Virus record (IMG/VR): IMGVR_UViG_3300023180_000023
From: an uncultured virus (IMG/VR IMGVR_UViG_3300023180_000023)
Taxonomy: Duplodnaviria > Heunggongvirae > Uroviricota > Caudoviricetes
DNA length: 64,000 bases
Direction: 5' to 3' (one strand)
Shown here: positions 1 through 64,000 of the stretch, piece by piece
How the letters are laid out: each line of letters starts with the position of its first letter
Position numbering within the stretch: the stretch's first letter is position 1
Notes under the pieces: model-generated
Database searches by the model: none
What the model saw: the letters and a program-made list of their open reading frames with translations, nothing else
Told to the model about the DNA's origin: nothing
Translations under genes and position numbers: made by a program

Positions 1-922
1 GGAGTGACTGGTTAAAGTTAAACCCGTTGAGGTTAAATGCCATCGTGGAGACACCCAGTGCCGCGAACCAAATTCCCACGACAGGCCATGCTGCGAGGAA
101 GAAGTGTAGCGAGCGAGAATTGTTGAAGGATGCATACTGGAAGATCAGACGACCGAAGTAACCGTGGGCAGCGACGATGTTATACGTCTCTTCTTCTTGA
201 CCAAACTTGTAACCATAGTTCTGGGACTCAGTTTCAGTGGTTTCACGAACCAGCGAAGAAGTAACCAGAGAACCGTGCATTGCACTAAACAGAGAACCAC
301 CAAAGACACCAGCAACTCCAAGCATGTGGAAGGGGTGCATCAGGATGTTGTGCTCTGCTTGGAAGACAAGCATGTAGTTAAAAGTACCAGAGATGCCAAG
401 AGGCATTGCGTCAGAGAAAGAACCTTGACCGAAAGGATAGACCAGGAATACAGCAGATGCAGCAGCAACAGGTGCAGAGTATGCAACGCAGATCCAAGGA
501 CGCATACCCAGGCGGTAGGACAGTTCCCACTCACGTCCCATGTAGGCATAGATGCCGATCAGGAAGTGGAAGACAACCAGTTGGAAAGGACCACCATTGT
601 AGAGCCACTCATCCAGAGATGCCGCTTCCCAGATGGGATAGAAGTGAAGACCAATAGCATTGGAACTGGGGACAACAGCACCAGAGATGATGTTGTTTCC
701 ATACATGAGTGAACCAGCAACGGGTTCACGGATACCATCAATGTCCACAGGAGGAGCACCGATGAAAGCGATGATGAAACAAGTTGTAGCAGCAAGCAGG
801 CAAGGAATCATCAGGACTCCAAACCAACCAACGTAAAGACGATTGTCAGTGCTGGTAACCCAGTTGCAAAACTGTTCCCAAGTGTTATTCGATTGTTGTT
901 GACGTGAAAGAGTAGCAGTCAT
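1..922 (-). CDS. psbA: Photosystem II D1 protein (3' end runs off window)
   Basis: Manual translation from ATG at 922: MTATLSRQQ...[14 protein letters not shown]...[16 protein letters not shown]...[12 protein letters not shown]...[15 protein letters not shown]. Missing from the ORF track because it is truncated. Confidence 0.99.
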
Positions 923-935
923 TGTTTTAAAAAAA

Positions 936-1010
936 AGTAAGTAAGTCCATCAGGGAAATGGTGGAGGTACTTATTTCTCTGTCACCCTCAGACAGAGATA
1001 TGAGAGGCAT
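936..1010 (-). ncRNA. Structured psbA leader, PhotoRC-II-like RNA motif
   Basis: Hairpin TCTCTGTC-TGAGGGT-GACAGAGA and hairpin CCAT-TTCCCTG-ATGG with complementary loops (AGGG/CCCT), directly upstream of psbA. Family recognised from memory. Confidence 0.75.
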
Positions 1011-1106
1011 CTTTTACTTGTGTAGCCTCGGTAAGGTGGTTAGACCCTTTGCCACAAGTTTGTTACAACATCTTAAAGAATCGTTACATTCCTTAACGTG
1101 TTGATG

Positions 1107-1140
1107 TATTTATAATACTACGGATTTCCGTGCCTGTCAA
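1107..1140 (-). promoter_or_regulatory. Composite psbA promoter: sigma70 TTGACA-17-TATTAT overlapping T4 late box TATAAATA
   Basis: Minus strand reads TTGACAggcacggaaatccgtagTATTATAAATA. Confidence 0.8.
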
Positions 1141-1325
1141 GTCCCAGAGACAGTTCCAGAAGTGTCCTCGTTGTACCAGAAGTCATCCCAATCCTCATCT
1201 GTCGCTTCATAGATGGGGCATGGTTCTTCCATTAAGAGATCGTTCTTTGCCTTTGCAACACGTTCTCTCAGTTTTCTGTAGTCATCTTCATCCATGAGGT
1301 TGTCAATGAAATCAAGATCTTTCAT
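1137..1325 (-). CDS. Hypothetical acidic protein
   Basis: ORF track; ATGA overlap with upstream ORF. Confidence 0.65.
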   Translation of the reverse strand: MKDLDFIDNLMDEDDYRKLRERVAKAKNDLLMEEPCPIYEATDEDWDDFWYNEDTSGTVSGT

Positions 1326-1486
1326 TCTCGATACTCCTGAAGAATTTCAAGTACTTTACCCAGTGCATAGTGAGCACCATCATGCCAATCTCCATTCTTG
1401 TCTTCATGTTGTCCATTGAAGAGTGCTGTTTTTAACTTATACACTCTTGGTTCAATGTCAATCTTTCTCATGTGATTTCTTGGCAT
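1322..1486 (-). CDS. Small hypothetical protein (54 aa)
   Basis: Manual translation MPRNHMRKIDIEPRVYKLKTALFNGQHEDKNGDWHDGAHYALGKVLEILQEYRE; fills the gap with overlaps at both ends. Confidence 0.7.
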   Translation of the reverse strand: MPRNHMRKIDIEPRVYKLKTALFNGQHEDKNGDWHDGAHYALGKVLEILQEYRE

Positions 1487-1694
1487 TGATCTCCTTTAAT
1501 AACTGATTGGTTTCACTAAGCAATTGCTTCTTAAGTTTACGACCCATTCTCCACATAATAAATCTAATGTACGCATATTTAATTTGAAGTTCCAGGTAAA
1601 CAAAAACTCTCATTGTTCCCTCGAACCCTGCATATGCAATCATCATCATTAATATAATGATGAGTACATAAAACTCAATTAAGAATGATGTCAT
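1458..1694 (-). CDS. Hypothetical membrane protein
   Basis: N-terminal hydrophobic helix; sigma70-type promoter upstream. Confidence 0.6.
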   Translation of the reverse strand: MTSFLIEFYVLIIILMMMIAYAGFEGTMRVFVYLELQIKYAYIRFIMWRMGRKLKKQLLSETNQLLKEINAKKSHEKD

Positions 1695-1714
1695 AAACTT
1701 AGAGCGTAGTACTA

Positions 1715-1742
1715 ATTATACAAGCAGTATCAAAGTTGTCAA
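1715..1742 (-). promoter_or_regulatory. sigma70-type promoter TTGACA-16-TATAAT
   Basis: Consensus hexamers on the minus strand. Confidence 0.65.
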
Positions 1743-1743
1743 C

Positions 1744-1971
1744 TCAAAGTTCGTGTCTCCTAACAGAACCTTTAATTTCATTCTCTTTGATAAATGCCTT
1801 TGCTGCTCGTTGGGTATCGAACATTTTTGCGAATCTAGGATCAAGATTCCATTTGTGGGCGGACATCAAGTACTCAGTCCTACCATCATTTTTTCTTGTG
1901 ACTCTCCACAAGATGTTATTCTCTGCATCAGTTGCCATAGTAATTAATAATTCGGTAGAATTATTTATCAA
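1744..1971 (-). CDS. Hypothetical protein
   Basis: ORF track; start uncertain (possibly MATDAE). Confidence 0.6.
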   Translation of the reverse strand: MINNSTELLITMATDAENNILWRVTRKNDGRTEYLMSAHKWNLDPRFAKMFDTQRAAKAFIKENEIKGSVRRHEL

Positions 1972-2138
1972 TAACTAGCATCCTGATAATCTTCTTCGGT
2001 AAAACATGGTTGGACTTCCCATCGATCCCAGTCAACATCCCTGGCAGCAATCATGTTTTCCATCTCTTCTACAGTCAAACTGTGCTTAACTACTTTGTTA
2101 GTTTCCTTAGTGTAGATATGAAACAGTTGAGTAATCAT
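1968..2138 (-). CDS. Hypothetical protein
   Basis: Start moved to ATG 2138 (MITQLF), which has an AGAGG RBS; the longer ORF crosses a terminator. Confidence 0.65.
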   Translation of the reverse strand: MITQLFHIYTKETNKVVKHSLTVEEMENMIAARDVDWDRWEVQPCFTEEDYQDASY

Positions 2139-2154
2139 AGACCTCTTTGTAAAC

Positions 2155-2222
2155 AATAAAAAAGGGACCGTTCTGTTATTTGGCAGAGGTCCCTTTGGCA
2201 TAGCGCCGACGATATTCAGTTT
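2155..2222 (-). ncRNA. Candidate late small RNA (about 65 nt)
   Basis: TATAAATA at 2230-2223, then ACTGAATATCGTCGGCGC, then hairpin AAAGGGACC...GGTCCCTTT with a T tail. Confidence 0.5.
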
Positions 2223-2240
2223 TATTTATAAGGTGGCGGA

Positions 2241-2324
2241 TTAGGGTATGACTGGGGCAAGGATCGCCCAACTGAAAAGAGAAGTTACTGTTCCTAAAAG
2301 AAGTGTAGTCGTGGTGAAGTTCAT
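2241..2324 (-). CDS. Small hydrophobic peptide (27 aa)
   Basis: Manual translation MNFTTTTLLLGTVTSLFSWAILAPVIP. Confidence 0.45.
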   Translation of the reverse strand: MNFTTTTLLLGTVTSLFSWAILAPVIP

Positions 2325-2385
2325 AGATCTTCCATCAGAGTACATATTATATATCAGTTTTGTATCATAGTGATACAATTTGGTA

Positions 2386-2466
2386 TCATTCGTCACCAGG
2401 TTTTGTCAGGAAAGCAGCACCTGCAAATGTTCCCAAAAGAATTGCTGCAACTGCTATCAATTCCAT
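2386..2466 (-). CDS. Small single-TM peptide (26 aa)
   Basis: MELIAVAAILLGTFAGAAFLTKPGDE; TGATG coupling to hli. Confidence 0.55.
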   Translation of the reverse strand: MELIAVAAILLGTFAGAAFLTKPGDE

Positions 2467-2585
2467 CACCATACTCCAGGAATGACTTGACCAGTAGTGA
2501 AGTAAGCACCAATAGCAGCAACAAAACCAATCATTGCCAGACGTGCGTTGAGGATCTCTGCCTCAGGGGTAAACAGTTTTTTCAT
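2466..2585 (-). CDS. hli: High-light inducible protein
   Basis: MKKLFTPEAEILNARLAMIGFVAAIGAYFTTGQVIPGVW carries the AExxNxRxAMIGF and TGQxIPG motifs; below the ORF-track cutoff. Confidence 0.95.
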   Translation of the reverse strand: MKKLFTPEAEILNARLAMIGFVAAIGAYFTTGQVIPGVW

Positions 2586-2731
2586 TGTTGTTCCTCCAAA
2601 GTTTTGTTTTTGATGATGACCCTGCCATTTTCATGAGTGAACACTAGTTCATCATCATGTGCCCAGCAGAGTTCTTCGTAAAGGGCATTGAGTTTCTCCA
2701 TGTCTTCATAGAGAGCATTGGGATTAGGCAT
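2582..2731 (-). CDS. Small hypothetical protein (49 aa)
   Basis: MPNPNALYEDMEKLNALYEELCWAHDDELVFTHENGRVIIKNK...; ATGA overlap with hli. Confidence 0.7.
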   Translation of the reverse strand: MPNPNALYEDMEKLNALYEELCWAHDDELVFTHENGRVIIKNKTLEEQQ

Positions 2732-3011
2732 ATTGTTCTACTAAAGTTCTAATGTTCTGTGTGATTTGCATTCCACCAACCTTCTCTTCCAGTTTTACAC
2801 CGTCAGCATCAGTAATAATAAGAACAGGTGTAGCAGTTACACCATACTTCTTAGCGAGATCTAGATTCTCTTGTGGAATAGGTACATCACTAAAATCTTC
2901 AAGGTCAATCTTTTCAATCATACTGGTATCAACTTTAATTGATTTAAAGTATTTGTCTACCAGGGCACAGGGACCACAAGAAGTTTTAGAGAACAAATAA
3001 AACTTATTCAT
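2724..3011 (-). CDS. Thioredoxin/glutaredoxin-like protein
   Basis: CGPC active site, YGVTATPVL cis-Pro motif. Confidence 0.85.
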   Translation of the reverse strand: MNKFYLFSKTSCGPCALVDKYFKSIKVDTSMIEKIDLEDFSDVPIPQENLDLAKKYGVTATPVLIITDADGVKLEEKVGGMQITQNIRTLVEQYA

Positions 3012-3213
3012 TTGGTTTACTTGGTTCAAACGGTGTACGACTGTTATTCTTAATTACAATGAAGGCATCCTTGTTGTATTTACGGGTCCCTTTGGTGGGT
3101 GCCCACTTACTACCGTCACCTTCAATACCATAAACTGAAGTACCTGCAATTTGAATTACAATATCGTCCTTGGGATCCCATCCCAAGGTATCAAACGCTT
3201 CGTAAATGTTCAA
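3004..3213 (-). CDS. Hypothetical protein
   Basis: ORF overlapping both neighbours. Confidence 0.65.
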
Positions 3214-3500
3214 AGATTTTCCTCTTGTTCACTCAGAATAACACAATCACTAGTGGGGTATGCAACACAGGTCAAGATAAACCCATCTGCAATTTGATCA
3301 TCATCAAGGAAGGATTGCTCATCATTATCTACGGTGCCAGAGAGGAGTTTTCCTGCACAAGCTGAGCAAGCACCTGCTTTACACGACGAAGGGAGGTCAA
3401 CACCTGCCTCTTCTGCTGCCTCAAGAATGTACTGATCATCAGCACACTCAAAGGTAGTTTCAGTGCCATCGGGGGTTTGGATAGTAACGTTGAATGCCAT
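3210..3500 (-). CDS. petF: Plant-type [2Fe-2S] ferredoxin
   Basis: MAFNVT...[13 protein letters not shown]...FILTCVAYP; true start at ATG 3500. Confidence 0.97.
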
Positions 3501-3586
3501 TAGTAAGTTTCGCAAAGTTTTTCTACGGATGCTGCCAGGAGGACGAACCAGGCAACGGAAGTAATTATACCTACTAGTTCTGCCAT
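3500..3586 (-). CDS. Small single-TM peptide (28 aa)
   Basis: [33 protein letters not shown] coupling to petF. Confidence 0.55.
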
Positions 3587-3600
3587 TGTCAAATCCTTTG

Positions 3601-3804
3601 TCAGAAAATGCCAAAAAAGAGTTTGCCCGTGGCAGCGTAGGAGATGGCACCGAAGATGATTCCCATCATCGCCCAACGTCCATTGTAATTTTCAACACGC
3701 TCCATAGGAGTCATGAGACCTTTGCGATGATATGATTCAACTACCATCTGTGGTTCTTTCGCCCACATGTTTTGTTGACCACGATCATTAGTTGTTACTG
3801 TCAT
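3601..3804 (-). CDS. hli: High-light inducible protein
   Basis: [18 protein letters not shown]...[11 protein letters not shown]...[10 protein letters not shown]. Confidence 0.93.
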
Positions 3805-3856
3805 TTGTAAAGAATTGTTACTAACCAAGTATATAGGAAATATTAAGGAATGTCAA
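3804..3856 (-). promoter_or_regulatory. sigma70 promoter TTGACA-17-TATACT with HLR1-like direct repeat
   Basis: TTGACA 3856-3851, TATACT 3833-3828, GTAACAAT-TC-TTTACAAA 3821-3804. Confidence 0.7.
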
Positions 3857-4155
3857 CCCTTGAATTTTAGGACATCCTCATAAAGGACTTCAGGATTGTA
3901 TCCTTGATCACAAAGATCCACATGACGGTGACCCATCATCAACATTTTAAATTCTACCCAGCGATCCATATTGTTCTTATGGTAGTCAATCCACTCTTGA
4001 GCAGATGCCAGGATCTCCTCGTAGCACTGCCTGGGGTCTGTCTTAGTGTCATCGTTCAGATACTCAGCAATGGCATCGTCAAGGCGATCACGACGCTGCT
4101 TGCGAAACTGTGCTTCCCAGTCAACTTGGAGGTCTGGGCGTCCTTCAATAGTCAT
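3853..4155 (-). CDS. Hypothetical protein
   Basis: ORF track. Confidence 0.7.
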   Translation of the reverse strand: MTIEGRPDLQVDWEAQFRKQRRDRLDDAIAEYLNDDTKTDPRQCYEEILASAQEWIDYHKNNMDRWVEFKMLMMGHRHVDLCDQGYNPEVLYEDVLKFKG

Positions 4156-4164
4156 GAGTCAAAT

Positions 4165-4198
4165 AAAAAAAGACCCCTGCATCGTAGCAGAGGTCTTG
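4165..4198 (-). terminator. Rho-independent terminator
   Basis: AAGACCTCTGC-tacgat-GCAGGGGTCTT followed by a T tract. Confidence 0.75.
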
Positions 4199-4205
4199 GG
4201 GTCTG

Positions 4206-4817
4206 TCAACTAACTCGCATGATGAAAGCGAGAGCAAAGTATGGCGGGAGGTTTGCATTAGTTCCAGCACTACCTGCATTGTCAATAGAGATTCCTGTAG
4301 TTGCAGAATCAATGGTAATTCCTGTAACAGATGACCCACTAGTGTTCGATTCTGCAATATCATTATCACCAGATCCAGAACCTGCCTGGTCTTGACCACT
4401 GGAATCTCTCGAACCCTCTTCTGTATGAGTGTGACCAGGGTCAGTAATATCATGACTATGACCGTCATCGGTAATAGTGTGGGTGTGACTAACTACAATC
4501 GCATCTTTTGATCCACCTGTTGCAGTGTCTGTACCAGTGATATTTGTTTGCCACTCATTATCATTATTATCCTCATATGCTTGTGCTGCAATGACAAACT
4601 TGTTTCTCAGGTCTGGAGTTCCATTAGTACCATCACACAAACTCCAGTTAGCAGGGACTTCTGATGCTGTACCAGAGAACATAATAATTCCTTTAACAGG
4701 AACTAATGCATTAGTCAGTGAGGATGCCGCTTGATTAAGAGTAACTGCAGCAGTATCAATTTTATCTGTAGTTACTGCCTGGTCTTGTAATCCAGGTGTG
4801 TCTATCTTGTATACCAT
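4206..4817 (-). CDS. Tail-collar domain / short tail fibre tip-like protein
   Basis: PVKGIIMFSG...WSLCDGTNGTPDLRNKFV, HxH repeats, C-terminal NLPPYFALAFIMR. Confidence 0.85.
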   Translation of the reverse strand: MVYKIDTPGLQDQAVTTDKIDTAAVTLNQAASSLTNALVPVKGIIMFSGTASEVPANWSLCDGTNGTPDLRNKFVIAAQAYEDNNDNEWQTNITGTDTATGGSKDAIVVSHTHTITDDGHSHDITDPGHTHTEEGSRDSSGQDQAGSGSGDNDIAESNTSGSSVTGITIDSATTGISIDNAGSAGTNANLPPYFALAFIMRVS

Positions 4818-4818
4818 T

Positions 4819-5472
4819 TTAGTTAATCCTAATAATGTATGCTAATGCATAATATGGTGGGAGGTTTTGGTTCGTTCCAGCAGAACCTGCACTGTCAATA
4901 GTGATTCCTGTAGTTCCAGAATCAATGGTGATGTTTGCCGAAGCACCATTAATAGCAAAGTTATTAACACGAGTAGCACCTTGGCTTCCTGGTCCCATAC
5001 TGAAAGCACCTCCACTGACTTGAACATTATATCCATCAAGATTTGAGGTGTGAGTGTGATCAGTTTGAGTAATACTATGACTGTGACCGTCATCAGTAAG
5101 AGTGTGATTGTGATCAACTACAATCGCATCTTTTGATCCACCTGTTTGGGTATCAGATCCAGTAATGTCAGTTTGCCATTCCGCACCAGTATCATCATAA
5201 GTACCTGTACCAATAACAAATCTGTTAACTAAATTTGGTGTATTTGAACCACTCAAAGTACCAGAAGTAATGGCACTTCCGTCACACAACTGCCAGTTGG
5301 GGAATCCTGCAAGTGCATCTGCAGTGCCACTCCACAAAATAATTCCACCAATAGGAACTAATGCACCAGAAACTTCGGATGACAACCTGCTAATACTAAT
5401 CGTAGCAGTGTCAATTTTATCATCAGTAACTGCCTGGTCTTGTAGTCCAGGCGTATCTATTTTATATACCAC
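4819..5472 (-). CDS. Tail-collar domain protein, paralogue of 4206..4817
   Basis: PIGGIILWSG...WQLCDG...TPNLVNRFV, NLPPYYALAYIIR; identical first 16 aa; ATAAATA late box upstream. Confidence 0.85.
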   Translation of the reverse strand: MVYKIDTPGLQDQAVTDDKIDTATISISRLSSEVSGALVPIGGIILWSGTADALAGFPNWQLCDGSAITSGTLSGSNTPNLVNRFVIGTGTYDDTGAEWQTDITGSDTQTGGSKDAIVVDHNHTLTDDGHSHSITQTDHTHTSNLDGYNVQVSGGAFSMGPGSQGATRVNNFAINGASANITIDSGTTGITIDSAGSAGTNQNLPPYYALAYIIRIN

Positions 5473-5495
5473 TTGTATACAAGTATTCTACTGTT

Positions 5496-5921
5496 TTATT
5501 TATCCTTATCAAAATAGAAAGGTCCGTTCTCAGAACCCCATTTCTGTTCTCCAGTTTCAGGATCAAATCCAGCGTCAATAACTTTATAAAAATCAGGACC
5601 CATTTGTATTTTACTTACCAATACAGTCCCTTTGAATATGCATCCTGGAACAGTTTGTCCCCAATACAATCCCCCTCGTTTAACAAAGATCAAATTACAT
5701 TGATCATTCTCTACTATCAGATGATCTTTCTTATCAACAACTTTAATTAGTTTATCTCGATAGGGTTTATCATCATGTTTATATCTCTGAGTCACATGAA
5801 ATTCATTATGAGAAATCTTTTCATGAGTCAAGATGATATGAGCAAATCTTGTCGGACGACTTGATGCTTGTTTCCAATTATTGTAACTGCCTTCAAACCA
5901 GTTGATAAATTCTTCAAACAT
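5496..5921 (-). CDS. cpeT: CpcT/CpeT-family bilin lyase
   Basis: FEGSYNNWKQA...PYR...DAGFDPETGEQKWGSENGPFYF. Confidence 0.88.
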   Translation of the reverse strand: MFEEFINWFEGSYNNWKQASSRPTRFAHIILTHEKISHNEFHVTQRYKHDDKPYRDKLIKVVDKKDHLIVENDQCNLIFVKRGGLYWGQTVPGCIFKGTVLVSKIQMGPDFYKVIDAGFDPETGEQKWGSENGPFYFDKDK

Positions 5922-5937
5922 TTTAAGTATTCAAATA

Positions 5938-6009
5938 AGCGGGTGATCGGAATCGAACCGACGACATCTAACTTGGAAGGATAGCGTTCTACCGCTGAAC
6001 TACACCCGC
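5938..6009 (-). tRNA. tRNA-Gly(TCC)
   Basis: GCGGGTGTAGTTCAGCGGTAGAACGCTATCCTTCCAAGTTAG...GGTTCGATTCC; no encoded CCA. Confidence 0.95.
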
Positions 6010-6039
6010 AGGAAAGGGGGTGGTCAGACCCCCAAGGAC

Positions 6040-6255
6040 ACATGCACGCCACCTGTTTTAGTTTCAGTTGCAAAACAGGAAATCAACCACACGGAAGGGG
6101 TCGTTTGGATCCACCACTTGCTCTTTGACTGGAAGCAAGAAACCAGGCGGGGAGAGATATCCCATCCGCACCACTTGTTCTTATGGAAAAACAAGAAACC
6201 CGAGGGGTCGTTAAACCCATCCCGACCAGGGCGCTTTTAGCGTCATCCCGAGACG
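6040..6255 (-). ncRNA. Large structured RNA with three repeated hairpin modules, manA-like
   Basis: Three TTTC(T/C)TG-hairpin-CA(A/G)GTGG(T/C)G units; GC-rich, no credible ORF, next to a tRNA. Family assignment from memory. Confidence 0.65.
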
Positions 6256-6261
6256 TTTCAT

Positions 6262-6489
6262 TTAGGCATAAACACCAGATTCAATAAGATCTGCTTCAAC
6301 CTGATCGAGAATTACATTATAATCATCTTCAGGATCATCGTACAATTGTACTCCTTGGTCTTCATAGAAACGAATAAGTTTCTGATAAAGTTTAGGGTAA
6401 TCTTCATCAAGGGAAATATTACCCTCGATTGCTGCAGTCAGTTTTTTGAGATCGTTTTTGAACTTTGAATGAAATTTAGAACGAGACAT
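6262..6489 (-). CDS. Hypothetical protein
   Basis: ORF track. Confidence 0.7.
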   Translation of the reverse strand: MSRSKFHSKFKNDLKKLTAAIEGNISLDEDYPKLYQKLIRFYEDQGVQLYDDPEDDYNVILDQVEADLIESGVYA

Positions 6490-6532
6490 TGCCTTTGCAA
6501 TTTAGTTGTAGGAATGGAGGGGGAACCTCCAA

Positions 6533-6606
6533 TCGGGACGACAGGATTCGAACCTGCGACATCTCGCTCCCAAAGCGAGTGCTCTACCAAACTGAGCTAC
6601 GTCCCG
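6533..6606 (-). tRNA. tRNA-Pro(TGG)
   Basis: CGGGACGTAGCTCAGTTTGGTAGAGCACTCGCTTTGGGAGCGAG...GGTTCGAATCC. Confidence 0.95.
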
Positions 6607-6620
6607 TTGTTGATGCAAGT

Positions 6621-6649
6621 ATTATACTGGATAATACTTGCGGTGTCAA
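6621..6649 (-). promoter_or_regulatory. Consensus sigma70 promoter TTGACA-17-TATAAT for tRNA-Pro and downstream RNAs
   Basis: Perfect hexamers with a 17-nt spacer, 14 nt upstream of the tRNA. Confidence 0.85.
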
Positions 6650-6653
6650 GAGG

Positions 6654-6836
6654 TCAGCTGAAAAATTCTTCGTTCCGCCTGCGATCCAAGTACTCAATGA
6701 TCTCACCACGCCATTCTAGCAGTTCGTGGTAGCACTCCTGTTCGTGTGCAGTTTGACGCAGTTCATGATCTGGTTTGAGAACACTCTCATAGAAAATAAA
6801 AAATGCGTCTTTGCGTTTGGTTTGTTTAGGATTCAT
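6654..6836 (-). CDS. Hypothetical protein
   Basis: ORF track, coupled to neighbour. Confidence 0.7.
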   Translation of the reverse strand: MNPKQTKRKDAFFIFYESVLKPDHELRQTAHEQECYHELLEWRGEIIEYLDRRRNEEFFS

Positions 6837-7081
6837 CTTTCCTCGAAATCAAGTTTGCGGACACGTCGTTTCCTCCGTGCCTCCTGGTATTCTAACTCTT
6901 GATTTGAGAAAACACTTCCTTTCTTAAGGATTTCTTCTGAATTAATCATGATAACCTGAGCGAGGTCCACTGCCGTAATTTTATCTTCGGTTACTGTTGT
7001 TTGATTTGGGCATCCACATATCTGTGGTCTCGTACTGCTGGTCAATTCCTTATTGCAACACTTGCATCTGACTGATAGCAT
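6833..7081 (-). CDS. Hypothetical Cys-containing (zinc-ribbon-like) protein
   Basis: CKCC...CGCPN. Confidence 0.7.
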   Translation of the reverse strand: MLSVRCKCCNKELTSSTRPQICGCPNQTTVTEDKITAVDLAQVIMINSEEILKKGSVFSNQELEYQEARRKRRVRKLDFEER

Positions 7082-7121
7082 AATTTAACATTCCTTTATC
7101 TTTCAAGTTCCTATTCTTCAT

Positions 7122-7352
7122 TTATTTATTTGGGTTATGGTCTTTCATACCATCGTGATTACCGTCCTTTGGAAGTTCACCCAAAGTAATATACTTAACA
7201 ACCTGAATAGATCCTTCAAGTCGAGCAATACTCCTTTCGCACTTTATATACTCTTCATAAGCAGGTCGAAGTTCTTCCAACTTACCCTGAAGTTCTATTG
7301 TTCTTTTAGTAAATCTTTGTAGAAGTTGTTCGTTAGATTCTATTGGTTTCAT
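7122..7352 (-). CDS. Hypothetical coiled-coil protein
   Basis: ORF track. Confidence 0.6.
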   Translation of the reverse strand: MKPIESNEQLLQRFTKRTIELQGKLEELRPAYEEYIKCERSIARLEGSIQVVKYITLGELPKDGNHDGMKDHNPNK

Positions 7353-7370
7353 TTCTTTAGTTGTAACTAA

Positions 7371-7442
7371 TGGGCGAAGAGGGATTCGAACCCCCGACTG
7401 CCTCGGTGTAAACGAGGAACTCTACCGCTGAGTTATTCGCCC
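7371..7442 (-). tRNA. tRNA-Val(TAC)
   Basis: GGGCGAATAACTCAGCGGTAGAGTTCCTCGTTTACACCGAGG...GGTTCGAATCC. Confidence 0.95.
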
Positions 7443-7519
7443 TGGCGTCTCAGGAGGGACTTGAACCCCCGACCAACTGCTTAGAAGGCAGATGCTCTAT
7501 CCAACTGAGCTACTGAGAC
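7443..7519 (-). tRNA. tRNA-Arg(TCT), CCA encoded
   Basis: GTCTCAGTAGCTCAGTTGGATAGAGCATCTGCCTTCTAAGCAG...TGAGACGCCA. Confidence 0.95.
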
Positions 7520-7533
7520 AGGAAAGGTGGGAC

Positions 7534-8154
7534 TTATGCCCACACAAGTTTCTTAGTATAATCGTAAGCATAGTGCTCACGATATCCTTTAATACCCCAA
7601 CCTAACCAGTAATATGCAGCAACCATATACTGACTAACAGGTCTACCATGACCCTCAAACTCTGGAAGAACCTTTTGGAAATTGTATTCGTTAATCAGGT
7701 ATGCTGTCTGACCCTCAAGTGTAGAGGGATCATAACCATACTTTTTAGAGAAACGACCTAACCCCAAATAACGGTTCGTAGAGGTCCACTGAATGAGTCC
7801 GTAACCACCGCTATAGCAACGATCGTAAGGAACTCTAGCACCTCCTTCGCAAATATTGGGATGGAAGTTGCTTTCAGATTTAATGTTTCCCATGATCGTT
7901 GCCAAGGCATTGCGATCAGAGATGTTTGTTTTTTGTTGAAGTTTTTCAAGGACGTATTGTTCATTGTAATTGCACCCTGGGCACTTCCAGGACTTCTCTA
8001 CCACTTCAATAGGAGTAACTTTTGGTTCTTCCTTCTTAACTTCTACTACAGGTGTAATAGGAGCAGGTGGTGCTGCAATCTCACTGAGTGTGGGGTAAGC
8101 ACAAGCAGCAGGAATGACAGTCAAAAGAGGCAGAACAAACAATTGTCTTAGCAT
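7534..8154 (-). CDS. Phage tail-lysozyme-like muramidase with putative lipoprotein signal
   Basis: ATIMGNIKSESNF and GYGLIQWT motifs; hydrophobic N-terminus ending IPAAC. Confidence 0.75.
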   Translation of the reverse strand: MLRQLFVLPLLTVIPAACAYPTLSEIAAPPAPITPVVEVKKEEPKVTPIEVVEKSWKCPGCNYNEQYVLEKLQQKTNISDRNALATIMGNIKSESNFHPNICEGGARVPYDRCYSGGYGLIQWTSTNRYLGLGRFSKKYGYDPSTLEGQTAYLINEYNFQKVLPEFEGHGRPVSQYMVAAYYWLGWGIKGYREHYAYDYTKKLVWA

Positions 8155-8185
8155 GAAAAAAATAGAACTCTACATTCACCTCTCG

Positions 8186-8617
8186 CTAAAGCGATGGTGA
8201 TTCAAAGTAATCCTTGCGGTAATAACGACCGAGGATGTTGCTATTATAGTAGGCAGGAGTGCCATTTGTCAAGCCCTCTACCAAAACGTTGTTTAGGAAC
8301 AACTGACGGGTCTCTTCGTAATTGCATTTACCTAGAGTGGTATGCAAACTTAAGATTTCCCTTTTGAAGTTTTGTTTACCAAACTCCTTAATGTCTTCTT
8401 TTAATTCTGGGCAAGAACCATAATACTTTTTCCAGTCAGATTCTTGCCTTTGCCTTCGCTTTTCTCCTTTCTTTTTCCTAAAAGACCAGAAGTATTTTCT
8501 TCCTATGTATCTTCTGCTATTAACAGTATTAGTTATTAAGTATACAAAACCATAATAACCATTGATACTATCGGAATCAAATACTTCACCTTCATACCAC
8601 CATGGATTATCGTACAT
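8186..8617 (-). CDS. GIY-YIG endonuclease (EndoII/DenA-like position beside nrdB)
   Basis: GFVYLITN...YIGRK...YYGS...YNSNI. Confidence 0.85.
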   Translation of the reverse strand: MYDNPWWYEGEVFDSDSINGYYGFVYLITNTVNSRRYIGRKYFWSFRKKKGEKRRQRQESDWKKYYGSCPELKEDIKEFGKQNFKREILSLHTTLGKCNYEETRQLFLNNVLVEGLTNGTPAYYNSNILGRYYRKDYFESPSL

Positions 8618-8635
8618 ACACAAGACATCACTGTC

Positions 8636-8794
8636 TTATATATCAACTCCACGGATCTGGTATTTCAATTTTAGTGCTTGGAGTTGGAATGCTTGCCCCA
8701 AGGTCTGTGGACCCAGTTTTAATAGAGTCCACTCCCTGTCTGACAGATTTGGATCTGCCAATGCTCTCATCTTCCAAGGTGCTGGATTTGTCAC
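8636..8794 (-). CDS. Small hypothetical protein (52 aa)
   Basis: GTG start overlapping the nrdB stop: MTNPAPWKMRALADPNLSDREWTLLKLGPQTLGQAFQLQALKLKYQIRGVDI. Confidence 0.6.
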   Translation of the reverse strand: MTNPAPWKMRALADPNLSDREWTLLKLGPQTLGQAFQLQALKLKYQIRGVDI

Positions 8795-9960
8795 AGCGAA
8801 AAACCAGCGAAAGTATTTTCTGTAACATCCTGCTTGATACCACCACTAATGTAACTTTCAACTTCTGTTTCTTGAGGAGCAACTTGAAGACCTTTAGATG
8901 AAATCCAATGCTCAGTCCAAGGAAGAGGATTGTTCTTGGCGGGGATATCATACTCTGGTTTGAGACCAATCGCTTTCATACGACGGTTTGCAATCCACTC
9001 CACATAATTGTAGAGAAGTTTGTCATTCAAACCAATCATAGAACCATCTTTAAACAGATACTGTGCCCATGTCTTTTCCTCATCGACACAGCGTTTAAAC
9101 ATCTGTCTAACTACTGGTTCCTCTTCCCTAGCAATTTCTTGCATCTCTGGGTCATCTCCTTCACGCCATTTGTTGAGGATGTTTTGAGTAAGGACAAGAT
9201 GCTGGCTTTCGTCTCTGGCGATGAGAGAGATAATTTTAGCGGATCCCTCCATAAGTTTGAGTTCACCAAACGCAAACGAGCAAGCAAACGAGACATAGAA
9301 TCGAATTCCTTCCAGGATGTTGACATTAGCAACTGCTCTGTAGAGTTTACGCTTCAGAGCATAGCGTTCAGATAGACCGAGGTCAACCCCATCGTTAGCA
9401 AACTCCCACAAACTCCCATTACCATACTCTTGTGCAGAGTGAATAAAGTCGTTGTAAGATTCAGTTACAGAAGAGGCACGAGATAGAATCTTCTCGTCAT
9501 CAAGAATTGTATCAAATACTTCAGACGGATCTGAATATACATTCTTAATGATATATGTATATGAACGAGAGTGGATCATCTCCATAAACTCCCACACAGT
9601 CATAGCAGATTCAAGTTCTGGAAGTGAACAGTATGGAACAAATGCCATACCAGGACCACGACCTTGAACAGAGTCCAGCATGATCTGATATTTCAGATTA
9701 GAAGTAAAGATATGCTTCTGCTCTGGACGAAGAGTTTGATAATCTCCACGATCTTTCTGGAGGGAGACCTCCTCAGGTCTCCAAAAGTATCCCAATTGTT
9801 GTTGTGTAAGTTTTTCAAAGACGGGGTACTTTGCCCCGTCATATCTCTGAACTCCCAGTGGTTGCCCAAAAAACATTGGTTGCTTTTTAGTATCTACTTT
9901 GTTGGTATTAAATACCGTCATACCTTTGATTTTCTTTGGTTCAGATTTTACAAGATTCAC
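8791..9960 (-). CDS. nrdB: Ribonucleotide reductase class Ia beta subunit
   Basis: FWRPEEVSL, EMIHSRSY, EGIRFYVSF, RDESQH, VAPQETE. Confidence 0.97.
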   Translation of the reverse strand: MNLVKSEPKKIKGMTVFNTNKVDTKKQPMFFGQPLGVQRYDGAKYPVFEKLTQQQLGYFWRPEEVSLQKDRGDYQTLRPEQKHIFTSNLKYQIMLDSVQGRGPGMAFVPYCSLPELESAMTVWEFMEMIHSRSYTYIIKNVYSDPSEVFDTILDDEKILSRASSVTESYNDFIHSAQEYGNGSLWEFANDGVDLGLSERYALKRKLYRAVANVNILEGIRFYVSFACSFAFGELKLMEGSAKIISLIARDESQHLVLTQNILNKWREGDDPEMQEIAREEEPVVRQMFKRCVDEEKTWAQYLFKDGSMIGLNDKLLYNYVEWIANRRMKAIGLKPEYDIPAKNNPLPWTEHWISSKGLQVAPQETEVESYISGGIKQDVTENTFAGFSL

Positions 9961-12235
9961 AGTCGTCCTCCTCTTCTGCAATTGACATGAGTTGCTCTAA
10001 TTGATTGCGCTTTTCTTCTAATTCCTCTTCTCCTTTTCCATCATAGGTGTTCTGGTAATAAGATGTTTTCCAACCGTATTTGTATGTAGTCAGTAGATCT
10101 TGTGCCCATACTGAGATAGGAATTTCCTTATTAGGATAGTTCTCAGGATTGTAAGACCAGTTGCCAGAGATTGCTTGGTCAAAGAACTTCTGCATCACCG
10201 CCAAGATCTTAATATATCCTTCATTGGATTCCATATCCCAGAGAAGAGTGTAATTATTCTTAAGCGAAGAGTACTGAGGTACGACTTGCTTAAGGGTTCC
10301 CTTCTTGCTCTTCTTAACGGACAGATATCCTCTAGGGGGTTCAACTCCATTTGTGGCATTTGACACAACGGAACTGCTCTCCGATGGCATCTGTGCGGAC
10401 AACGTTGAATGTCGTAGTCCATGTACTTGGATCTCGGTACGTAGAGTTTCCCAATCATAATTGTACTCAGGTACTACCAGTTCATCAACGTCCTTTTTGT
10501 ATGTATCAATTGGAAGGATTCCGTCATAATACTTGGTACGATGGAATGCTTCACATGGACCTTTCTCTTTAGCAAGTTGATTGGATGCCTTCAACAGATA
10601 ATACTGGAATGCCTCACTAAGATCATGAACCAATTTCAAAGCACCAGGATCATCATAATGTTCTCCATGGCGTGCCAAATAATGAGCAAGACCGATGAAA
10701 CCCACTCCAAGCGATCTACGTGCCCTTGTAGCACGTTCTGCTGCCCTTACAGGGTATCCCTGATAGTCGATCAACTCTTCCAAGGCACGAACGGAAAGAT
10801 CGCAAAGTTCTTCCATTTCCTCTAGTTTGTGAATCTTACCTACGTTAATAGCAGAAAGAATACACAAAGCAATCTCGCCACCCTCATCATCAATGTGTCG
10901 AATGGGATCTGTAGGTAGGGTAATCTCCTGGCAAAGGTTAGACATACTCACCTTATCCTTAAAGGAAGAATGAGTATTGCAGTGGTCGATGTTCATGATG
11001 TAGATACGACCCATCTCTGCCCTCTCCTTCAGCAGATTCAAAATCAATTCTTGAGCACCAATGGTTTTCCTAGGGACCTTCGTGTCTCCTTCGTACTTTC
11101 TATAAAGGTTATCAAACTCAGGAGTGCCGAAAGCATCATAAAGCCCAGGCACATCGTGAGGACTAAAGAGAGTAATGTTCTCGTTAGCAATAAACCGTTC
11201 GTAGAATAGTTTAGAAATCTGGATGGAGTAGTCAAGTTTGCGGACACGGTTGTCTTCAGTACCTTTATTGTTCTTTAGAACGATGATGTCTTCGATTTCT
11301 TGGTGCCAGATTGGGAAGTGGACAGTTGCTGATCCACCTCGGATGCCATTTTGAGTGCAGCATTTGACAGTTGCTTCAAACTTTTTGAGGAAAGGGATAA
11401 CACCTGTGTGCTGAACTTCTCCACCTCGGATCTTACTGTTGATGCCACGGATTCTGCCTGCGTTGATGCCGATTCCCGCCCTTTGTGCAACGTATTTGCC
11501 AATTGCCATATCAGAGCTAAAGATAGAATCGAGGGTGTCATCAACGTCAACAAGAACACAGCTAGCAAATTGTCGAAGTGGAGTTCGCACTCCCGCCATG
11601 ATAGGTGTGGGAATGTTGATTTTGTGTTTTGAGATTGCATTGTAGTATCTACGGATGTAAGACAGACGAACGTCTTTATCATAGTTAGCAAAGATCGTCA
11701 CTGCAATCATCATGTACATGAATTGTGGTGTTTCATATACTTGCCCAGTGTTACGATCCTGAACCAAATACTTATCAACTACCTGGCGAAGACCAGCATA
11801 TGTAAACAAGAAGTCACGATCATGATCAACCCACTCACCAATGGTATTAAGTTCTTCTTCTGTATAGTTATTAAGAACTTCAGAGTCATAAACTCCCCAT
11901 TCAATACAACGAATGATTTGAGCATAGAATGAAGGATGGTCCCAACAAAGACCATAAATTTGCTTACGAATCCCAAACAAGAGGAGTCGTGCAGCAACGT
12001 ATTGATAATTAGGATTCTCCAAAGAGATCAAATCAGCAGCAGATCTTACAAGAATCTTTTGGATTTCATCTGTAGTAATCCCATCATAAAATTGAATTCC
12101 AGATTGGATTTCTACTTGACTTGCAGAAACCCCTGAGAGACCGTCACAAGCGGCGTCAACCATCTTGTGCATCTTGTCAAGATCAATTGCTTCAACTGTG
12201 CCGTTTCTTTTCTTTACTTGAATGCCGTTGCTCAT
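9941..12235 (-). CDS. nrdA: Ribonucleotide reductase class Ia alpha subunit
   Basis: ATP cone, QFASCVL, SNLCQEI, MPSESSS, C-terminal CESCKI. Confidence 0.98.
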   Translation of the reverse strand: MSNGIQVKKRNGTVEAIDLDKMHKMVDAACDGLSGVSASQVEIQSGIQFYDGITTDEIQKILVRSAADLISLENPNYQYVAARLLLFGIRKQIYGLCWDHPSFYAQIIRCIEWGVYDSEVLNNYTEEELNTIGEWVDHDRDFLFTYAGLRQVVDKYLVQDRNTGQVYETPQFMYMMIAVTIFANYDKDVRLSYIRRYYNAISKHKINIPTPIMAGVRTPLRQFASCVLVDVDDTLDSIFSSDMAIGKYVAQRAGIGINAGRIRGINSKIRGGEVQHTGVIPFLKKFEATVKCCTQNGIRGGSATVHFPIWHQEIEDIIVLKNNKGTEDNRVRKLDYSIQISKLFYERFIANENITLFSPHDVPGLYDAFGTPEFDNLYRKYEGDTKVPRKTIGAQELILNLLKERAEMGRIYIMNIDHCNTHSSFKDKVSMSNLCQEITLPTDPIRHIDDEGGEIALCILSAINVGKIHKLEEMEELCDLSVRALEELIDYQGYPVRAAERATRARRSLGVGFIGLAHYLARHGEHYDDPGALKLVHDLSEAFQYYLLKASNQLAKEKGPCEAFHRTKYYDGILPIDTYKKDVDELVVPEYNYDWETLRTEIQVHGLRHSTLSAQMPSESSSVVSNATNGVEPPRGYLSVKKSKKGTLKQVVPQYSSLKNNYTLLWDMESNEGYIKILAVMQKFFDQAISGNWSYNPENYPNKEIPISVWAQDLLTTYKYGWKTSYYQNTYDGKGEEELEEKRNQLEQLMSIAEEEDDCESCKI

Positions 12236-13212
12236 ACCTTTTTCCACTGTGTAAATTTGAGAGTTGCTTCTAGTCCTTGGTAGGTGTTCGATTCTACCAT
12301 ACTTTGAACGTCATGTCCAGCAAGAACCATGTCGTTCAGATCTTTTTGAGTTACAGAAGATGGAAATATTACCACCTTGTATCCCTCTTGGATGGTCTTA
12401 TTAATTTTAGAACAGATTTCTCTGTTTCTCGGTTCGTTGTCGTAGACGAATACGTGTCGATTATCAAAATTGCTGTTGTTAACATCGCTACCGCACATAG
12501 CAATAGCATTCCGCAAGAAATGGGAGTCGAAGGGTCCTTCGGTGACATAGATGGTCTGCTCTTGGTTTACTTTGTCCATACCATACAGTTTAAGTTTATC
12601 CTCGTCAAGCATCACTGTAATATAACGTATTTGCGCTTGAGGATACAAAGATCTACCCTGGTATCCAAAGACACCATCTTTATCCCGAAGAGGAATAATT
12701 ATTCTTGACTCATCATACCTTGCATCTTTGAAAACTTTCTTATGTTTGTTTGTCCATTCTTTAAATTTCGGGCAGAAATAGAATGGTTCAGTTGGTAACT
12801 TGCGTGCTTCAAGGAACCGACGAGCGATGTGTGTTTTATTTAGATCTGAGATCTTTTGCAGGTCTGAGAATATGTCGATTTGGAAACGTGGTGGTTCAAA
12901 CTTAAATTTTGGTAGTGGAATTTTAGTTCCCTTACCAGTAGAACCTTCCTTGTATGCTTCCAGAACATACTCACCATACAACTGAGCATCATGATCTTTC
13001 AGAAAGTTTGGTAATGTCCTTCCTACTCCACAGTTGTGGCATTTAAAGATGTAAGAACCCTTCTTCTGAAAGAAATAACCCCTAGCACGATTCTTGTTCT
13101 TTTGAGAATCGCCACAATAGGGGCATCTGAAATTGTATGTATTCTCGGACTTTTTAAACTTCTCTAAACGTAGAGAAACCAGGGAGATGTACTTCCTGTC
13201 GAGATGCAACAT
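12232..13212 (-). CDS. gp61: DNA primase
   Basis: CPYCGDS...CHNCG zinc finger, TOPRIM EGPFDS, YDNEPRN, KDLNDM. Confidence 0.95.
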   Translation of the reverse strand: MLHLDRKYISLVSLRLEKFKKSENTYNFRCPYCGDSQKNKNRARGYFFQKKGSYIFKCHNCGVGRTLPNFLKDHDAQLYGEYVLEAYKEGSTGKGTKIPLPKFKFEPPRFQIDIFSDLQKISDLNKTHIARRFLEARKLPTEPFYFCPKFKEWTNKHKKVFKDARYDESRIIIPLRDKDGVFGYQGRSLYPQAQIRYITVMLDEDKLKLYGMDKVNQEQTIYVTEGPFDSHFLRNAIAMCGSDVNNSNFDNRHVFVYDNEPRNREICSKINKTIQEGYKVVIFPSSVTQKDLNDMVLAGHDVQSMVESNTYQGLEATLKFTQWKKV

Positions 13213-13630
13213 AATCAAAAGACGTTTTATCAATACTAACAGAGGAACCCACAGGTGTCAACAGTTTGATAATAGGAGGGACCACTTGTAACACTGCCAC
13301 AAGGGTAGCAAGAACAGCACCAGCACCAATGACAAACTTAGCATTGGTATCTACTCTCTTCTGCAACTGAGAAACTCTCTGGTGCATTACTTCGTGGTCC
13401 TTATCCACCTTGGTTTTCAGATCCTCAATCATTTTGATGATGAGTTTATCTGATTTTTCACTGTCTTCTAAGCGTCCTTCATGGCGCTCTAAGATTATAG
13501 CAATCTTATTGCTATTGTCAGAGATGGTTCCAACTGCTCTTTCAAGTTTGTCAAGCATCTCTTTGGAGAGATCTTCATAAATGTCCAGTTTACTTTCTAA
13601 AACTGCTAATTTACCAAGACCAAACGCCAT
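13154..13630 (-). CDS. Hypothetical coiled-coil protein with C-terminal TM helix
   Basis: ORF track; FVIGAGAVLATLVAVL. Confidence 0.7.
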   Translation of the reverse strand: MAFGLGKLAVLESKLDIYEDLSKEMLDKLERAVGTISDNSNKIAIILERHEGRLEDSEKSDKLIIKMIEDLKTKVDKDHEVMHQRVSQLQKRVDTNAKFVIGAGAVLATLVAVLQVVPPIIKLLTPVGSSVSIDKTSFDYVASRQEVHLPGFSTFREV

Positions 13631-14247
13631 TAGAGGGTCTCCACAAACTCCGCTGCTCTGTCGAAGTTTTCTGAGATCATATCAGTAAACTTATCTTGAT
13701 TAGATTCACTCATTTCCATCCAAGTAAAAAGAAACTTTTCCTTTTGCTCTGGCGAAAGAGTTGCAAACTGTTCATTAAGTTCAGTAAATGCACCTTCCCA
13801 GTCAAAAGAATTGTTCTGCTGCTTTCTTTCGGAAGATGCTTTACTTACATCCTTAGCAACTTGCTGTTGGCGAGCACCTGCTTTCTTTGCATAGTCCTTT
13901 GCCTTTGCTTTAGATAATGCTTGAATCTCTTGCTTGCGATTTGCAGCACGCTTCTCACGCTCTTGCTTCTTTTGCAGTTTGCGTTTTGTCTGAATCATAC
14001 GCATTGCTGCGGATACTTCAGTATTTTTATTATCTTCTTCGTGAATGACAGTTTGGTCTTCCATGGTTTCTTCTTTTAATCTAGCGTTTCTAATCCTTTG
14101 AAAAATATCGGTTTTGAACTTGCGCTTCCGTTTCCTAACAGGGGGTGAGTCAGGGGGAAGACCAGCAATCGCACCAGAAGATGCATTGTTGGTAGGAACT
14201 TCCTCAGTATATACTCTACCATTCATTTTTAGAGTTAACACCTTCAT
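13630..14247 (-). CDS. Hypothetical protein
   Basis: EEVPTNNASSGAIAGLPPDSPPVRKRK motif; ATGA-coupled start. Confidence 0.7.
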   Translation of the reverse strand: MKVLTLKMNGRVYTEEVPTNNASSGAIAGLPPDSPPVRKRKRKFKTDIFQRIRNARLKEETMEDQTVIHEEDNKNTEVSAAMRMIQTKRKLQKKQEREKRAANRKQEIQALSKAKAKDYAKKAGARQQQVAKDVSKASSERKQQNNSFDWEGAFTELNEQFATLSPEQKEKFLFTWMEMSESNQDKFTDMISENFDRAAEFVETL

Positions 14248-14606
14248 AGTTTTTGAAGTTCCTGAATACAAAATTGATCGATTTGAATCGTATCATTATT
14301 TATTTGCGGATATCGATTCAAGTAAATCATAAAACTTTTTAGAACTGTCCAATACTCACTAGAAATTTTATAGAAAAGTAATGGAGTTGCCGCTTCACCA
14401 AAAACATTATAAATGATAATCATATGATTTAATATCAAGTGTAGTTTGAGGTTGCCCGTCTTTAAATAAGTTTTGAGCAACCTCTTTAGATACTTAAATC
14501 TTTTAAGATCATCGTAGAAGTCATCCTTAGTTACTGCCTGAGGATTATCATAATGTTTAATTGCAAAGAAGAGGTAGTTATCCTCATTCAATTCAGTAAA
14601 CTTCAT
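14244..14606 (-). CDS. Conserved T4-like hypothetical protein
   Basis: FAIKHYDNP...DLKRFKYLKRL...LILNH..YNVFG. Confidence 0.8.
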   Translation of the reverse strand: MKFTELNEDNYLFFAIKHYDNPQAVTKDDFYDDLKRFKYLKRLLKTYLKTGNLKLHLILNHMIIIYNVFGEAATPLLFYKISSEYWTVLKSFMIYLNRYPQINNDTIQIDQFCIQELQKL

Positions 14607-14612
14607 AGATTA

Positions 14613-15191
14613 TCATGCAATAGTGAGAGTAAGGTCATCACCAGAACCACCTGCACCCAGGATATTGGTGTAAGTAAGTTCAGATGCAACAGAGGTGCCC
14701 TTATCAAAGATAGTACCACCGTTCAGATCAATTGGCAATCCAGGCAGTGACAGATCTTCTGCTTGTGAAGGAACAGTGAAGTCAAACTCAAGACGGTTTG
14801 ATCCAGTTCCACGTGCATATGCTGCATTGATGTTACCAGTTACACTACCAACAAGGGTAAATTGTGGTGTTCCAGTAACGTCAACTTGCTCGTTGTAGAC
14901 AACAACAACGGTTCCAGTATCGCCCTGTGCCAGTGCTTCTTGCTCAAAGAATACAGCAGTGATGTCTGCCTCTCCAAGAGCAGCAGCAGGATCAGTTCCA
15001 CCAGCAAGACCACCAATCGCTACCAGGACTTCATCCCAGTAACGTGCAGTATTCTTATCAGCACCCTTGTAGTGACGCAGAACCCATCCTTGCTCTGTTG
15101 CAAAGCAATCTTCAGCAAGACCTACCTTGTTTACATTATCTAACCACTTTGGTTTTGATTCGTCAGTTTCTGTTTTTCCCCAGAGAGGCAT
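14613..15191 (-). CDS. Putative virion structural protein
   Basis: MPLWG N-terminus, Ig-like GTGSNRLEFDFTV; TATAAATA upstream. Confidence 0.65.
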   Translation of the reverse strand: MPLWGKTETDESKPKWLDNVNKVGLAEDCFATEQGWVLRHYKGADKNTARYWDEVLVAIGGLAGGTDPAAALGEADITAVFFEQEALAQGDTGTVVVVYNEQVDVTGTPQFTLVGSVTGNINAAYARGTGSNRLEFDFTVPSQAEDLSLPGLPIDLNGGTIFDKGTSVASELTYTNILGAGGSGDDLTLTIA

Positions 15192-15240
15192 CGTTAAACT
15201 CCTGTATAATACTATTTGATTGCGTATAAAGATATTTATA

Positions 15241-15263
15241 AAAAAAGGAGGGTTACCCCTCCT
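15241..15263 (-). terminator. Rho-independent terminator followed by late promoter
   Basis: AGGAGGGG-taa-CCCTCCTTTTTT then TATAAATA. Confidence 0.7.
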
Positions 15264-15269
15264 GGTAGA

Positions 15270-15464
15270 TTATCGTTTGGGAGGGAATAGTGCTTTCTCT
15301 AATTCCGCTACCAAACGATCATCAATTTTATTGTCAGTTCTTGATACTGCCTTTTTGGCAAGTTCAAGCATGAATCTCTTGATGAGATCATCAAGGTTGT
15401 CGGGGATTGCATCAACTGCAGCGTTGATGATTTTGATTGCAAGTGGTACTAAAAAGTTTGCCAT
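15270..15464 (-). CDS. Hypothetical protein
   Basis: ORF track; RTDNKIDDRLV. Confidence 0.65.
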   Translation of the reverse strand: MANFLVPLAIKIINAAVDAIPDNLDDLIKRFMLELAKKAVSRTDNKIDDRLVAELEKALFPPKR

Positions 15465-15492
15465 GATTAAAACAGCAAGGTCAAATTATATA

Positions 15493-16707
15493 TCACTTTT
15501 TAGCGTTTTTATTGGCAGTAGCATACATGACTTGCTTCGCCTTGTCACCATAACGTGCCTTAAGGTCACCCATATTCTTCTTCATGCCCTTGACAATATC
15601 TTCTTTCTTCTCTTTGTCAACTTCTTCGTTGACACCATCTTGATACTTACGACGCTTGACTTTAGATGCTTTCTTTGCAAGGCATTTCTCACATCCACAA
15701 TCTTCGCCTGAGCATGTTTCACACTCTTCTTTCATGTTGTTAGCACCTTTCAGTTTCTTATTCTTATCAAAGACACTCTCAGGATCAGTAGCATCTTCAA
15801 TCTGAGGATTAACTACTACACCCTTAACATCCTTCTCAAGAAGTTCAGTTCTCCAATCAGAGTACTCTTCCTTCTTAGTTCCTTTCTTTGCTTTAATTGC
15901 AGCAGAGACCGTAGCACGTCTCTTGAGAAGATAAGAATCAGATGCGTCCTTGTCACCGTCATTATCTACATCACCATCTTCTTTACCAACGGGATCCAGT
16001 TTCTTCTTCTCTTCAATCATTTCACCTTCTGCCTCAAATCCTGCCTTGACACAGTTATCAACAGTTTTACCACCCTTTTGTTTGGTGCCAGCAAGTTTGT
16101 ATCCTTTCCAACATGCCTTACCATCAAGACCCTTTGCCTTACCTTCACTGATGATTTCAATGTATTGAACTGCAAGATCCTTCATACGCTCAGTGCCAAA
16201 CTGAGCATCAATTGCTTCAATCAGTTCTTCATCTGTCGAATTCTCTACAATAATTCTATCAACTTTAGATGCAATCTCTCTTTGCTCAGAGACATTCAAT
16301 CCAAGCATCCACGCTGATAATTCTACAGTGGTATTCATCTTCTCTTCTTTAATCGGTTTAGTTTTATTTATACGCTGCTTAACTTCGGAAGGTTTCTTCA
16401 ACATGTCATAATCAGATCCAGGTGCCATGTCAGATGCTAACTTACGATACGCATCAGTTCCAACTAAACGTTGATCAGAACTAACAGTAGATCCTGATTT
16501 GTTCCACTGTTTATATTCTTTAATATCAGTCACCCAAGACCTAAACATTGTACCTTCTTCTGTAATAGCAATAACATAGTTAGGACCACGACGATGTACT
16601 TTCCCAACTACACCTTCACCATTCTGCACATACGAACCAACCTCATACAGGTTTCCATGCCTGTATGAGGTCTTTGTTGCATTTGAACTAAACTGTGAGA
16701 ATTTCAT
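15493..16707 (-). CDS. Mosaic hypothetical protein (possible internal head protein)
   Basis: Short modules RRGPNYVI, ACWKGYK...NCVK, LDPVGKEDGDVDNDG, VMYATA separated by xxE-rich linkers. Confidence 0.7.
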   Translation of the reverse strand: MKFSQFSSNATKTSYRHGNLYEVGSYVQNGEGVVGKVHRRGPNYVIAITEEGTMFRSWVTDIKEYKQWNKSGSTVSSDQRLVGTDAYRKLASDMAPGSDYDMLKKPSEVKQRINKTKPIKEEKMNTTVELSAWMLGLNVSEQREIASKVDRIIVENSTDEELIEAIDAQFGTERMKDLAVQYIEIISEGKAKGLDGKACWKGYKLAGTKQKGGKTVDNCVKAGFEAEGEMIEEKKKLDPVGKEDGDVDNDGDKDASDSYLLKRRATVSAAIKAKKGTKKEEYSDWRTELLEKDVKGVVVNPQIEDATDPESVFDKNKKLKGANNMKEECETCSGEDCGCEKCLAKKASKVKRRKYQDGVNEEVDKEKKEDIVKGMKKNMGDLKARYGDKAKQVMYATANKNAKK

Positions 16708-17856
16708 TTAATCTTCTTCTGATGAAACGTCTATGGACATTGATCTACTTTGTATATATTCATCCGAAAATACTCCAGCACGAACTCCTCTGACTACACT
16801 ACCTTTATACTCTACATCATCAGATAAAGATGGGTCTTTATAAGAAACGGTTCTGTATTCTTCACCTTGTCTAGCAAACAAAGTTGGTTCATAAGTGCCG
16901 TTCAAATCATTAATTTGACCCCTGTCAAGTAATTTAGTTGTAAAATCCATACGAAGTTTTGCCCTTTTTCTTTTAGTTGCTCGTTCTATAATAGTTAAAT
17001 TTACCTGCCCTTGAGCAAACAAATTTATATTATTAGACGACAATCTATCTGCACCATTGTCAAAATCTTTACCAAACACAGCACGTTGTTTGAGGTTAGT
17101 GTCTTTGATTTTCATGTAGTATCCTCTACCATAAAAATCAGTTTCTTGCTTTTCAGAAATTATTTTTCTAAATTCAACTACTTGTTCATGATCATGAATG
17201 GAATCTCCAGCACGACTAGAGATTCCAGAATACTGTTGGAAAGATCTAGCAGTATTTCCATCTTTATGTGAGATGAAAAATTTAGCAGCGCCGTTTACAT
17301 CTATTCCAACAAAATCTGCTTTATGCCCAAAAGGACCAGGAACCATTCCAATAATGTTTTGATACAAATCACCTTTAATTAACACATGTACTGGAGATCC
17401 TCGCCCAAGATCTTCTAGTTTATCATTAAACTTTTTGATAATCTCATACTCAGTTGCATTGTCTGGAGTTCCGTTAATATACGTTGCTTGAGGATTATTA
17501 TTCTTAAAATTCTCAAGCAACGTATTTCTAAATCCAGTTTTTAACCACGCATTTCCTATAAGAGGTTTAATTAAAATCCTAGTGAGTACAGATAAACCCT
17601 TTATCTCAAACGATAGAACCGTACTAGATCCTTGGGTACTCCATTCCCATGGGATCCCCTTTGTGTTTAAGAACTCTTGCATAGAATCATGAAGAGAGGT
17701 TCTATCTTTTGTTCTCATAACTATGTTATGAAGGGCACTAGAACTTTTTGGAGCAAAAGCTCCAGTCGATGGAATGCCAGATGTTCTTGGATCGTATCGA
17801 CTAGAACTTATTGTACTCGAAATCAAACTCCAAAGTTCTTGGGGAGTGGTTGGCAT
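16708..17856 (-). CDS. Hypothetical protein, possible PD-(D/E)xK-like nuclease
   Basis: KADFV...FISHK...FQQYSGIS; lower GC; ATAAATA upstream. Confidence 0.55.
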   Translation of the reverse strand: MPTTPQELWSLISSTISSSRYDPRTSGIPSTGAFAPKSSSALHNIVMRTKDRTSLHDSMQEFLNTKGIPWEWSTQGSSTVLSFEIKGLSVLTRILIKPLIGNAWLKTGFRNTLLENFKNNNPQATYINGTPDNATEYEIIKKFNDKLEDLGRGSPVHVLIKGDLYQNIIGMVPGPFGHKADFVGIDVNGAAKFFISHKDGNTARSFQQYSGISSRAGDSIHDHEQVVEFRKIISEKQETDFYGRGYYMKIKDTNLKQRAVFGKDFDNGADRLSSNNINLFAQGQVNLTIIERATKRKRAKLRMDFTTKLLDRGQINDLNGTYEPTLFARQGEEYRTVSYKDPSLSDDVEYKGSVVRGVRAGVFSDEYIQSRSMSIDVSSEED

Positions 17857-17868
17857 TTTTACTTTTAT

Positions 17869-18279
17869 TTATCTGTCGCCTTGCTTACGATTCTCTGAGA
17901 AGTAAACATCAAAGGCACCTTCAGGATAACGTTTCTGAAGTTTATTGACGTTAGTTTCAACCACTTCATCAAAAGAAACTTCTAGTGCCATACATGCTTG
18001 AGCAACGTACCACATAAGGTCACCCAACTCAATAATAAGATGCTCTCGATTATCGTCGTTCCAAGGTTTACCTTGGAAAACCATCTTCTTAATGATCTCA
18101 AGGAACTCACCACCTTCAGCATTAATACCAACCCCAGCAGTAAGCAGTCGTTCAATATTGGCACCCTGACGATCCAACTCGCCAATTCGATCAGCAAAAT
18201 CAACAAAATTTGTTGAGCACTTAGAAGTAACTGCTGCCACAAATTCTGCATAACGATCAAAATCAATATGCTTAGTCAA
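17869..18279 (-). CDS. mazG: MazG nucleotide pyrophosphohydrolase
   Basis: EGGEFLEIIKK, ELGDLMWY, NVNKLQKRYP; probable TTG start after GGAGG. Confidence 0.92.
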   Translation of the reverse strand: MTKHIDFDRYAEFVAAVTSKCSTNFVDFADRIGELDRQGANIERLLTAGVGINAEGGEFLEIIKKMVFQGKPWNDDNREHLIIELGDLMWYVAQACMALEVSFDEVVETNVNKLQKRYPEGAFDVYFSENRKQGDR

Positions 18280-19639
18280 AAGTAAATCCTCCAAATTTGT
18301 TTTTGTTAGTAGGGGTTTCGTCGTCATTATCACCTGCATCCAGGATGTCGTTCTGGGCAGATTGCTCACAATCATACAACCTCATCTTGGATCTGTCAAT
18401 ACCTATGGCAAACCTCTTATTGACAGTGATGTCGTTGTAACGATTCTTTAATTGTTTTACAAGTATCTGCCCGAGTTGCTCCGATTCTTCAGTGCTAATA
18501 AGGGCAAACATAAGATCAGCAGTAGCAGGGAGACCAAAGGACTCAGAAGTGTCAGTAAGGTCAACATCAGTGCTGCCATAACCGCTGCGAGTGGTTTGAG
18601 TAGCAGAGACGATTGGCACATTTTGTTCCACAGCAAGACCACGAAGTTCTTCTGCAATTCCCTTAACCAAGGTGTACGAGTTAACAAAACTTGCCTTGAA
18701 TCTTTGTGAAGTACAGATATTAAGGTAATCCACAAATATAATATCGGGTCTAAAACCTTTCTTGAGAGACAGATCACTAATAAGAGACCTAAAATGTCCC
18801 ACATGGGCAGATGCAGTAGGATATTCTTTAATGATAAGTTTACCATTGGTCTTCTTCATCAAGTTAGTAACCTTACTCTCATACATTTTATGAGGTAAAG
18901 TAGCAAGATCTCGAATAGGAACACCAAGCAAGTTAGCATCAATACGTTCTGCAATCCTTTCTTCTGCCATCTCACAAGTAATGTATAGTACATTCTTACC
19001 TTGGAGAAGACATGCTGCTGCTACGTGGCACATGAACAAAGATTTACCCACACCAGTACCAGCGAGGGCAATGTTTAATGATTTATTAGGAAGACCACCC
19101 TTAGTGATCTTATTAAACATTGCTAAATCAAAAGGCATCTTTGCTTCTACAGTATTGTAGAAATCATATCTCTCTTGATAATCCCCTAAGTAATCGTGAC
19201 CAATCCTATTATCAAAAGAAACAGCAATAGCATCAGAAAGAATAGAAGGTATAGAACCTTTATCTCTTTCCTTATCATCACCATCAGCAATTTTAATACT
19301 ATCAAGTAATGCAAGATAGATGGCACGATTACGACACCACTCTTCTGTTGTATCTAGCAACCATTGGAAATCACATTGCTCATCTTCTAAGTTTTGTATG
19401 GACGCACTGACATTCTTGAAAGTGTCATCACTCAGATGAGATGCTGCTTGGAGATCAACCTCCAGAGATTCTTTGGTTGGGCACTTTTCATACTTCTCAA
19501 TGAAAGTTTTGATCAATTTGAAAAGTGTTACGTTAGTGTCCGACTCAAAGTAAGACACCTTCAAATATGGAAACACTTGACGACGATATTCGTCGTTACA
19601 TACAAGGTTTTTTAAAATTGTAAATTCAAGTGAATTCAT
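18272..19639 (-). CDS. gp41: Replicative DnaB-like helicase
   Basis: AGTGVGKS, EMAEERIAERIDAN, VDYLN, SESFGLPATAD. Confidence 0.97.
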   Translation of the reverse strand: MNSLEFTILKNLVCNDEYRRQVFPYLKVSYFESDTNVTLFKLIKTFIEKYEKCPTKESLEVDLQAASHLSDDTFKNVSASIQNLEDEQCDFQWLLDTTEEWCRNRAIYLALLDSIKIADGDDKERDKGSIPSILSDAIAVSFDNRIGHDYLGDYQERYDFYNTVEAKMPFDLAMFNKITKGGLPNKSLNIALAGTGVGKSLFMCHVAAACLLQGKNVLYITCEMAEERIAERIDANLLGVPIRDLATLPHKMYESKVTNLMKKTNGKLIIKEYPTASAHVGHFRSLISDLSLKKGFRPDIIFVDYLNICTSQRFKASFVNSYTLVKGIAEELRGLAVEQNVPIVSATQTTRSGYGSTDVDLTDTSESFGLPATADLMFALISTEESEQLGQILVKQLKNRYNDITVNKRFAIGIDRSKMRLYDCEQSAQNDILDAGDNDDETPTNKNKFGGFTFD

Positions 19640-20187
19640 AAGTAATGCAAATAAGTGCTTAGAATGTATTTGTCCTCACTTATTGTAGGGTTTCCCCTGT
19701 GAGGTATCATCCATAGCGGAGGGAACACGATCATTCTACCACGCTTTGGTCTGATAAATTTATTGATTCCAGCAAAATAAGTTTCTCCACCCTTCTCTAC
19801 ATCATTTAAGTAGATCAGGAATGTAAGAAACCTTCTTGCGGATACATGATCCCCAACATCGACATGGGTATCAAATTGATCTGTAGTGCCTTTCCTATAT
19901 TTCTTTACCCGTGGATACTCATATGTGTACCTCCCAGGTAACCATTCATCACAATCAACTTGATCCACGTACTTGTCTAGGAATGGATTGAGTTTATGAA
20001 TACATTCTTGAACCATTGATTCATCAAACACGTATTCATGAAATCTTGGTTTCAATTCATGGTCTATGAATTTTGCCTTTCCAGAATCAATACCACTATT
20101 GATATATTCAATCAAAAAGTCGCAGTAAGATTCTGAAAAGACATTATCATATACTCTAATGAAATCTTCAATACTACTCAATGCCAT
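19636..20187 (-). CDS. 2OG-Fe(II) oxygenase
   Basis: HVD...YLNDVEKGGET...FPP.W..PH.G...KY. Confidence 0.9.
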   Translation of the reverse strand: MALSSIEDFIRVYDNVFSESYCDFLIEYINSGIDSGKAKFIDHELKPRFHEYVFDESMVQECIHKLNPFLDKYVDQVDCDEWLPGRYTYEYPRVKKYRKGTTDQFDTHVDVGDHVSARRFLTFLIYLNDVEKGGETYFAGINKFIRPKRGRMIVFPPLWMIPHRGNPTISEDKYILSTYLHYL

Positions 20188-21181
20188 ACTTAAACTCCTG
20201 CTCTGCTGCCCAATCAAGTTTCTCCATTATTTCTTCGGTGAAATATTTTTCGGGATCAGCAAGTACAGCAGAAGGATAAACAGAGGATTCGTTAATAACG
20301 ACACGATTGCCCTTGCGCTCGAATACTCCGTACTTCTCACCCAGTTCCAATAATCCATAGTACTTGTCAAGACCACGGGCATCGAAGAAGAGTCGAGTTG
20401 CAACTTGGGAGTTCTCCTTTGTAAAACGAGATTTGTTTGCTTTAACTTTAATAATATTTCCTACAACATCAGTGCCATCTTTCTCTTTCGATTTAGAAAG
20501 ATGAATGATTGTAGAAGCAGCATACTTAAGACCACTGCCGCCCCCCATGTCGGTTTGTTCTCCATAGGGATTCATCGTTTTATATGTATGATTGGTTACA
20601 ATCATAGGAACTCTCAGTTTACCAAGTTTACTGGTAATGATTCTGAATACTGACTTAATGACTTGAGATTTAGTCATGTCTCGAACTTGTTTATCAGACA
20701 AGGCATCATCAAGTTCTTTTGCTGATGCCAACATGCCAAGAGAATCCAAGATAATCAAAAGAGGTTTACGATCCTCTTCCTTTGTCTTGAGAAGATTATC
20801 AAGGATGCGAATGATTTGAGTACGAAACTCTTCAATAGTGTCTACTGGAAAGTGCCATGCACGCTCTGGATCAATACCCCTGTTCTTGAAAAGATCTGAA
20901 GTTGCTGCTGCTTCACTATCAAAATAGAAAACTGCACCATCAGGATTATTGTCAAGGAAGTTCTTAGCAATAGCAATTGCATAAAAAGTTTTGCCAGTTG
21001 CCTGTTCACCTGCAATAGCAGTGACTCGGTTGTCAGGTATTCCACCATGAATACTGCCACTCAACATGGCGTTAAGGATATAAGATCCCGTAGGAATGTA
21101 TCCCTGTTCGGTAGATGATTCCGAAACTACTTTAGCATATTCATTCTTTGCCTCTTTGGCAAGTGTTTCAAAAATACTCAT
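20174..21181 (-). CDS. uvsX: RecA-like recombinase
   Basis: GEQATGKT, DSLGML, GGGSGLKYAAS. Confidence 0.95.
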   Translation of the reverse strand: MSIFETLAKEAKNEYAKVVSESSTEQGYIPTGSYILNAMLSGSIHGGIPDNRVTAIAGEQATGKTFYAIAIAKNFLDNNPDGAVFYFDSEAAATSDLFKNRGIDPERAWHFPVDTIEEFRTQIIRILDNLLKTKEEDRKPLLIILDSLGMLASAKELDDALSDKQVRDMTKSQVIKSVFRIITSKLGKLRVPMIVTNHTYKTMNPYGEQTDMGGGSGLKYAASTIIHLSKSKEKDGTDVVGNIIKVKANKSRFTKENSQVATRLFFDARGLDKYYGLLELGEKYGVFERKGNRVVINESSVYPSAVLADPEKYFTEEIMEKLDWAAEQEFKYGIE

Positions 21182-23673
21182 GCGAATAGAAACTCCAAGT
21201 TAACTTCTTTTTCTGTTTTCCAACCAATCACGTCAAGAATAATCTTGAGTGGATCCAAGAATGATTTTTGAAATTGCATCTTGTAATCGATGTTCTTGCT
21301 TATGTTAATTTCACCAGGGAAATTAGAAATAAACGAGATGACATTTTCACCAAGAATGTTAGGTGTTTGCAGATATACAAACTTAATCTTTTCCCCCTCT
21401 TGGATCAAAGGATACTTGTGAATAAGTTTGTTCTTTTTGAGTTGGAAGTTGTAGAGGAGAGAACCTCGTACATGGATTGGGCAACTCTTCTTATACAGGG
21501 TAGCATCTCCCTTCCACTTTGTCAATCCATTCACGCTCCGAGGGAACGCAATCTGCTCAGGTGGCATTTGATAAAAGTCACTTTTAAATTTGTCAATGAA
21601 CTTAATCAAATCCTCTTCCGTTCGAGTCATGATAATATTGAGTGCTTCTTTAATCTTAGTCCTACAAGGTGCAGGAGTGGAAGATTTAACTGCTTCAATA
21701 CCCATCATCTTCAGTTTAGGTTCTGCATAGCGGACACCTTCACTGTCCCAAACATTTAGAATGTAGCGTTTCTTTGCTGTCCAAATTCCTTTGTCAGCAA
21801 TGTTCTCACGCTTCATAATCATCTTTTGCTCATATGCCGAAACATAATCCGCAAGTTCCTGATAACTGGATTCGATGAACGGTTCCAATTTGTCCTGACA
21901 GATCTTATCCAATATGGAAACAATTGCTGCTTTATCGCCAGACCTAGCACTAAAGAATTTATCAACAAGAGGTCCAAGATTAAGATAGATTGAGTCGGTA
22001 TCGCTAGCGATAACATAATCGACTTCCTCCGTTTTTAACAGGTTATTTAGGTAACCATTCATCTTATTCTCAATCCAGCGGATTGATACCTGACCAGAGA
22101 GCGTAATCGCTTCTGCATTGGCAAGCTTGTAATACCTGAAATACTGGTTGCCAATAGCACCATAAGCACTGTTAAGTTGAATCTTACGTGCCATCTGGAT
22201 GTTATTGAATTTAGAAATGTCCTTAATAAGTTGAGGATCTTTCGTATTCTCATATTCTTGCTTGGCAACAAGCATCTTCTTTTTGTAAATCTTTCGTTCA
22301 TTGTAAATCTTTTCCATCAATTCAGGAAGAAATCCACGAACATCTTTCTTGTATTGTGCCCCATTAGCACAAACACAATTGTCACCATCAATTTCAACCT
22401 TCTTATTAAGAATGCGATCTACTGTTGCTGATGGGTGTCTGTTTTCAAGTAACGTCTCTGGCGAGATGTTGTACTGCATAATGAGGTGAGGGTATAGGGA
22501 GTTGAGATCAAAAGAGACCACCCATTCATAAAGACCTGGAACGGGTTCTTTAACATACGCCCCAGCGTACTTTGAATCTTTGTCATTTTTTTCATTGGGA
22601 GGAACAACAATACCTTTCGGTGTAAGATAGTTATAAATGATACTATCCCACATACGTACCTGATAGTAAACATCTTCAAAATTAACCTTAGCATCATATG
22701 CAAGATTAATTGCAAGATCAATTAGTTTCATCTTGTCTTCCAAACGGTCAACAAGTTCCACGTCATGAATGTTATACGTAACAAACTTCTGCCAATTCTG
22801 AGTATAAAAATCCCTAAAGGTTTCAAACTCAGAGTGATCTAGTTTCTGCTCGCCCAGTTCGACATTGGCGATATGGTCAAGTCGATAGGATTCTTGGTTA
22901 GTGTATGTAAACTTTTGATAAAGATCAAGATAGTCAAGGACACTGACACCAATGATATCGTAAACAATATTAACTCTGCCTTTAATTTCAACTTCCTTTT
23001 CATAAACCTTGTTCCAAGGAGAAAGAGATTTCATGTGTTTTGTAGAAAGAATCCTATCAACCCTCCTACAAATATATGGAACGTCGAACAGTTTGACGTT
23101 CCACCCAGTCAAAATATCTGGGGTATTCTGTGCCCACCATGCAAGAAAATCTTTCAGCATGTCTTCTTCTTTCCAGAAGACACGATACTCAACGTCACTC
23201 CGAGAGTTTTCATACTCACGGGTTCCCCACACAATTAATTTCTTGGAAGAGAAATCTTTTACAGTAAGGCAAAGAATTTCTTCTGAGGTTTCTCTAATAT
23301 TTGGAAATCCATTCTCAGAAGATGTCTCAATATCAATCGTATAAATCCTCAGCAAAGAAGAATCATAGTCGATTTGTTCTTCAGTAAAATTGTCACTGAT
23401 GTATTGATACAGAAACTTATCGTTACCGTAGATTTTGAAATTGTCTACGTCTTTATACTGATCAATAAACTCTCTGGCATCTTTTACTGATTCAAAATTA
23501 ATCTTTTGGGCATATCTACCCTCAAGAGTTTTGTATTCTGTTTGCTTATTTGTTGGAGCAAACAGAACTGGAGAGAAAGATTCTTCATATTGAACACGTT
23601 CATCGTTTTCATATCCAATGTAGAGAATCTTATCTCCACTCAAAAACACATTACTGTAGAAGTTCTTCGTCAT
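21178..23673 (-). CDS. gp43: Family B DNA polymerase
   Basis: DIET exonuclease, FDLNSLYP, KIQLNSAYG, SDTDS; start MTKNFY. Confidence 0.98.
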   Translation of the reverse strand: MTKNFYSNVFLSGDKILYIGYENDERVQYEESFSPVLFAPTNKQTEYKTLEGRYAQKINFESVKDAREFIDQYKDVDNFKIYGNDKFLYQYISDNFTEEQIDYDSSLLRIYTIDIETSSENGFPNIRETSEEILCLTVKDFSSKKLIVWGTREYENSRSDVEYRVFWKEEDMLKDFLAWWAQNTPDILTGWNVKLFDVPYICRRVDRILSTKHMKSLSPWNKVYEKEVEIKGRVNIVYDIIGVSVLDYLDLYQKFTYTNQESYRLDHIANVELGEQKLDHSEFETFRDFYTQNWQKFVTYNIHDVELVDRLEDKMKLIDLAINLAYDAKVNFEDVYYQVRMWDSIIYNYLTPKGIVVPPNEKNDKDSKYAGAYVKEPVPGLYEWVVSFDLNSLYPHLIMQYNISPETLLENRHPSATVDRILNKKVEIDGDNCVCANGAQYKKDVRGFLPELMEKIYNERKIYKKKMLVAKQEYENTKDPQLIKDISKFNNIQMARKIQLNSAYGAIGNQYFRYYKLANAEAITLSGQVSIRWIENKMNGYLNNLLKTEEVDYVIASDTDSIYLNLGPLVDKFFSARSGDKAAIVSILDKICQDKLEPFIESSYQELADYVSAYEQKMIMKRENIADKGIWTAKKRYILNVWDSEGVRYAEPKLKMMGIEAVKSSTPAPCRTKIKEALNIIMTRTEEDLIKFIDKFKSDFYQMPPEQIAFPRSVNGLTKWKGDATLYKKSCPIHVRGSLLYNFQLKKNKLIHKYPLIQEGEKIKFVYLQTPNILGENVISFISNFPGEINISKNIDYKMQFQKSFLDPLKIILDVIGWKTEKEVNLEFLFA

Positions 23674-23914
23674 CAGGGGGAACAAGTTTCTGGTACTTAG
23701 AGAGGATCTCTGGGTCTGGATCTGCCAGTGTAGCAAGGGATTCGGAATAAAGCAAGACATTCCTTTGCTTGGAATATCTTGGGAATTCCCTGAGTTCACC
23801 CTCTACAATCTCCATTGGGTCTGCCAAGAAGCAAGAGGGTTCCATCTCCATCTCCGAAATGTTAGAGATTAAATAAGTACCATTACGAAGTAGGATCAGT
23901 TTTATATCCATCAT
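23651..23914 (-). CDS. Hypothetical Sm-like-fold protein
   Basis: IKLILLRNGTYLIS...LADP. Confidence 0.7.
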   Translation of the reverse strand: MMDIKLILLRNGTYLISNISEMEMEPSCFLADPMEIVEGELREFPRYSKQRNVLLYSESLATLADPDPEILSKYQKLVPPDDEELLQ

Positions 23915-24312
23915 TATGCACTTTCAATAGGGGTTTCAGTAACTTCTGGAATTTCTGGGGCAGCAGGTTGATTCTGAGCAACTTCCTCATCAAGAGCAAT
24001 GTTGTTCTTTGCACAATAATCACGCAGGATATTATCATGCGGATCATAAATCGTAACTAACCAATCTGCAGGGATGATAAATGAACGCTGCTTAGAAAGA
24101 GGTGCCCAATGAGTATACCGAACAGAATACTTTGTACGTGGTGCATCTTCACCTTCTACCTGAAGTTCATCAGATTCTTCAGCGGTGAGTTGCATCACAA
24201 ATGGATTTGAAAGATGATAGGCAACGATACCTTTATTTTCAGTGTCCAAAATTTCTCTGGCGTCGGAGATAACATCCTCGCCAGATTTCAACAGCATAAC
24301 TTTAACGGTCAT
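23914..24312 (-). CDS. Hypothetical Sm-like-fold protein
   Basis: VKVMLLKSGEDVIS...NPF...WAPLS...DWLVTIYDP. Confidence 0.75.
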   Translation of the reverse strand: MTVKVMLLKSGEDVISDAREILDTENKGIVAYHLSNPFVMQLTAEESDELQVEGEDAPRTKYSVRYTHWAPLSKQRSFIIPADWLVTIYDPHDNILRDYCAKNNIALDEEVAQNQPAAPEIPEVTETPIESA

Positions 24313-25016
24313 AGCGATAACTTAGTGTCTTCTAAATGTCTAATGTGGTTTGAAAGTTTGTCAAGGTATCCACGATTGCGTAACTCTTTGAATACAAGAT
24401 TCTCAAGTGCAAACTCTCCACCTTGTTGAATGGCAGACGCCCTCATATCACGAATTCTTTTTTGAAGTTTTCTAAGAACATCAGCATCATTTGCATCGCT
24501 CTCAATGAGGTCGTCAATCTTTGCCATCATATCACGAACCTTGCGAATAAGCAAGGGGTCTGCAAGGTCAACCTTGACTTTGTTTGGTGCCATCAACCAT
24601 TTGTCTTGAGTGAGTGAATACACACCCTGGTTAGCAGGCAGTGGATCACTCTCATCTTGAGCATACAACTCAACTGGATGAGAGTAGATCTTAATGTCGT
24701 GGACAAGTGCCCACAATTTCTTTTTATCTCTTAGATAATCATCTAAGAGTTCTGGACAGTCAGCAATCTGACTCTTATCAACAACCAAATGAAGATCAAG
24801 ATCAGAGAATCTGGTGTAATTATAGTTAGCGTTACCACCAACCAGAATCATATCCTTTACAGCAGTAGCAGGAATCTTAGCAAACTCCGCCCACTTAGTT
24901 CCAATTTGTAAAAGTTTATCCTTTACTTCAGGTCTGAGTCCACCTTCATCCCAAAACTTAATATTCAATTTGTTGTGGTACATCAGGGTTAACCTGAGAG
25001 ATTGGAACGTTTTCAC
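24309..25016 (-). CDS. Pol-beta superfamily nucleotidyltransferase
   Basis: ILVGGNANYNYTRFSDLDLHLV (hG[GS]x9-13DhD) plus third carboxylate in VELYAQD. Confidence 0.8.
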   Translation of the reverse strand: MKTFQSLRLTLMYHNKLNIKFWDEGGLRPEVKDKLLQIGTKWAEFAKIPATAVKDMILVGGNANYNYTRFSDLDLHLVVDKSQIADCPELLDDYLRDKKKLWALVHDIKIYSHPVELYAQDESDPLPANQGVYSLTQDKWLMAPNKVKVDLADPLLIRKVRDMMAKIDDLIESDANDADVLRKLQKRIRDMRASAIQQGGEFALENLVFKELRNRGYLDKLSNHIRHLEDTKLSL

Positions 25017-25037
25017 TGTTCGACTGTCACTTTATTA

Positions 25038-25403
25038 TTATTTATCTTCTTCAGTTTCAGTCATCACTGTTTCTTCAGGTTGTGTCATCTTTACAAAACT
25101 CTCGACAATACTCATCATAGGATCTGAGATAGAGATAACCCAATCTGGATTTACTGCAATTTGATTATCAGGAGTAAAAGGATTCCAACGAGAAAGAAGA
25201 ATTTTATACTGACCTTTGATACTTTGCCTTGCTTCAGGATCGTCAATATCAAATTCAAGTTCAGAACCTTCAAGAGGTTCGATCTTTACGCAATAAGGAT
25301 TGTTAAAAACAAACGCCTGCCTGCGTTGTTGATCGTCAACTGCTTCTTGCAATTCAGTCACAACATATTCCCCAGATTTAAGGGATACAATTTTTACCGC
25401 CAT
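25038..25403 (-). CDS. Hypothetical Sm-like-fold protein
   Basis: VKIVSLKSGEYVVT...NPY...WNPFT...DWVISISDP. Confidence 0.75.
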   Translation of the reverse strand: MAVKIVSLKSGEYVVTELQEAVDDQQRRQAFVFNNPYCVKIEPLEGSELEFDIDDPEARQSIKGQYKILLSRWNPFTPDNQIAVNPDWVISISDPMMSIVESFVKMTQPEETVMTETEEDK

Positions 25404-25426
25404 TTTGATACAAAGGTTGAATTACT

Positions 25427-25460
25427 ATTATAAAAGGGTCTCAACCATTTGTCAAGACCC
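25427..25460 (-). promoter_or_regulatory. sigma70 promoter TTGACA-17-TATAAT embedded in the hsp20 terminator
   Basis: GGGTCTTGACaaatgGTTGAGACCC-TTTTATAAT. Confidence 0.8.
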
Positions 25461-25470
25461 TTAACATTAT

Positions 25471-25917
25471 TTATTGAATCTCATAAACCTTTCGCTTCTG
25501 GTGCTCAGGTACGATTCTATTCAATTCAATAATCAACATACCATTCTCAAATTTAACTTCTCCGACTTCTACATCGTCAGATAAGTTGAATCCTCTAGCG
25601 AAGGTGCGAGTCGCAACCCCACGGTGCATGTACTCACCGTCTCCTTTATCCTTCGCTGCCTTGGACGAGATGATTAGAACATTGGTTTCGGTGCTGACTT
25701 CAATGTCATCTTTTGACCATCCCGCAAGTGCTAGTTCGATCCTCCACTTTGTCTCTGAATCTTTTACCAGATTATAAGGGGGATACGAATTCTGTGGTGT
25801 ACCCATTCCATACGAATGAAGTCGATAGAAAAGGTCATCGTAACCGACACTGAATCTTTCTACAGCATCGACAATGGCACCCAAATCTTTGGTGCCGAAC
25901 TTTCTAAGTCCAGTCAT
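25471..25917 (-). CDS. hsp20: Small heat shock protein
   Basis: YPPYNL, ELALAG, YMHRGVATRTF, NGMLII, PEHQK. Confidence 0.95.
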   Translation of the reverse strand: MTGLRKFGTKDLGAIVDAVERFSVGYDDLFYRLHSYGMGTPQNSYPPYNLVKDSETKWRIELALAGWSKDDIEVSTETNVLIISSKAAKDKGDGEYMHRGVATRTFARGFNLSDDVEVGEVKFENGMLIIELNRIVPEHQKRKVYEIQ

Positions 25918-25970
25918 TATGGTAGCTCCTTTAAAAGCGAGTTTGTGTTTTGAGGACCCCGAAGGCATCC
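25918..25970 (-). promoter_or_regulatory. hsp20 leader, ROSE-like RNA thermometer candidate
   Basis: CUUCGG hairpin, then CUCGCUUUUAAAGGAG pairing UCGCU with the SD. Confidence 0.55.
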
Positions 25971-25991
25971 ATAGTATATATTACTCAATAC

Positions 25992-26070
25992 AAAAATAGT
26001 GGCACAGTAATAACCGTACCACTATGTAGGGTGTTCCGACTTTCGTAGAGACCGCACGAAAGGTCTCAGA
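25992..26070 (-). ncRNA. Candidate late small RNA with H-type pseudoknot and terminator
   Basis: ATAAATA 26079-26073; GAGACC-TTTCGTGC-GGTCTC-T-ACGAAA; 13-bp hairpin plus TTTT. Confidence 0.55.
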
Positions 26071-26114
26071 GTTATTTATGCCTAAATAATTTTAGTTGAT
26101 ACAAAGACCAAAAA

Positions 26115-26612
26115 ATGAAAAAAGCATTATTTGCTTTTGGAATGTTATTGATGACCGCAGGTGCAGCAAATGCTGGCGGACTTGTTACTAAACACGCTTC
26201 CAGTGTTCAACTGACTGTTGATGCTGCAAGATCTACTGCAACCAGAGTTGGTAACTCCTACGCCATTTCTGGTGTTGGTATTGATACTATGTCTGGCACT
26301 GATGCAGATGTTGTTTCTACTGGTTCTATTACCAGTGGCATCTATTCTCCTGGCACGATTGAAGCAACCCAACAAACTGCTGGCAACTCATTCTCTTTTA
26401 GCACATCCTTCACAGAAGGTGATGCAGTCCCAACCAGTGCTGCAACTACGGGAGCAATCCCTAACTTCTCCAATGTAACTTCTTACAGTGCTGGAACTGC
26501 TGGTTCTCTAGCTGGTACTGTTGGCACTACTGGTGCTGTTACGGTTACTGCTGGTGGAGCTGGTACATCTGCTACAGGACAATTTGTATCTGAGATTACT
26601 GTAATCGACTAA
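26115..26612 (+). CDS. Secreted Gly/Thr/Ser-rich hypothetical protein
   Basis: Signal peptide MKKALFAFGMLLMTAGAANA; CTAAATA upstream. Confidence 0.8.
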   Translation: MKKALFAFGMLLMTAGAANAGGLVTKHASSVQLTVDAARSTATRVGNSYAISGVGIDTMSGTDADVVSTGSITSGIYSPGTIEATQQTAGNSFSFSTSFTEGDAVPTSAATTGAIPNFSNVTSYSAGTAGSLAGTVGTTGAVTVTAGGAGTSATGQFVSEITVID

Positions 26613-27049
26613 TGGATAGATTACAAGAAGCAATCGGTCTCGGGTTGGTTCTTGGTGCATTACATGGGACTGTCGCACAGGCAGTCCCAGTGGTCCCAAA
26701 CTTTACCCAGGGAAGTATGACTAGTCATACAGAGACAACAACAAAAGTAACAGAAACTATTAACTCAATGGATTATAGCACAGGGTATCAATACTCTGTG
26801 ACTGGTTCAGGAGTATCAGCAAGTGGGAACCTGTCCCCTGGAACAGGAACTAACAATGTAACTATAGACGGAGTGACTTCATCATGGACAGGAGTAACAA
26901 GCAAACCAACATTCACACAGACAACACCAGGAGCAGCGTTTCAGTTCACAGAAACATATCAAGGTCCTGGTTTAAGCAATCAAACGATAATTCAAAGAAC
27001 CACAGAAATTCAAAGCGTCACAGACACTACAAGTATCTTCTCGCAGTAG
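26612..27049 (+). CDS. Secreted Thr-rich hypothetical protein
   Basis: Signal-like N-terminus ending AQA; TAATG coupling. Confidence 0.8.
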   Translation: MDRLQEAIGLGLVLGALHGTVAQAVPVVPNFTQGSMTSHTETTTKVTETINSMDYSTGYQYSVTGSGVSASGNLSPGTGTNNVTIDGVTSSWTGVTSKPTFTQTTPGAAFQFTETYQGPGLSNQTIIQRTTEIQSVTDTTSIFSQ

Positions 27050-27768
27050 GACTTAATTGTGTATTCCCGTCTCAAGCATTCGCTGAGGTTGGTGGCGTTA
27101 GTGCTACCGCTGCTCCTGTTGCTAACTCTTCAGGTAGTGTTACTAATCAAGCAATACAAGTTTTACAAGGTCCGTACATCACAAACACTTACGGTGGTGG
27201 GGTCCAGTGTCAGGGACCAACTAGAAACTTCACACCTTATGTAACAGGTTCTGCCTCGGCAACTAAACCTTATGAACCATATTATTGGGATCCTGTTTAT
27301 GATATGCGGGATCTCGATGAGGATGGTGCTCCTGATAATCCTGGTTCTATTCTTTACACTGTTCCTGTAAGGACTGGACAGAAAGATAATTACAACCTGG
27401 GTGTAGGGTTCTCTATGACATGGAGCACACCTACAGATAAGAAGTTACAAGCACTGTGTAAGGAAGCAGCAACAGCACAAATTGAATTAAATAAACAACT
27501 CACTGCTAACAAGAGATTAGATTTTGAGATTGCCCGACTAAAAAACTGCGGGGAATTGATGAAACAAGGTATCATGTTTCATCCAAAATCACCATACTTT
27601 AAAGTATGTGCCGATGTCGTAGTAAACAACCCACCTGGACATCAGCATCCACACGTTCATAAGATCAACGTTTCTTCTTCCTCGGAAAAACAGAACGTAA
27701 CTCACGAACAGCATAATTCATCTGCCGCTGCTCTGCTCGGCGCTCCCCTACAGACAGGACAGGAATAG
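26884..27768 (+). CDS. Hypothetical exported protein (start ambiguous)
   Basis: Signal-like KYLLAVGLNCVFPSQAFA lies about 50 aa into the ORF; four Cys in the mature part. Confidence 0.75.
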   Translation: MDRSNKQTNIHTDNTRSSVSVHRNISRSWFKQSNDNSKNHRNSKRHRHYKYLLAVGLNCVFPSQAFAEVGGVSATAAPVANSSGSVTNQAIQVLQGPYITNTYGGGVQCQGPTRNFTPYVTGSASATKPYEPYYWDPVYDMRDLDEDGAPDNPGSILYTVPVRTGQKDNYNLGVGFSMTWSTPTDKKLQALCKEAATAQIELNKQLTANKRLDFEIARLKNCGELMKQGIMFHPKSPYFKVCADVVVNNPPGHQHPHVHKINVSSSSEKQNVTHEQHNSSAAALLGAPLQTGQE

Positions 27769-28462
27769 TTTTCTTCCTGATCGCTGCAATCTTTTTCATA
27801 ACTTTCTTAACCGTTGGTTTGACTGCCTTTAATAGGATGTCTGCCAGCGGTTTTGCTAATAGCGCCGACGACGTAGCAATGACAGCAATGCCGCCAACCT
27901 GTACGACTGAACCACCACTAGGGAGTCCAGCGACAATCTGTTGTGGTAATGGAACCGCTTCTGTAATTTGAACACATTCGTTACCTAGTAGTTTATACTC
28001 AATAACTTTTTTTCGGAAACCCTCTACATATGTTCCGACTGGTTCTTTTGCGTTTTGTGCTGGTGTAGGACAGTCAACCTTAGCAGTAACAGGTGGTGCT
28101 GCTGGTGGAAGTTCTACCTGACCTGGTGGTTCTGGTTTCTCTTTCTGTCTAGTATCAACACCTGATGGTTTAGTAGGAATTATTTGTTCAGGTTCAAAAT
28201 TAATAGGATTATAACTGGGAATGCCAGCGTCACAAATTGTAAAAGTACCTCTTTGGTCATCAGATTTAATCTGATTGTTTTTAGAGTTATTGGTACTGTG
28301 AACTTCAACACATCCAGGAACATCAACAATAGGCACACCAATATTTACCACGACAGGGGGTGGAAGTGGTGGTGTTGTGTAATATTCTGTTGCAGTTATT
28401 ACTTTTGGAATTTCAATCTCCCGAATTTCAATATCGGGAGAAGATATAATTTGTACATCCAT
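27665..28462 (-). CDS. Pro-rich hypothetical membrane protein
   Basis: ORF track; C-terminal TM and basic tail. Confidence 0.75.
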   Translation of the reverse strand: MDVQIISSPDIEIREIEIPKVITATEYYTTPPLPPPVVVNIGVPIVDVPGCVEVHSTNNSKNNQIKSDDQRGTFTICDAGIPSYNPINFEPEQIIPTKPSGVDTRQKEKPEPPGQVELPPAAPPVTAKVDCPTPAQNAKEPVGTYVEGFRKKVIEYKLLGNECVQITEAVPLPQQIVAGLPSGGSVVQVGGIAVIATSSALLAKPLADILLKAVKPTVKKVMKKIAAIRKKTIPVLSVGERRAEQRQMNYAVRELRSVFPRKKKR

Positions 28463-28575
28463 TAATCTTCAAATAATTTAAAAATACTAGTCCAAATAGA
28501 ATGGAAGAACACATACAGAAAGAAAGTTTCCGTTGCTTCTTTCTTAGCTTTTCTTTTATACGTTGTCGGTGCCAT
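28462..28575 (-). CDS. Small hypothetical protein (37 aa)
   Basis: MAPTTYKRKAKKEATETFFLYVFFHSIWTSIFKLFED; TAATG coupling. Confidence 0.55.
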   Translation of the reverse strand: MAPTTYKRKAKKEATETFFLYVFFHSIWTSIFKLFED

Positions 28576-28600
28576 AATGTTACCTCAAACTTTTAACTAT

Positions 28601-29230
28601 TTAACAATCATTAAAAACTGTTCCGATTTCAGAACCTAATTCCGATCCTGCTTTCTGCCCTAGGAGCAATGCCCAACCACCTGCCAACCATCCGATGTAT
28701 GGGATGCTGGTAATTGCTGGGACAATTAGACCAGCACTAATTGCGGTCCCTGCCATCGCACCTTGTGAGCGTGCTCCAGCGTCCGCCCTGATGCACTCTT
28801 CGCTTTTGGCAAGGGTCTTTCCCTCAGCATCTACTGAAGCGCCTCCTAGATTGCGTGTACCTTCTCTGGTGTATTCATCACGACGATATTCACTACGCTT
28901 TTCAGATCCACCACCAAACCATCCTTTCTTATTTCTATCAACATCAAGAGATCTTTCGGACTCCAATACTTTAGGATCATCAGCACGGTATTCAATCTCA
29001 TATCCATCCTTGCCAGCTTTGATTCTGTAGGATGAGTATGGTCCCCTGGGGATGTTGAACGTAGGTGGTTGATGCACCTGAGTTTGTGGTCTCAATACAT
29101 ATCCAAGAAGACCGATGTGAGAAATACCCACAACTGCACCCAATGCCAATGCAGCAATCTTAATTGGCGATTGTTTGTTGGTTGGCATTTGTGTTGGCAT
29201 TTCTACCTCTGTCTTCTTAGAATTAAACAT
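28601..29230 (-). CDS. Hypothetical membrane protein with glycine-zipper-like C-terminus
   Basis: GAMAGTAISAG...GQKAGSELGSEIG. Confidence 0.75.
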   Translation of the reverse strand: MFNSKKTEVEMPTQMPTNKQSPIKIAALALGAVVGISHIGLLGYVLRPQTQVHQPPTFNIPRGPYSSYRIKAGKDGYEIEYRADDPKVLESERSLDVDRNKKGWFGGGSEKRSEYRRDEYTREGTRNLGGASVDAEGKTLAKSEECIRADAGARSQGAMAGTAISAGLIVPAITSIPYIGWLAGGWALLLGQKAGSELGSEIGTVFNDC

Positions 29231-29232
29231 GG

Positions 29233-29481
29233 TTAGAATGGGATAGCAGGACCAGTTGTAGTAGGAACAGCAGGACCAGTGACTTCTGGCATCTTGGGCA
29301 TAGCAGCGTCTAACATACTAGGAAGTGCAGATTGAATTGATTCTACTGCTGCTTTGGTAATTTTACCTCTAGCATCCTCAATGAGGACATCTGCATTCTT
29401 ATACAGATAAACCCCACCGCCGAGAACTGATAGTGATACCAGTCCCGACAGCAGGGCAACAACGTTAACTAGTTTTTGCAT
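29233..29481 (-). CDS. Hypothetical membrane protein
   Basis: MQKLVNVVALLSGLVSLSVLGGGVYLY. Confidence 0.7.
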   Translation of the reverse strand: MQKLVNVVALLSGLVSLSVLGGGVYLYKNADVLIEDARGKITKAAVESIQSALPSMLDAAMPKMPEVTGPAVPTTTGPAIPF

Positions 29482-29791
29482 CTTTCTTAGGTTCAATAGC
29501 GGAAACAACTTCTGGTTCTTTCTTCGCCTGTGGTTTTACTGGAGCAGCACCACCAGATTTGGCAGGACTCAATCCAAATGCAGCAAGCGATCCAGAGAAC
29601 ACAGAGGCAATGAAGGTAGGATCAAAATCTAAAATCTTTTGTCCGTTAGGAAGTCGGACGTAACTAAAGGTGAGCAGAGAGGCAGACCAAATAAGGACAA
29701 CAACTTTCACCAGATTACCAAGGACTTCACTTTTATCTTCATGATCGTGGTCTTTCTCTTCTACCTTTGCTTTGGTTTTATTTCCAAGCAT
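29465..29791 (-). CDS. Hypothetical two-TM protein
   Basis: VVVLIWSASLLTFSY...DPTFIASVFSGSLAAFG. Confidence 0.75.
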   Translation of the reverse strand: MLGNKTKAKVEEKDHDHEDKSEVLGNLVKVVVLIWSASLLTFSYVRLPNGQKILDFDPTFIASVFSGSLAAFGLSPAKSGGAAPVKPQAKKEPEVVSAIEPKKDAKTS

Positions 29792-29823
29792 AAAAATAGA
29801 GGAGTTAGGCTCCTCTATTTATA
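29792..29823 (-). terminator. regA terminator overlapping a TATAAATA late promoter
   Basis: TATAAATAGAGGAGcctaaCTCCTCTATTTTT. Confidence 0.7.
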
Positions 29824-29824
29824 A

Positions 29825-30256
29825 CTATGCTACTGTCGAGGCAGTTTTCTTTTTTCCGATATTGTACTTTGATTCCAGTTCCCATTCGCCTTTTTCTTTG
29901 TACGACAGGACTTTGATCTGATTTAGTGGTGCGATGTCAAGAACACTATCAGTGTTAACAATACTAATCAAACCCCAATCGGAGAGAAGTTGGGCGATAC
30001 GATTGCGACGCTGAACATCATTTTGAGTCAGGTTTGCTGTCTTGCCATCAAGGGCAAACAGTTCCTTAAAATGAACAATGTAATACTTACCTTGTTTGTG
30101 CAAAATGTGACAGGATTGATAGAGTTTTTTCTCTTTGCGTGATGCAACACCAATCCTTGAAAGTGTTTCTCTTACCTTAAGAAAGTCATCTGGTTGAGAG
30201 AGTTTTACCTCTACCATACTTTCACGAGTCCACTGAACCTCAGCAACCTGAGTCAT
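29825..30256 (-). CDS. regA: Translational repressor RegA
   Basis: DDFLKVRETLSRIG, LYQSCHILHKQG, HFKELFALDG. Confidence 0.97.
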   Translation of the reverse strand: MTQVAEVQWTRESMVEVKLSQPDDFLKVRETLSRIGVASRKEKKLYQSCHILHKQGKYYIVHFKELFALDGKTANLTQNDVQRRNRIAQLLSDWGLISIVNTDSVLDIAPLNQIKVLSYKEKGEWELESKYNIGKKKTASTVA

Positions 30257-30654
30257 TACGTTTTACCTCCACGATTTAATTTTGATTTAATATAATCAAT
30301 TTGTTTACTATTTAGAATTTTCAAAACTGCTTGTGCCTTCTCAGTACTATAATTATAGTATTCTTTGATGACTTCAAGATTGTCCAGTTTGTCCTTCTTT
30401 TCCCAGGGCGAGAAACGCTTTCTCTTCCTAACGGTATTTATATAGAAATCGTACTGCATACGATTGGGTATATCGTGGTAGGTATTCATCTCATTAGCGA
30501 ACATAATTGTATCGTAAAAAGACGACATACACTTATTGACGATCCAAGATGGGTAGTTCTTCTCCCACCCTGGATCATCAGTGTTCATCAAGTTGGTTTT
30601 AGTTTCATTAATGGACTTTAAATAGTCCGTCAAACTATGACTGTACTTGCTCAT
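30256..30654 (-). CDS. gp62: Clamp loader small subunit
   Basis: ANEMN, QYDFYIN.VRKRKRFSPW, EYYNYS.EKA. Confidence 0.93.
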   Translation of the reverse strand: MSKYSHSLTDYLKSINETKTNLMNTDDPGWEKNYPSWIVNKCMSSFYDTIMFANEMNTYHDIPNRMQYDFYINTVRKRKRFSPWEKKDKLDNLEVIKEYYNYSTEKAQAVLKILNSKQIDYIKSKLNRGGKT

Positions 30655-31463
30655 CAGTAATTTAAAAGAAGAAGTTCTTTACGTTTCTTTTGATCTTCAG
30701 TATAAGTTCCAGTAGATCTCATGGTGTAAGTAAGGTCCCAATCTTTTTGTGTCCAGTCAGGAAATCTTTCCTTAACAAAAAGGTCAGAATTGTAAGTGAT
30801 CATACACTTATGTTCAGAGTTTCTACAATGAGCAGCAAACATCTCATGATTAAAACCTTTGTGCATATTGCCCTTCTTACCATACAAGTTATCCTTGATA
30901 TCGTATGGAGGGTCTAGAAAAACAAAGGCATCATCACCATAAAGAAACTCACTGTAATCCTGGTTGGTAATCTTCCAAAACTGAATGATCTCAGAAACTC
31001 CAGGTAACTTATCAATACCCCTGAAGGTAAAATTCTGCACAGATGCCTGCTTACTAAATGAAGAGGACTCAGACAGACCACTAAAAGAACACTTGTTGAT
31101 AATGTAAAAATTGAATCCAGTAGAATACAAATCCCCATGATCAATCTGACTCTTAGCATTTAGAAACGCTTCTCTGTGAGCGTCTTCACTCTCGCCCAGT
31201 TCGGTCTTGAGTTCTCTCAAATCACTATGAAGACGGTCTCCATCCTGCTGTAAGGTCTTCCAGAAGGCATACAGTGGGTAGTAGAGGTCATTGACCCAAA
31301 TATGAGTGCGAGGTCTTTCCTGGGTCACGTGGAGTGCCATAGAACCGCCACCAAGAAAAGGTTCTATGTATTTGTCAAACTTCTTTGGAAGGTGTTGATC
31401 TAAGTATTTGATCGCCCTGGACTTGCCACCAGGATATCGAAGAGGTGTTTTAATTTTTGCCAT
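30654..31463 (-). CDS. dam: D12-class DNA adenine methyltransferase
   Basis: LRYPGGKS, EPFLGGGS, FLDPPY. Confidence 0.92.
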   Translation of the reverse strand: MAKIKTPLRYPGGKSRAIKYLDQHLPKKFDKYIEPFLGGGSMALHVTQERPRTHIWVNDLYYPLYAFWKTLQQDGDRLHSDLRELKTELGESEDAHREAFLNAKSQIDHGDLYSTGFNFYIINKCSFSGLSESSSFSKQASVQNFTFRGIDKLPGVSEIIQFWKITNQDYSEFLYGDDAFVFLDPPYDIKDNLYGKKGNMHKGFNHEMFAAHCRNSEHKCMITYNSDLFVKERFPDWTQKDWDLTYTMRSTGTYTEDQKKRKELLLLNY

Positions 31464-31987
31464 CAGAGAATCCGCTCAACTCCATCAAGTATATCAGATG
31501 CCGTGATACTCTTGGGTGCTGGTGTAATACCAGTGAAAAGAACCGTAAAGTCCCCTGGTTGAAACTTCACTTTTGCAGTCGTTGATTTGGGAGTAAAGTA
31601 CACACGTTTATTAACAGTATCCCAATCAGTGTAACCAATAGACATCCTTTCAGTATCAACTAAAAACATGTAATCAAAAGTTTTAGTTACAACTTTACTA
31701 TCACCTGCAAAGTTCTTTAGAGTGATTACCTTTGTTGCTCCATTCTGTTGAAACAATTTAAGAGTTCCTTTCATTTCATAGCGAAGTTCATCTTCACCAA
31801 TAAAATCAACTCCGTTCATATGATCACCAACATAACGGACTTGGTTGTCGCTCCACTTTGCAAACGACTTCTCTTGAAGATAAGTTCGGAAAGTTTTGAA
31901 CGTGTTGGACTTCATCTCTTTGGTATTGGTAGCATTTACACAACCAAAGAACTCTTTCAAGTTGATGCGAGAAAAATCAAGATTCAT
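31463..31987 (-). CDS. Hypothetical protein, PD-(D/E)xK nuclease-like
   Basis: E...GVDF...YEMKG spacing; coupled to gp44 and the methylase. Confidence 0.55.
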   Translation of the reverse strand: MNLDFSRINLKEFFGCVNATNTKEMKSNTFKTFRTYLQEKSFAKWSDNQVRYVGDHMNGVDFIGEDELRYEMKGTLKLFQQNGATKVITLKNFAGDSKVVTKTFDYMFLVDTERMSIGYTDWDTVNKRVYFTPKSTTAKVKFQPGDFTVLFTGITPAPKSITASDILDGVERIL

Positions 31988-32931
31988 TTAAATTCACACT
32001 CCACCATAATTTGAGTAAGGGCAGCAAGCAAGTTAATTTCCTGATCAGCAACAAATGCTGCTTTGTATTGATAGTCAGCAATAATCAATACTGCTTGAGG
32101 AATTGTACTTGGTTGAAGTTTAGAGTACAGGTTATCATAGATAGAACGAAAAATATGAGATGGTTCATTATCCATATTGTTCACAACCCATTTTTTCACA
32201 GTAGTAAACTGCTTATTCTTCAGTGCATCTACGAGTTGCTCAAACTTAATGTCAGACAAACTAGCAAGAATGCCACTGTCAATTTGACCACCAACTGCAT
32301 AACGTTGACACTCGTTAAGGGTACGACGCCAGTCAGGGAAGAACTTAAGAATTAGTTGGGGAAGAACCTTTTCATCATATTGTACGCCCTCATTCTCAAG
32401 TATAAACCTGAGACGGTCGAAAAACTTTCCTGCAAGGATTCGTTTGTCTGCTCCTGGGATGCCAAAGTCAACGACTGAGCATCTTGAGTGGAGGGGTTCA
32501 ATGATTTTGTTTTTGAAGTTACAGGTGAAAATAAACCGACAGTTGCCATGAAACGCCTCAATGTTCGCCCGTAGGGCGAGTTGAACATCGTGGGTCGTGT
32601 TGTCAGCTTCGTCAACAATAACGACTTTGTGTTTGGAGTCACTAGATAGTGATACGGTCGATGCAAAATTTTTGACCTTGTTTCGTACTGTGTCAAGATA
32701 GCGTCCCTCGTCAGATCCGTTAATGATAATGTAACTGGCACCAAGTTCCTCACAAAGTGCCCTGGCAACGGTTGTCTTACCAATGCCTGCGGTTCCATGA
32801 AGTAACAGGTTAGAAATCTGACCCGACTTCAAAAAACTTTTGAATGTTTCTTTGGTATTCTCTGGGAGAATACAATCTTCAATTGTCTTGGGTCGATACT
32901 TTTCAACCCAAAGAAATTCATCACGAGACAT
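31984..32931 (-). CDS. gp44: Clamp loader large subunit
   Basis: LWVEKYRP, GTAGIGKTT, DEAD, LHSRC. Confidence 0.97.
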   Translation of the reverse strand: MSRDEFLWVEKYRPKTIEDCILPENTKETFKSFLKSGQISNLLLHGTAGIGKTTVARALCEELGASYIIINGSDEGRYLDTVRNKVKNFASTVSLSSDSKHKVVIVDEADNTTHDVQLALRANIEAFHGNCRFIFTCNFKNKIIEPLHSRCSVVDFGIPGADKRILAGKFFDRLRFILENEGVQYDEKVLPQLILKFFPDWRRTLNECQRYAVGGQIDSGILASLSDIKFEQLVDALKNKQFTTVKKWVVNNMDNEPSHIFRSIYDNLYSKLQPSTIPQAVLIIADYQYKAAFVADQEINLLAALTQIMVECEFK

Positions 32932-32936
32932 AAAAT

Positions 32937-33272
32937 CTACTCAAGAGGTCTTACAAATTCGTTAGCAACCATGTCATTAGCGTGCATAGTGCTAAACATA
33001 TATCTTACTGCAGATTCAGGTGAAGTGTGATCTCCACATGTAAAAACGTCACATACTGCCATACCCAGTTCTGGCCAAGTATGAATGCTAATATGGGACT
33101 CAGCAAGCATAGCAACAGCAGTTACGCCTTGCGGTTCAAACTTGTGCGACACAAGATCGAGCAAAGTGCTTTGAGCAAGTGTCGCAGCATTAACTAACAT
33201 TTCCCTAATGTAGGGTTCATCATCAAGAAGGACTGCTGAACAATCCTTAAGAGTAAAAAGAATGTGTTTCAT
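32937..33272 (-). CDS. speD: S-adenosylmethionine decarboxylase proenzyme
   Basis: HKFEPQGVT...LAESHISIHTWPE...DVFTCG. Confidence 0.93.
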   Translation of the reverse strand: MKHILFTLKDCSAVLLDDEPYIREMLVNAATLAQSTLLDLVSHKFEPQGVTAVAMLAESHISIHTWPELGMAVCDVFTCGDHTSPESAVRYMFSTMHANDMVANEFVRPLE

Positions 33273-33940
33273 ACACCATACTTAGAATCTGGTTCAAGTG
33301 CAATAAAATATTCTAAGTCCTGAGTTTCTGCTTCAACAAACCTTGCTGCTTTAGTAGAGAGTTCTACTGTGTAAGAAGAAGGAATCAGTTTCAAGTTCTC
33401 TACTTTAAAGTTGAAAGAAAATGGTGTCTCAGAAGTTCCTACGTGATGAGTAACAGCGTTAGAAGTTTCATTCTCTTTGTCTTTAATCACAAGAGATACG
33501 TCACCATTAGAATCAGTTTCAACGCAGAGATCGGGAAGGTTATAAATCGCTGCGAGTTTCCTGAGATTTCCAAAGTGCTCAGAATCTAAGTTAAAGGAGA
33601 AGTTGTAGTTAGGAATGTTCAATCCTTTATCAGGAGGTTTAACTACAACGTCTGGATCAGCAAAGAAATACTTTACCTTAGATCTACCAGAACTCATGGT
33701 AACATAAGAAGTGTTACCAAAATCAACATCAGGTCGATCCCAAACTCGAAGACCAACTAGAAACTCATGCAAATCATAAATTGCAAAAGAGATAGGAAAC
33801 TCTTCCGTAATGTTTGCTTTTGCATAGATGTTATTTGTAACTGAGATTGTACTCAGGACAGAACCATTCCTAACATAAATTGAATTGTTGATGTTAGAAA
33901 AATTGGTTAAAAGATCAATAGTTCTTTGGGAAAGATGCAT
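33269..33940 (-). CDS. gp45: Sliding clamp
   Basis: NFSNINNSI, FAIYDL.EFL, FKVENLKLI, YFIALEPDS. Confidence 0.93.
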   Translation of the reverse strand: MHLSQRTIDLLTNFSNINNSIYVRNGSVLSTISVTNNIYAKANITEEFPISFAIYDLHEFLVGLRVWDRPDVDFGNTSYVTMSSGRSKVKYFFADPDVVVKPPDKGLNIPNYNFSFNLDSEHFGNLRKLAAIYNLPDLCVETDSNGDVSLVIKDKENETSNAVTHHVGTSETPFSFNFKVENLKLIPSSYTVELSTKAARFVEAETQDLEYFIALEPDSKYGV

Positions 33941-33942
33941 AA

Positions 33943-34317
33943 TCAATGAGGGTAGTTGCTGGTTTGTTTATGGAGACCTGAGAAGTGATACAGAAGAATG
34001 CAATAATGAATTGCTTTCAGGATGTCCATCTTGGACTTACCATCTTTCTTTCCAAATCGTGAAAGGTATTTAATAGCATTGCTGCGGCAGAATGCTTCAG
34101 CATCACCAATACTCTCAATCAAATCAAGAGTTTGGGTTTTAGAATCTTGGGAAGTATAGTGCTGACGATACGTGCCTGAAAGGTAATCTCGTACCTCTTT
34201 CATCGTCAGGTCTTCTTCATACTTCCAAAATCCATTGGTGTTGTCCATGTTCAAATTGAATTCGTGTTTTTCGTCCATTTCAAGTACATCGTAAAGTAGG
34301 GACCAAGCATTAGGCAT
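33943..34317 (-). CDS. Hypothetical protein (DUF3310-like)
   Basis: FCRSNAIKYLSRFGKKDG...DILKAIHY. Confidence 0.75.
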   Translation of the reverse strand: MPNAWSLLYDVLEMDEKHEFNLNMDNTNGFWKYEEDLTMKEVRDYLSGTYRQHYTSQDSKTQTLDLIESIGDAEAFCRSNAIKYLSRFGKKDGKSKMDILKAIHYCILLYHFSGLHKQTSNYPH

Positions 34318-34951
34318 AATTAAAAAGAAAATCGTGTACAAGTGACTTGGATTTCTCCTTGCCAAACTTACTGTCAAGGTATCCACTCACGGGATCTAAC
34401 TTCGTCATGTATCTGTCGAAGTCACCGTAAGTAGAGTGTACCGCAAACCCGCTGGGTTTCTTAGATTCTAGCATGGATTTGTACACTTGTAAATAGGCAC
34501 GGAAGTCATCAAGGTAATTGTCAACTTCGGACATTGTGCATTTACGAACATACACATTCTCTGAGAAATGGTTTCCAGGTTCAAAGAATCTAAATGTTCC
34601 TTCTGCTTTTGGAAGTTCAGGAACAGAGAAGAAATAGTTCTCTACAGGATGCTGAAAGTCAAATACAATAATGACTTTCTTTTCAAAGAACCCCATCAAG
34701 TCCATACCAAAGCAAGGTAGATTTTCTCCTGTCTTTGGATAGATAATGTTGTTGTATATACAGGACTTCTCATCCCATATATCAACTTCTCTGGACTTAA
34801 TAATGTACTTGTTGCTGTAGAGTTTGGCAGAAAGGTTTGCACCGTTGTCAGACCAATCTGCCCATATATCAGTGTTCTCTAGATCAGGAAACGTTTCCCA
34901 CAGTACCTTCTTGTACTGGTTCCAGAGATTCTTCAAGTTGGATTTCTGCAT
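34310..34951 (-). CDS. pebS: Phycoerythrobilin synthase (ferredoxin-dependent bilin reductase)
   Basis: YPKTG..LPCFGMDLM.F..KKVIIVFDFQHP, RFFE.GNHFS, DFD.YMT.LDPV.GY match cyanophage PebS; start uncertain. Confidence 0.9.
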   Translation of the reverse strand: MQKSNLKNLWNQYKKVLWETFPDLENTDIWADWSDNGANLSAKLYSNKYIIKSREVDIWDEKSCIYNNIIYPKTGENLPCFGMDLMGFFEKKVIIVFDFQHPVENYFFSVPELPKAEGTFRFFEPGNHFSENVYVRKCTMSEVDNYLDDFRAYLQVYKSMLESKKPSGFAVHSTYGDFDRYMTKLDPVSGYLDSKFGKEKSKSLVHDFLFNYA

Positions 34952-35999
34952 CGACTTTATCGTAGAGTTCAAGGAAGGATTGTTTGGTTTCGTCATCGAA
35001 ACGATTCAGGCAAACTTGAATTGCCTTTGCTTTGTCACCAAAGATGCTGTAAGCACGGATGATGTGAACAAGACGGCGGGTGCTGATGATCTCATCAATG
35101 CCACCATCATAGAAGGTCTTACGGATGATACCTGCCCAGTCAACAAGGTGCTTGCAGAAGTCACGATCCTCCACACCAAGGTCCAGAGAGTTGCCCTCAA
35201 GGATGCGTTGCTCAACGCTGGCAGCAGGATACTCCTGCTCAAAGGTTACGGGGAATCGCTCAAGGAATGCTTCGTTAAGGACGTTGGTGCCGATGAAGCG
35301 CCCATCATCAGAACCCTTTCCTTTAGTGTTAGCAGTAGCAAATACATTGAACCCAGCAGCAGGACGGACATACTTACCAGTTTTTTTGAGGAATACACCT
35401 TTGCCTTCTAGAATGGATTGGAGGCAAAGGATCTTGTTAGAGGCAAGGTCGATTTCATCGAGAAGAAGGATTGCTCCCCGCTCAAGTGCATCAATAACGG
35501 GACCATTATGCCACACAGTGTTCCCATCCACAAGGCGGAAACCGCCGATGAGGTCATCTTCATCAGTTTCAATAGTAATGTTTACACGAATCATTTCACG
35601 ATTCAGTTGAGAACATGCTTGTTCAACACCAAAGGTCTTGCCGTTACCAGAGAGACCAGTGATAAAGCATGGATAGAAGATACCAGATTTGATAATCTTT
35701 TTGACATCAGTAAAGTTCCCGAACGGGATGAAAGTGTCATCCTTACTAGGAACGAGGTCGATATCTTCCCGTTCGGTAACGCGAACTTGATCTTCAAGTT
35801 TTTCACGAACTTCTTGAACAGTCAGGTCCCACTTGCCACGACCAGTTTTGTACATCTCAAGACGTTTGCAAATGGTAGGATAGGAGACATCAAACACATC
35901 AGCAGCAGCAAGAACTGCCTCGGTGTTCACTTGAGTGCCATAGTTTTCAGTCAGGTAGTGAGTGACTTCTTTGACGTTGAGGTTAGACATGCGAGGCAT
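34884..35999 (-). CDS. cobS: CobS-like / MoxR AAA+ ATPase
   Basis: GLSGNGKT, LLDEIDL, ANTKGKGSDDGRF, STRRL. Confidence 0.93.
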   Translation of the reverse strand: MPRMSNLNVKEVTHYLTENYGTQVNTEAVLAAADVFDVSYPTICKRLEMYKTGRGKWDLTVQEVREKLEDQVRVTEREDIDLVPSKDDTFIPFGNFTDVKKIIKSGIFYPCFITGLSGNGKTFGVEQACSQLNREMIRVNITIETDEDDLIGGFRLVDGNTVWHNGPVIDALERGAILLLDEIDLASNKILCLQSILEGKGVFLKKTGKYVRPAAGFNVFATANTKGKGSDDGRFIGTNVLNEAFLERFPVTFEQEYPAASVEQRILEGNSLDLGVEDRDFCKHLVDWAGIIRKTFYDGGIDEIISTRRLVHIIRAYSIFGDKAKAIQVCLNRFDDETKQSFLELYDKVDAEIQLEESLEPVQEGTVGNVS

Positions 36000-36024
36000 T
36001 GCGATGGGAATCAATAACAAAGTT

Positions 36025-36078
36025 AGTATAGGGGGGGATGATCGGAAAAAATCCGATCTTGTGCCAGTTTTTCAAGCG
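36025..36078 (-). promoter_or_regulatory. Phage-type promoter motif copy 1
   Basis: CTTGAAaAACTGgCACAAGA, hairpin, TATACT. Confidence 0.55.
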
Positions 36079-38216
36079 ACCATAGTCGCAAAAGAAGAAA
36101 GGATCTTCTTGTTTGCTGCCTTGGACTTTAGTGACTTCTTAAATGCTGCACGAATCTGTGCCTTAGTAGCATCTTCAGCAACAGTGAAGTCACTTGATTG
36201 ATTCAAACTAGATGAAGCAATGGCATACATGACATCATAACCACTAGTATTTAATATAGCAGATTTCTCTTTAGACCATTGCTTTTTGTTGATATCAGTA
36301 TAAACACCCGTGTAGTAATTAAAAACATTCGACACATCTTTACCTTCAACTACACGATAAGAAATAAAGTTGATGTTGGGGAACTTGTCTTTAAGATTCC
36401 TCATGAGAATATTCGTGGTTCCATTGTACCAATTGTAATTGTTGAATTGTGGGTAGGTCGCACCAATTTCAGTATCACGAAGTTGACAATGAGTTCCAAT
36501 AGAAATCTTTCCATAGCGACCAAGAACCTCGCTGTACTTGTTCTTCAATTCAACAACCCTACCGATAGTGTTAGATTCACCATCGGTAAGAAATACCGTG
36601 TTGACCTTATCGACACCAGTTTCCTTAATGAACTTAGGAAGGAGGTGATGGAGAGTAACGATGCTTTCGTTAAGAGGAGTTCCAGAAAGAGAGAACCCAG
36701 GAGGAATCATTGCACTACCCCAATGGTTACGAACATTGTAAGCAAGACGCCAGATGTTACGGCAATCCTTTTCAAAGTCAGAACTAGACCTTTTGTGAGA
36801 AAGAAGATTCAACAAACGGAATGATTTGTTCAAATACATTTCATTCTCAGCAAGTTCTTGAACCTCACAAAGATGATTGTCCTCATCAAAATCAGAATCT
36901 TGAGGAGGGAACTCGTAGGTAAATGCATAAACCTCAAAAGGAATGTTTACCTTTCGGCAGAACCAAATAAGGTTAAGAAGTTGCTTAACCGTATCCAACA
37001 TCACGTTAGACATAGAACCAGACCAGTCAAGAATAAAAACAAGACCATGGTTCTTACCTTCAGGAAGGACAGTAATCTTTTTAAAGATGTCTTCACTGAA
37101 CTTGTAGTTATGAAGTTTGGTCGTATCAAGAGATCCAGTTTTAGATACTGCAGCACGAGAATATGCTGCAGCAGATTTCTTCATCTCAAACTCCTTAACG
37201 AGATAGTTCACACCCTTAGCAGCATCCTTTTTGTAAGAAACATATTCTGCATCAGTGTGCTTGAGGTGTTCAGATTCCCAACGAGTGTGATTGAAAACAC
37301 TCTCGTTTACATAGTACTCAGACATCATATTTTGAATCCAAGCACAATCAATCACAATGCGATCAAGATCAATCTTTGCAGGAATCTTCAGATAGACAGT
37401 TTCGAATGAACTGTGATTGATCAGATCTTGTTGGTTTTCAGTAAACGCAGAATCAGTAGAAGATTCAAACTCATCAGGAATAAACTCTTCTCCGCCACCA
37501 TGACCCCCAAAGGACTCTTCATCGCCCTCTGAGGCGTCTCCAGGAGCGTCTCCAGGGGCACCGTCGCCTTCGTCCGAGGGTTCGATATCTACAGTTTTGT
37601 TTTGCTGTTCTTGCCCTTGACCTTGCTGCAGATCTTTGCTGTCAAATTTCTCTTTCTTAGCATTGTCTTCTTTCTCTTTCAGGTACAAATAAATGTCTTT
37701 GCTGATGTCAAGGACTTCATCAAAAGTTTCTGATTGACCCACACGATGAACAAAAGGTTTCTCTTCTTCAGAAAACTTGAATACATGATACGCACCAATT
37801 TTGTAGTAGAGATTGATGCGGTCAATAAACGACATGCTGTTGATATCTTCACCATCAAGAGAGAAGAAATCTTGGTCATGAAGTTCTTGATAACCTTTGT
37901 AAAAAGTTTTACCCAGACCTGCATAACGACGCTTCATTAGTTTCTCAATGCGAGCATCCTCAACAACGTTAACAAAGGAGATGGGGACACAAGCATAGTC
38001 ATCAACTTTCCAGTTGAGGTTAGGAGTGTAAAGAGCATGACCAACCTCATGACCAACAAGCAAATCATACACACGGTTGGATGCTTTCTCCCACATAGGC
38101 AGAGTCAGCACACGCTTCTCCACATCAAAAGATGCAGTAGAAACCTTGCGGTGCTCAACGATCAAGTTCTCGGTAGCAAGCAGGCGGGCGAGAGTGTCTT
38201 TGATTTCAAAGTTCAT
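36072..38216 (-). CDS. Metallopeptidase-like/vWA domain protein (CobT-like partner of CobS)
   Basis: HEVGHAL, NVVEDARIE, vWA MIDAS LDWSGSM, GTPL, LTDGES. Confidence 0.88.
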   Translation of the reverse strand: MNFEIKDTLARLLATENLIVEHRKVSTASFDVEKRVLTLPMWEKASNRVYDLLVGHEVGHALYTPNLNWKVDDYACVPISFVNVVEDARIEKLMKRRYAGLGKTFYKGYQELHDQDFFSLDGEDINSMSFIDRINLYYKIGAYHVFKFSEEEKPFVHRVGQSETFDEVLDISKDIYLYLKEKEDNAKKEKFDSKDLQQGQGQEQQNKTVDIEPSDEGDGAPGDAPGDASEGDEESFGGHGGGEEFIPDEFESSTDSAFTENQQDLINHSSFETVYLKIPAKIDLDRIVIDCAWIQNMMSEYYVNESVFNHTRWESEHLKHTDAEYVSYKKDAAKGVNYLVKEFEMKKSAAAYSRAAVSKTGSLDTTKLHNYKFSEDIFKKITVLPEGKNHGLVFILDWSGSMSNVMLDTVKQLLNLIWFCRKVNIPFEVYAFTYEFPPQDSDFDEDNHLCEVQELAENEMYLNKSFRLLNLLSHKRSSSDFEKDCRNIWRLAYNVRNHWGSAMIPPGFSLSGTPLNESIVTLHHLLPKFIKETGVDKVNTVFLTDGESNTIGRVVELKNKYSEVLGRYGKISIGTHCQLRDTEIGATYPQFNNYNWYNGTTNILMRNLKDKFPNINFISYRVVEGKDVSNVFNYYTGVYTDINKKQWSKEKSAILNTSGYDVMYAIASSSLNQSSDFTVAEDATKAQIRAAFKKSLKSKAANKKILSSFATMVA

Positions 38217-38225
38217 GGGACCGTT

Positions 38226-38393
38226 TCAGTGATGAACGTATCCTACAAAAAAAGACCCCCCTTTACGGGAGGTCTTGTGACAGTTCTTCAAGTGCCTGAG
38301 GGACTGTTTGCTTGCACGGATTCTTCCTTTGCAAGTCCCCTTGCCGTTCTTGTCTTTCTTACTGTGGTGTTGCCAGTTCGGTAGTTGTGCCAT
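38226..38393 (-). CDS. Small basic hypothetical protein (55 aa)
   Basis: MAQLPNWQHHSKKDKNGKGTCKGRIRASKQSLRHLK... Confidence 0.55.
   Translation of the reverse strand: MAQLPNWQHHSKKDKNGKGTCKGRIRASKQSLRHLKNCHKTSRKGGSFFVGYVHH
38240..38293 (-). promoter_or_regulatory. Phage-type promoter motif copy 2 with terminator-like hairpin
   Basis: CTTGAAgAACTGtCACAAGA, hairpin with T7, TAGGAT. Confidence 0.55.
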
Positions 38394-40110
38394 TGGTCTG
38401 GAATGGTTTAGAAAAGTTTTTGACCTTCTTGAACTGTATCACATTATCAAACTTATCGTGCAGCATGTCCTCTTTGTGTGAGATCACAAACACATTGTTA
38501 CCATCGGTAACAGTTCTGAGAATGTTAATGAAATCAGCAGTTCCACTACTATCTAGCGAACTATCAAAAATTTCGTCCAAGATAAGAATGTTGGTATTGA
38601 CTGAGTTCTTCAGTTTAGCAACCTCTCTCCAAGTGAATAGAAGTGCCAGGTCAATCCTCATCTTCTCACCTTCAGAGAAAGAAGCATAAGAGAACTCATC
38701 TCTAAATCGTGACTTGATTGTTTCGTTGAACGTATCATCAAGATTGAAGTTAACATAGAACTCAAGTTCTTGAAGATACTTATTGATCAACGTGTTCATC
38801 ACAGGAAGATACTTTCTGATGATGCTGGATTTGACTCCACCATCTTTGAGGATCTCAGCAATAATTTTAAGTTCAGTATTTCTCTTGGCAATCTGACGAC
38901 GCTGCAATTCTTGTGACTTGCCCTGCTCAATCAGAGTTTTGGTCTTCTCAGTTTCATCCACAATAAGAGAATCATTTGAGTTGATTGCTCCAATCTCAGC
39001 AAGAGTATCAGCAACACGCTTCTCGTTCCATTCTACTTCTTTGAAGCACTCTCTAATTTTAGATTGCACTTCGCTGATAGAATCTAAGATCTCTTTCTTT
39101 TCAGAAAGAACCTTATTAACTTCCTTTTGATCCCCCTCCAGTTTCTCAAGTGCTTCTTTGAACTTCTCAATCTTACCAGAGGTTTCGGAGATCTTGGATT
39201 GTTTAAGATCTTCGCTGATCTCCTGGTTGCAGGTAGGGCAACTGGCGTTGTTAGTGAAGAACTTCTGTTCCTTGGTTAGTTCTTTGATTTTACCACTAAA
39301 GGTAATATCATACTCTCTGAGTTTGTTGACCTTAGCATCCACATCAGAATACTTCTCAACTTCCTCGTTCAGTAAATCCATACGAGACATGTAGGATTCA
39401 ACCTCATCTCGCTTAAGTCGAATGTTTTCCTCAAGAACAGAAATAATATTTTCTTTCTCTTCAACGTTCTGTTGACTTTGATCTTTGAGGTTCTGAATGT
39501 ACTTACGTTGAACGTCTACCTTCTCTTTGAGAATTGAAATGGAATAGTCAATATCAGACATCGACTCTTTATTCTCTTTGACCCTATCTTTTAAAATAGT
39601 ATTCATTGTAGAGAAGATACTGATATCAAGGATGTCCTCAATAACTTCTCTACGACCAGCAGCAGGTAACTGCATAAAGGGAACAAACGTAGATGACCCA
39701 AGCACCACAATCTGAGTGAATGATTTGTAGTTAAGTTTCAGTACGTTCTGCTCAAACCACTTCTGCTGATCAGCAGCAGAAGCACTCTGATCCAATTGAA
39801 CTCCATCTTTAAAGATCTCAAATACCGTTGGTTTTATACCACGATTAATTTGCCAATTGATCTTACCAATAGAAAATTCAATCTCAACTCTACAGTCAGC
39901 AAGATTAATAGAGTTGACTAGTTGTGGTTTATTAATCTTTCGAAAAGGTTTATTGAACAAACCAAAGCACAGGGCATCTAAGATCGTCGATTTGCCTGCA
40001 CCATTTTCACCAACGATTAATGTCTTATTATGATCATTGAGATTAATCTCAGTAAAGTTATTTCCTGTGCTCAGGAAATTTTTCCATTTAATAGTTTTAA
40101 ATTCAATCAT
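38359..40110 (-). CDS. gp46: Recombination endonuclease ATPase subunit (Rad50/SbcC-like)
   Basis: GENGAGKST, CPTC hook, FSEGEK, LDEIFDSSLD. Confidence 0.97.
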   Translation of the reverse strand: MIEFKTIKWKNFLSTGNNFTEINLNDHNKTLIVGENGAGKSTILDALCFGLFNKPFRKINKPQLVNSINLADCRVEIEFSIGKINWQINRGIKPTVFEIFKDGVQLDQSASAADQQKWFEQNVLKLNYKSFTQIVVLGSSTFVPFMQLPAAGRREVIEDILDISIFSTMNTILKDRVKENKESMSDIDYSISILKEKVDVQRKYIQNLKDQSQQNVEEKENIISVLEENIRLKRDEVESYMSRMDLLNEEVEKYSDVDAKVNKLREYDITFSGKIKELTKEQKFFTNNASCPTCNQEISEDLKQSKISETSGKIEKFKEALEKLEGDQKEVNKVLSEKKEILDSISEVQSKIRECFKEVEWNEKRVADTLAEIGAINSNDSLIVDETEKTKTLIEQGKSQELQRRQIAKRNTELKIIAEILKDGGVKSSIIRKYLPVMNTLINKYLQELEFYVNFNLDDTFNETIKSRFRDEFSYASFSEGEKMRIDLALLFTWREVAKLKNSVNTNILILDEIFDSSLDSSGTADFINILRTVTDGNNVFVISHKEDMLHDKFDNVIQFKKVKNFSKPFQTNGTTTELATPQ

Positions 40111-40363
40111 CAGCGGTAGGGGGAATGATAATGTCGTCAGGAGTTACAATGCAGTATGAGTAACCATTCTCTTTACAAATACCAATGGCAACGTCATCGT
40201 CTACTTCAGTTACAACCATCTCAGGATAATCGTCTGCTGCTAAAAGACCAGAGTGTCGTTCAGCATCATCTTCATCAATAAAAAGATACAAGATGTTTTG
40301 TTGATTAAAACTAGGAGCATACGCTCCTTCATCTTCTTTTCCTTTAACGGTGAGTATGTACAT
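40103..40363 (-). CDS. Hypothetical protein
   Basis: ORF between gp47 and gp46. Confidence 0.75.
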   Translation of the reverse strand: MYILTVKGKEDEGAYAPSFNQQNILYLFIDEDDAERHSGLLAADDYPEMVVTEVDDDVAIGICKENGYSYCIVTPDDIIIPPTADD

Positions 40364-41403
40364 TATTCCAACTGTAGAGATTCTGCATAAATTGAACCAA
40401 TAATCGATTTCAAAGTATCTTTGTCTTCGTAGTCAATTTCTTCTATATATTTTTCAAGAAAGGAAAGTGTACCTTCAACCTCAATATCTCCACTAGGATT
40501 AATTTCTTCCTGAGTGTTGTCAATAATCTTGAGATCATGAGTCCCAGATTGATAGAGGCGCTCTACAATATTATCATATGCGTAGTAATTACTACGCTTC
40601 TCCACAATGAGTTTTACAAACTTATTTGAATACTCATTAGTATCTACAGAGTCAGGGTCTGTAACCGTATCGTTGTAGTAAATCTTCTCAAACATGTTGA
40701 AAGGATTCTTGATAAACTTCAGGTTTGTTGTCTCTGTATCAAATAAATGAAACCCTCGTACATCTCCAAAATCGTTCCAATACATTTGATAAGGATTTCC
40801 TAGGTAATATACATTACCATAATTAGAGCGATGGTGGAAGTGACCAGATAATACTTTCTTGAACTTAGAGAACACATCAGCACTCATCCCATGTTCCATA
40901 ATGTATCCAGGGTGTGCTTCAAATCCTGACAACTCAAGATGTCCCATTGCAACTGTTGCTTCGGTATTGGCAATCTCTTCAAATGTCTCCGTCTCATTAT
41001 CGACACAGATCCAGGGGATGAAGCAGATTGGTAAATTCCCAATCGTGATTGTTATTGGTTTAGTGATGTGAAAAACATTTTCATATTCACTCAAGAGCAT
41101 GTTGACTGCGTTTAAGTCAAGAGTGTTCTTGTAATAAGAAGTGTGGTTTCCCACTACCGTGTATACAGAGATATCTCGTTCAGCAAGTTTGTCATAATAA
41201 TTTTTCTTTGCCCAATCTAGTGACCAAAAATCAATCGACTTACGATTGTCAAAGGTATCACCAAGATCAAGCACAACAGAGATGTTGTTCTTATCTAATG
41301 TCGGAAAGAATACTTCATCATAAAACTTCTTCATGTAGTCATGAAAAATCTGACTACCCTTCCTCATGCCGAAGTGCTGGTCAGTAATAATAGCAACTTT
41401 CAT
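40363..41403 (-). CDS. gp47: Recombination endonuclease subunit (Mre11/SbcD-like)
   Basis: TDQHFG, LGDTFDNRK, GNH, SGHFH. Confidence 0.97.
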   Translation of the reverse strand: MKVAIITDQHFGMRKGSQIFHDYMKKFYDEVFFPTLDKNNISVVLDLGDTFDNRKSIDFWSLDWAKKNYYDKLAERDISVYTVVGNHTSYYKNTLDLNAVNMLLSEYENVFHITKPITITIGNLPICFIPWICVDNETETFEEIANTEATVAMGHLELSGFEAHPGYIMEHGMSADVFSKFKKVLSGHFHHRSNYGNVYYLGNPYQMYWNDFGDVRGFHLFDTETTNLKFIKNPFNMFEKIYYNDTVTDPDSVDTNEYSNKFVKLIVEKRSNYYAYDNIVERLYQSGTHDLKIIDNTQEEINPSGDIEVEGTLSFLEKYIEEIDYEDKDTLKSIIGSIYAESLQLE

Positions 41404-41867
41404 CAATACCTCATTTTCTGTTCAAGAGAATTTTTAATCTGTTCGTATGAAGCGTCACACCCGTATTCATCACCAGTGAATACTTCACTGTATCCCGACT
41501 TCTCAATCATCTTGTTCTTAATGTCTACCTGCTTCTTCTCCTTCTGAATCCTCCGAAGGAATGCGTAGTAGATGATTTGAGTAAAGTATGCAAACGGATT
41601 CTGTGACTTCTCTGGATTGAAGTTATCAATATATGTAATGCAGTTCTCGATCCCGTCACCAATCATGTCATCCTTAAACATGTAGTTGACGAAGTTAGGT
41701 TTGTACGATAAGTGCTGGGCGATCTTCAGGAAGCACCCACCGATGTATTCACCGACAGGTGGTTTTGGATCTCCATTCTTTGCCGCGATCTCCACTTTTT
41801 TCTTGTATTGAACGATGGCATGAAGGAAATCCTTGTTGTTTACATAGTGTTCCTTTTCTTTAGGCAT
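41403..41867 (-). CDS. gp55: Late transcription sigma factor
   Basis: HYVNNKDF, NFVNYM, NPFAYFTQIIYYAFLRRI. Confidence 0.97.
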   Translation of the reverse strand: MPKEKEHYVNNKDFLHAIVQYKKKVEIAAKNGDPKPPVGEYIGGCFLKIAQHLSYKPNFVNYMFKDDMIGDGIENCITYIDNFNPEKSQNPFAYFTQIIYYAFLRRIQKEKKQVDIKNKMIEKSGYSEVFTGDEYGCDASYEQIKNSLEQKMRY

Positions 41868-41893
41868 GTTAACTAGATTGGATTTCTCACCAT

Positions 41894-41922
41894 ATCATAA
41901 CACAATATTGATGGCTTGACAA
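41894..41922 (-). promoter_or_regulatory. gp55 promoter TTGTCA-17-TATGAT
   Basis: Near-consensus hexamers, 17-nt spacer. Confidence 0.65.
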
Positions 41923-41944
41923 GGGTCTGGAATCTGTGTATAAT
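41916..41944 (+). promoter_or_regulatory. Perfect sigma70 promoter pointing antisense into the 41986 gene and uvsW
   Basis: TTGACAagggtctggaatctgtgTATAAT on the + strand. Confidence 0.75.
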
Positions 41945-41985
41945 AACTCGGTCAGAGTTCAGAAAACAGCTTTAAGTACTTAGAG

Positions 41986-42438
41986 TTATTCTTTATTATC
42001 TTTAGAATATGACTCTGAGTTCCACATATTTTCTAGAAGGTTTATAGCATCATCAAGATCAGAGATAAATCCCATGTCTCTATCTAATGGTACTTGACCT
42101 TCTTTCTTTTTTGGTGTGGGCGGTTGTCGTCTCTTCAGTTCCTTTCTGATCTCATTGTGTTCCAATTTTGCCAAACTGTGGTGGTAGAACTTGATGACTT
42201 CTCCTTCAACTTCTTTGAATGTAATGATGTCACTACCGTTAATAACGAATTCATTTTGGTGGGCGATTTTCATCCACGATTTAATTTTCATTCCCTGGAA
42301 CATGCCAGGGATTTCAATCTCTTCAATTCCGATTGGATCTTTGATTGAGATGTAATCATCCTCTGGGCATGTTTCTGTAACAATGCAAATTAATTCTTCA
42401 CCACATTTTAATTTAATACTTGCGTAAAACTCTTGCAT
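41986..42438 (-). CDS. Hypothetical Sm-like-fold protein
   Basis: FYASIKLKCGEELI...DP...WMK. Confidence 0.75.
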   Translation of the reverse strand: MQEFYASIKLKCGEELICIVTETCPEDDYISIKDPIGIEEIEIPGMFQGMKIKSWMKIAHQNEFVINGSDIITFKEVEGEVIKFYHHSLAKLEHNEIRKELKRRQPPTPKKKEGQVPLDRDMGFISDLDDAINLLENMWNSESYSKDNKE

Positions 42439-42439
42439 A

Positions 42440-43906
42440 CTACTTTCTGAATTTAATGTTTACAATTTCGTAGTCGAAATTTTCCTGGTTGTAAATCTTA
42501 ATTCTTTCAAACAAATGATTTAATGTGTAGTTCGGTGACTTATCATTATTGCTAATGTCGTCAGCGATGTCATAAAGCACAGCACTGTTTTTATTTTCCC
42601 CCTTCCTTAAGACCCTACCAATTGACTGGAGGTTTCTTACTCTTGATTTTGAAGGTGATGCAAAAATAATGTTGTGTAATTTTTTAATATTAATGCCTGT
42701 AGAAAATGTCCCATAACTTGCGATGATGATTGCGTTGGACTCCTGCTCAGTGATTGCTCGGATCTCTTCTCGGTCCTTTACATCAACACCACCGTGTACA
42801 AAGAAAATCTTTCTATCAGGTTTAGCATTATTATTTATTAATTCATAAAGTGGTTCGCCATGCTTCTCCACGTAGTTAAAAAGAATCAAAGTATTTCCAG
42901 CAAGATCTAATGATAGATTCTTGATAAAATTATTTCTCTTTTCATGGGTGACGAGATATTCAATCTCATCTTGATACGTTTCAAATTTTTGATGCTGGTG
43001 TTTCAGTACAAGCACCTTGATTTTTAATCTTGAAAGATGCCCCTGTTTAATTAGGTCATTAGTGTTTGTAATCTTTTCGTAAGGACCGAACAAACCTTCA
43101 AGAACTAGTTTGTTTGTCTTACTACCATCTAGAGTACCTGTAAAACCAATACGATACTTTGCTTCGTAACACTTGGTGAGAATATCTGTCAGGGACTTTG
43201 CTTTAAATAAATGTGCTTCGTCACCAATAACAGCAGTAAACTCTTCAAAGAATGATTTTTTCTGTTTGTATACAGATTGCCAAGTGGTAATAGTTACTGG
43301 TTTAGGAGATACCTTTTCATATCCAGCATATACCTTATGGCAATGCTCTTCTGAATTCCATCCATAATCTTCAAAATCCTTATACATCTGTTCAACAAGA
43401 GATGTAGTGGGGACTACAATCATAATTTTTTGTCCAGTTTCTTGGAGAAACCGAACAATAGAATAGATCATAAATGACTTCCCAGACCCTGTAGGGGATA
43501 CAATTAATTTACGCTTTTTTCTAAGTGCTTCGTAAATTGCTTTGTATTGGTAATCCCTTGCTTTTAAAGAAGTAAATCTTTTTACAAAGGATTTGACACC
43601 ATCAAAAGATACCAGTTCGTCCTCAGCATCGGGCATTCCATAATACTGATTGTCAGCAAAATCATAAACATAACCCCGCTCCTTACAGAATTGTTCTACG
43701 TATTCTCTAAGTCCGCAATATAACTCTCCTGTACCAGGAGAGAACAATCTAATTTTACCATCCCAGTGGCGCTGCCTGTAGGCAGGCATGAACTTTGCAC
43801 CTTCTACTTCAAATGTAAAATGGTCTGTTAATTCGTAAGCAATGTGTGGGTGCGTTTTGATTTGCAAGTATACTTCATTTTTCTTCTTGATAATGACATC
43901 ACTCAT
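42440..43906 (-). CDS. uvsW: SF2 helicase UvsW
   Basis: PTGSGKS, DEAH, QSIGRVLR. Confidence 0.96.
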   Translation of the reverse strand: MSDVIIKKKNEVYLQIKTHPHIAYELTDHFTFEVEGAKFMPAYRQRHWDGKIRLFSPGTGELYCGLREYVEQFCKERGYVYDFADNQYYGMPDAEDELVSFDGVKSFVKRFTSLKARDYQYKAIYEALRKKRKLIVSPTGSGKSFMIYSIVRFLQETGQKIMIVVPTTSLVEQMYKDFEDYGWNSEEHCHKVYAGYEKVSPKPVTITTWQSVYKQKKSFFEEFTAVIGDEAHLFKAKSLTDILTKCYEAKYRIGFTGTLDGSKTNKLVLEGLFGPYEKITNTNDLIKQGHLSRLKIKVLVLKHQHQKFETYQDEIEYLVTHEKRNNFIKNLSLDLAGNTLILFNYVEKHGEPLYELINNNAKPDRKIFFVHGGVDVKDREEIRAITEQESNAIIIASYGTFSTGINIKKLHNIIFASPSKSRVRNLQSIGRVLRKGENKNSAVLYDIADDISNNDKSPNYTLNHLFERIKIYNQENFDYEIVNIKFRK

Positions 43907-44312
43907 CTAAACCCTTTGCATATTTCATCCAATCAATTGCATTCTTAATTTGGAATGAACGATTGTTAATATTATTTATTATCTCTTTTAATGTGTTCTC
44001 TAACTTATCATAGTAATCCACTATAGCTAGAGAGTTAATTACTTCTTGGTCTCCTTTGATGTAAATAGGAACTTCTGTTTTAATGATCCTATCATCAGGA
44101 GCAGTTTCTTCTCTTCCCATATAAAAACTGTACTTCTGTAAATACAGTTGGTTGTGGGCATATTCTTTTTCTTTTTTTAGTAGTTGAATCTTTAAATATT
44201 TTTCCAACCACTTTGCATGAAGTATTGGGATCCTACGTGCTTCTTCAAACAGATCATCTCCCATTGCAGCATCTTCACGCCACTCATTAATAAATTTATC
44301 ATGTAAGTTCAT
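43899..44312 (-). CDS. uvsY: Recombination mediator UvsY
   Basis: IPILHAKW, NRSFQIKNAIDW; adjacent to uvsW. Confidence 0.88.
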   Translation of the reverse strand: MNLHDKFINEWREDAAMGDDLFEEARRIPILHAKWLEKYLKIQLLKKEKEYAHNQLYLQKYSFYMGREETAPDDRIIKTEVPIYIKGDQEVINSLAIVDYYDKLENTLKEIINNINNRSFQIKNAIDWMKYAKGLDE

Positions 44313-44848
44313 AAAGTCAAATTCTTGTCAGTGGTATCGGTTAGTTTAAAATAAACATATCTAAAAGTCACTTCTGCAGTTAGATATTGTACATCAGATT
44401 GCTCGGTGCTAAACTCTAAAGTACTTAATGAAATTGGAGCAGCATCTAAAAATTTACATTTAAACGCAGTATTATAATTGCTGGTTAGAATTCTTAGAGT
44501 CAGATCAATGGTGTCTGGATCGTCTGTTTTGAAATCTTTATCTTGCATCTCCTGTTTAAATTCTTTCCACTGCTCTAAGTATTGTGGATAGGTAATTCCA
44601 ACCATCCAATTATGAATCAATGCATAGTTTGCACAATATTCATCAACAAGAAATCTAACAGTAAGATTATCATAACTTAATTTGTCGGCACTCAATTGAA
44701 AATCATTAAATGGAGTTGCTTGTTGAGGACCACCCATACTAATTCCAGGAATATTAGCACTGACGCAATGAAATCCTATACTAGAAAATCCAGGAATATC
44801 TAATATAAATCCTGTTGGAGATAAAAAATTGTCGTTACATTGGGTCAT
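44309..44848 (-). CDS. gp3: Tail completion / sheath stabiliser
   Basis: NFLSPTGF, ANIPGIS, FLVDE, YLTAEVTFRY. Confidence 0.88.
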   Translation of the reverse strand: MTQCNDNFLSPTGFILDIPGFSSIGFHCVSANIPGISMGGPQQATPFNDFQLSADKLSYDNLTVRFLVDEYCANYALIHNWMVGITYPQYLEQWKEFKQEMQDKDFKTDDPDTIDLTLRILTSNYNTAFKCKFLDAAPISLSTLEFSTEQSDVQYLTAEVTFRYVYFKLTDTTDKNLTL

Positions 44849-45603
44849 GGGAGATCTCTAAACCAGGGGTGTGGAACAATGCCATAAAGAAAACAAGAAC
44901 TTAATCTGTATTCAACGTCTTCTGGTATGTAGGCAACATGAGGGCGTTTAAATTCATAGATGGTCATTTTCCAAGGATCTGCAGGTGCTTCACCTTCATA
45001 TGTAAATCCAAATCTACTTAGAGTTGCCTCATCTAAATTTGGAAAAGTATTACATGTTGCCTTTCGCATCCTTTCAAATTCTGGATTCAATGGATGAAAC
45101 GGACGACATGCGAAATCAAAAAATGCATTCCAATTTCCATTTGGTTCTTTAATGTACTCACCTTCCCAACTATAGAATTTAGTAGAACTGGTTTGAATAT
45201 TCTCGCTCATCCAAAAATTAGCAACAATACCTTCTATCATTTCTTGACAATCATTATGTGGGATACCAGCAGTACCTTTACATATTACATTTGATTTTTC
45301 ATATTTGTTGATCCACCCCATTACACCATCTTTTTGTTTAGGTCTTTTGGATTCCCCAACAACATGCTTGTAAAAATCTCTTAAAAATACCCACGAAACA
45401 TATTCCGTCTCTTCCCAAAATTGACTATTGATAACTTGAAACGGATTATTACTTGCTCCTTTATTTTCGTTAGTGTAGTTCTTTTGAGATTCTACTTTTT
45501 TAACATACTCATCAACACCTGCGGAAAATGGATTATGAATCACCCAGTATCCTGGTTCTTTATATTCATACCTAAGTTCATTGGGATGTGTCAGTTCAAG
45601 CAT
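44845..45603 (-). CDS. Hypothetical protein, possibly 2OG-Fe(II) oxygenase-like
   Basis: PHND...T.FY...PH...R; TATAAATA upstream. Confidence 0.55.
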   Translation of the reverse strand: MLELTHPNELRYEYKEPGYWVIHNPFSAGVDEYVKKVESQKNYTNENKGASNNPFQVINSQFWEETEYVSWVFLRDFYKHVVGESKRPKQKDGVMGWINKYEKSNVICKGTAGIPHNDCQEMIEGIVANFWMSENIQTSSTKFYSWEGEYIKEPNGNWNAFFDFACRPFHPLNPEFERMRKATCNTFPNLDEATLSRFGFTYEGEAPADPWKMTIYEFKRPHVAYIPEDVEYRLSSCFLYGIVPHPWFRDLP

Positions 45604-45635
45604 AGCAAATACCAGTTTTAATTATTTATAGACAT

Positions 45636-45660
45636 AAAAAAAGGACCCCCGAAGGGGTCC
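45636..45660 (-). terminator. gp23 terminator
   Basis: GGACCCC-TTCG-GGGGTCC-TTTTTT. Confidence 0.9.
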
Positions 45661-45677
45661 AGTAAGATGTGAATGGA

Positions 45678-47114
45678 TCACATGAGGTTTGCAACAGAAA
45701 CTCTTCTGTAGTAAACGTTGGAGCTGAGGTTTGCTGCAGCAGCAGGATCAGCATCAGCGAGGTGGGAATCATAACCCTTAGCGAATGGGTTCAGGACCAT
45801 GCCATAGCGGGTCTTGAATCCGATACGTGGCTGGAAGTCATCCTGACCAACGCTACGTACCATCTGCAGAGGTACATATGGGCAGTAGAACATACCTGCG
45901 TCATAAGGTGAAGTACCCTTATAACCGACAACGTAGTACTGGTTGCCTGATTGACCATTTGTACCACCACGGGTGATGGTTGCATATGGGTCAATGTAGA
46001 CGCGATAGCGACCGTTCAGAACACCAGCGAAGGTGTTACCAGTTTCGTCAACTGCGAGGCGGTTGTTGCCTTCCAGAGCAGGGGTGTAATCAAGTACGCC
46101 TGCCATTGCCAGTGCCGAAGCAACGTCAGCAGAGCACATGATCATGTTGCCCTTTCCTCTACGAGTTTCGCGTGCAATTGCGTTTGCATCACGCTCGATT
46201 TGGAACAGAAGACCCTTGAACTTCTCAACCGACCAACGACCATTGGAGTCAACGTCCAGGTCGAAGATACCAGCGGTTGCGGTGTCATGCTGAGCACCAC
46301 GCTTAGCGGACTTATAGATGGTGCGAACAACCTCACGGTTGATCTCAGCAAGGATCTCAGAGGACAGAATGTTTGCCAGCTCTGACTCAGCATCCAGACC
46401 ATGGATAGCACGCAGGTCTTGTGCGAGTTCGATGCTGTACTCTGCCTTCAGAGCACGGGACTTAGCGGTAACAGCAATCTTTTCGATGCTGAAACCCATC
46501 TCGCGGAAGTCAGGAGCAGTGCCGTCGCTGTCCAGTGCCTCAGAATCCTGAGTGGACATTGCATGACCATTGGTGTAGTAACCCTGAACGGTGTTCTCGT
46601 TAGCGCCAGAGAAGGTGTCGTTCAGAACTGCAGGGTTGTCGCCTGTCAGTGCATCAGCAGCACCTGTAACGTCGTTAGCACCTTGAGTACCCGACTGATT
46701 AGGATTGACTTCGTTGAAGAATGCTTCAGCACCTTGCTGACCATCGTAGCGAGCACGCATTGCGAAGATCAGTCCAGTAGGACCAGACATTGGTTGAACG
46801 CCTGCCAGGTCATATGCGACCAGATTAGGCATTGAACGGCGGATCAGTGAGATCAGAACAGGGTCGAAACCTGCAACAGGACCAGCAGCAGCAGCAGCGG
46901 TCGAGAAACCAGGAACACCAGCGCCAGCAGGATCGGTGTTAACGGTTGGCAGTGCTTCCGAAAGAATTTGACGCTCTTCGCGGATTACACGCTCTTGGTT
47001 TTCAAGCAGGATGGAAGTGACAGCTTTCTTGTAGTTATCTTCAATCTTTGGAAGATCACCGTGCTCAAGAACAGGTGCCCACTTCTCCTGGAGGTGTTGG
47101 GACATGCCTAACAT
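45678..47114 (-). CDS. gp23: Major capsid protein
   Basis: EKWAPVL, GVQPMSGPTGLIFAMR, KSRALKAEY, QPRIGFKTRYG. Confidence 0.99.
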   Translation of the reverse strand: MLGMSQHLQEKWAPVLEHGDLPKIEDNYKKAVTSILLENQERVIREERQILSEALPTVNTDPAGAGVPGFSTAAAAAGPVAGFDPVLISLIRRSMPNLVAYDLAGVQPMSGPTGLIFAMRARYDGQQGAEAFFNEVNPNQSGTQGANDVTGAADALTGDNPAVLNDTFSGANENTVQGYYTNGHAMSTQDSEALDSDGTAPDFREMGFSIEKIAVTAKSRALKAEYSIELAQDLRAIHGLDAESELANILSSEILAEINREVVRTIYKSAKRGAQHDTATAGIFDLDVDSNGRWSVEKFKGLLFQIERDANAIARETRRGKGNMIMCSADVASALAMAGVLDYTPALEGNNRLAVDETGNTFAGVLNGRYRVYIDPYATITRGGTNGQSGNQYYVVGYKGTSPYDAGMFYCPYVPLQMVRSVGQDDFQPRIGFKTRYGMVLNPFAKGYDSHLADADPAAAANLSSNVYYRRVSVANLM

Positions 47115-47151
47115 TTGATTTTCTCCTAGTAAGTAAGTAGTGGTTTAATAA

Positions 47152-48180
47152 TTATTTCCAACGGGAAATTGCGCTAACATACGCAGCCATTGGACCCTCG
47201 ACAGGGGATGCAACTTCATCAGTTGCAATGTCTTCCTTCAGTTCAACCTTTGCCTTAGGGAAATAATTTTCCTTAATGGTTTCGAGTTTTGCCTTAAAGG
47301 ACTCTTCGGATTCAAACTCAACTCCCTCTGCGAGAGAAGCAAGCTTCTCTGCTTGGGTTTGAGCAAGACCCTTAGAAACTTCGGTGATTGCTGACTCTCT
47401 TACGAAAGCAGAAATCTTACCGTTGAGTGACACATTTTTTTCAATCTGCTCATTGAGCTTCTCTTCCATCTCATCTAATTTGTTTGTCATCTCTTCGAGA
47501 ACATCATATTTATCTTCAGGGAGTTCTACATAATTTGCTTCAAAAAGTTGCTTCATGCCAGACATGAAGTTATCAACCATTTCCAGTTTGATGCCGTTGT
47601 GGATTTCGAGTTCATTCTCTTTTCTCCACTCTTCGGCAACATATGCGAGGAACTTGTCCATCTTCTCAGCGAGTTCTACTTTAAGAGTTTCAACTTGCTC
47701 AGAGAGGCGTGCCTCAAATGCTTCTTCAATCTTCTTGGTTTGCTCAGCAAGTTTTGCCTTAACTGCTGCTTCGAAGATTGTCTTTGTTTTTTCCTTAAAC
47801 TCTTCGGAGAGTTCTTCGCCAGCGATCAGAGCATTTACATCTTCTTCAACGCTGAACTCAGGAGTTTCGGTTACAACCTCTTCGGTTGTTTCTTCTTCTT
47901 CCTTCAATTTGCCAGGTGCTGCATCGCCTGGTTTAGCGTTCTTGGTTACATGACCATCGCTAACCTTTGATGTACCCTTGTTGGCAATCTTGGAAGAATC
48001 GTTATCTTGCTTGTAGTTCTGATTAGTAGGACCGCCAAGATTATCTTTAGCGGTATCTTGAGGAGCAGGAATAGAAGCAGCAACCATGCCGTCTGCCTTT
48101 TTGGCACCATCAGTTGGCGCTTTTTCCTCAAGAGTTTCTTCTACGAAAGTTTCAAATTTCTGGTCAACTGATGCTGACAT
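47152..48180 (-). CDS. gp22: Prohead core scaffold
   Basis: LSEEFKEK..TIFEAAV, IKENYF; synteny. Confidence 0.93.
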   Translation of the reverse strand: MSASVDQKFETFVEETLEEKAPTDGAKKADGMVAASIPAPQDTAKDNLGGPTNQNYKQDNDSSKIANKGTSKVSDGHVTKNAKPGDAAPGKLKEEEETTEEVVTETPEFSVEEDVNALIAGEELSEEFKEKTKTIFEAAVKAKLAEQTKKIEEAFEARLSEQVETLKVELAEKMDKFLAYVAEEWRKENELEIHNGIKLEMVDNFMSGMKQLFEANYVELPEDKYDVLEEMTNKLDEMEEKLNEQIEKNVSLNGKISAFVRESAITEVSKGLAQTQAEKLASLAEGVEFESEESFKAKLETIKENYFPKAKVELKEDIATDEVASPVEGPMAAYVSAISRWK

Positions 48181-48233
48181 GTGCTATTCTCCTTTGAATA
48201 TAATCTGTTAGATTTCTATAACTTATTTATAAA

Positions 48234-48878
48234 TTATAATCCTTTTAAGAATTTTTCAAACGCGGCAACTTTGCGCTCCTGAAGGTTATACAATGTTGCG
48301 TGATCTAATTCTTGTTTTAACTGTGCAATATGGCGTTCTTTAAGAATACCATTGTTCCACACCCACTCCTTTCCTTCCATAATACCTTCAACAAAAGCAT
48401 CAGGTGCAGAAGGATCTGCTACAATATCTGCAGCAGTTGCAAGCATGAAATCATCACGGACATAATTTACTCCGCTTCTTTCTTGAAGTGAACCAACACC
48501 TCTAGAAGAAACTCCAAGTTTTACTCCCTCATCAATTAAAGATTTTGCAATCTTACCCATAGGGGTATCCAGAAGTTTTGCTTTACCAATAAAATTAGTT
48601 CCCTCTTTTTGGAGTGAAATAATTTTATGGGATACACGGTCAAGATTTACAGTAGGACCTTCTGGGTGACCCAGTTCTCCTAATGCACGATCTTTAGAAA
48701 TATAGGATTCGGTATATCTTTGAACTTCTTTTTCAAGAACATTCAGAGGATATACTCTACCGTTTCTATTTTTAATATCAGATTGCAGGAAGATGCCCTC
48801 AATGAAGTGATTCTTTTTAGAACCATTTTCTTCAATGAGAAATTCTACGCTTTCAATCTGTTCCGTGATCAGTTTCAT
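48234..48878 (-). CDS. gp21: Prohead protease
   Basis: MKLITE, ALGELGHP, GVSSRG.GS, DIVADPSAPDA. Confidence 0.97.
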   Translation of the reverse strand: MKLITEQIESVEFLIEENGSKKNHFIEGIFLQSDIKNRNGRVYPLNVLEKEVQRYTESYISKDRALGELGHPEGPTVNLDRVSHKIISLQKEGTNFIGKAKLLDTPMGKIAKSLIDEGVKLGVSSRGVGSLQERSGVNYVRDDFMLATAADIVADPSAPDAFVEGIMEGKEWVWNNGILKERHIAQLKQELDHATLYNLQERKVAAFEKFLKGL

Positions 48879-49050
48879 CTTCTGTTTCTTCGGGAGTCGT
48901 TTCTAAATTTTTGAACATATTTGCACCAACCTTTTCTTTTTCAAGAGTAAGGATGGACGCCGCCTTGTTCATAATAATATCTTTCACAGCGTCAGACGCA
49001 TCACTAAGTTGATCTTTCATGATCATGTCAACAATTTTTGTAGGTTCCAT
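48853..49050 (-). CDS. Small prohead core protein (gp67/68 position)
   Basis: Between gp20 and gp21. Confidence 0.6.
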   Translation of the reverse strand: MEPTKIVDMIMKDQLSDASDAVKDIIMNKAASILTLEKEKVGANMFKNLETTPEETEDETDHGTD

Positions 49051-49066
49051 GATTTAACCTCGCTTA

Positions 49067-50677
49067 CTATTTAGTGTTTGAATTTCCTGACGTTTTAGGT
49101 GCAGGTGGGTTTTTCAATTGATTTAGTTGCGCTTTTTGCGTTTCCATATCAATCTCAGCAGATTGCTTTTCTTGAGCAACCTGATCAAGGGGATCAATAA
49201 CTTGACCCGCCTTAATCTCATTATTTATCTGCTCTCTCATTTCTTCAATTTCCTGCTCAGTAAACTGCAGCAGTTGACGCATGACATAATCTTGAGAGAA
49301 GTATTTGCCAACATAGAGATCCAGTTTATCCAGAACATCCATCTTAGCTTGAAGCATATCAAGATCAGATCTCTCTGAGAAGTGATTATCATAAAGATAA
49401 TCATACTGGATATGCTCCTTCATTTCCTCCCAATCTTCAGGAGTGATAACACCCTTAAGGATCAGTTGTGTTTTAAGTAGGTCGTGTAATAGATCAGAGA
49501 ACTTCTTACGGAGGCGACCTACAAATTTGGTAAACTTAATCTCATCTCTATTGATCTCTTCTGATTTACCAAGATCAAATGACTTGTCACTTTCTAAACG
49601 TGAAGGTGGTACGTTAAGTGCCTTGTAAAGTTGAGTTTGGAAATACTTAATGTCAGTAAGTTCTCCAAGGTTTTGTCCACCAGGAAGTGTAGTGATTTCA
49701 GTTCCTCTGCCACCTTCACGACGAGGAAGCCAGAAATCTTCCAGCATAGACATGTGCTTTTTGTCGTCACGAATCTCACCTGTATTTGAATCATATACAA
49801 GTTTATTTCTGTAGCGTGACATTACCTCACGGAGATATTGCTCCGCTTTGATCTTAGGTAAATTACCAACATCAATGTAGAAAATTCTACGTTCTGGTGC
49901 TCTTGACAAACGATAGATAACAATGCTATCTTCAAGCATTCTGAGTTGATTCAGATACTTGATTGCTTTGTGAAGATGACTTAATGTAATATTTCTACCC
50001 TGGTCTGTGACACCAGATGTGATAGATGCAATTGCATCTTTTGCAATTTTAATTCCCTGATTAGTGTTGTTTACACCTTTATTGTTGTAAACATAAAACT
50101 CAGTAATTTTACCATAATCATATTTCATGAACTGGTCAGCATCGACTGGTGGTTTCTCCACCAGACGAACCTTTTTAATTTTCAAAGGATCGATATAACG
50201 CAGTTCTAAAATACCTTTTGAAGGATCTTCTAGATCAATTACTTTATGATAATAGATACGACCATCAATGTACCAACGTCTGAAAATTTCGTGTGCAGAT
50301 TTATCAAAATCTAACAGACGTTTGATTTGATCAAACTCGTTTCTGATTGCTGTTTTAATTGATTCTGATGCTTGAAGATTAGACAGTTCAACTTCTACAG
50401 GACTGTCATCTTTATCAGTTACAATTGCTTCGTTTGTAATATCTTCGATAGCACTGTCAACTTCTGGTTGAAGTGCCATTTCTCTGTAGCGTCTGATAAG
50501 GTTTATCTCATCACGCTTCTTAGTATCGTCAAGATCCACATAATGACCAAACCATCCCCCGTAAGGAGTGATGGTTGAGGCAGCATCGTTGTCTGTAGGA
50601 GGAACAGGGGACGGAGCGGACTTCGCCCCCTTTTTTAAATCCTCATCTTTGATTGAAAAACCAAATAGTTGTGCCAT
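49067..50677 (-). CDS. gp20: Portal vertex protein
   Basis: YRLSRAPERRIFYIDVGN, EDFWLPRREGGRGTEI. Confidence 0.98.
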   Translation of the reverse strand: MAQLFGFSIKDEDLKKGAKSAPSPVPPTDNDAASTITPYGGWFGHYVDLDDTKKRDEINLIRRYREMALQPEVDSAIEDITNEAIVTDKDDSPVEVELSNLQASESIKTAIRNEFDQIKRLLDFDKSAHEIFRRWYIDGRIYYHKVIDLEDPSKGILELRYIDPLKIKKVRLVEKPPVDADQFMKYDYGKITEFYVYNNKGVNNTNQGIKIAKDAIASITSGVTDQGRNITLSHLHKAIKYLNQLRMLEDSIVIYRLSRAPERRIFYIDVGNLPKIKAEQYLREVMSRYRNKLVYDSNTGEIRDDKKHMSMLEDFWLPRREGGRGTEITTLPGGQNLGELTDIKYFQTQLYKALNVPPSRLESDKSFDLGKSEEINRDEIKFTKFVGRLRKKFSDLLHDLLKTQLILKGVITPEDWEEMKEHIQYDYLYDNHFSERSDLDMLQAKMDVLDKLDLYVGKYFSQDYVMRQLLQFTEQEIEEMREQINNEIKAGQVIDPLDQVAQEKQSAEIDMETQKAQLNQLKNPPAPKTSGNSNTK

Positions 50678-50713
50678 TCCAAATTTGAACTAACCGTTAA
50701 ACTATTTAGTATC

Positions 50714-51346
50714 TTACGAAAGTGCCGTATTACGGGTGGTGAGTTCACCATAACTATCTGGATCTGCACCTGCATCAAAGTACTGATACTGGAATTCAAC
50801 ATCAAATTCTTCAATCTGATCGTTGCTATCAAAAGCAAGGTTGATAGCACCTACGCTGCTTGGCCAAGCACCAATCAGTTTATATGCTCTCAGATTTGCA
50901 TTAGGATCATTACCAGTACCACCAGCAGTAGTAATATCTTTTGACTTTTGAACAATATCAATATCCTGGAAGAATGCTCCAGATGCATTATCTCCACCAA
51001 AGTTTAAAGTACCAAGGTTTTCATCAACCTTGTTACCAAGGTTTACCCATTGCTCAAATGCTCTTCTCAGATCAAAGTCCTTAGTGTTATAGAAGGTTGC
51101 GGTCCAAGATTCAAAGGTTCTATCACCAGGAATCTTGAGGAAACGACCTCTAAAAGGAACTTCAATAACTCCCTGACTATGACCAGGGAGTGCTGCTGAT
51201 CTGCAGAGGAAACCAGTTTTTGCGGTTAACTCTGAACCAGAAGGAACATTTACTAATGCTGCTGATGGGAATTTGACTGAAACCTCATAAAGGTTGGGGC
51301 GAACCCCACCCTTTAATTGAGTTTTGAATTTCGTGATGTTTGACAT
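50714..51346 (-). CDS. gp19: Tail tube protein
   Basis: GGVRPNLY, VPFRGR.LKIPGDRTF, IEEFDVEFQYQY. Confidence 0.95.
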   Translation of the reverse strand: MSNITKFKTQLKGGVRPNLYEVSVKFPSAALVNVPSGSELTAKTGFLCRSAALPGHSQGVIEVPFRGRFLKIPGDRTFESWTATFYNTKDFDLRRAFEQWVNLGNKVDENLGTLNFGGDNASGAFFQDIDIVQKSKDITTAGGTGNDPNANLRAYKLIGAWPSSVGAINLAFDSNDQIEEFDVEFQYQYFDAGADPDSYGELTTRNTALS

Positions 51347-51373
51347 TTTTTGAGATCTCCTTGATTTTATTTA

Positions 51374-54124
51374 TCAGCGGGCAACAACTTCAGAGAAGCT
51401 GATTCCAGTTCTCGTAGCAACAAATGTCAGCGTAATGAAGTTAATAGAACGTGCTGGTTGAATATAGATATCAGCAACAAACTCGTTCTGATCAATAACT
51501 GCTGAAGTATTATTTGTTGAGTCGCAAACAACCAAGAAGTCATAAAGACCTCTTCTTGCTTGAACATCACGGAGGAATGGTTCAACAACACCCTTGAATA
51601 CGTTTCTTGTGGTTTCGTCGTTGATTTCAAACAGTTGTGCTTTTGCTGCTTGTTCAATTGCCTTTTCTACAACCAAGAACAGACGACGGACGTTAATTCT
51701 GTCGAATGCAGATGGGTTAGCAAGTGCAGTTTTATCACCAAAGAGAACAGCACCTTGACCTGGGAATACAGCGATTGGGTTGATTCTGTTGGAATACAAC
51801 TCATCTCTATCTAACTTGCTTGGGTTCCATGCAAGTTTAGCAATATTGCGAATGCCACCTCTTGAGAAACCTGCAGGTGAGAACCATGGTTCTGCACTGA
51901 TTGCAGTGCTTGCTACCAGACCAGCAACGTCACTGTTGCAAGGAATGTAACGATATACATCGTTCCAACGGTCATACACATACTTGTAGTTTGAATCAAG
52001 TACTGCGTATGAAGTGCTGGTAACTTGTGAGTAGAATCTCTTCAGGTTCTTAACAATTTCTCTGTTTGTAAGAACTAAACCACTATCAGAAATGATATTT
52101 CCTTTATGTGGTGAGAGGAATGCAACGCAATCTTGTCTTGTAGTAGCAAGACCAGCAAGGTAAGTTGCTTTTAATCTGGTATCCTCCTCGCTAGAGAGTC
52201 CAGGACCCATAAGCAGGTAATCTAATGATACTGTCTCAAGATCTGCAAATGATTCATATGCATTGTTTACATCAGTAACTGTAACATTCCATGCTCCACT
52301 TGGGAGGGTATCATAATCTTCGCCACTGGTTAATCTAAAGCTCTTAGCACCTACGGGTGCGAATGCAGCGGTTTTGTTTTGATATTCAAAAACAGTATCA
52401 CCTGCGTATACATATCTACTTCCAGTTGAAACTACTCCTTTGTAGTAGTTAGATCCGCCTTGAGCACCTCTTGCATCTTTTGCTTTTGAAGCATACAGGA
52501 ATGTTTCAAGAATGGTGTTTCTTGCACCAGAGATTGAACCATCTTCATCAACAACTGCAACGTGTACGCTGTCTCTTACTTCTACTCCACCGTAGAAAGC
52601 TTCTGCATCTGCAGATGCCAAAGGACGTGCTACAACTGCTGCCCAGGTTAAACCTGATCCTTGATACAGTTCTTTAGTTGCATACCACTGTTCGCCATCA
52701 TCTAATGAATCTGCAAGGATTGCGTTTCCTGATGTAGCGCCAATTGTCAGAACATCTTCTTCAACAAAGAGTTGCCCTGCTCCAGGAGCTGGTACATAAG
52801 AACCATTACTTTCAGTAATAATTACGTGAACATCAGTGTAAGTAATTGAATCAACGGTTGCTGTAGTTACGTCAATAACTTTACCGTACTTAGAACCACC
52901 GTTAGTAACGACAGCACCAACTGCAATGTTAGTTGCGTTTGATGGGGAATTAGAAGTCAATCTGAATGACTGTCTTGGTCCGTTATCAATGGTGCAAACT
53001 CTTAATGCATTACCCCAGATACCTGGAGTTTTTCCAGCAAATAACCAACCGTTTGCATTTCCTGCATAGGAAGAATCATATACGTCGCTGTTGGAGATCT
53101 TGATTGCTGCTGCAGCGATTGTTGCAGTTGCAGTTGCAGTTACACCAGGAGCAGGAAGTGATACAGTTAAACCAGTAGTATCACTGTAGTTACCAAAAGT
53201 GGTAACGTTAATTCCTGTTACAATTCCACTAGAATTTACGACTGCAGTTCCAGAGAATGGAGTGATTGCAGTTCCACCAGATACGCTAACTGGATATGAA
53301 CCGTTTGGATCATAGTTTGTACCACCAGTGGTAACGGCAACTACAACACCAGTTGGAGCATCAACAGTTAAGGTTGGTGCAGAAGTATAACCACTTCCAC
53401 CAGTAAGGGTGATTTGGGTAAGTTCACCTGCAGCATTAATTTGAGCAGTTGCTTGACCACTAGTTCCACCACCACCAGAAACTGTAACGGTTGGTGCTGC
53501 AGAATAACCACTACCAGGATTGGTGATTGTTGCAGTTCCAGTTAAGGAACCAGCATCCAAGTTACCTGCACCAGCAGTTGCGGTTGCTGTAGTTCCTGCT
53601 GCAACAGATGCAAGAGCATTTTCACCTACAGGTGCAATCGTTACGGCTGGAGCAGAAGTGTATCCAGAACCAGTTTGAGTGACCAGAACGCTAGTTACTC
53701 TTCCATTTGCATCGATATTTGCAACACCTTCTGCACCAGATCCACCACCACCTGAGAAGGTTACTGCTGGATTAGAGGTGTACTTACCATTTGTTTGTGG
53801 ATTGGTAATGGTGACCGATCCTACATAATTACCTACTCTAGCAATAGAGTTTTTCAGATCATCAGTATCAATTCTGACGACTGAAAGAGTTCCACCGTAG
53901 GAAAGATAGTTGGTTGCAGACAACCAATACTCTGCATTGTTTTCTACGGGTTCGCCAAATTCTGCGATTAAATCTGCTTCTGAACCAATCAGAACTGGAG
54001 AACCAAGTTCTCCCTTTGCGAATGGTGCAGCAAAACCTGCGATATTGTTGTTCGCAATATCTGCTCTGCCGTTGGTAAGGTCTTTTTCCCTAACAACAAC
54101 TCCAGGGGAGCGTAAAGTTGCCAT
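51374..54124 (-). CDS. gp18: Tail sheath protein with Gly/Thr-rich insertion
   Basis: SPGVVVRE.DLT, PWFSPAG..RG, FDRINVRRLF, ARSINFITL. Confidence 0.96.
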   Translation of the reverse strand: MATLRSPGVVVREKDLTNGRADIANNNIAGFAAPFAKGELGSPVLIGSEADLIAEFGEPVENNAEYWLSATNYLSYGGTLSVVRIDTDDLKNSIARVGNYVGSVTITNPQTNGKYTSNPAVTFSGGGGSGAEGVANIDANGRVTSVLVTQTGSGYTSAPAVTIAPVGENALASVAAGTTATATAGAGNLDAGSLTGTATITNPGSGYSAAPTVTVSGGGGTSGQATAQINAAGELTQITLTGGSGYTSAPTLTVDAPTGVVVAVTTGGTNYDPNGSYPVSVSGGTAITPFSGTAVVNSSGIVTGINVTTFGNYSDTTGLTVSLPAPGVTATATATIAAAAIKISNSDVYDSSYAGNANGWLFAGKTPGIWGNALRVCTIDNGPRQSFRLTSNSPSNATNIAVGAVVTNGGSKYGKVIDVTTATVDSITYTDVHVIITESNGSYVPAPGAGQLFVEEDVLTIGATSGNAILADSLDDGEQWYATKELYQGSGLTWAAVVARPLASADAEAFYGGVEVRDSVHVAVVDEDGSISGARNTILETFLYASKAKDARGAQGGSNYYKGVVSTGSRYVYAGDTVFEYQNKTAAFAPVGAKSFRLTSGEDYDTLPSGAWNVTVTDVNNAYESFADLETVSLDYLLMGPGLSSEEDTRLKATYLAGLATTRQDCVAFLSPHKGNIISDSGLVLTNREIVKNLKRFYSQVTSTSYAVLDSNYKYVYDRWNDVYRYIPCNSDVAGLVASTAISAEPWFSPAGFSRGGIRNIAKLAWNPSKLDRDELYSNRINPIAVFPGQGAVLFGDKTALANPSAFDRINVRRLFLVVEKAIEQAAKAQLFEINDETTRNVFKGVVEPFLRDVQARRGLYDFLVVCDSTNNTSAVIDQNEFVADIYIQPARSINFITLTFVATRTGISFSEVVAR

Positions 54125-54209
54125 CTGTATCTCCTTAGAAATATATCATATTTTCTAAATCTATTTATTATTTTGACGCACTCAAAAGGGGAAACAATGC
54201 ATGAACACC

Positions 54210-54434
54210 CTACCAATCAGGATACTCCCATCTTTTAGAGTCGTTTTTTCTTGCATTAGAAACTCTGCGTTTAGTGCATTGCTTACACTCGTAAGAGTAT
54301 GCTGAAGGGAATCCCTTTTTATTTTTTCTTACCAAATAGAAGTCAGTTAATAAATCTTTTTTAATATTACATGTACGGCATCTTCTTTCATTGAAGAGTA
54401 AATGATCAAGTTCAAACTCTTCATCAAATTCCAT
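54210..54434 (-). CDS. Small zinc-finger protein
   Basis: CRTC...YECKQC. Confidence 0.75.
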   Translation of the reverse strand: MEFDEEFELDHLLFNERRCRTCNIKKDLLTDFYLVRKNKKGFPSAYSYECKQCTKRRVSNARKNDSKRWEYPDW

Positions 54435-56125
54435 TATCTATACTCCCACATATAACTAAGATCTCCATACTCACTTGTCTGCCCCATGTAAGATCCATTA
54501 CCATCTTCAGCAATATACCAAACGTTACCCTGACTATCGAGTTCCTCATAAGTCCCAAGACCATCATCAATAAACCCAAATGGTGACATGTCTTGTTCTA
54601 CTTGATTCTTTTGCTCTTCGTAGATTCTTCTTCTGACATCATTTTCAGTCAATTCTTTAAAATAATCTTGAGCACATAACCATGCAAAGATAACCAGGCA
54701 CATTGCAAGGTCATCATTACACCCTTCTTCTGCTTCAAAGGATTGTTTTTTCTGGATAAACGTAGTAAGTTCAGCAATGATATCGTAGTCAGACACCAAT
54801 AATTTATCGGTTTCAATCAATTGTTTCAGATTAGAACACCCAATCTTTTTAACAGTGGTGCTCATCTTTACACCAAGTTGTGTCTTAGAACCAGAGAATC
54901 CTTGACCGACTAATTGACCAGCACGACCCCTCATGGCACACATGAGAAGATTCTCATTTTCAAGATCATACTGTAGAATAGATGCTACTTGATCTCCAAT
55001 GTCATTAACTTCACAAAGGATAAATGCTTTGTTATAATTAGTTGCTACTTGGTGAATGATGTTTGGGAACACCATTGGTTTGATTGCATTGTTCCTGTAG
55101 ATTCCAACTACTTTATATGGAACTGTTGTAATATCATATAGGATAAATGCAGAGTAGTCATTATTAACACCACGAGAAACGTCAACCGTCATGAGGTACT
55201 CATGATTCTCAATTGGTTTTTCGTATATCTTCAATCCACCACTATCATGAATGGGTTGTTCATACGTCATTGTACGAAGTTTGGATGCTGAGATCAGCGT
55301 ATCAACCGATCCAAGGAATTCACATTCAAACTCCTGAGTGAACTGTCTTTCTGATGTGTTAGCAATGGTCTGCTTCTTCCATGCATCATCTCTTCCTGGA
55401 ACTTGAGACCAATGTACTTCAGTTCTAGTGTATTCATTTCTATTCAACTCTGAATCATGCCAGAGTTTATAGAACATATTCATCCCATTTGGGGTTGAGA
55501 TGATGATGACTTTTGTGCTTTTACCAGAAGAAATAGTAGGATAAACAGAACTAAAGAATTGCTCTGCAATATGGTTTGGAATGAAAGCGAACTCGTCGAG
55601 GAAGATGATATTAAACGACATGCCTCGGACAGCAGACGCAGATGTAGAAGCTGCCAATATCTTACTGCCATTTTCTAACTCCATGTTACCTTTGTTGTAC
55701 ACCACGATACCTTGCTGCAACCAGATCGGCAAGTTTTCGTAAGCAAGTTGTAACCTTCCTAAAAGTTCCCTAGCAGTGGATGCTTTGTTAGCAAGGATAC
55801 CAATTGTAACGTTATCATTAAAAATAGCATAATGTAACAGGTAAGAAACCACCGTAGTGGACTTACCTGTTTGGCGTGGTAGTTTTGCAATATTGAATCG
55901 GTTCTTATGGAACCTCCTAATCATATCTTCTTGAAAATCCCACATTTCAAATGGAACAAGACCATGATCAAGTGAAACAATTTTGATGTAATGTTTAGCA
56001 AAATATACAGGGTCTTGTTTACATTTTAAATATTCTTGGATTTGTTCTTGAGTGAAGTTAATTGCAACGTTCGCTCTTTTTAAATTGGGATTACCAAGAT
56101 AGATTTCATTAGGACTCAAACTCAT
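54434..56125 (-). CDS. gp17: Terminase large subunit
   Basis: PRQTGKST, LDEFAF, STPNG, DVSRG, NDDLAM. Confidence 0.98.
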   Translation of the reverse strand: MSLSPNEIYLGNPNLKRANVAINFTQEQIQEYLKCKQDPVYFAKHYIKIVSLDHGLVPFEMWDFQEDMIRRFHKNRFNIAKLPRQTGKSTTVVSYLLHYAIFNDNVTIGILANKASTARELLGRLQLAYENLPIWLQQGIVVYNKGNMELENGSKILAASTSASAVRGMSFNIIFLDEFAFIPNHIAEQFFSSVYPTISSGKSTKVIIISTPNGMNMFYKLWHDSELNRNEYTRTEVHWSQVPGRDDAWKKQTIANTSERQFTQEFECEFLGSVDTLISASKLRTMTYEQPIHDSGGLKIYEKPIENHEYLMTVDVSRGVNNDYSAFILYDITTVPYKVVGIYRNNAIKPMVFPNIIHQVATNYNKAFILCEVNDIGDQVASILQYDLENENLLMCAMRGRAGQLVGQGFSGSKTQLGVKMSTTVKKIGCSNLKQLIETDKLLVSDYDIIAELTTFIQKKQSFEAEEGCNDDLAMCLVIFAWLCAQDYFKELTENDVRRRIYEEQKNQVEQDMSPFGFIDDGLGTYEELDSQGNVWYIAEDGNGSYMGQTSEYGDLSYMWEYR

Positions 56126-56220
56126 TTTTTCTTACCGCCATTCTTTGCTTTCTTTGCTGTCGCATTCCCCTGATTCTGCTTCTTGTTGTTTGCAGATCCC
56201 TTGTTCTTTGCTTTCGACAT
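56122..56220 (-). CDS. Small Lys/Asn-rich basic peptide (32 aa)
   Basis: MSKAKNKGSANNKKQNQGNATAKKAKNGGKKK; ATGA coupling to gp17. Confidence 0.5.
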   Translation of the reverse strand: MSKAKNKGSANNKKQNQGNATAKKAKNGGKKK

Positions 56221-56329
56221 CATCCATCTCCTTGAATGCCATAATCAATATATAGGCAACACAATACGCTGTGAACGCTAGTCCACATGAGAGAAGTATG
56301 ATTACACTCCAAACAACTTCTACTCCCAT
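56132..56329 (-). CDS. Small membrane protein
   Basis: MGVEVVWSVIILLSCGLAFTAYCVAYILIM. Confidence 0.5.
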   Translation of the reverse strand: MGVEVVWSVIILLSCGLAFTAYCVAYILIMAFKEMDDVESKEQGICKQQEAESGECDSKESKEWR

Positions 56330-56469
56330 TTTGGAGGTTTCGCAGGACAACTCATGAAGGGCAACTTCGTTTTAAGTGGCATAAAACAACCACAAAGTTT
56401 GCACTGTTTGGTTTGCTCTTTAAAATGTTCGCAAGTTTTACAAATCTCGTAACGTTCGTCAGATGTCAT
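56320..56469 (-). CDS. Small Cys-rich metal-binding protein (49 aa)
   Basis: MTSDERYEICKTCEHFKEQTKQCKLCGCFMPLKTKLPFMSCPAKPPKWE. Confidence 0.7.
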   Translation of the reverse strand: MTSDERYEICKTCEHFKEQTKQCKLCGCFMPLKTKLPFMSCPAKPPKWE

Positions 56470-56488
56470 AATTTATAATCAGGTATAA

Positions 56489-56713
56489 TTATTTATCCCC
56501 AAAAGGATCGTCTTCTATTAATTGTGATAATCTTTTTTCCCAGGTAATCCCACTAGTAGATCCTTTGCATGGATTGATACATGTATCATCACCAAGTTTA
56601 TTACATACTAATCCAGCAAGATCGTGAGGGTCTCCCTCTTTCTGAGTTCCAGACCAATAGTGCTGTCCACCGATCCATGTTGCCCCACACTTGGGGCAAA
56701 TTTTAGTATCCAT
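56489..56713 (-). CDS. Cys-containing hypothetical protein
   Basis: CPKCGA.W...DLAGLVCN...CINPC. Confidence 0.7.
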   Translation of the reverse strand: MDTKICPKCGATWIGGQHYWSGTQKEGDPHDLAGLVCNKLGDDTCINPCKGSTSGITWEKRLSQLIEDDPFGDK

Positions 56714-56790
56714 GAGAATACTCCGCAAAGGAATATTCTATTTAGGAACACTGTATCATGCTGTAACAATAGTTACTTAAGTTATGTAAA

Positions 56791-57591
56791 TTATGGAGTT
56801 GAATTATCTACAATTATCATATCAAAGTGAGCATAGGTATCAACACCAGAAGAACCTGCCTTTGCTCTCAATTCAATATCAGTTTTCTCTGGGAAGTATA
56901 GCGGTGATGTAAATGTATGACTATAATGAACACCAGCAACTTGGAACAGATGCTGTGTTCTGAATACCTTGCCAAACAATCTGGACTTCAGAACAATAGT
57001 AATCTCTTCATTCTTTAGAGTGGTAGCATCTAAGTTGAACAGATAAGCACTCTTACCAGCAGGAACAGTGTAAAGAGACATCAAAGTTTGTTGTGCCTCA
57101 ATACCAATCTGTAGAACTACAGTAGCACCCTTTGATAATGTGAAGGCAGCACCTAATGCTTGTGATCCAGAACAGAACGCTCTGAATACACGCTTCCATA
57201 ATGTCTGTGTGGTTTGTGCTGTGCCATCAAGTGTGAGAACTTCTGTCGTTAGTTCCCAGTTTTCGTTGAGACCTTGAATGGTAACTTCTGCTCCGTTGTT
57301 TAGAACATCAGCATTTGTGGTAAGTGTGGTGGCAGCGGTATCCATGGTCGCCCAAGGATATAAGTTATTGCCATCCCAAATAGTTTCGTAAGATCCATTT
57401 GCTAGATCTGTGTTAGCACCAAACTTATGGACGTATTGGTATCCAGCAATCTGTCCGCCAGAGATGGGGATATTAGAAGCAGCACCAAACGAGTTGATGG
57501 GGTTGCCGTCTTCATCTCCAATCATCACTACTTCAAATAGTGATGTTCCGTTAGGTAAGTATGATTGAGTGCTTTTATTCCACTGTGCCAT
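56791..57591 (-). CDS. Putative virion structural protein
   Basis: MAQWNK, HKFG.N, YTVPAGK, EKTDIELRA. Confidence 0.7.
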   Translation of the reverse strand: MAQWNKSTQSYLPNGTSLFEVVMIGDEDGNPINSFGAASNIPISGGQIAGYQYVHKFGANTDLANGSYETIWDGNNLYPWATMDTAATTLTTNADVLNNGAEVTIQGLNENWELTTEVLTLDGTAQTTQTLWKRVFRAFCSGSQALGAAFTLSKGATVVLQIGIEAQQTLMSLYTVPAGKSAYLFNLDATTLKNEEITIVLKSRLFGKVFRTQHLFQVAGVHYSHTFTSPLYFPEKTDIELRAKAGSSGVDTYAHFDMIIVDNSTP

Positions 57592-57597
57592 TTTTTA

Positions 57598-57846
57598 TCA
57601 AGCGAGGTATGCTACGGGTGTTGCCCAAACTTCAGCAGTGGCACCTGTGGTTGCTTGCAGAGTTTCATCATACTCTTTTCTGATGAGTACTCTTTCTCCC
57701 GCAGCAATCCACAGATTATTGCCGTTGCTGTTAACAATAAGAACAGGAACAGTATTAGTATTAATTACAGATACAATAGTTGCATCTCCAACTAAATTTG
57801 CACCTGCTTGGATATCTACCGATAACCCTTTTGTCTTGAGAATCAT
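57598..57846 (-). CDS. Hypothetical (possibly structural) protein
   Basis: ORF with late box upstream. Confidence 0.65.
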   Translation of the reverse strand: MILKTKGLSVDIQAGANLVGDATIVSVINTNTVPVLIVNSNGNNLWIAAGERVLIRKEYDETLQATTGATAEVWATPVAYLA

Positions 57847-57863
57847 CTTACTAAGTTTTATTA

Positions 57864-58283
57864 TTATTTATTATCTAGGAGACCTTGCTTGATCAGTTTA
57901 GACAATTCTGCAGTTGATCCAACAAACAAGGCATTGTTGTTGGTAACCTTCTGCTTGGACTTAGGACCTTCTTCAAGATCCTGCATCTTCTGCTGCAAGG
58001 CAATCAGTTTCTCAGTGGCGTCAGAAACACTCTTAACGAGTTGTCCAGCGACTTCAAACGCTCTTGGGTGGTCTGTGTTATTTGCCACGTCTAAGATGCC
58101 TGAGAGCGCCTCCTGCCCCTTCTCTATGACATCATAGAGTTGACTCCTGGAATATTCGTAATCTTTTTTGATGTCTGCTTCAACATCAACAATACGTTCT
58201 TTCTTCTTTGGTTTTTCTTCTTTAGTAGAGACAATCTCTGTCTCTACATTTAAACTATCTGCAATACCATCGTATTCATTCAT
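57864..58283 (-). CDS. gp16: Terminase small subunit
   Basis: DYEYSR..LY, HPRAFEV, NNALFVGSTAEL. Confidence 0.93.
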   Translation of the reverse strand: MNEYDGIADSLNVETEIVSTKEEKPKKKERIVDVEADIKKDYEYSRSQLYDVIEKGQEALSGILDVANNTDHPRAFEVAGQLVKSVSDATEKLIALQQKMQDLEEGPKSKQKVTNNNALFVGSTAELSKLIKQGLLDNK

Positions 58284-59083
58284 AGGTCTTCAAAGAATGA
58301 GGAAGTTTCATTAAATCCAAAGTCATCTCCAGGAAGCAGAAGTGAATCGTCAATGGTGTCTACTACACCATCATTATTCTTATCTTCTAGTGCCTTAGGT
58401 GTTACTTCATATTGTCTGTAACGACCTGGAGTATTAAGATCAGTTGTGGTATACTGCTTTGCAATTGCTTTCTTAATCAAACCTGTATCTGTGGTAGGAC
58501 CATAGATATAAGTTTTCATAGTGAATGTAAGAGTATAGATTAGAGATCTTCTAGTGTCAAAATCTCCTTCATAGTTATCATCAAATACGATATCTTTTAA
58601 TACAATAGGAACATCTCTAACAATATTTGCTTCCTTTACTAACTCAACTGAGAGATTAAAAGATGGTTGAAAATATGGAAGAATTTGTTCTGTAATTTGC
58701 AGAGCATCATCTTGCGTCTTTGCAAGAACGTTTAATTCAAAATCAATATTATATGGAACTGGAACATATGTTTTCTTAGTTCCTTCTTCGTCAGAAGTTA
58801 AACAAAACTGAACTGGACTTTGCTTTCTTCCTGGATCATAACTAACACCTGTCATTTGGAATGAAATCCTAGGAAGTGTGATAGCATTGGGTCTACCAAG
58901 ATCTGGTTGCTCAGTTAAACGAGCGAGAAATTTCTGACGTGGACCATATGCCAAAGGAACTTTCATTCTTTGGTATACTGTTCCGTCTTCGTTAAATTTA
59001 CGAATTTCTATATTATTAAACAGAGTACCAAATCCAACGACACTCTTTCTAATAATCTGATTATAGTGATAAGTTCCTAACAT
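58280..59083 (-). CDS. gp15: Tail sheath stabiliser / terminator protein
   Basis: FGTLFNNI, VPLAYGP.QKFL, EQILPYFQP. Confidence 0.94.
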   Translation of the reverse strand: MLGTYHYNQIIRKSVVGFGTLFNNIEIRKFNEDGTVYQRMKVPLAYGPRQKFLARLTEQPDLGRPNAITLPRISFQMTGVSYDPGRKQSPVQFCLTSDEEGTKKTYVPVPYNIDFELNVLAKTQDDALQITEQILPYFQPSFNLSVELVKEANIVRDVPIVLKDIVFDDNYEGDFDTRRSLIYTLTFTMKTYIYGPTTDTGLIKKAIAKQYTTTDLNTPGRYRQYEVTPKALEDKNNDGVVDTIDDSLLLPGDDFGFNETSSFFEDL

Positions 59084-59085
59084 AA

Positions 59086-59955
59086 CTAGTTCCTATTTCC
59101 AAATTCTCCAAATGGGTTACGCTCTGTAAAATCTAAAATTTCATCTCCAAGGGTTTCAAACTCAAAGTTTTGAGAATAAGGATCCTTGATATGAATATCA
59201 TCAAAGCTAGAAATATTTATAGAGAATCCAGATTCCTCTCCTGTGAGAGTTTCTCCAACAACAAATTCTCCATTAGGTGCTCTAAGTTCAACATAAAATT
59301 CAGATGGATTCCAATCATTAATCATTGCTTGAGAACCACTATTTGATCCTATGACCATTTCACCTAAACGTGGTTCGCCAGATAGAGTTGCTTCATCATA
59401 AAAATATTTAATAATATATCCTTCATCTTCTTGAGTTTCAAAAATATTACCACCAGCAGTTTCATTTTGATATTCATAAAGTTCACATTTGATCTGATAT
59501 GTATACAATGTTCCAAACTGATAGAATGGAACTTCATGCTCTACAAATTTAATTTCAAATAAATTATCAGATAATGGGAAGTAAATTAAATCTCCTTCTT
59601 GTGGTCTATATCCAACTTCAATACCTTCAACACCAACCATTTGAACAGCGATGAAATCTTGAAACATTTGACGAGATAATGTCAAAGTAACTTCATCTGT
59701 TGATCGGATTCCAAATTTAGTTAAGATATCCCCATTACCTTGAAATCCCTCATAGTTTTCAAAGTATGCATAAGTTAAAAATGAATCATCAAATTCAGAT
59801 ATAATCTCTTCGTTTAAGATTGTATCTTTACGAATTAATTTTCTTGGAATGTATAAAATATCTAACCCAAACATTTTGATGAATTCCTCTACCAGCGAAT
59901 GCTGTAAGAGTTGTTCATTTCTTGTACCGTGAGTAAAATAAGTATTCTTTGCCAT
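59086..59955 (-). CDS. gp14: Neck protein
   Basis: RPQEGDLIYFP, FVEHE.PFYQ, DFTERNPFG. Confidence 0.94.
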   Translation of the reverse strand: MAKNTYFTHGTRNEQLLQHSLVEEFIKMFGLDILYIPRKLIRKDTILNEEIISEFDDSFLTYAYFENYEGFQGNGDILTKFGIRSTDEVTLTLSRQMFQDFIAVQMVGVEGIEVGYRPQEGDLIYFPLSDNLFEIKFVEHEVPFYQFGTLYTYQIKCELYEYQNETAGGNIFETQEDEGYIIKYFYDEATLSGEPRLGEMVIGSNSGSQAMINDWNPSEFYVELRAPNGEFVVGETLTGEESGFSINISSFDDIHIKDPYSQNFEFETLGDEILDFTERNPFGEFGNRN

Positions 59956-59956
59956 C

Positions 59957-60760
59957 TTATCCGATCATATCTAGAGGTGGAAGTTCATACTTAGATGTCA
60001 TCTCCTCTTCAATTTTTGCAAGTTCTCCAACTGCATCATCATATAATTGTCTGCCATTCATAGTAATTCCACCAGGAAGTTGTGCTCCTTGGAATTTGAT
60101 GAGATTCTGTCCCCACTGCCTTTTGATTAGTGCAGTAGTATACAACTTTAAAAAGGGATCGTTGTAAACTTGCGAGTAAGATGATGGATCCAACAGACGA
60201 TAGCAATCAATAATTACAAACTCTCCTTCATCAATTTGCTTAACATCAATATCCATATACAGACGATCTTGACGACGATTAAATCTGTAAGGAATAAATG
60301 ATCCATTATTTAAAACCATATCTAGTGTCTCAAGATATGATTTAGTCATATAATAACTAAGAATATCAACTGAACCAAATTGATAAAGATCATTAAGGAA
60401 CAGTTGATATTCTAATCCAAATAAGTTACTTCTAATATTGCTTCCTTTCACTCCAAATACTTTATTGACACCCAACACTTGTGGTGGAATATCGATATAG
60501 TTATCTCTTTCAATCCAATCAGTAGTATTGATTGTTGTTGTAGTGTTACTTGAAGTAAATCGAGTAACATCATCAGCAGTAAACTGATGCTTCAAGAACA
60601 TCCTTTCTACACCATCAAAGTGGCGCTCTTGGAATAACTGAATTGCATCATCGATTAAATCATCAATCTGGTCATCATCTACGTTGATTTCCAGAACTGG
60701 TTTACCTAATCGGCGTAAGCAATATTGCTTTAATTCTTCTCTAGTTGTGGGTTGCGCCAT
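59957..60760 (-). CDS. gp13: Neck protein
   Basis: YCLRRLG.PV.EINV, KRQWGQNLIKF, LPGGITMNG. Confidence 0.95.
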   Translation of the reverse strand: MAQPTTREELKQYCLRRLGKPVLEINVDDDQIDDLIDDAIQLFQERHFDGVERMFLKHQFTADDVTRFTSSNTTTTINTTDWIERDNYIDIPPQVLGVNKVFGVKGSNIRSNLFGLEYQLFLNDLYQFGSVDILSYYMTKSYLETLDMVLNNGSFIPYRFNRRQDRLYMDIDVKQIDEGEFVIIDCYRLLDPSSYSQVYNDPFLKLYTTALIKRQWGQNLIKFQGAQLPGGITMNGRQLYDDAVGELAKIEEEMTSKYELPPLDMIG

Positions 60761-60771
60761 TTATACGCATT

Positions 60772-60803
60772 AAAAAGTCCTCTACTATATTTAGCAGAGG
60801 ACT
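60772..60803 (-). terminator. Terminator hairpin containing a late box (CTAAATA)
   Basis: AGTCCTCTG-ctaaatatag-TAGAGGACTTTTT. Confidence 0.65.
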
Positions 60804-60809
60804 AATTTA

Positions 60810-61028
60810 TCAACCGTTAACGTGTCCTTGAATCAATTCTTCTTGACCAGAATTGAGTTCTTGTCCACCGTCTCCGTCTTGTTTCGCCATACGAAGTCCT
60901 TCAATGGCACCTTGCAATCTAAAGAACTCTTCTTTCTTTTGAGCGATTGCTCCGTCCATATCACGGATTTCGTCTACGAGATCTTTCAGGTTCTTTTCAA
61001 AACGCTTAATCATTTCGTCAATTGTCAT
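60810..61028 (-). CDS. Small coiled-coil protein
   Basis: FFRLQGAIEGL; TATAAATA upstream. Confidence 0.7.
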   Translation of the reverse strand: MTIDEMIKRFEKNLKDLVDEIRDMDGAIAQKKEEFFRLQGAIEGLRMAKQDGDGGQELNSGQEELIQGHVNG

Positions 61029-61078
61029 TGGATCCTCCTATAAAATTGTATATTGGTCATGACACTTCTATTTATACA

Positions 61079-64000
61079 TCAATCATCTGGGTCATCAATG
61101 TCCTCTGGTGGTTGTGCTTGACCATCAAACATGTTGGACTTGTTCTCGGGTTCTTCAGCAAGGAACGCTTCATATGTTGGATAATCATCTCCAGGGCGGC
61201 GATGTCTATCTGGTTCAAGGATAGTTCTACCTTCATCATCAGTCCAGTTTGCTTCTCTAATCTTAGCATCCTGACGTTCGGCAACAACCATCCAATCGAT
61301 GGTGTCAGTACATGCAGGATCTTGTGCTTCGATAGTAACAATACCTGCTGCAGTGACTGTAGCACGAACTGGTGTCCATCCTTGGTTATTGACAACAAAT
61401 ACTTGAGGATCTCTACAAAGAAGTTCCCATGTACCTGGAGTCATTCCAACTGCAACGTCAATATTGACAGTAGCAGTTCCATTAACAAGTGCAACCTTAT
61501 CTCTATAAATCAGATCAGGACGTGGACCCTCAACGAATGAGTGAACCAGATCTTTGGTTTCATTCAGTTCTGGCAGTGGGTGTGGGATGCGGAACGTACC
61601 AGATCCCTTAGTCAGAGTGCCTGCATGATATGCATCACCATTTGATCTGAAGTAGTGATAAAGGTTACCTGACCACTCACCGCAACTGTATCCAGAACAA
61701 GAGTAACCATAGATAGCAAATTCTTCATTGCTATCATCATTAAGGTGAAGTTCTAATCTAGAGACGTTACCAGATGGAGTTACAAATCTGAAACCGTATG
61801 GGTCAGAGTTTGTACCATAACCTGTCTGACGGAATCTAATAGTGTTAGTGGTGATTGTTGGAACACGCATCTCACCCGTGACATCCAAGTTAATACCAGA
61901 CGCTGGGTTTGTGCCGATACCAACACGACCAGAGAAGTAGTTCTGATCTTCATTTCTTACATACAGACCATAACGATACGACAAGTTAGTTGGATTATTT
62001 CCTGCACTATCTGTGGTGCCAACTGAGAATGTTAGTCCTCTAATATCGAAGTTGATGTACATGCCACGCATGTTGTAGCAGTTACCACCATCCATTCTGG
62101 TGTAAATATACGCACCGTAGGAAGCATTAACTGTAGTTCCTCTTACTCTCTCTTCAGCGTCAACACCAACTCTATTATAAGTGTAAATACCGCACTTCCA
62201 GTTAGTTCTAGAACTATATCTAGTATCTTGATAGTTATACCAACCGATCATCTGCCCAACATAACCAGCACCCTGAGAAGCAGAGTTCAATCCATTATAT
62301 TGATCACTATTCATAACATACATGTTATCAACACGACCATTAGAATAGTTTCTATTATAATTTTTGAAACCATACATATTCACCCATCTACCACCGTAGA
62401 TGTTATATGAAAGTGATCTAATACCCTCAGAATATCCAATATATGCATTCGCATAGTTTCTCTTATCAAGATAACCATGACGTGAATATGCATATGTCAG
62501 GTTTGGATACCAACTATCAAGGAACATGTCTTGTTGGTTACCATTAGCACCATACATGATAGCGCCATAGTTCTGCCAACTCATAGAGAAGTCAGAATAT
62601 ACACCAATTTGACCAGTGTTGGTAATATTGTATGTAGAACTTCTTGTGGTGTCTACATAGAGTGCTTTACCACGCTCACCTGTACCTGCACCATTAGCGG
62701 GAACGGTTGTCGAATAAGGCAGTGCAGTTCCTTGTGGTGGGAGATAGTAACAAGTAAATCTATCGTTCCAACCAACATCAAGAGCAACGTTTGCACCAGT
62801 GCCAGTGTTAAAAAGTCCAAGGCGATTCCAACGTCCTTTTACTCTTGCATTTGCTGGGCAATTGAATGTAAAGGTAGTATTTACAGTTCCACCTGCTTGC
62901 TCTGCAAAGTTATAAGTTCCTGCAGCAGTTGGAGTTTGAGTTGTAGCAAGTTCATCCCAACCTGGGTTTCTTACTCTTAAAAGGAATCTTTCTGGATATG
63001 GATTTGTATCTGAAGAATCTGGTCTATAGCAGTTAATGTTTCTATTAAATGTACCAGAGTTTGCCCAATCAGTATCACCTTCTCCACCATTGGTTCCACC
63101 TGCTGCTGTACCAAGACCAGTGTTTACCAGAGTTAGTCCTTGGTTATACATGAACTTATGACCTTCTGCTGCTCCAGTCATGGAGTTTGCAGTGGTTGGT
63201 TCAACATAAACCCAGCAGTTTTGATCTACGTTATTAAAAGTAAATACTCCAGTTCCAACACCATTTTCATCAAGAACTTCCGTTGCAGTTCTATTGTAGT
63301 TTAAAATCTCAATCTTAAGAATTCTATATCCGTCATCATCATAGTTTGCTCCAATAGGACCATACTGCTTTAATACATCTGCAGCAACAATCTTAGAGTC
63401 ACCAGTGTTTACACCTTCACCTGTTGTAACAGAAGCAATGTTTGTATAGTAAATTGGTCTACCACCTTGAGTAGAACCTGAGGTTGCCTCAAAGTATCTA
63501 CTCCAGTTTCTGTAGTATCCAACTGTTCTATGTAAATATTGAGTACGCCATGAATGCATTTGACGGTTATTGTAATAACCTAACCAATATGTCAAGGACC
63601 AACCCGAATTTCGGTAGTCCATTTGCCAATACCCACGAAGCATATCTGAAGTCGATGGACCCCAGTACATAATGCCAACATTGCTACGTAATCTTGTAGC
63701 ACCATTTACATCGAGTTTTGCATAACCATCAAAACTACCAGTAAGATTAATAGCAGCTCTGTAACTATCAAGATAGAAGATATCTCTTAATTGTTCTGTA
63801 GAACTATCATAGTTTCTGCCGTATGCTCTAAATCTCCACTGCTCTGGTCCAATCTTATCAGATCTTGAACGCATCCAAAGTGCTTCGTTAGTACCACCAG
63901 ATTGATTGGAAGGTACTCTCCATCTAAAATACCAATAGTTAGCATCAGTTTGAGTTGTAAATCTCCAGCGATACTCGCCATTGCTGGATCTTAATTCTGG
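61079..64000 (-). CDS. Tail fibre / long structural protein with C-terminal intramolecular-chaperone-like domain (5' end outside window)
   Basis: Frame open to the window edge (PELRSSNGEYRW...); GRVGIGT motif, N/Y/G-rich beta repeats, KGSGTFRIPHPL...WMVVAERQD tail. Confidence 0.8.
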   Translation of the reverse strand, partial: PELRSSNGEYRWRFTTQTDANYWYFRWRVPSNQSGGTNEALWMRSRSDKIGPEQWRFRAYGRNYDSSTEQLRDIFYLDSYRAAINLTGSFDGYAKLDVNGATRLRSNVGIMYWGPSTSDMLRGYWQMDYRNSGWSLTYWLGYYNNRQMHSWRTQYLHRTVGYYRNWSRYFEATSGSTQGGRPIYYTNIASVTTGEGVNTGDSKIVAADVLKQYGPIGANYDDDGYRILKIEILNYNRTATEVLDENGVGTGVFTFNNVDQNCWVYVEPTTANSMTGAAEGHKFMYNQGLTLVNTGLGTAAGGTNGGEGDTDWANSGTFNRNINCYRPDSSDTNPYPERFLLRVRNPGWDELATTQTPTAAGTYNFAEQAGGTVNTTFTFNCPANARVKGRWNRLGLFNTGTGANVALDVGWNDRFTCYYLPPQGTALPYSTTVPANGAGTGERGKALYVDTTRSSTYNITNTGQIGVYSDFSMSWQNYGAIMYGANGNQQDMFLDSWYPNLTYAYSRHGYLDKRNYANAYIGYSEGIRSLSYNIYGGRWVNMYGFKNYNRNYSNGRVDNMYVMNSDQYNGLNSASQGAGYVGQMIGWYNYQDTRYSSRTNWKCGIYTYNRVGVDAEERVRGTTVNASYGAYIYTRMDGGNCYNMRGMYINFDIRGLTFSVGTTDSAGNNPTNLSYRYGLYVRNEDQNYFSGRVGIGTNPASGINLDVTGEMRVPTITTNTIRFRQTGYGTNSDPYGFRFVTPSGNVSRLELHLNDDSNEEFAIYGYSCSGYSCGEWSGNLYHYFRSNGDAYHAGTLTKGSGTFRIPHPLPELNETKDLVHSFVEGPRPDLIYRDKVALVNGTATVNIDVAVGMTPGTWELLCRDPQVFVVNNQGWTPVRATVTAAGIVTIEAQDPACTDTIDWMVVAERQDAKIREANWTDDEGRTILEPDRHRRPGDDYPTYEAFLAEEPENKSNMFDGQAQPPEDIDDPDD

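Follow-up and report, generated by a model that had tools for sequence, protein, structure and literature searches.

A predicted small RNA of T4-like cyanophages with complementarity to the helix 71 region of host 23S rRNA

Organization of the element and its surroundings

The window analysed here is a stretch of 64,000 nucleotides from the 117-kb record of an uncultured virus (IMG/VR IMGVR_UViG_3300023180_000023), which carries T4-like cyanophage genes, namely psbA, DNA polymerase, regA and hsp20. The element under study lies between hsp20, which is on the minus strand and probably starts at 25917, and a plus-strand cassette of unknown function that begins at 26115. Read on the minus strand from 26079 to 25992, it consists of a late-promoter motif followed by a hairpin, a short tail and a terminator (Table 1). 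A preliminary description of this DNA had located the motif letters, the terminator, its T4 run and a divergent CTAAATA correctly, and its statement that the unit is free of ORFs agrees with our finding that no ORF of at least 40 aa overlaps the core (26079-26026) in the window. The complete 77-nt unit folds better than all of 200 shuffled sequences (z -5.2) and the core with only the first terminator bases folds no better than shuffles (z -0.5), indicating that the folding energy comes from the terminator. Matches were found in 19 metatranscriptomic runs, all as assembled contigs and in small shares; in four runs contigs cover the element, though assembled contigs cannot resolve a discrete transcript.

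Table 1. Features of the element and its immediate flanks
Feature	Position	Strand	Basis or remark
T4-type late promoter motif ATAAATA	26073..26079	-	motif read from sequence
Predicted small RNA, ~76 nt	25992..26068	-	5' end inferred from the distance to the promoter motif; 3' end placed at the T run
Hairpin P1, GAGACC/GGTCTC, invariant loop TTCGTGC	26048..26067	-	covariation; loop kept in matches to a loop-free pattern
P1 arms GAGACC and GGTCTC; loop TTTCGTGC	26067-26062 and 26053-26048; loop 26061-26054	-	
Antisense block 1, 12 nt	26052..26063	-	complement of host 23S rRNA 1962-1973 (E. coli numbering)
Variable A-rich linker, 4-11 nt in relatives	26041..26047	-	contains non-conserved ACGAAA (26046-26041)
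Segment GTCGGAACACCC	26040-26029	-	block 2 and tail
Antisense block 2, GTCGGAAC	26033..26040	-	complement of 23S 1954-1961
Tail ACCC	26029..26032	-	predicted pairing with 23S 1948-1951, A1952-A1953 bulged
Intrinsic terminator, 13 pairs (26025-25996) and T run (T4)	25992..26025	-	sequence varies freely among relatives
Divergent late promoter motif CTAAATA	26082..26088	+	belongs to the neighbouring cassette (phrog_564, phrog_650, phrog_848), not to the RNA
hsp20 leader, weak ROSE_3 likeness	25912..25974	-	22.5 bits against a gathering score of 43; outside the RNA

CTAAATA is the sole plus-strand match among the 34 MTAAATA motifs of the window, and the cassette at 26115-27768 (phrog_564, phrog_650 and phrog_848) is the only one on the plus strand with a late box; there is an overlap of about 165 nt between its second and third ORFs. 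The preliminary description assigned this motif to the cassette, to which it belongs; in Syn9 the same phrog_564/phrog_650/phrog_848 arrangement lies upstream of hsp20 without the RNA. Several further features were noted nearby. Leaders resembling the hsp20 leader of the window also occur in relatives. The minus strand encodes a phrog_36119 protein between hsp20 and DNA polymerase (24309-25016), with its own ATAAATA at 25039-25045, and the gene at its place in DSL-LC03 is annotated as a nucleotidyltransferase-domain protein. A perfect sigma-70 consensus promoter (12/12) at 25427-25455 (minus strand) has its -35 box inside the hairpin after hsp20, and a wcaG RNA (6103-6203, minus strand, 86 bits) lies in the vicinity of four tRNA genes, for Gly, Pro, Val and Arg (5938-7519).

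Distribution and genomic context

BLAST searches recovered the element from 234 and 230 phage records, all named cyanophages or marine viruses, at one place per record (230 places in 230 records; one match each in all five records of a second check). A pattern scan of viral contigs yields an estimate of about 1,700 stretches, a figure that includes chance matches. The core set was built by requiring the promoter motif at the right distance, which dropped 18 of 324 matches and left 132 unique cores; 97 non-redundant cores and the window make up the alignment. A metagenome set was collected with a pattern specifying neither promoter nor tail nor terminator, and 105 of its 116 loci were unique with enough flank. 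TAAATA or TATATA precedes the antisense block by 8-11 nt in 102 of these 105 copies (exactly 9 nt in 85), and 104 have a terminator-like hairpin; the three without a late promoter motif are of the host type (see below). Our model R1 gives one strong match in each of the seven known carriers; its match in P-SSM4 is weak but true, and it finds nothing in Syn9, S-PM2, P-SSM2, P-HM1, S-SSM7, HTVC008M or T4. Loose patterns returned four matches from phages lacking an R1 match, which is the control level. S-SCSM2R has, besides its main R1 match, a weak second one, and there is a weak match in a host; both were rejected, being devoid of the antisense blocks. As the RNA was not found in Syn9, S-PM2, P-SSM2, P-HM1 and S-SSM7, it is dispensable.

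Upstream of the copies lie the ends of regA, of DUF680 genes and of others that, judging by their C-termini, include psbA, psbD, gp32-like and gp18-like genes; hsp20, nrdC or unrelated genes follow. Most begin at or just after the stop codon and use the terminator of that gene. The corresponding gaps in Syn9, S-PM2, P-HM1 and P-SSM2 keep the terminator and lack the core, and empty sites also retain the downstream gene. The unit that moves is thus a 45-nt core with its putative promoter, the terminator being borrowed, and it is found at several unrelated genomic sites. This movement as promoter and core, together with the promoter spacing and terminators of the metagenome copies, supports the earlier proposal of an independent late small RNA, whose length is here predicted as about 76 nt. 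The accompanying suggestion that it attenuates hsp20 finds no support: many copies precede other genes and hsp20 retains a promoter-like motif of its own in phages without the core. The terminator loop of many copies contains TTGAC, and RN05-S and S-SCSM2R have an extra long AT-rich inverted repeat between terminator and hsp20 leader.

Neither the element in the window nor the host copies nor the P-SSM4 copy is matched by any family of Rfam 15 at gathering and E-value thresholds, a scan that the preliminary description had proposed. The literature covered, which does not extend to the PMC10690425 alignments or the PMC5737381 supplement where the family could be listed, contains no description of this RNA or of a phage RNA pairing with 23S rRNA. 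An exact-sequence search of the literature gave no paper with the element's sequence, and terms from this sequence are absent from the readable parts of the supplement tables of PMC10690425, PMC7368042 and PMC5069720. Taken together, these observations indicate that the small-RNA unit is real, widespread and uncatalogued, its transcript being a prediction from sequence. A search for partner genes took as queries 708 plus-strand ORFs of at least 45 aa from two carriers; among 129 ORFs common to four carriers, none is missing from at least four of five non-carriers, and hence no phage gene was seen to track with the RNA.

Conservation within the RNA

The stem P1 covaries, with 96% and 94% of cells paired and 20 double-sided changes at one pair. 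Invariant columns of the alignment fall exclusively in the promoter, in two of the P1 pairs and in the antisense blocks. A pattern that leaves the loop free still finds TTCGTGC in 110 of its 111 matches; one that leaves the downstream part free has 120 matches, comprising 66 with the strict block, 14 judged by eye to be members with CGGAA at another spacing, and 40 that look like chance. As patterns leaving one block free still returned it, the fixed loop and CGGAA block are not merely an effect of the pattern. Terminator sequences differ completely between relatives, and by eye no antiterminator is common to all of them. In the P-SSM4 variant P1 is refolded and the 7-nt loop is lost, with pairing to 23S rRNA kept at 1964-1973 (one G-U) and 1954-1959; its CGU triplet, displayed in the loop in the main family, is predicted to be buried in a stem.

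The preliminary description had read the loop and the downstream ACGAAA as an H-type pseudoknot and had named covariation as the means of checking it. P1 does show compensatory changes; the second stem turned out not to be conserved: ACGAAA is present in only 24 of the 132 unique cores, and the central C-G pair of the pseudoknot is broken in 65 of 96 sequences with the loop unchanged. In addition, such a fold would leave a linker of 1 nt to bridge a stem of 6 bp. The loop could instead pair with the tail as UUUCG/CGGAA, which 96% of cells allow; this alternative never covaries and is therefore uninformative, and it mirrors a self-complementarity of the 23S target itself.

Complementarity to host 23S rRNA

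The preliminary description missed the complementarity of the element to 23S rRNA. Against host 23S rRNA, block 1 forms 12 of 12 Watson-Crick pairs (1962-1973) and block 2 forms 8 of 8 (1954-1961), and the two are contiguous on the target, split at 1961/1962 on the helix 71 side. In mature ribosomes the target region is folded and lies at the subunit interface. Block 2 is also the exact complement of 1954-1961, and the loop that of 1964-1970, in E. coli rrlH. The 38 cyanobacterial 23S loci compared, one of them confirmed as LSU rRNA, are identical over 1930-1973, and a 17-nt target pattern occurs in 156 of 251 sampled genomes of the picocyanobacterial family, where lack of a match in an incomplete genome does not mean absence. 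As the target is invariant in hosts, two-sided covariation with it cannot be seen.

Among the copies, which are related by descent, it is the pairing positions that stay invariant. Watson-Crick pairs are kept opposite 1969-1964 and 1959-1955 in all 131 cores examined and opposite 1970, 1962 and 1960 in 130 of them, with the linker varying freely; mismatches to the host fall opposite 1963 (11 cores), 1961 (19), 1971 (24) and 1954 (29). The two-block cover of 20 nt compares with at most 16 in 1,000 shuffles and is the best of 6,092 tiles of the window. It is likewise the best of 958 stretches following TAAATA in six phages, but the runner-up, a chance-looking Syn9 stretch, scores 19, and this single-sequence statistic is therefore modest on its own. 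Shuffled motif pairs match 23S rRNA in 15-203 of 20,000 trials. The predicted gain on co-folding is -16.9 kcal/mol, in energies that ignore the folded state of the target, and the predicted duplex of 20-24 bp averages -38 kcal/mol.

The tails provide evidence independent of the data from which the 23S idea was formed. The tails CACCC (67 cores), ACCC (28) and CTTAC (11) can pair to 1948-1951 or 1950-1953 with different bulges and appear to be three different ways of keeping the pairing towards 1948; 14 of the 17 distinct tails are among the best 10% of all 1,024 for extension of the pairing. A pattern of both blocks plus a fully perfect tail matches 0 viral contigs. Against the 3-kb stretch preceding host 23S rRNA the longest antisense block is 9 nt, and no contiguous target was found in the phage's own genome.

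The bipartite match to the 23S helix 71 region is the strongest signal in these data. Since its invariant bases exactly complement an important part of the rRNA, the RNA likely acts through 23S pairing, and we regard pairing with host 23S rRNA, as predicted from this complementarity, as quite likely. With conserved bases complementary to a conserved target, its own predicted promoter and terminator, no ORF and independence of neighbouring genes, the unit shares these sequence-level features with trans-acting base-pairing small RNAs.

Related copies in host genomes

The core without the late promoter was detected, by R1 together with a pattern, in 19 of 401 host-family genomes, with 21 matches against 2 for a reversed control. 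All of these genomes are 1.4-1.9 Mb in size, and some copies lie on chromosome-scale contigs. The host copies share a common locus with small ORFs and keep a bulged P1 and the terminator; one shows a change that preserves pairing with 23S rRNA as G-U. The Cyano-1 (Yfr2) RNA was found near 6 of 11 host loci tested. Ahead of the host copy lie a TGTGAAC motif, which is conserved, and a GGAGTAGA..TAAATCAAG motif, which is repeated, and one host-family genome has three copies, two of them identically flanked. The presence of a host copy suggests exchange between phage and cell. The Yfr106-108 probes of the PMC7368042 supplement do not match the host copies. The Yfr108 probe given there has a block-2-like stretch and no loop block, and might be a partial 23S complement.

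Proposed mechanism and alternative explanations

We propose that the late sigma factor transcribes the RNA of approximately 76 nt, whose hairpin loop UUCGUGC would first kiss 23S 1964-1970, after which the free tail GUCGGAAC would invade the 3' strand of helix 71 (1954-1961) and extend to 1948-1951. P1 may then stay closed, leaving C1962-C1963 unpaired between two duplexes; alternatively P1 might open, in which case the linker would loop out and 20 pairs would form without a break. Displacement of the 1945-1950 strand would make it and the bases preceding it single-stranded, so that the RNase E site next to it, at 1942, would likely be exposed. Subunit joining or late maturation would then fail, the subunits would be kept out of use and decay would begin, freeing nucleotides and phosphate for phage DNA. 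A cyanophage pertinent to the RNase E step is a podovirus. This phage can raise host RNase E (PMC9692554). In E. coli, 23S decay is initiated by RNase E cleavage after residue 1942 (PMC4931109); the cut is not known from cyanobacteria. Decay of rRNA affects mainly free subunits and starts near helix 71 (PMC4179960), and helix 71 is without density, being unformed, in immature 50S particles of B. subtilis (PMC5041480). Because helix 71 is unformed in immature 50S, decay strikes mainly free subunits and RNase E cuts at 1942, we favour turnover: a late antisense RNA predicted to catch free or immature 50S subunits, open helix 71 and lead to their degradation, to which we assign a probability of roughly 0.45. 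Given pairing, an inhibitory outcome seems somewhat favoured. The broader proposition of an RNA-guided control of 50S fate through the helix 70-71 core (by turnover, storage or C1962 modification), common to T4-like cyanophages and one host lineage, is in our estimation fairly probable.

The turnover reading is ahead of its competitors, which in descending order are a shielding or chaperoning role, a protein decoy and a modification guide. All evidence for complementarity applies equally if the same pairing is helpful, either as a transient folding chaperone on 1948-1973 in late 50S maturation or by shielding or storing subunits against host nucleases, so that ribosomes are kept for late protein synthesis. 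Late infection needs high translation, and the finding that 19 of 401 host-family genomes have conserved copies, some near the Cyano-1 (Yfr2) RNA, fits poorly with a purely hostile role. Releasing a duplex of 20-24 bp with a mean of -38 kcal/mol would, however, be difficult unless a helicase took part, no phage gene was seen to track with the RNA, and the strand beside the known cut is displaced while the cut itself is not covered; on balance a helpful role seems rather unlikely. We consider it improbable that the RNA instead guides a modification or cut at C1962/C1963, the former being the E. coli m5C1962 position. Here a closed P1 would let two duplexes flank two unpaired target bases, a geometry resembling the H/ACA pocket and in keeping with the 11 of 131 cores in which the base opposite 1963 follows P1 and not the target, but the antisense blocks are not accompanied by any conserved box motif, none of the 129 carrier ORFs compared with five non-carriers co-occurs with the RNA, and the P-SSM4 variant alters the pocket.

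Other explanations dispense with the rRNA. That most copies begin at or just after a stop codon and borrow that gene's terminator would suit a cis element, namely a 3' UTR module tethering or stabilising a highly expressed upstream mRNA (regA, DUF680, psbA, psbD, gp32-like and gp18-like ends) or a site acting at the DNA level; yet in the window the upstream gene points away and the unit is nevertheless intact, the spacing of the promoter motif is fixed, and G-U pairs in P1 favour RNA over DNA, making this highly improbable. The loop might alternatively bind a protein as a decoy, for instance as a mimic of the tRNA-Thr anticodon arm like the E. coli thrS operator, with the 23S match being coincidental. 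The thrS leader hairpin (PMC9976931) is very similar and has the same six loop letters, UUCGUG, and the Yfr108 probe (PMC7368042 supplement) holds a short block-2-like motif. A decoy would leave unexplained block 2, its adjacency to block 1 on 23S rRNA and the three tail solutions, and CGU is predicted to be buried in the P-SSM4 stem, so that we view it as unlikely. Least probable is the intramolecular pseudoknot of the preliminary description, acting as a type III antitoxin mimic or a ligand-sensing hsp20 attenuator: the UUUCG/CGGAA alternative could form in 96% of cells but never covaries, the pairing originally proposed is broken in most relatives, and the RNA has no Rfam match, no array (a single copy per record) and no fixed downstream gene.

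Bacterial and phage small RNAs pair with mRNAs, and guides or chaperones that pair with rRNA are known from eukaryotes and archaea. If the pairing holds, this would be a new kind of phage and host RNA; otherwise it is a new orphan RNA family. A widespread phage RNA directed against the 23S rRNA core at the subunit interface would give these very abundant ocean viruses a new way of taking over the host, and it bears on how cyanophages in nutrient-poor water handle host ribosomes, the largest store of nucleotides and phosphate. Among cultured phage-host pairs, the RNA is present in those of Syn1, Syn33, S-RIM8 and P-SSM4 and absent from those of Syn9 and S-PM2, and each base of the predicted duplex is specified.

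Comparison with known systems

By its sequence the RNA falls outside Rfam families and outside the H/ACA and type III antitoxin families. Type III antitoxin RNAs (ToxI, AbiQ) are of similar size, whereas the phage RNA has no conserved pseudoknot, repeat array or Rfam match. Riboswitches and attenuators have a fixed place before related genes, which is absent here, hsp20, nrdC or unrelated genes following the unit. A closer resemblance is to loop-presenting antisense small RNAs such as CopA/CopT and RNA I/RNA II, which share the short length, own promoter, loop seed with a single-stranded tail and intrinsic terminator. Those RNAs target an mRNA or a primer RNA, whereas the predicted target here is the 23S functional core, and, unlike in that type, a looped-out linker divides the antisense region into two parts. 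With H/ACA guides and rRNA-chaperone snoRNAs it shares a late-maturing target and two guide segments predicted to flank one rRNA site; H/ACA and C/D guides belong to eukaryotes and archaea, whereas the present RNA is found in phages and bacteria, has no ACA, H, C or D box, and no partner gene was found.

Domain 2 of the E. coli thrS operator, a mimic of the tRNA-Thr anticodon arm, has a near-identical hairpin with the loop letters UUCGUG (PMC9976931). Unlike that operator, the phage RNA stands alone, has an extra invariant block and no second anticodon-like domain, and has lost the loop in P-SSM4. Finally, the wcaG, manA and PhotoRC-II motifs (PMC2864571) and the S-PM2 cfrI RNA (PMC5931967) are likewise structured non-coding elements of T4-like cyanophages; they are gene leaders or cis-antisense RNAs, unlike the small RNA described here.
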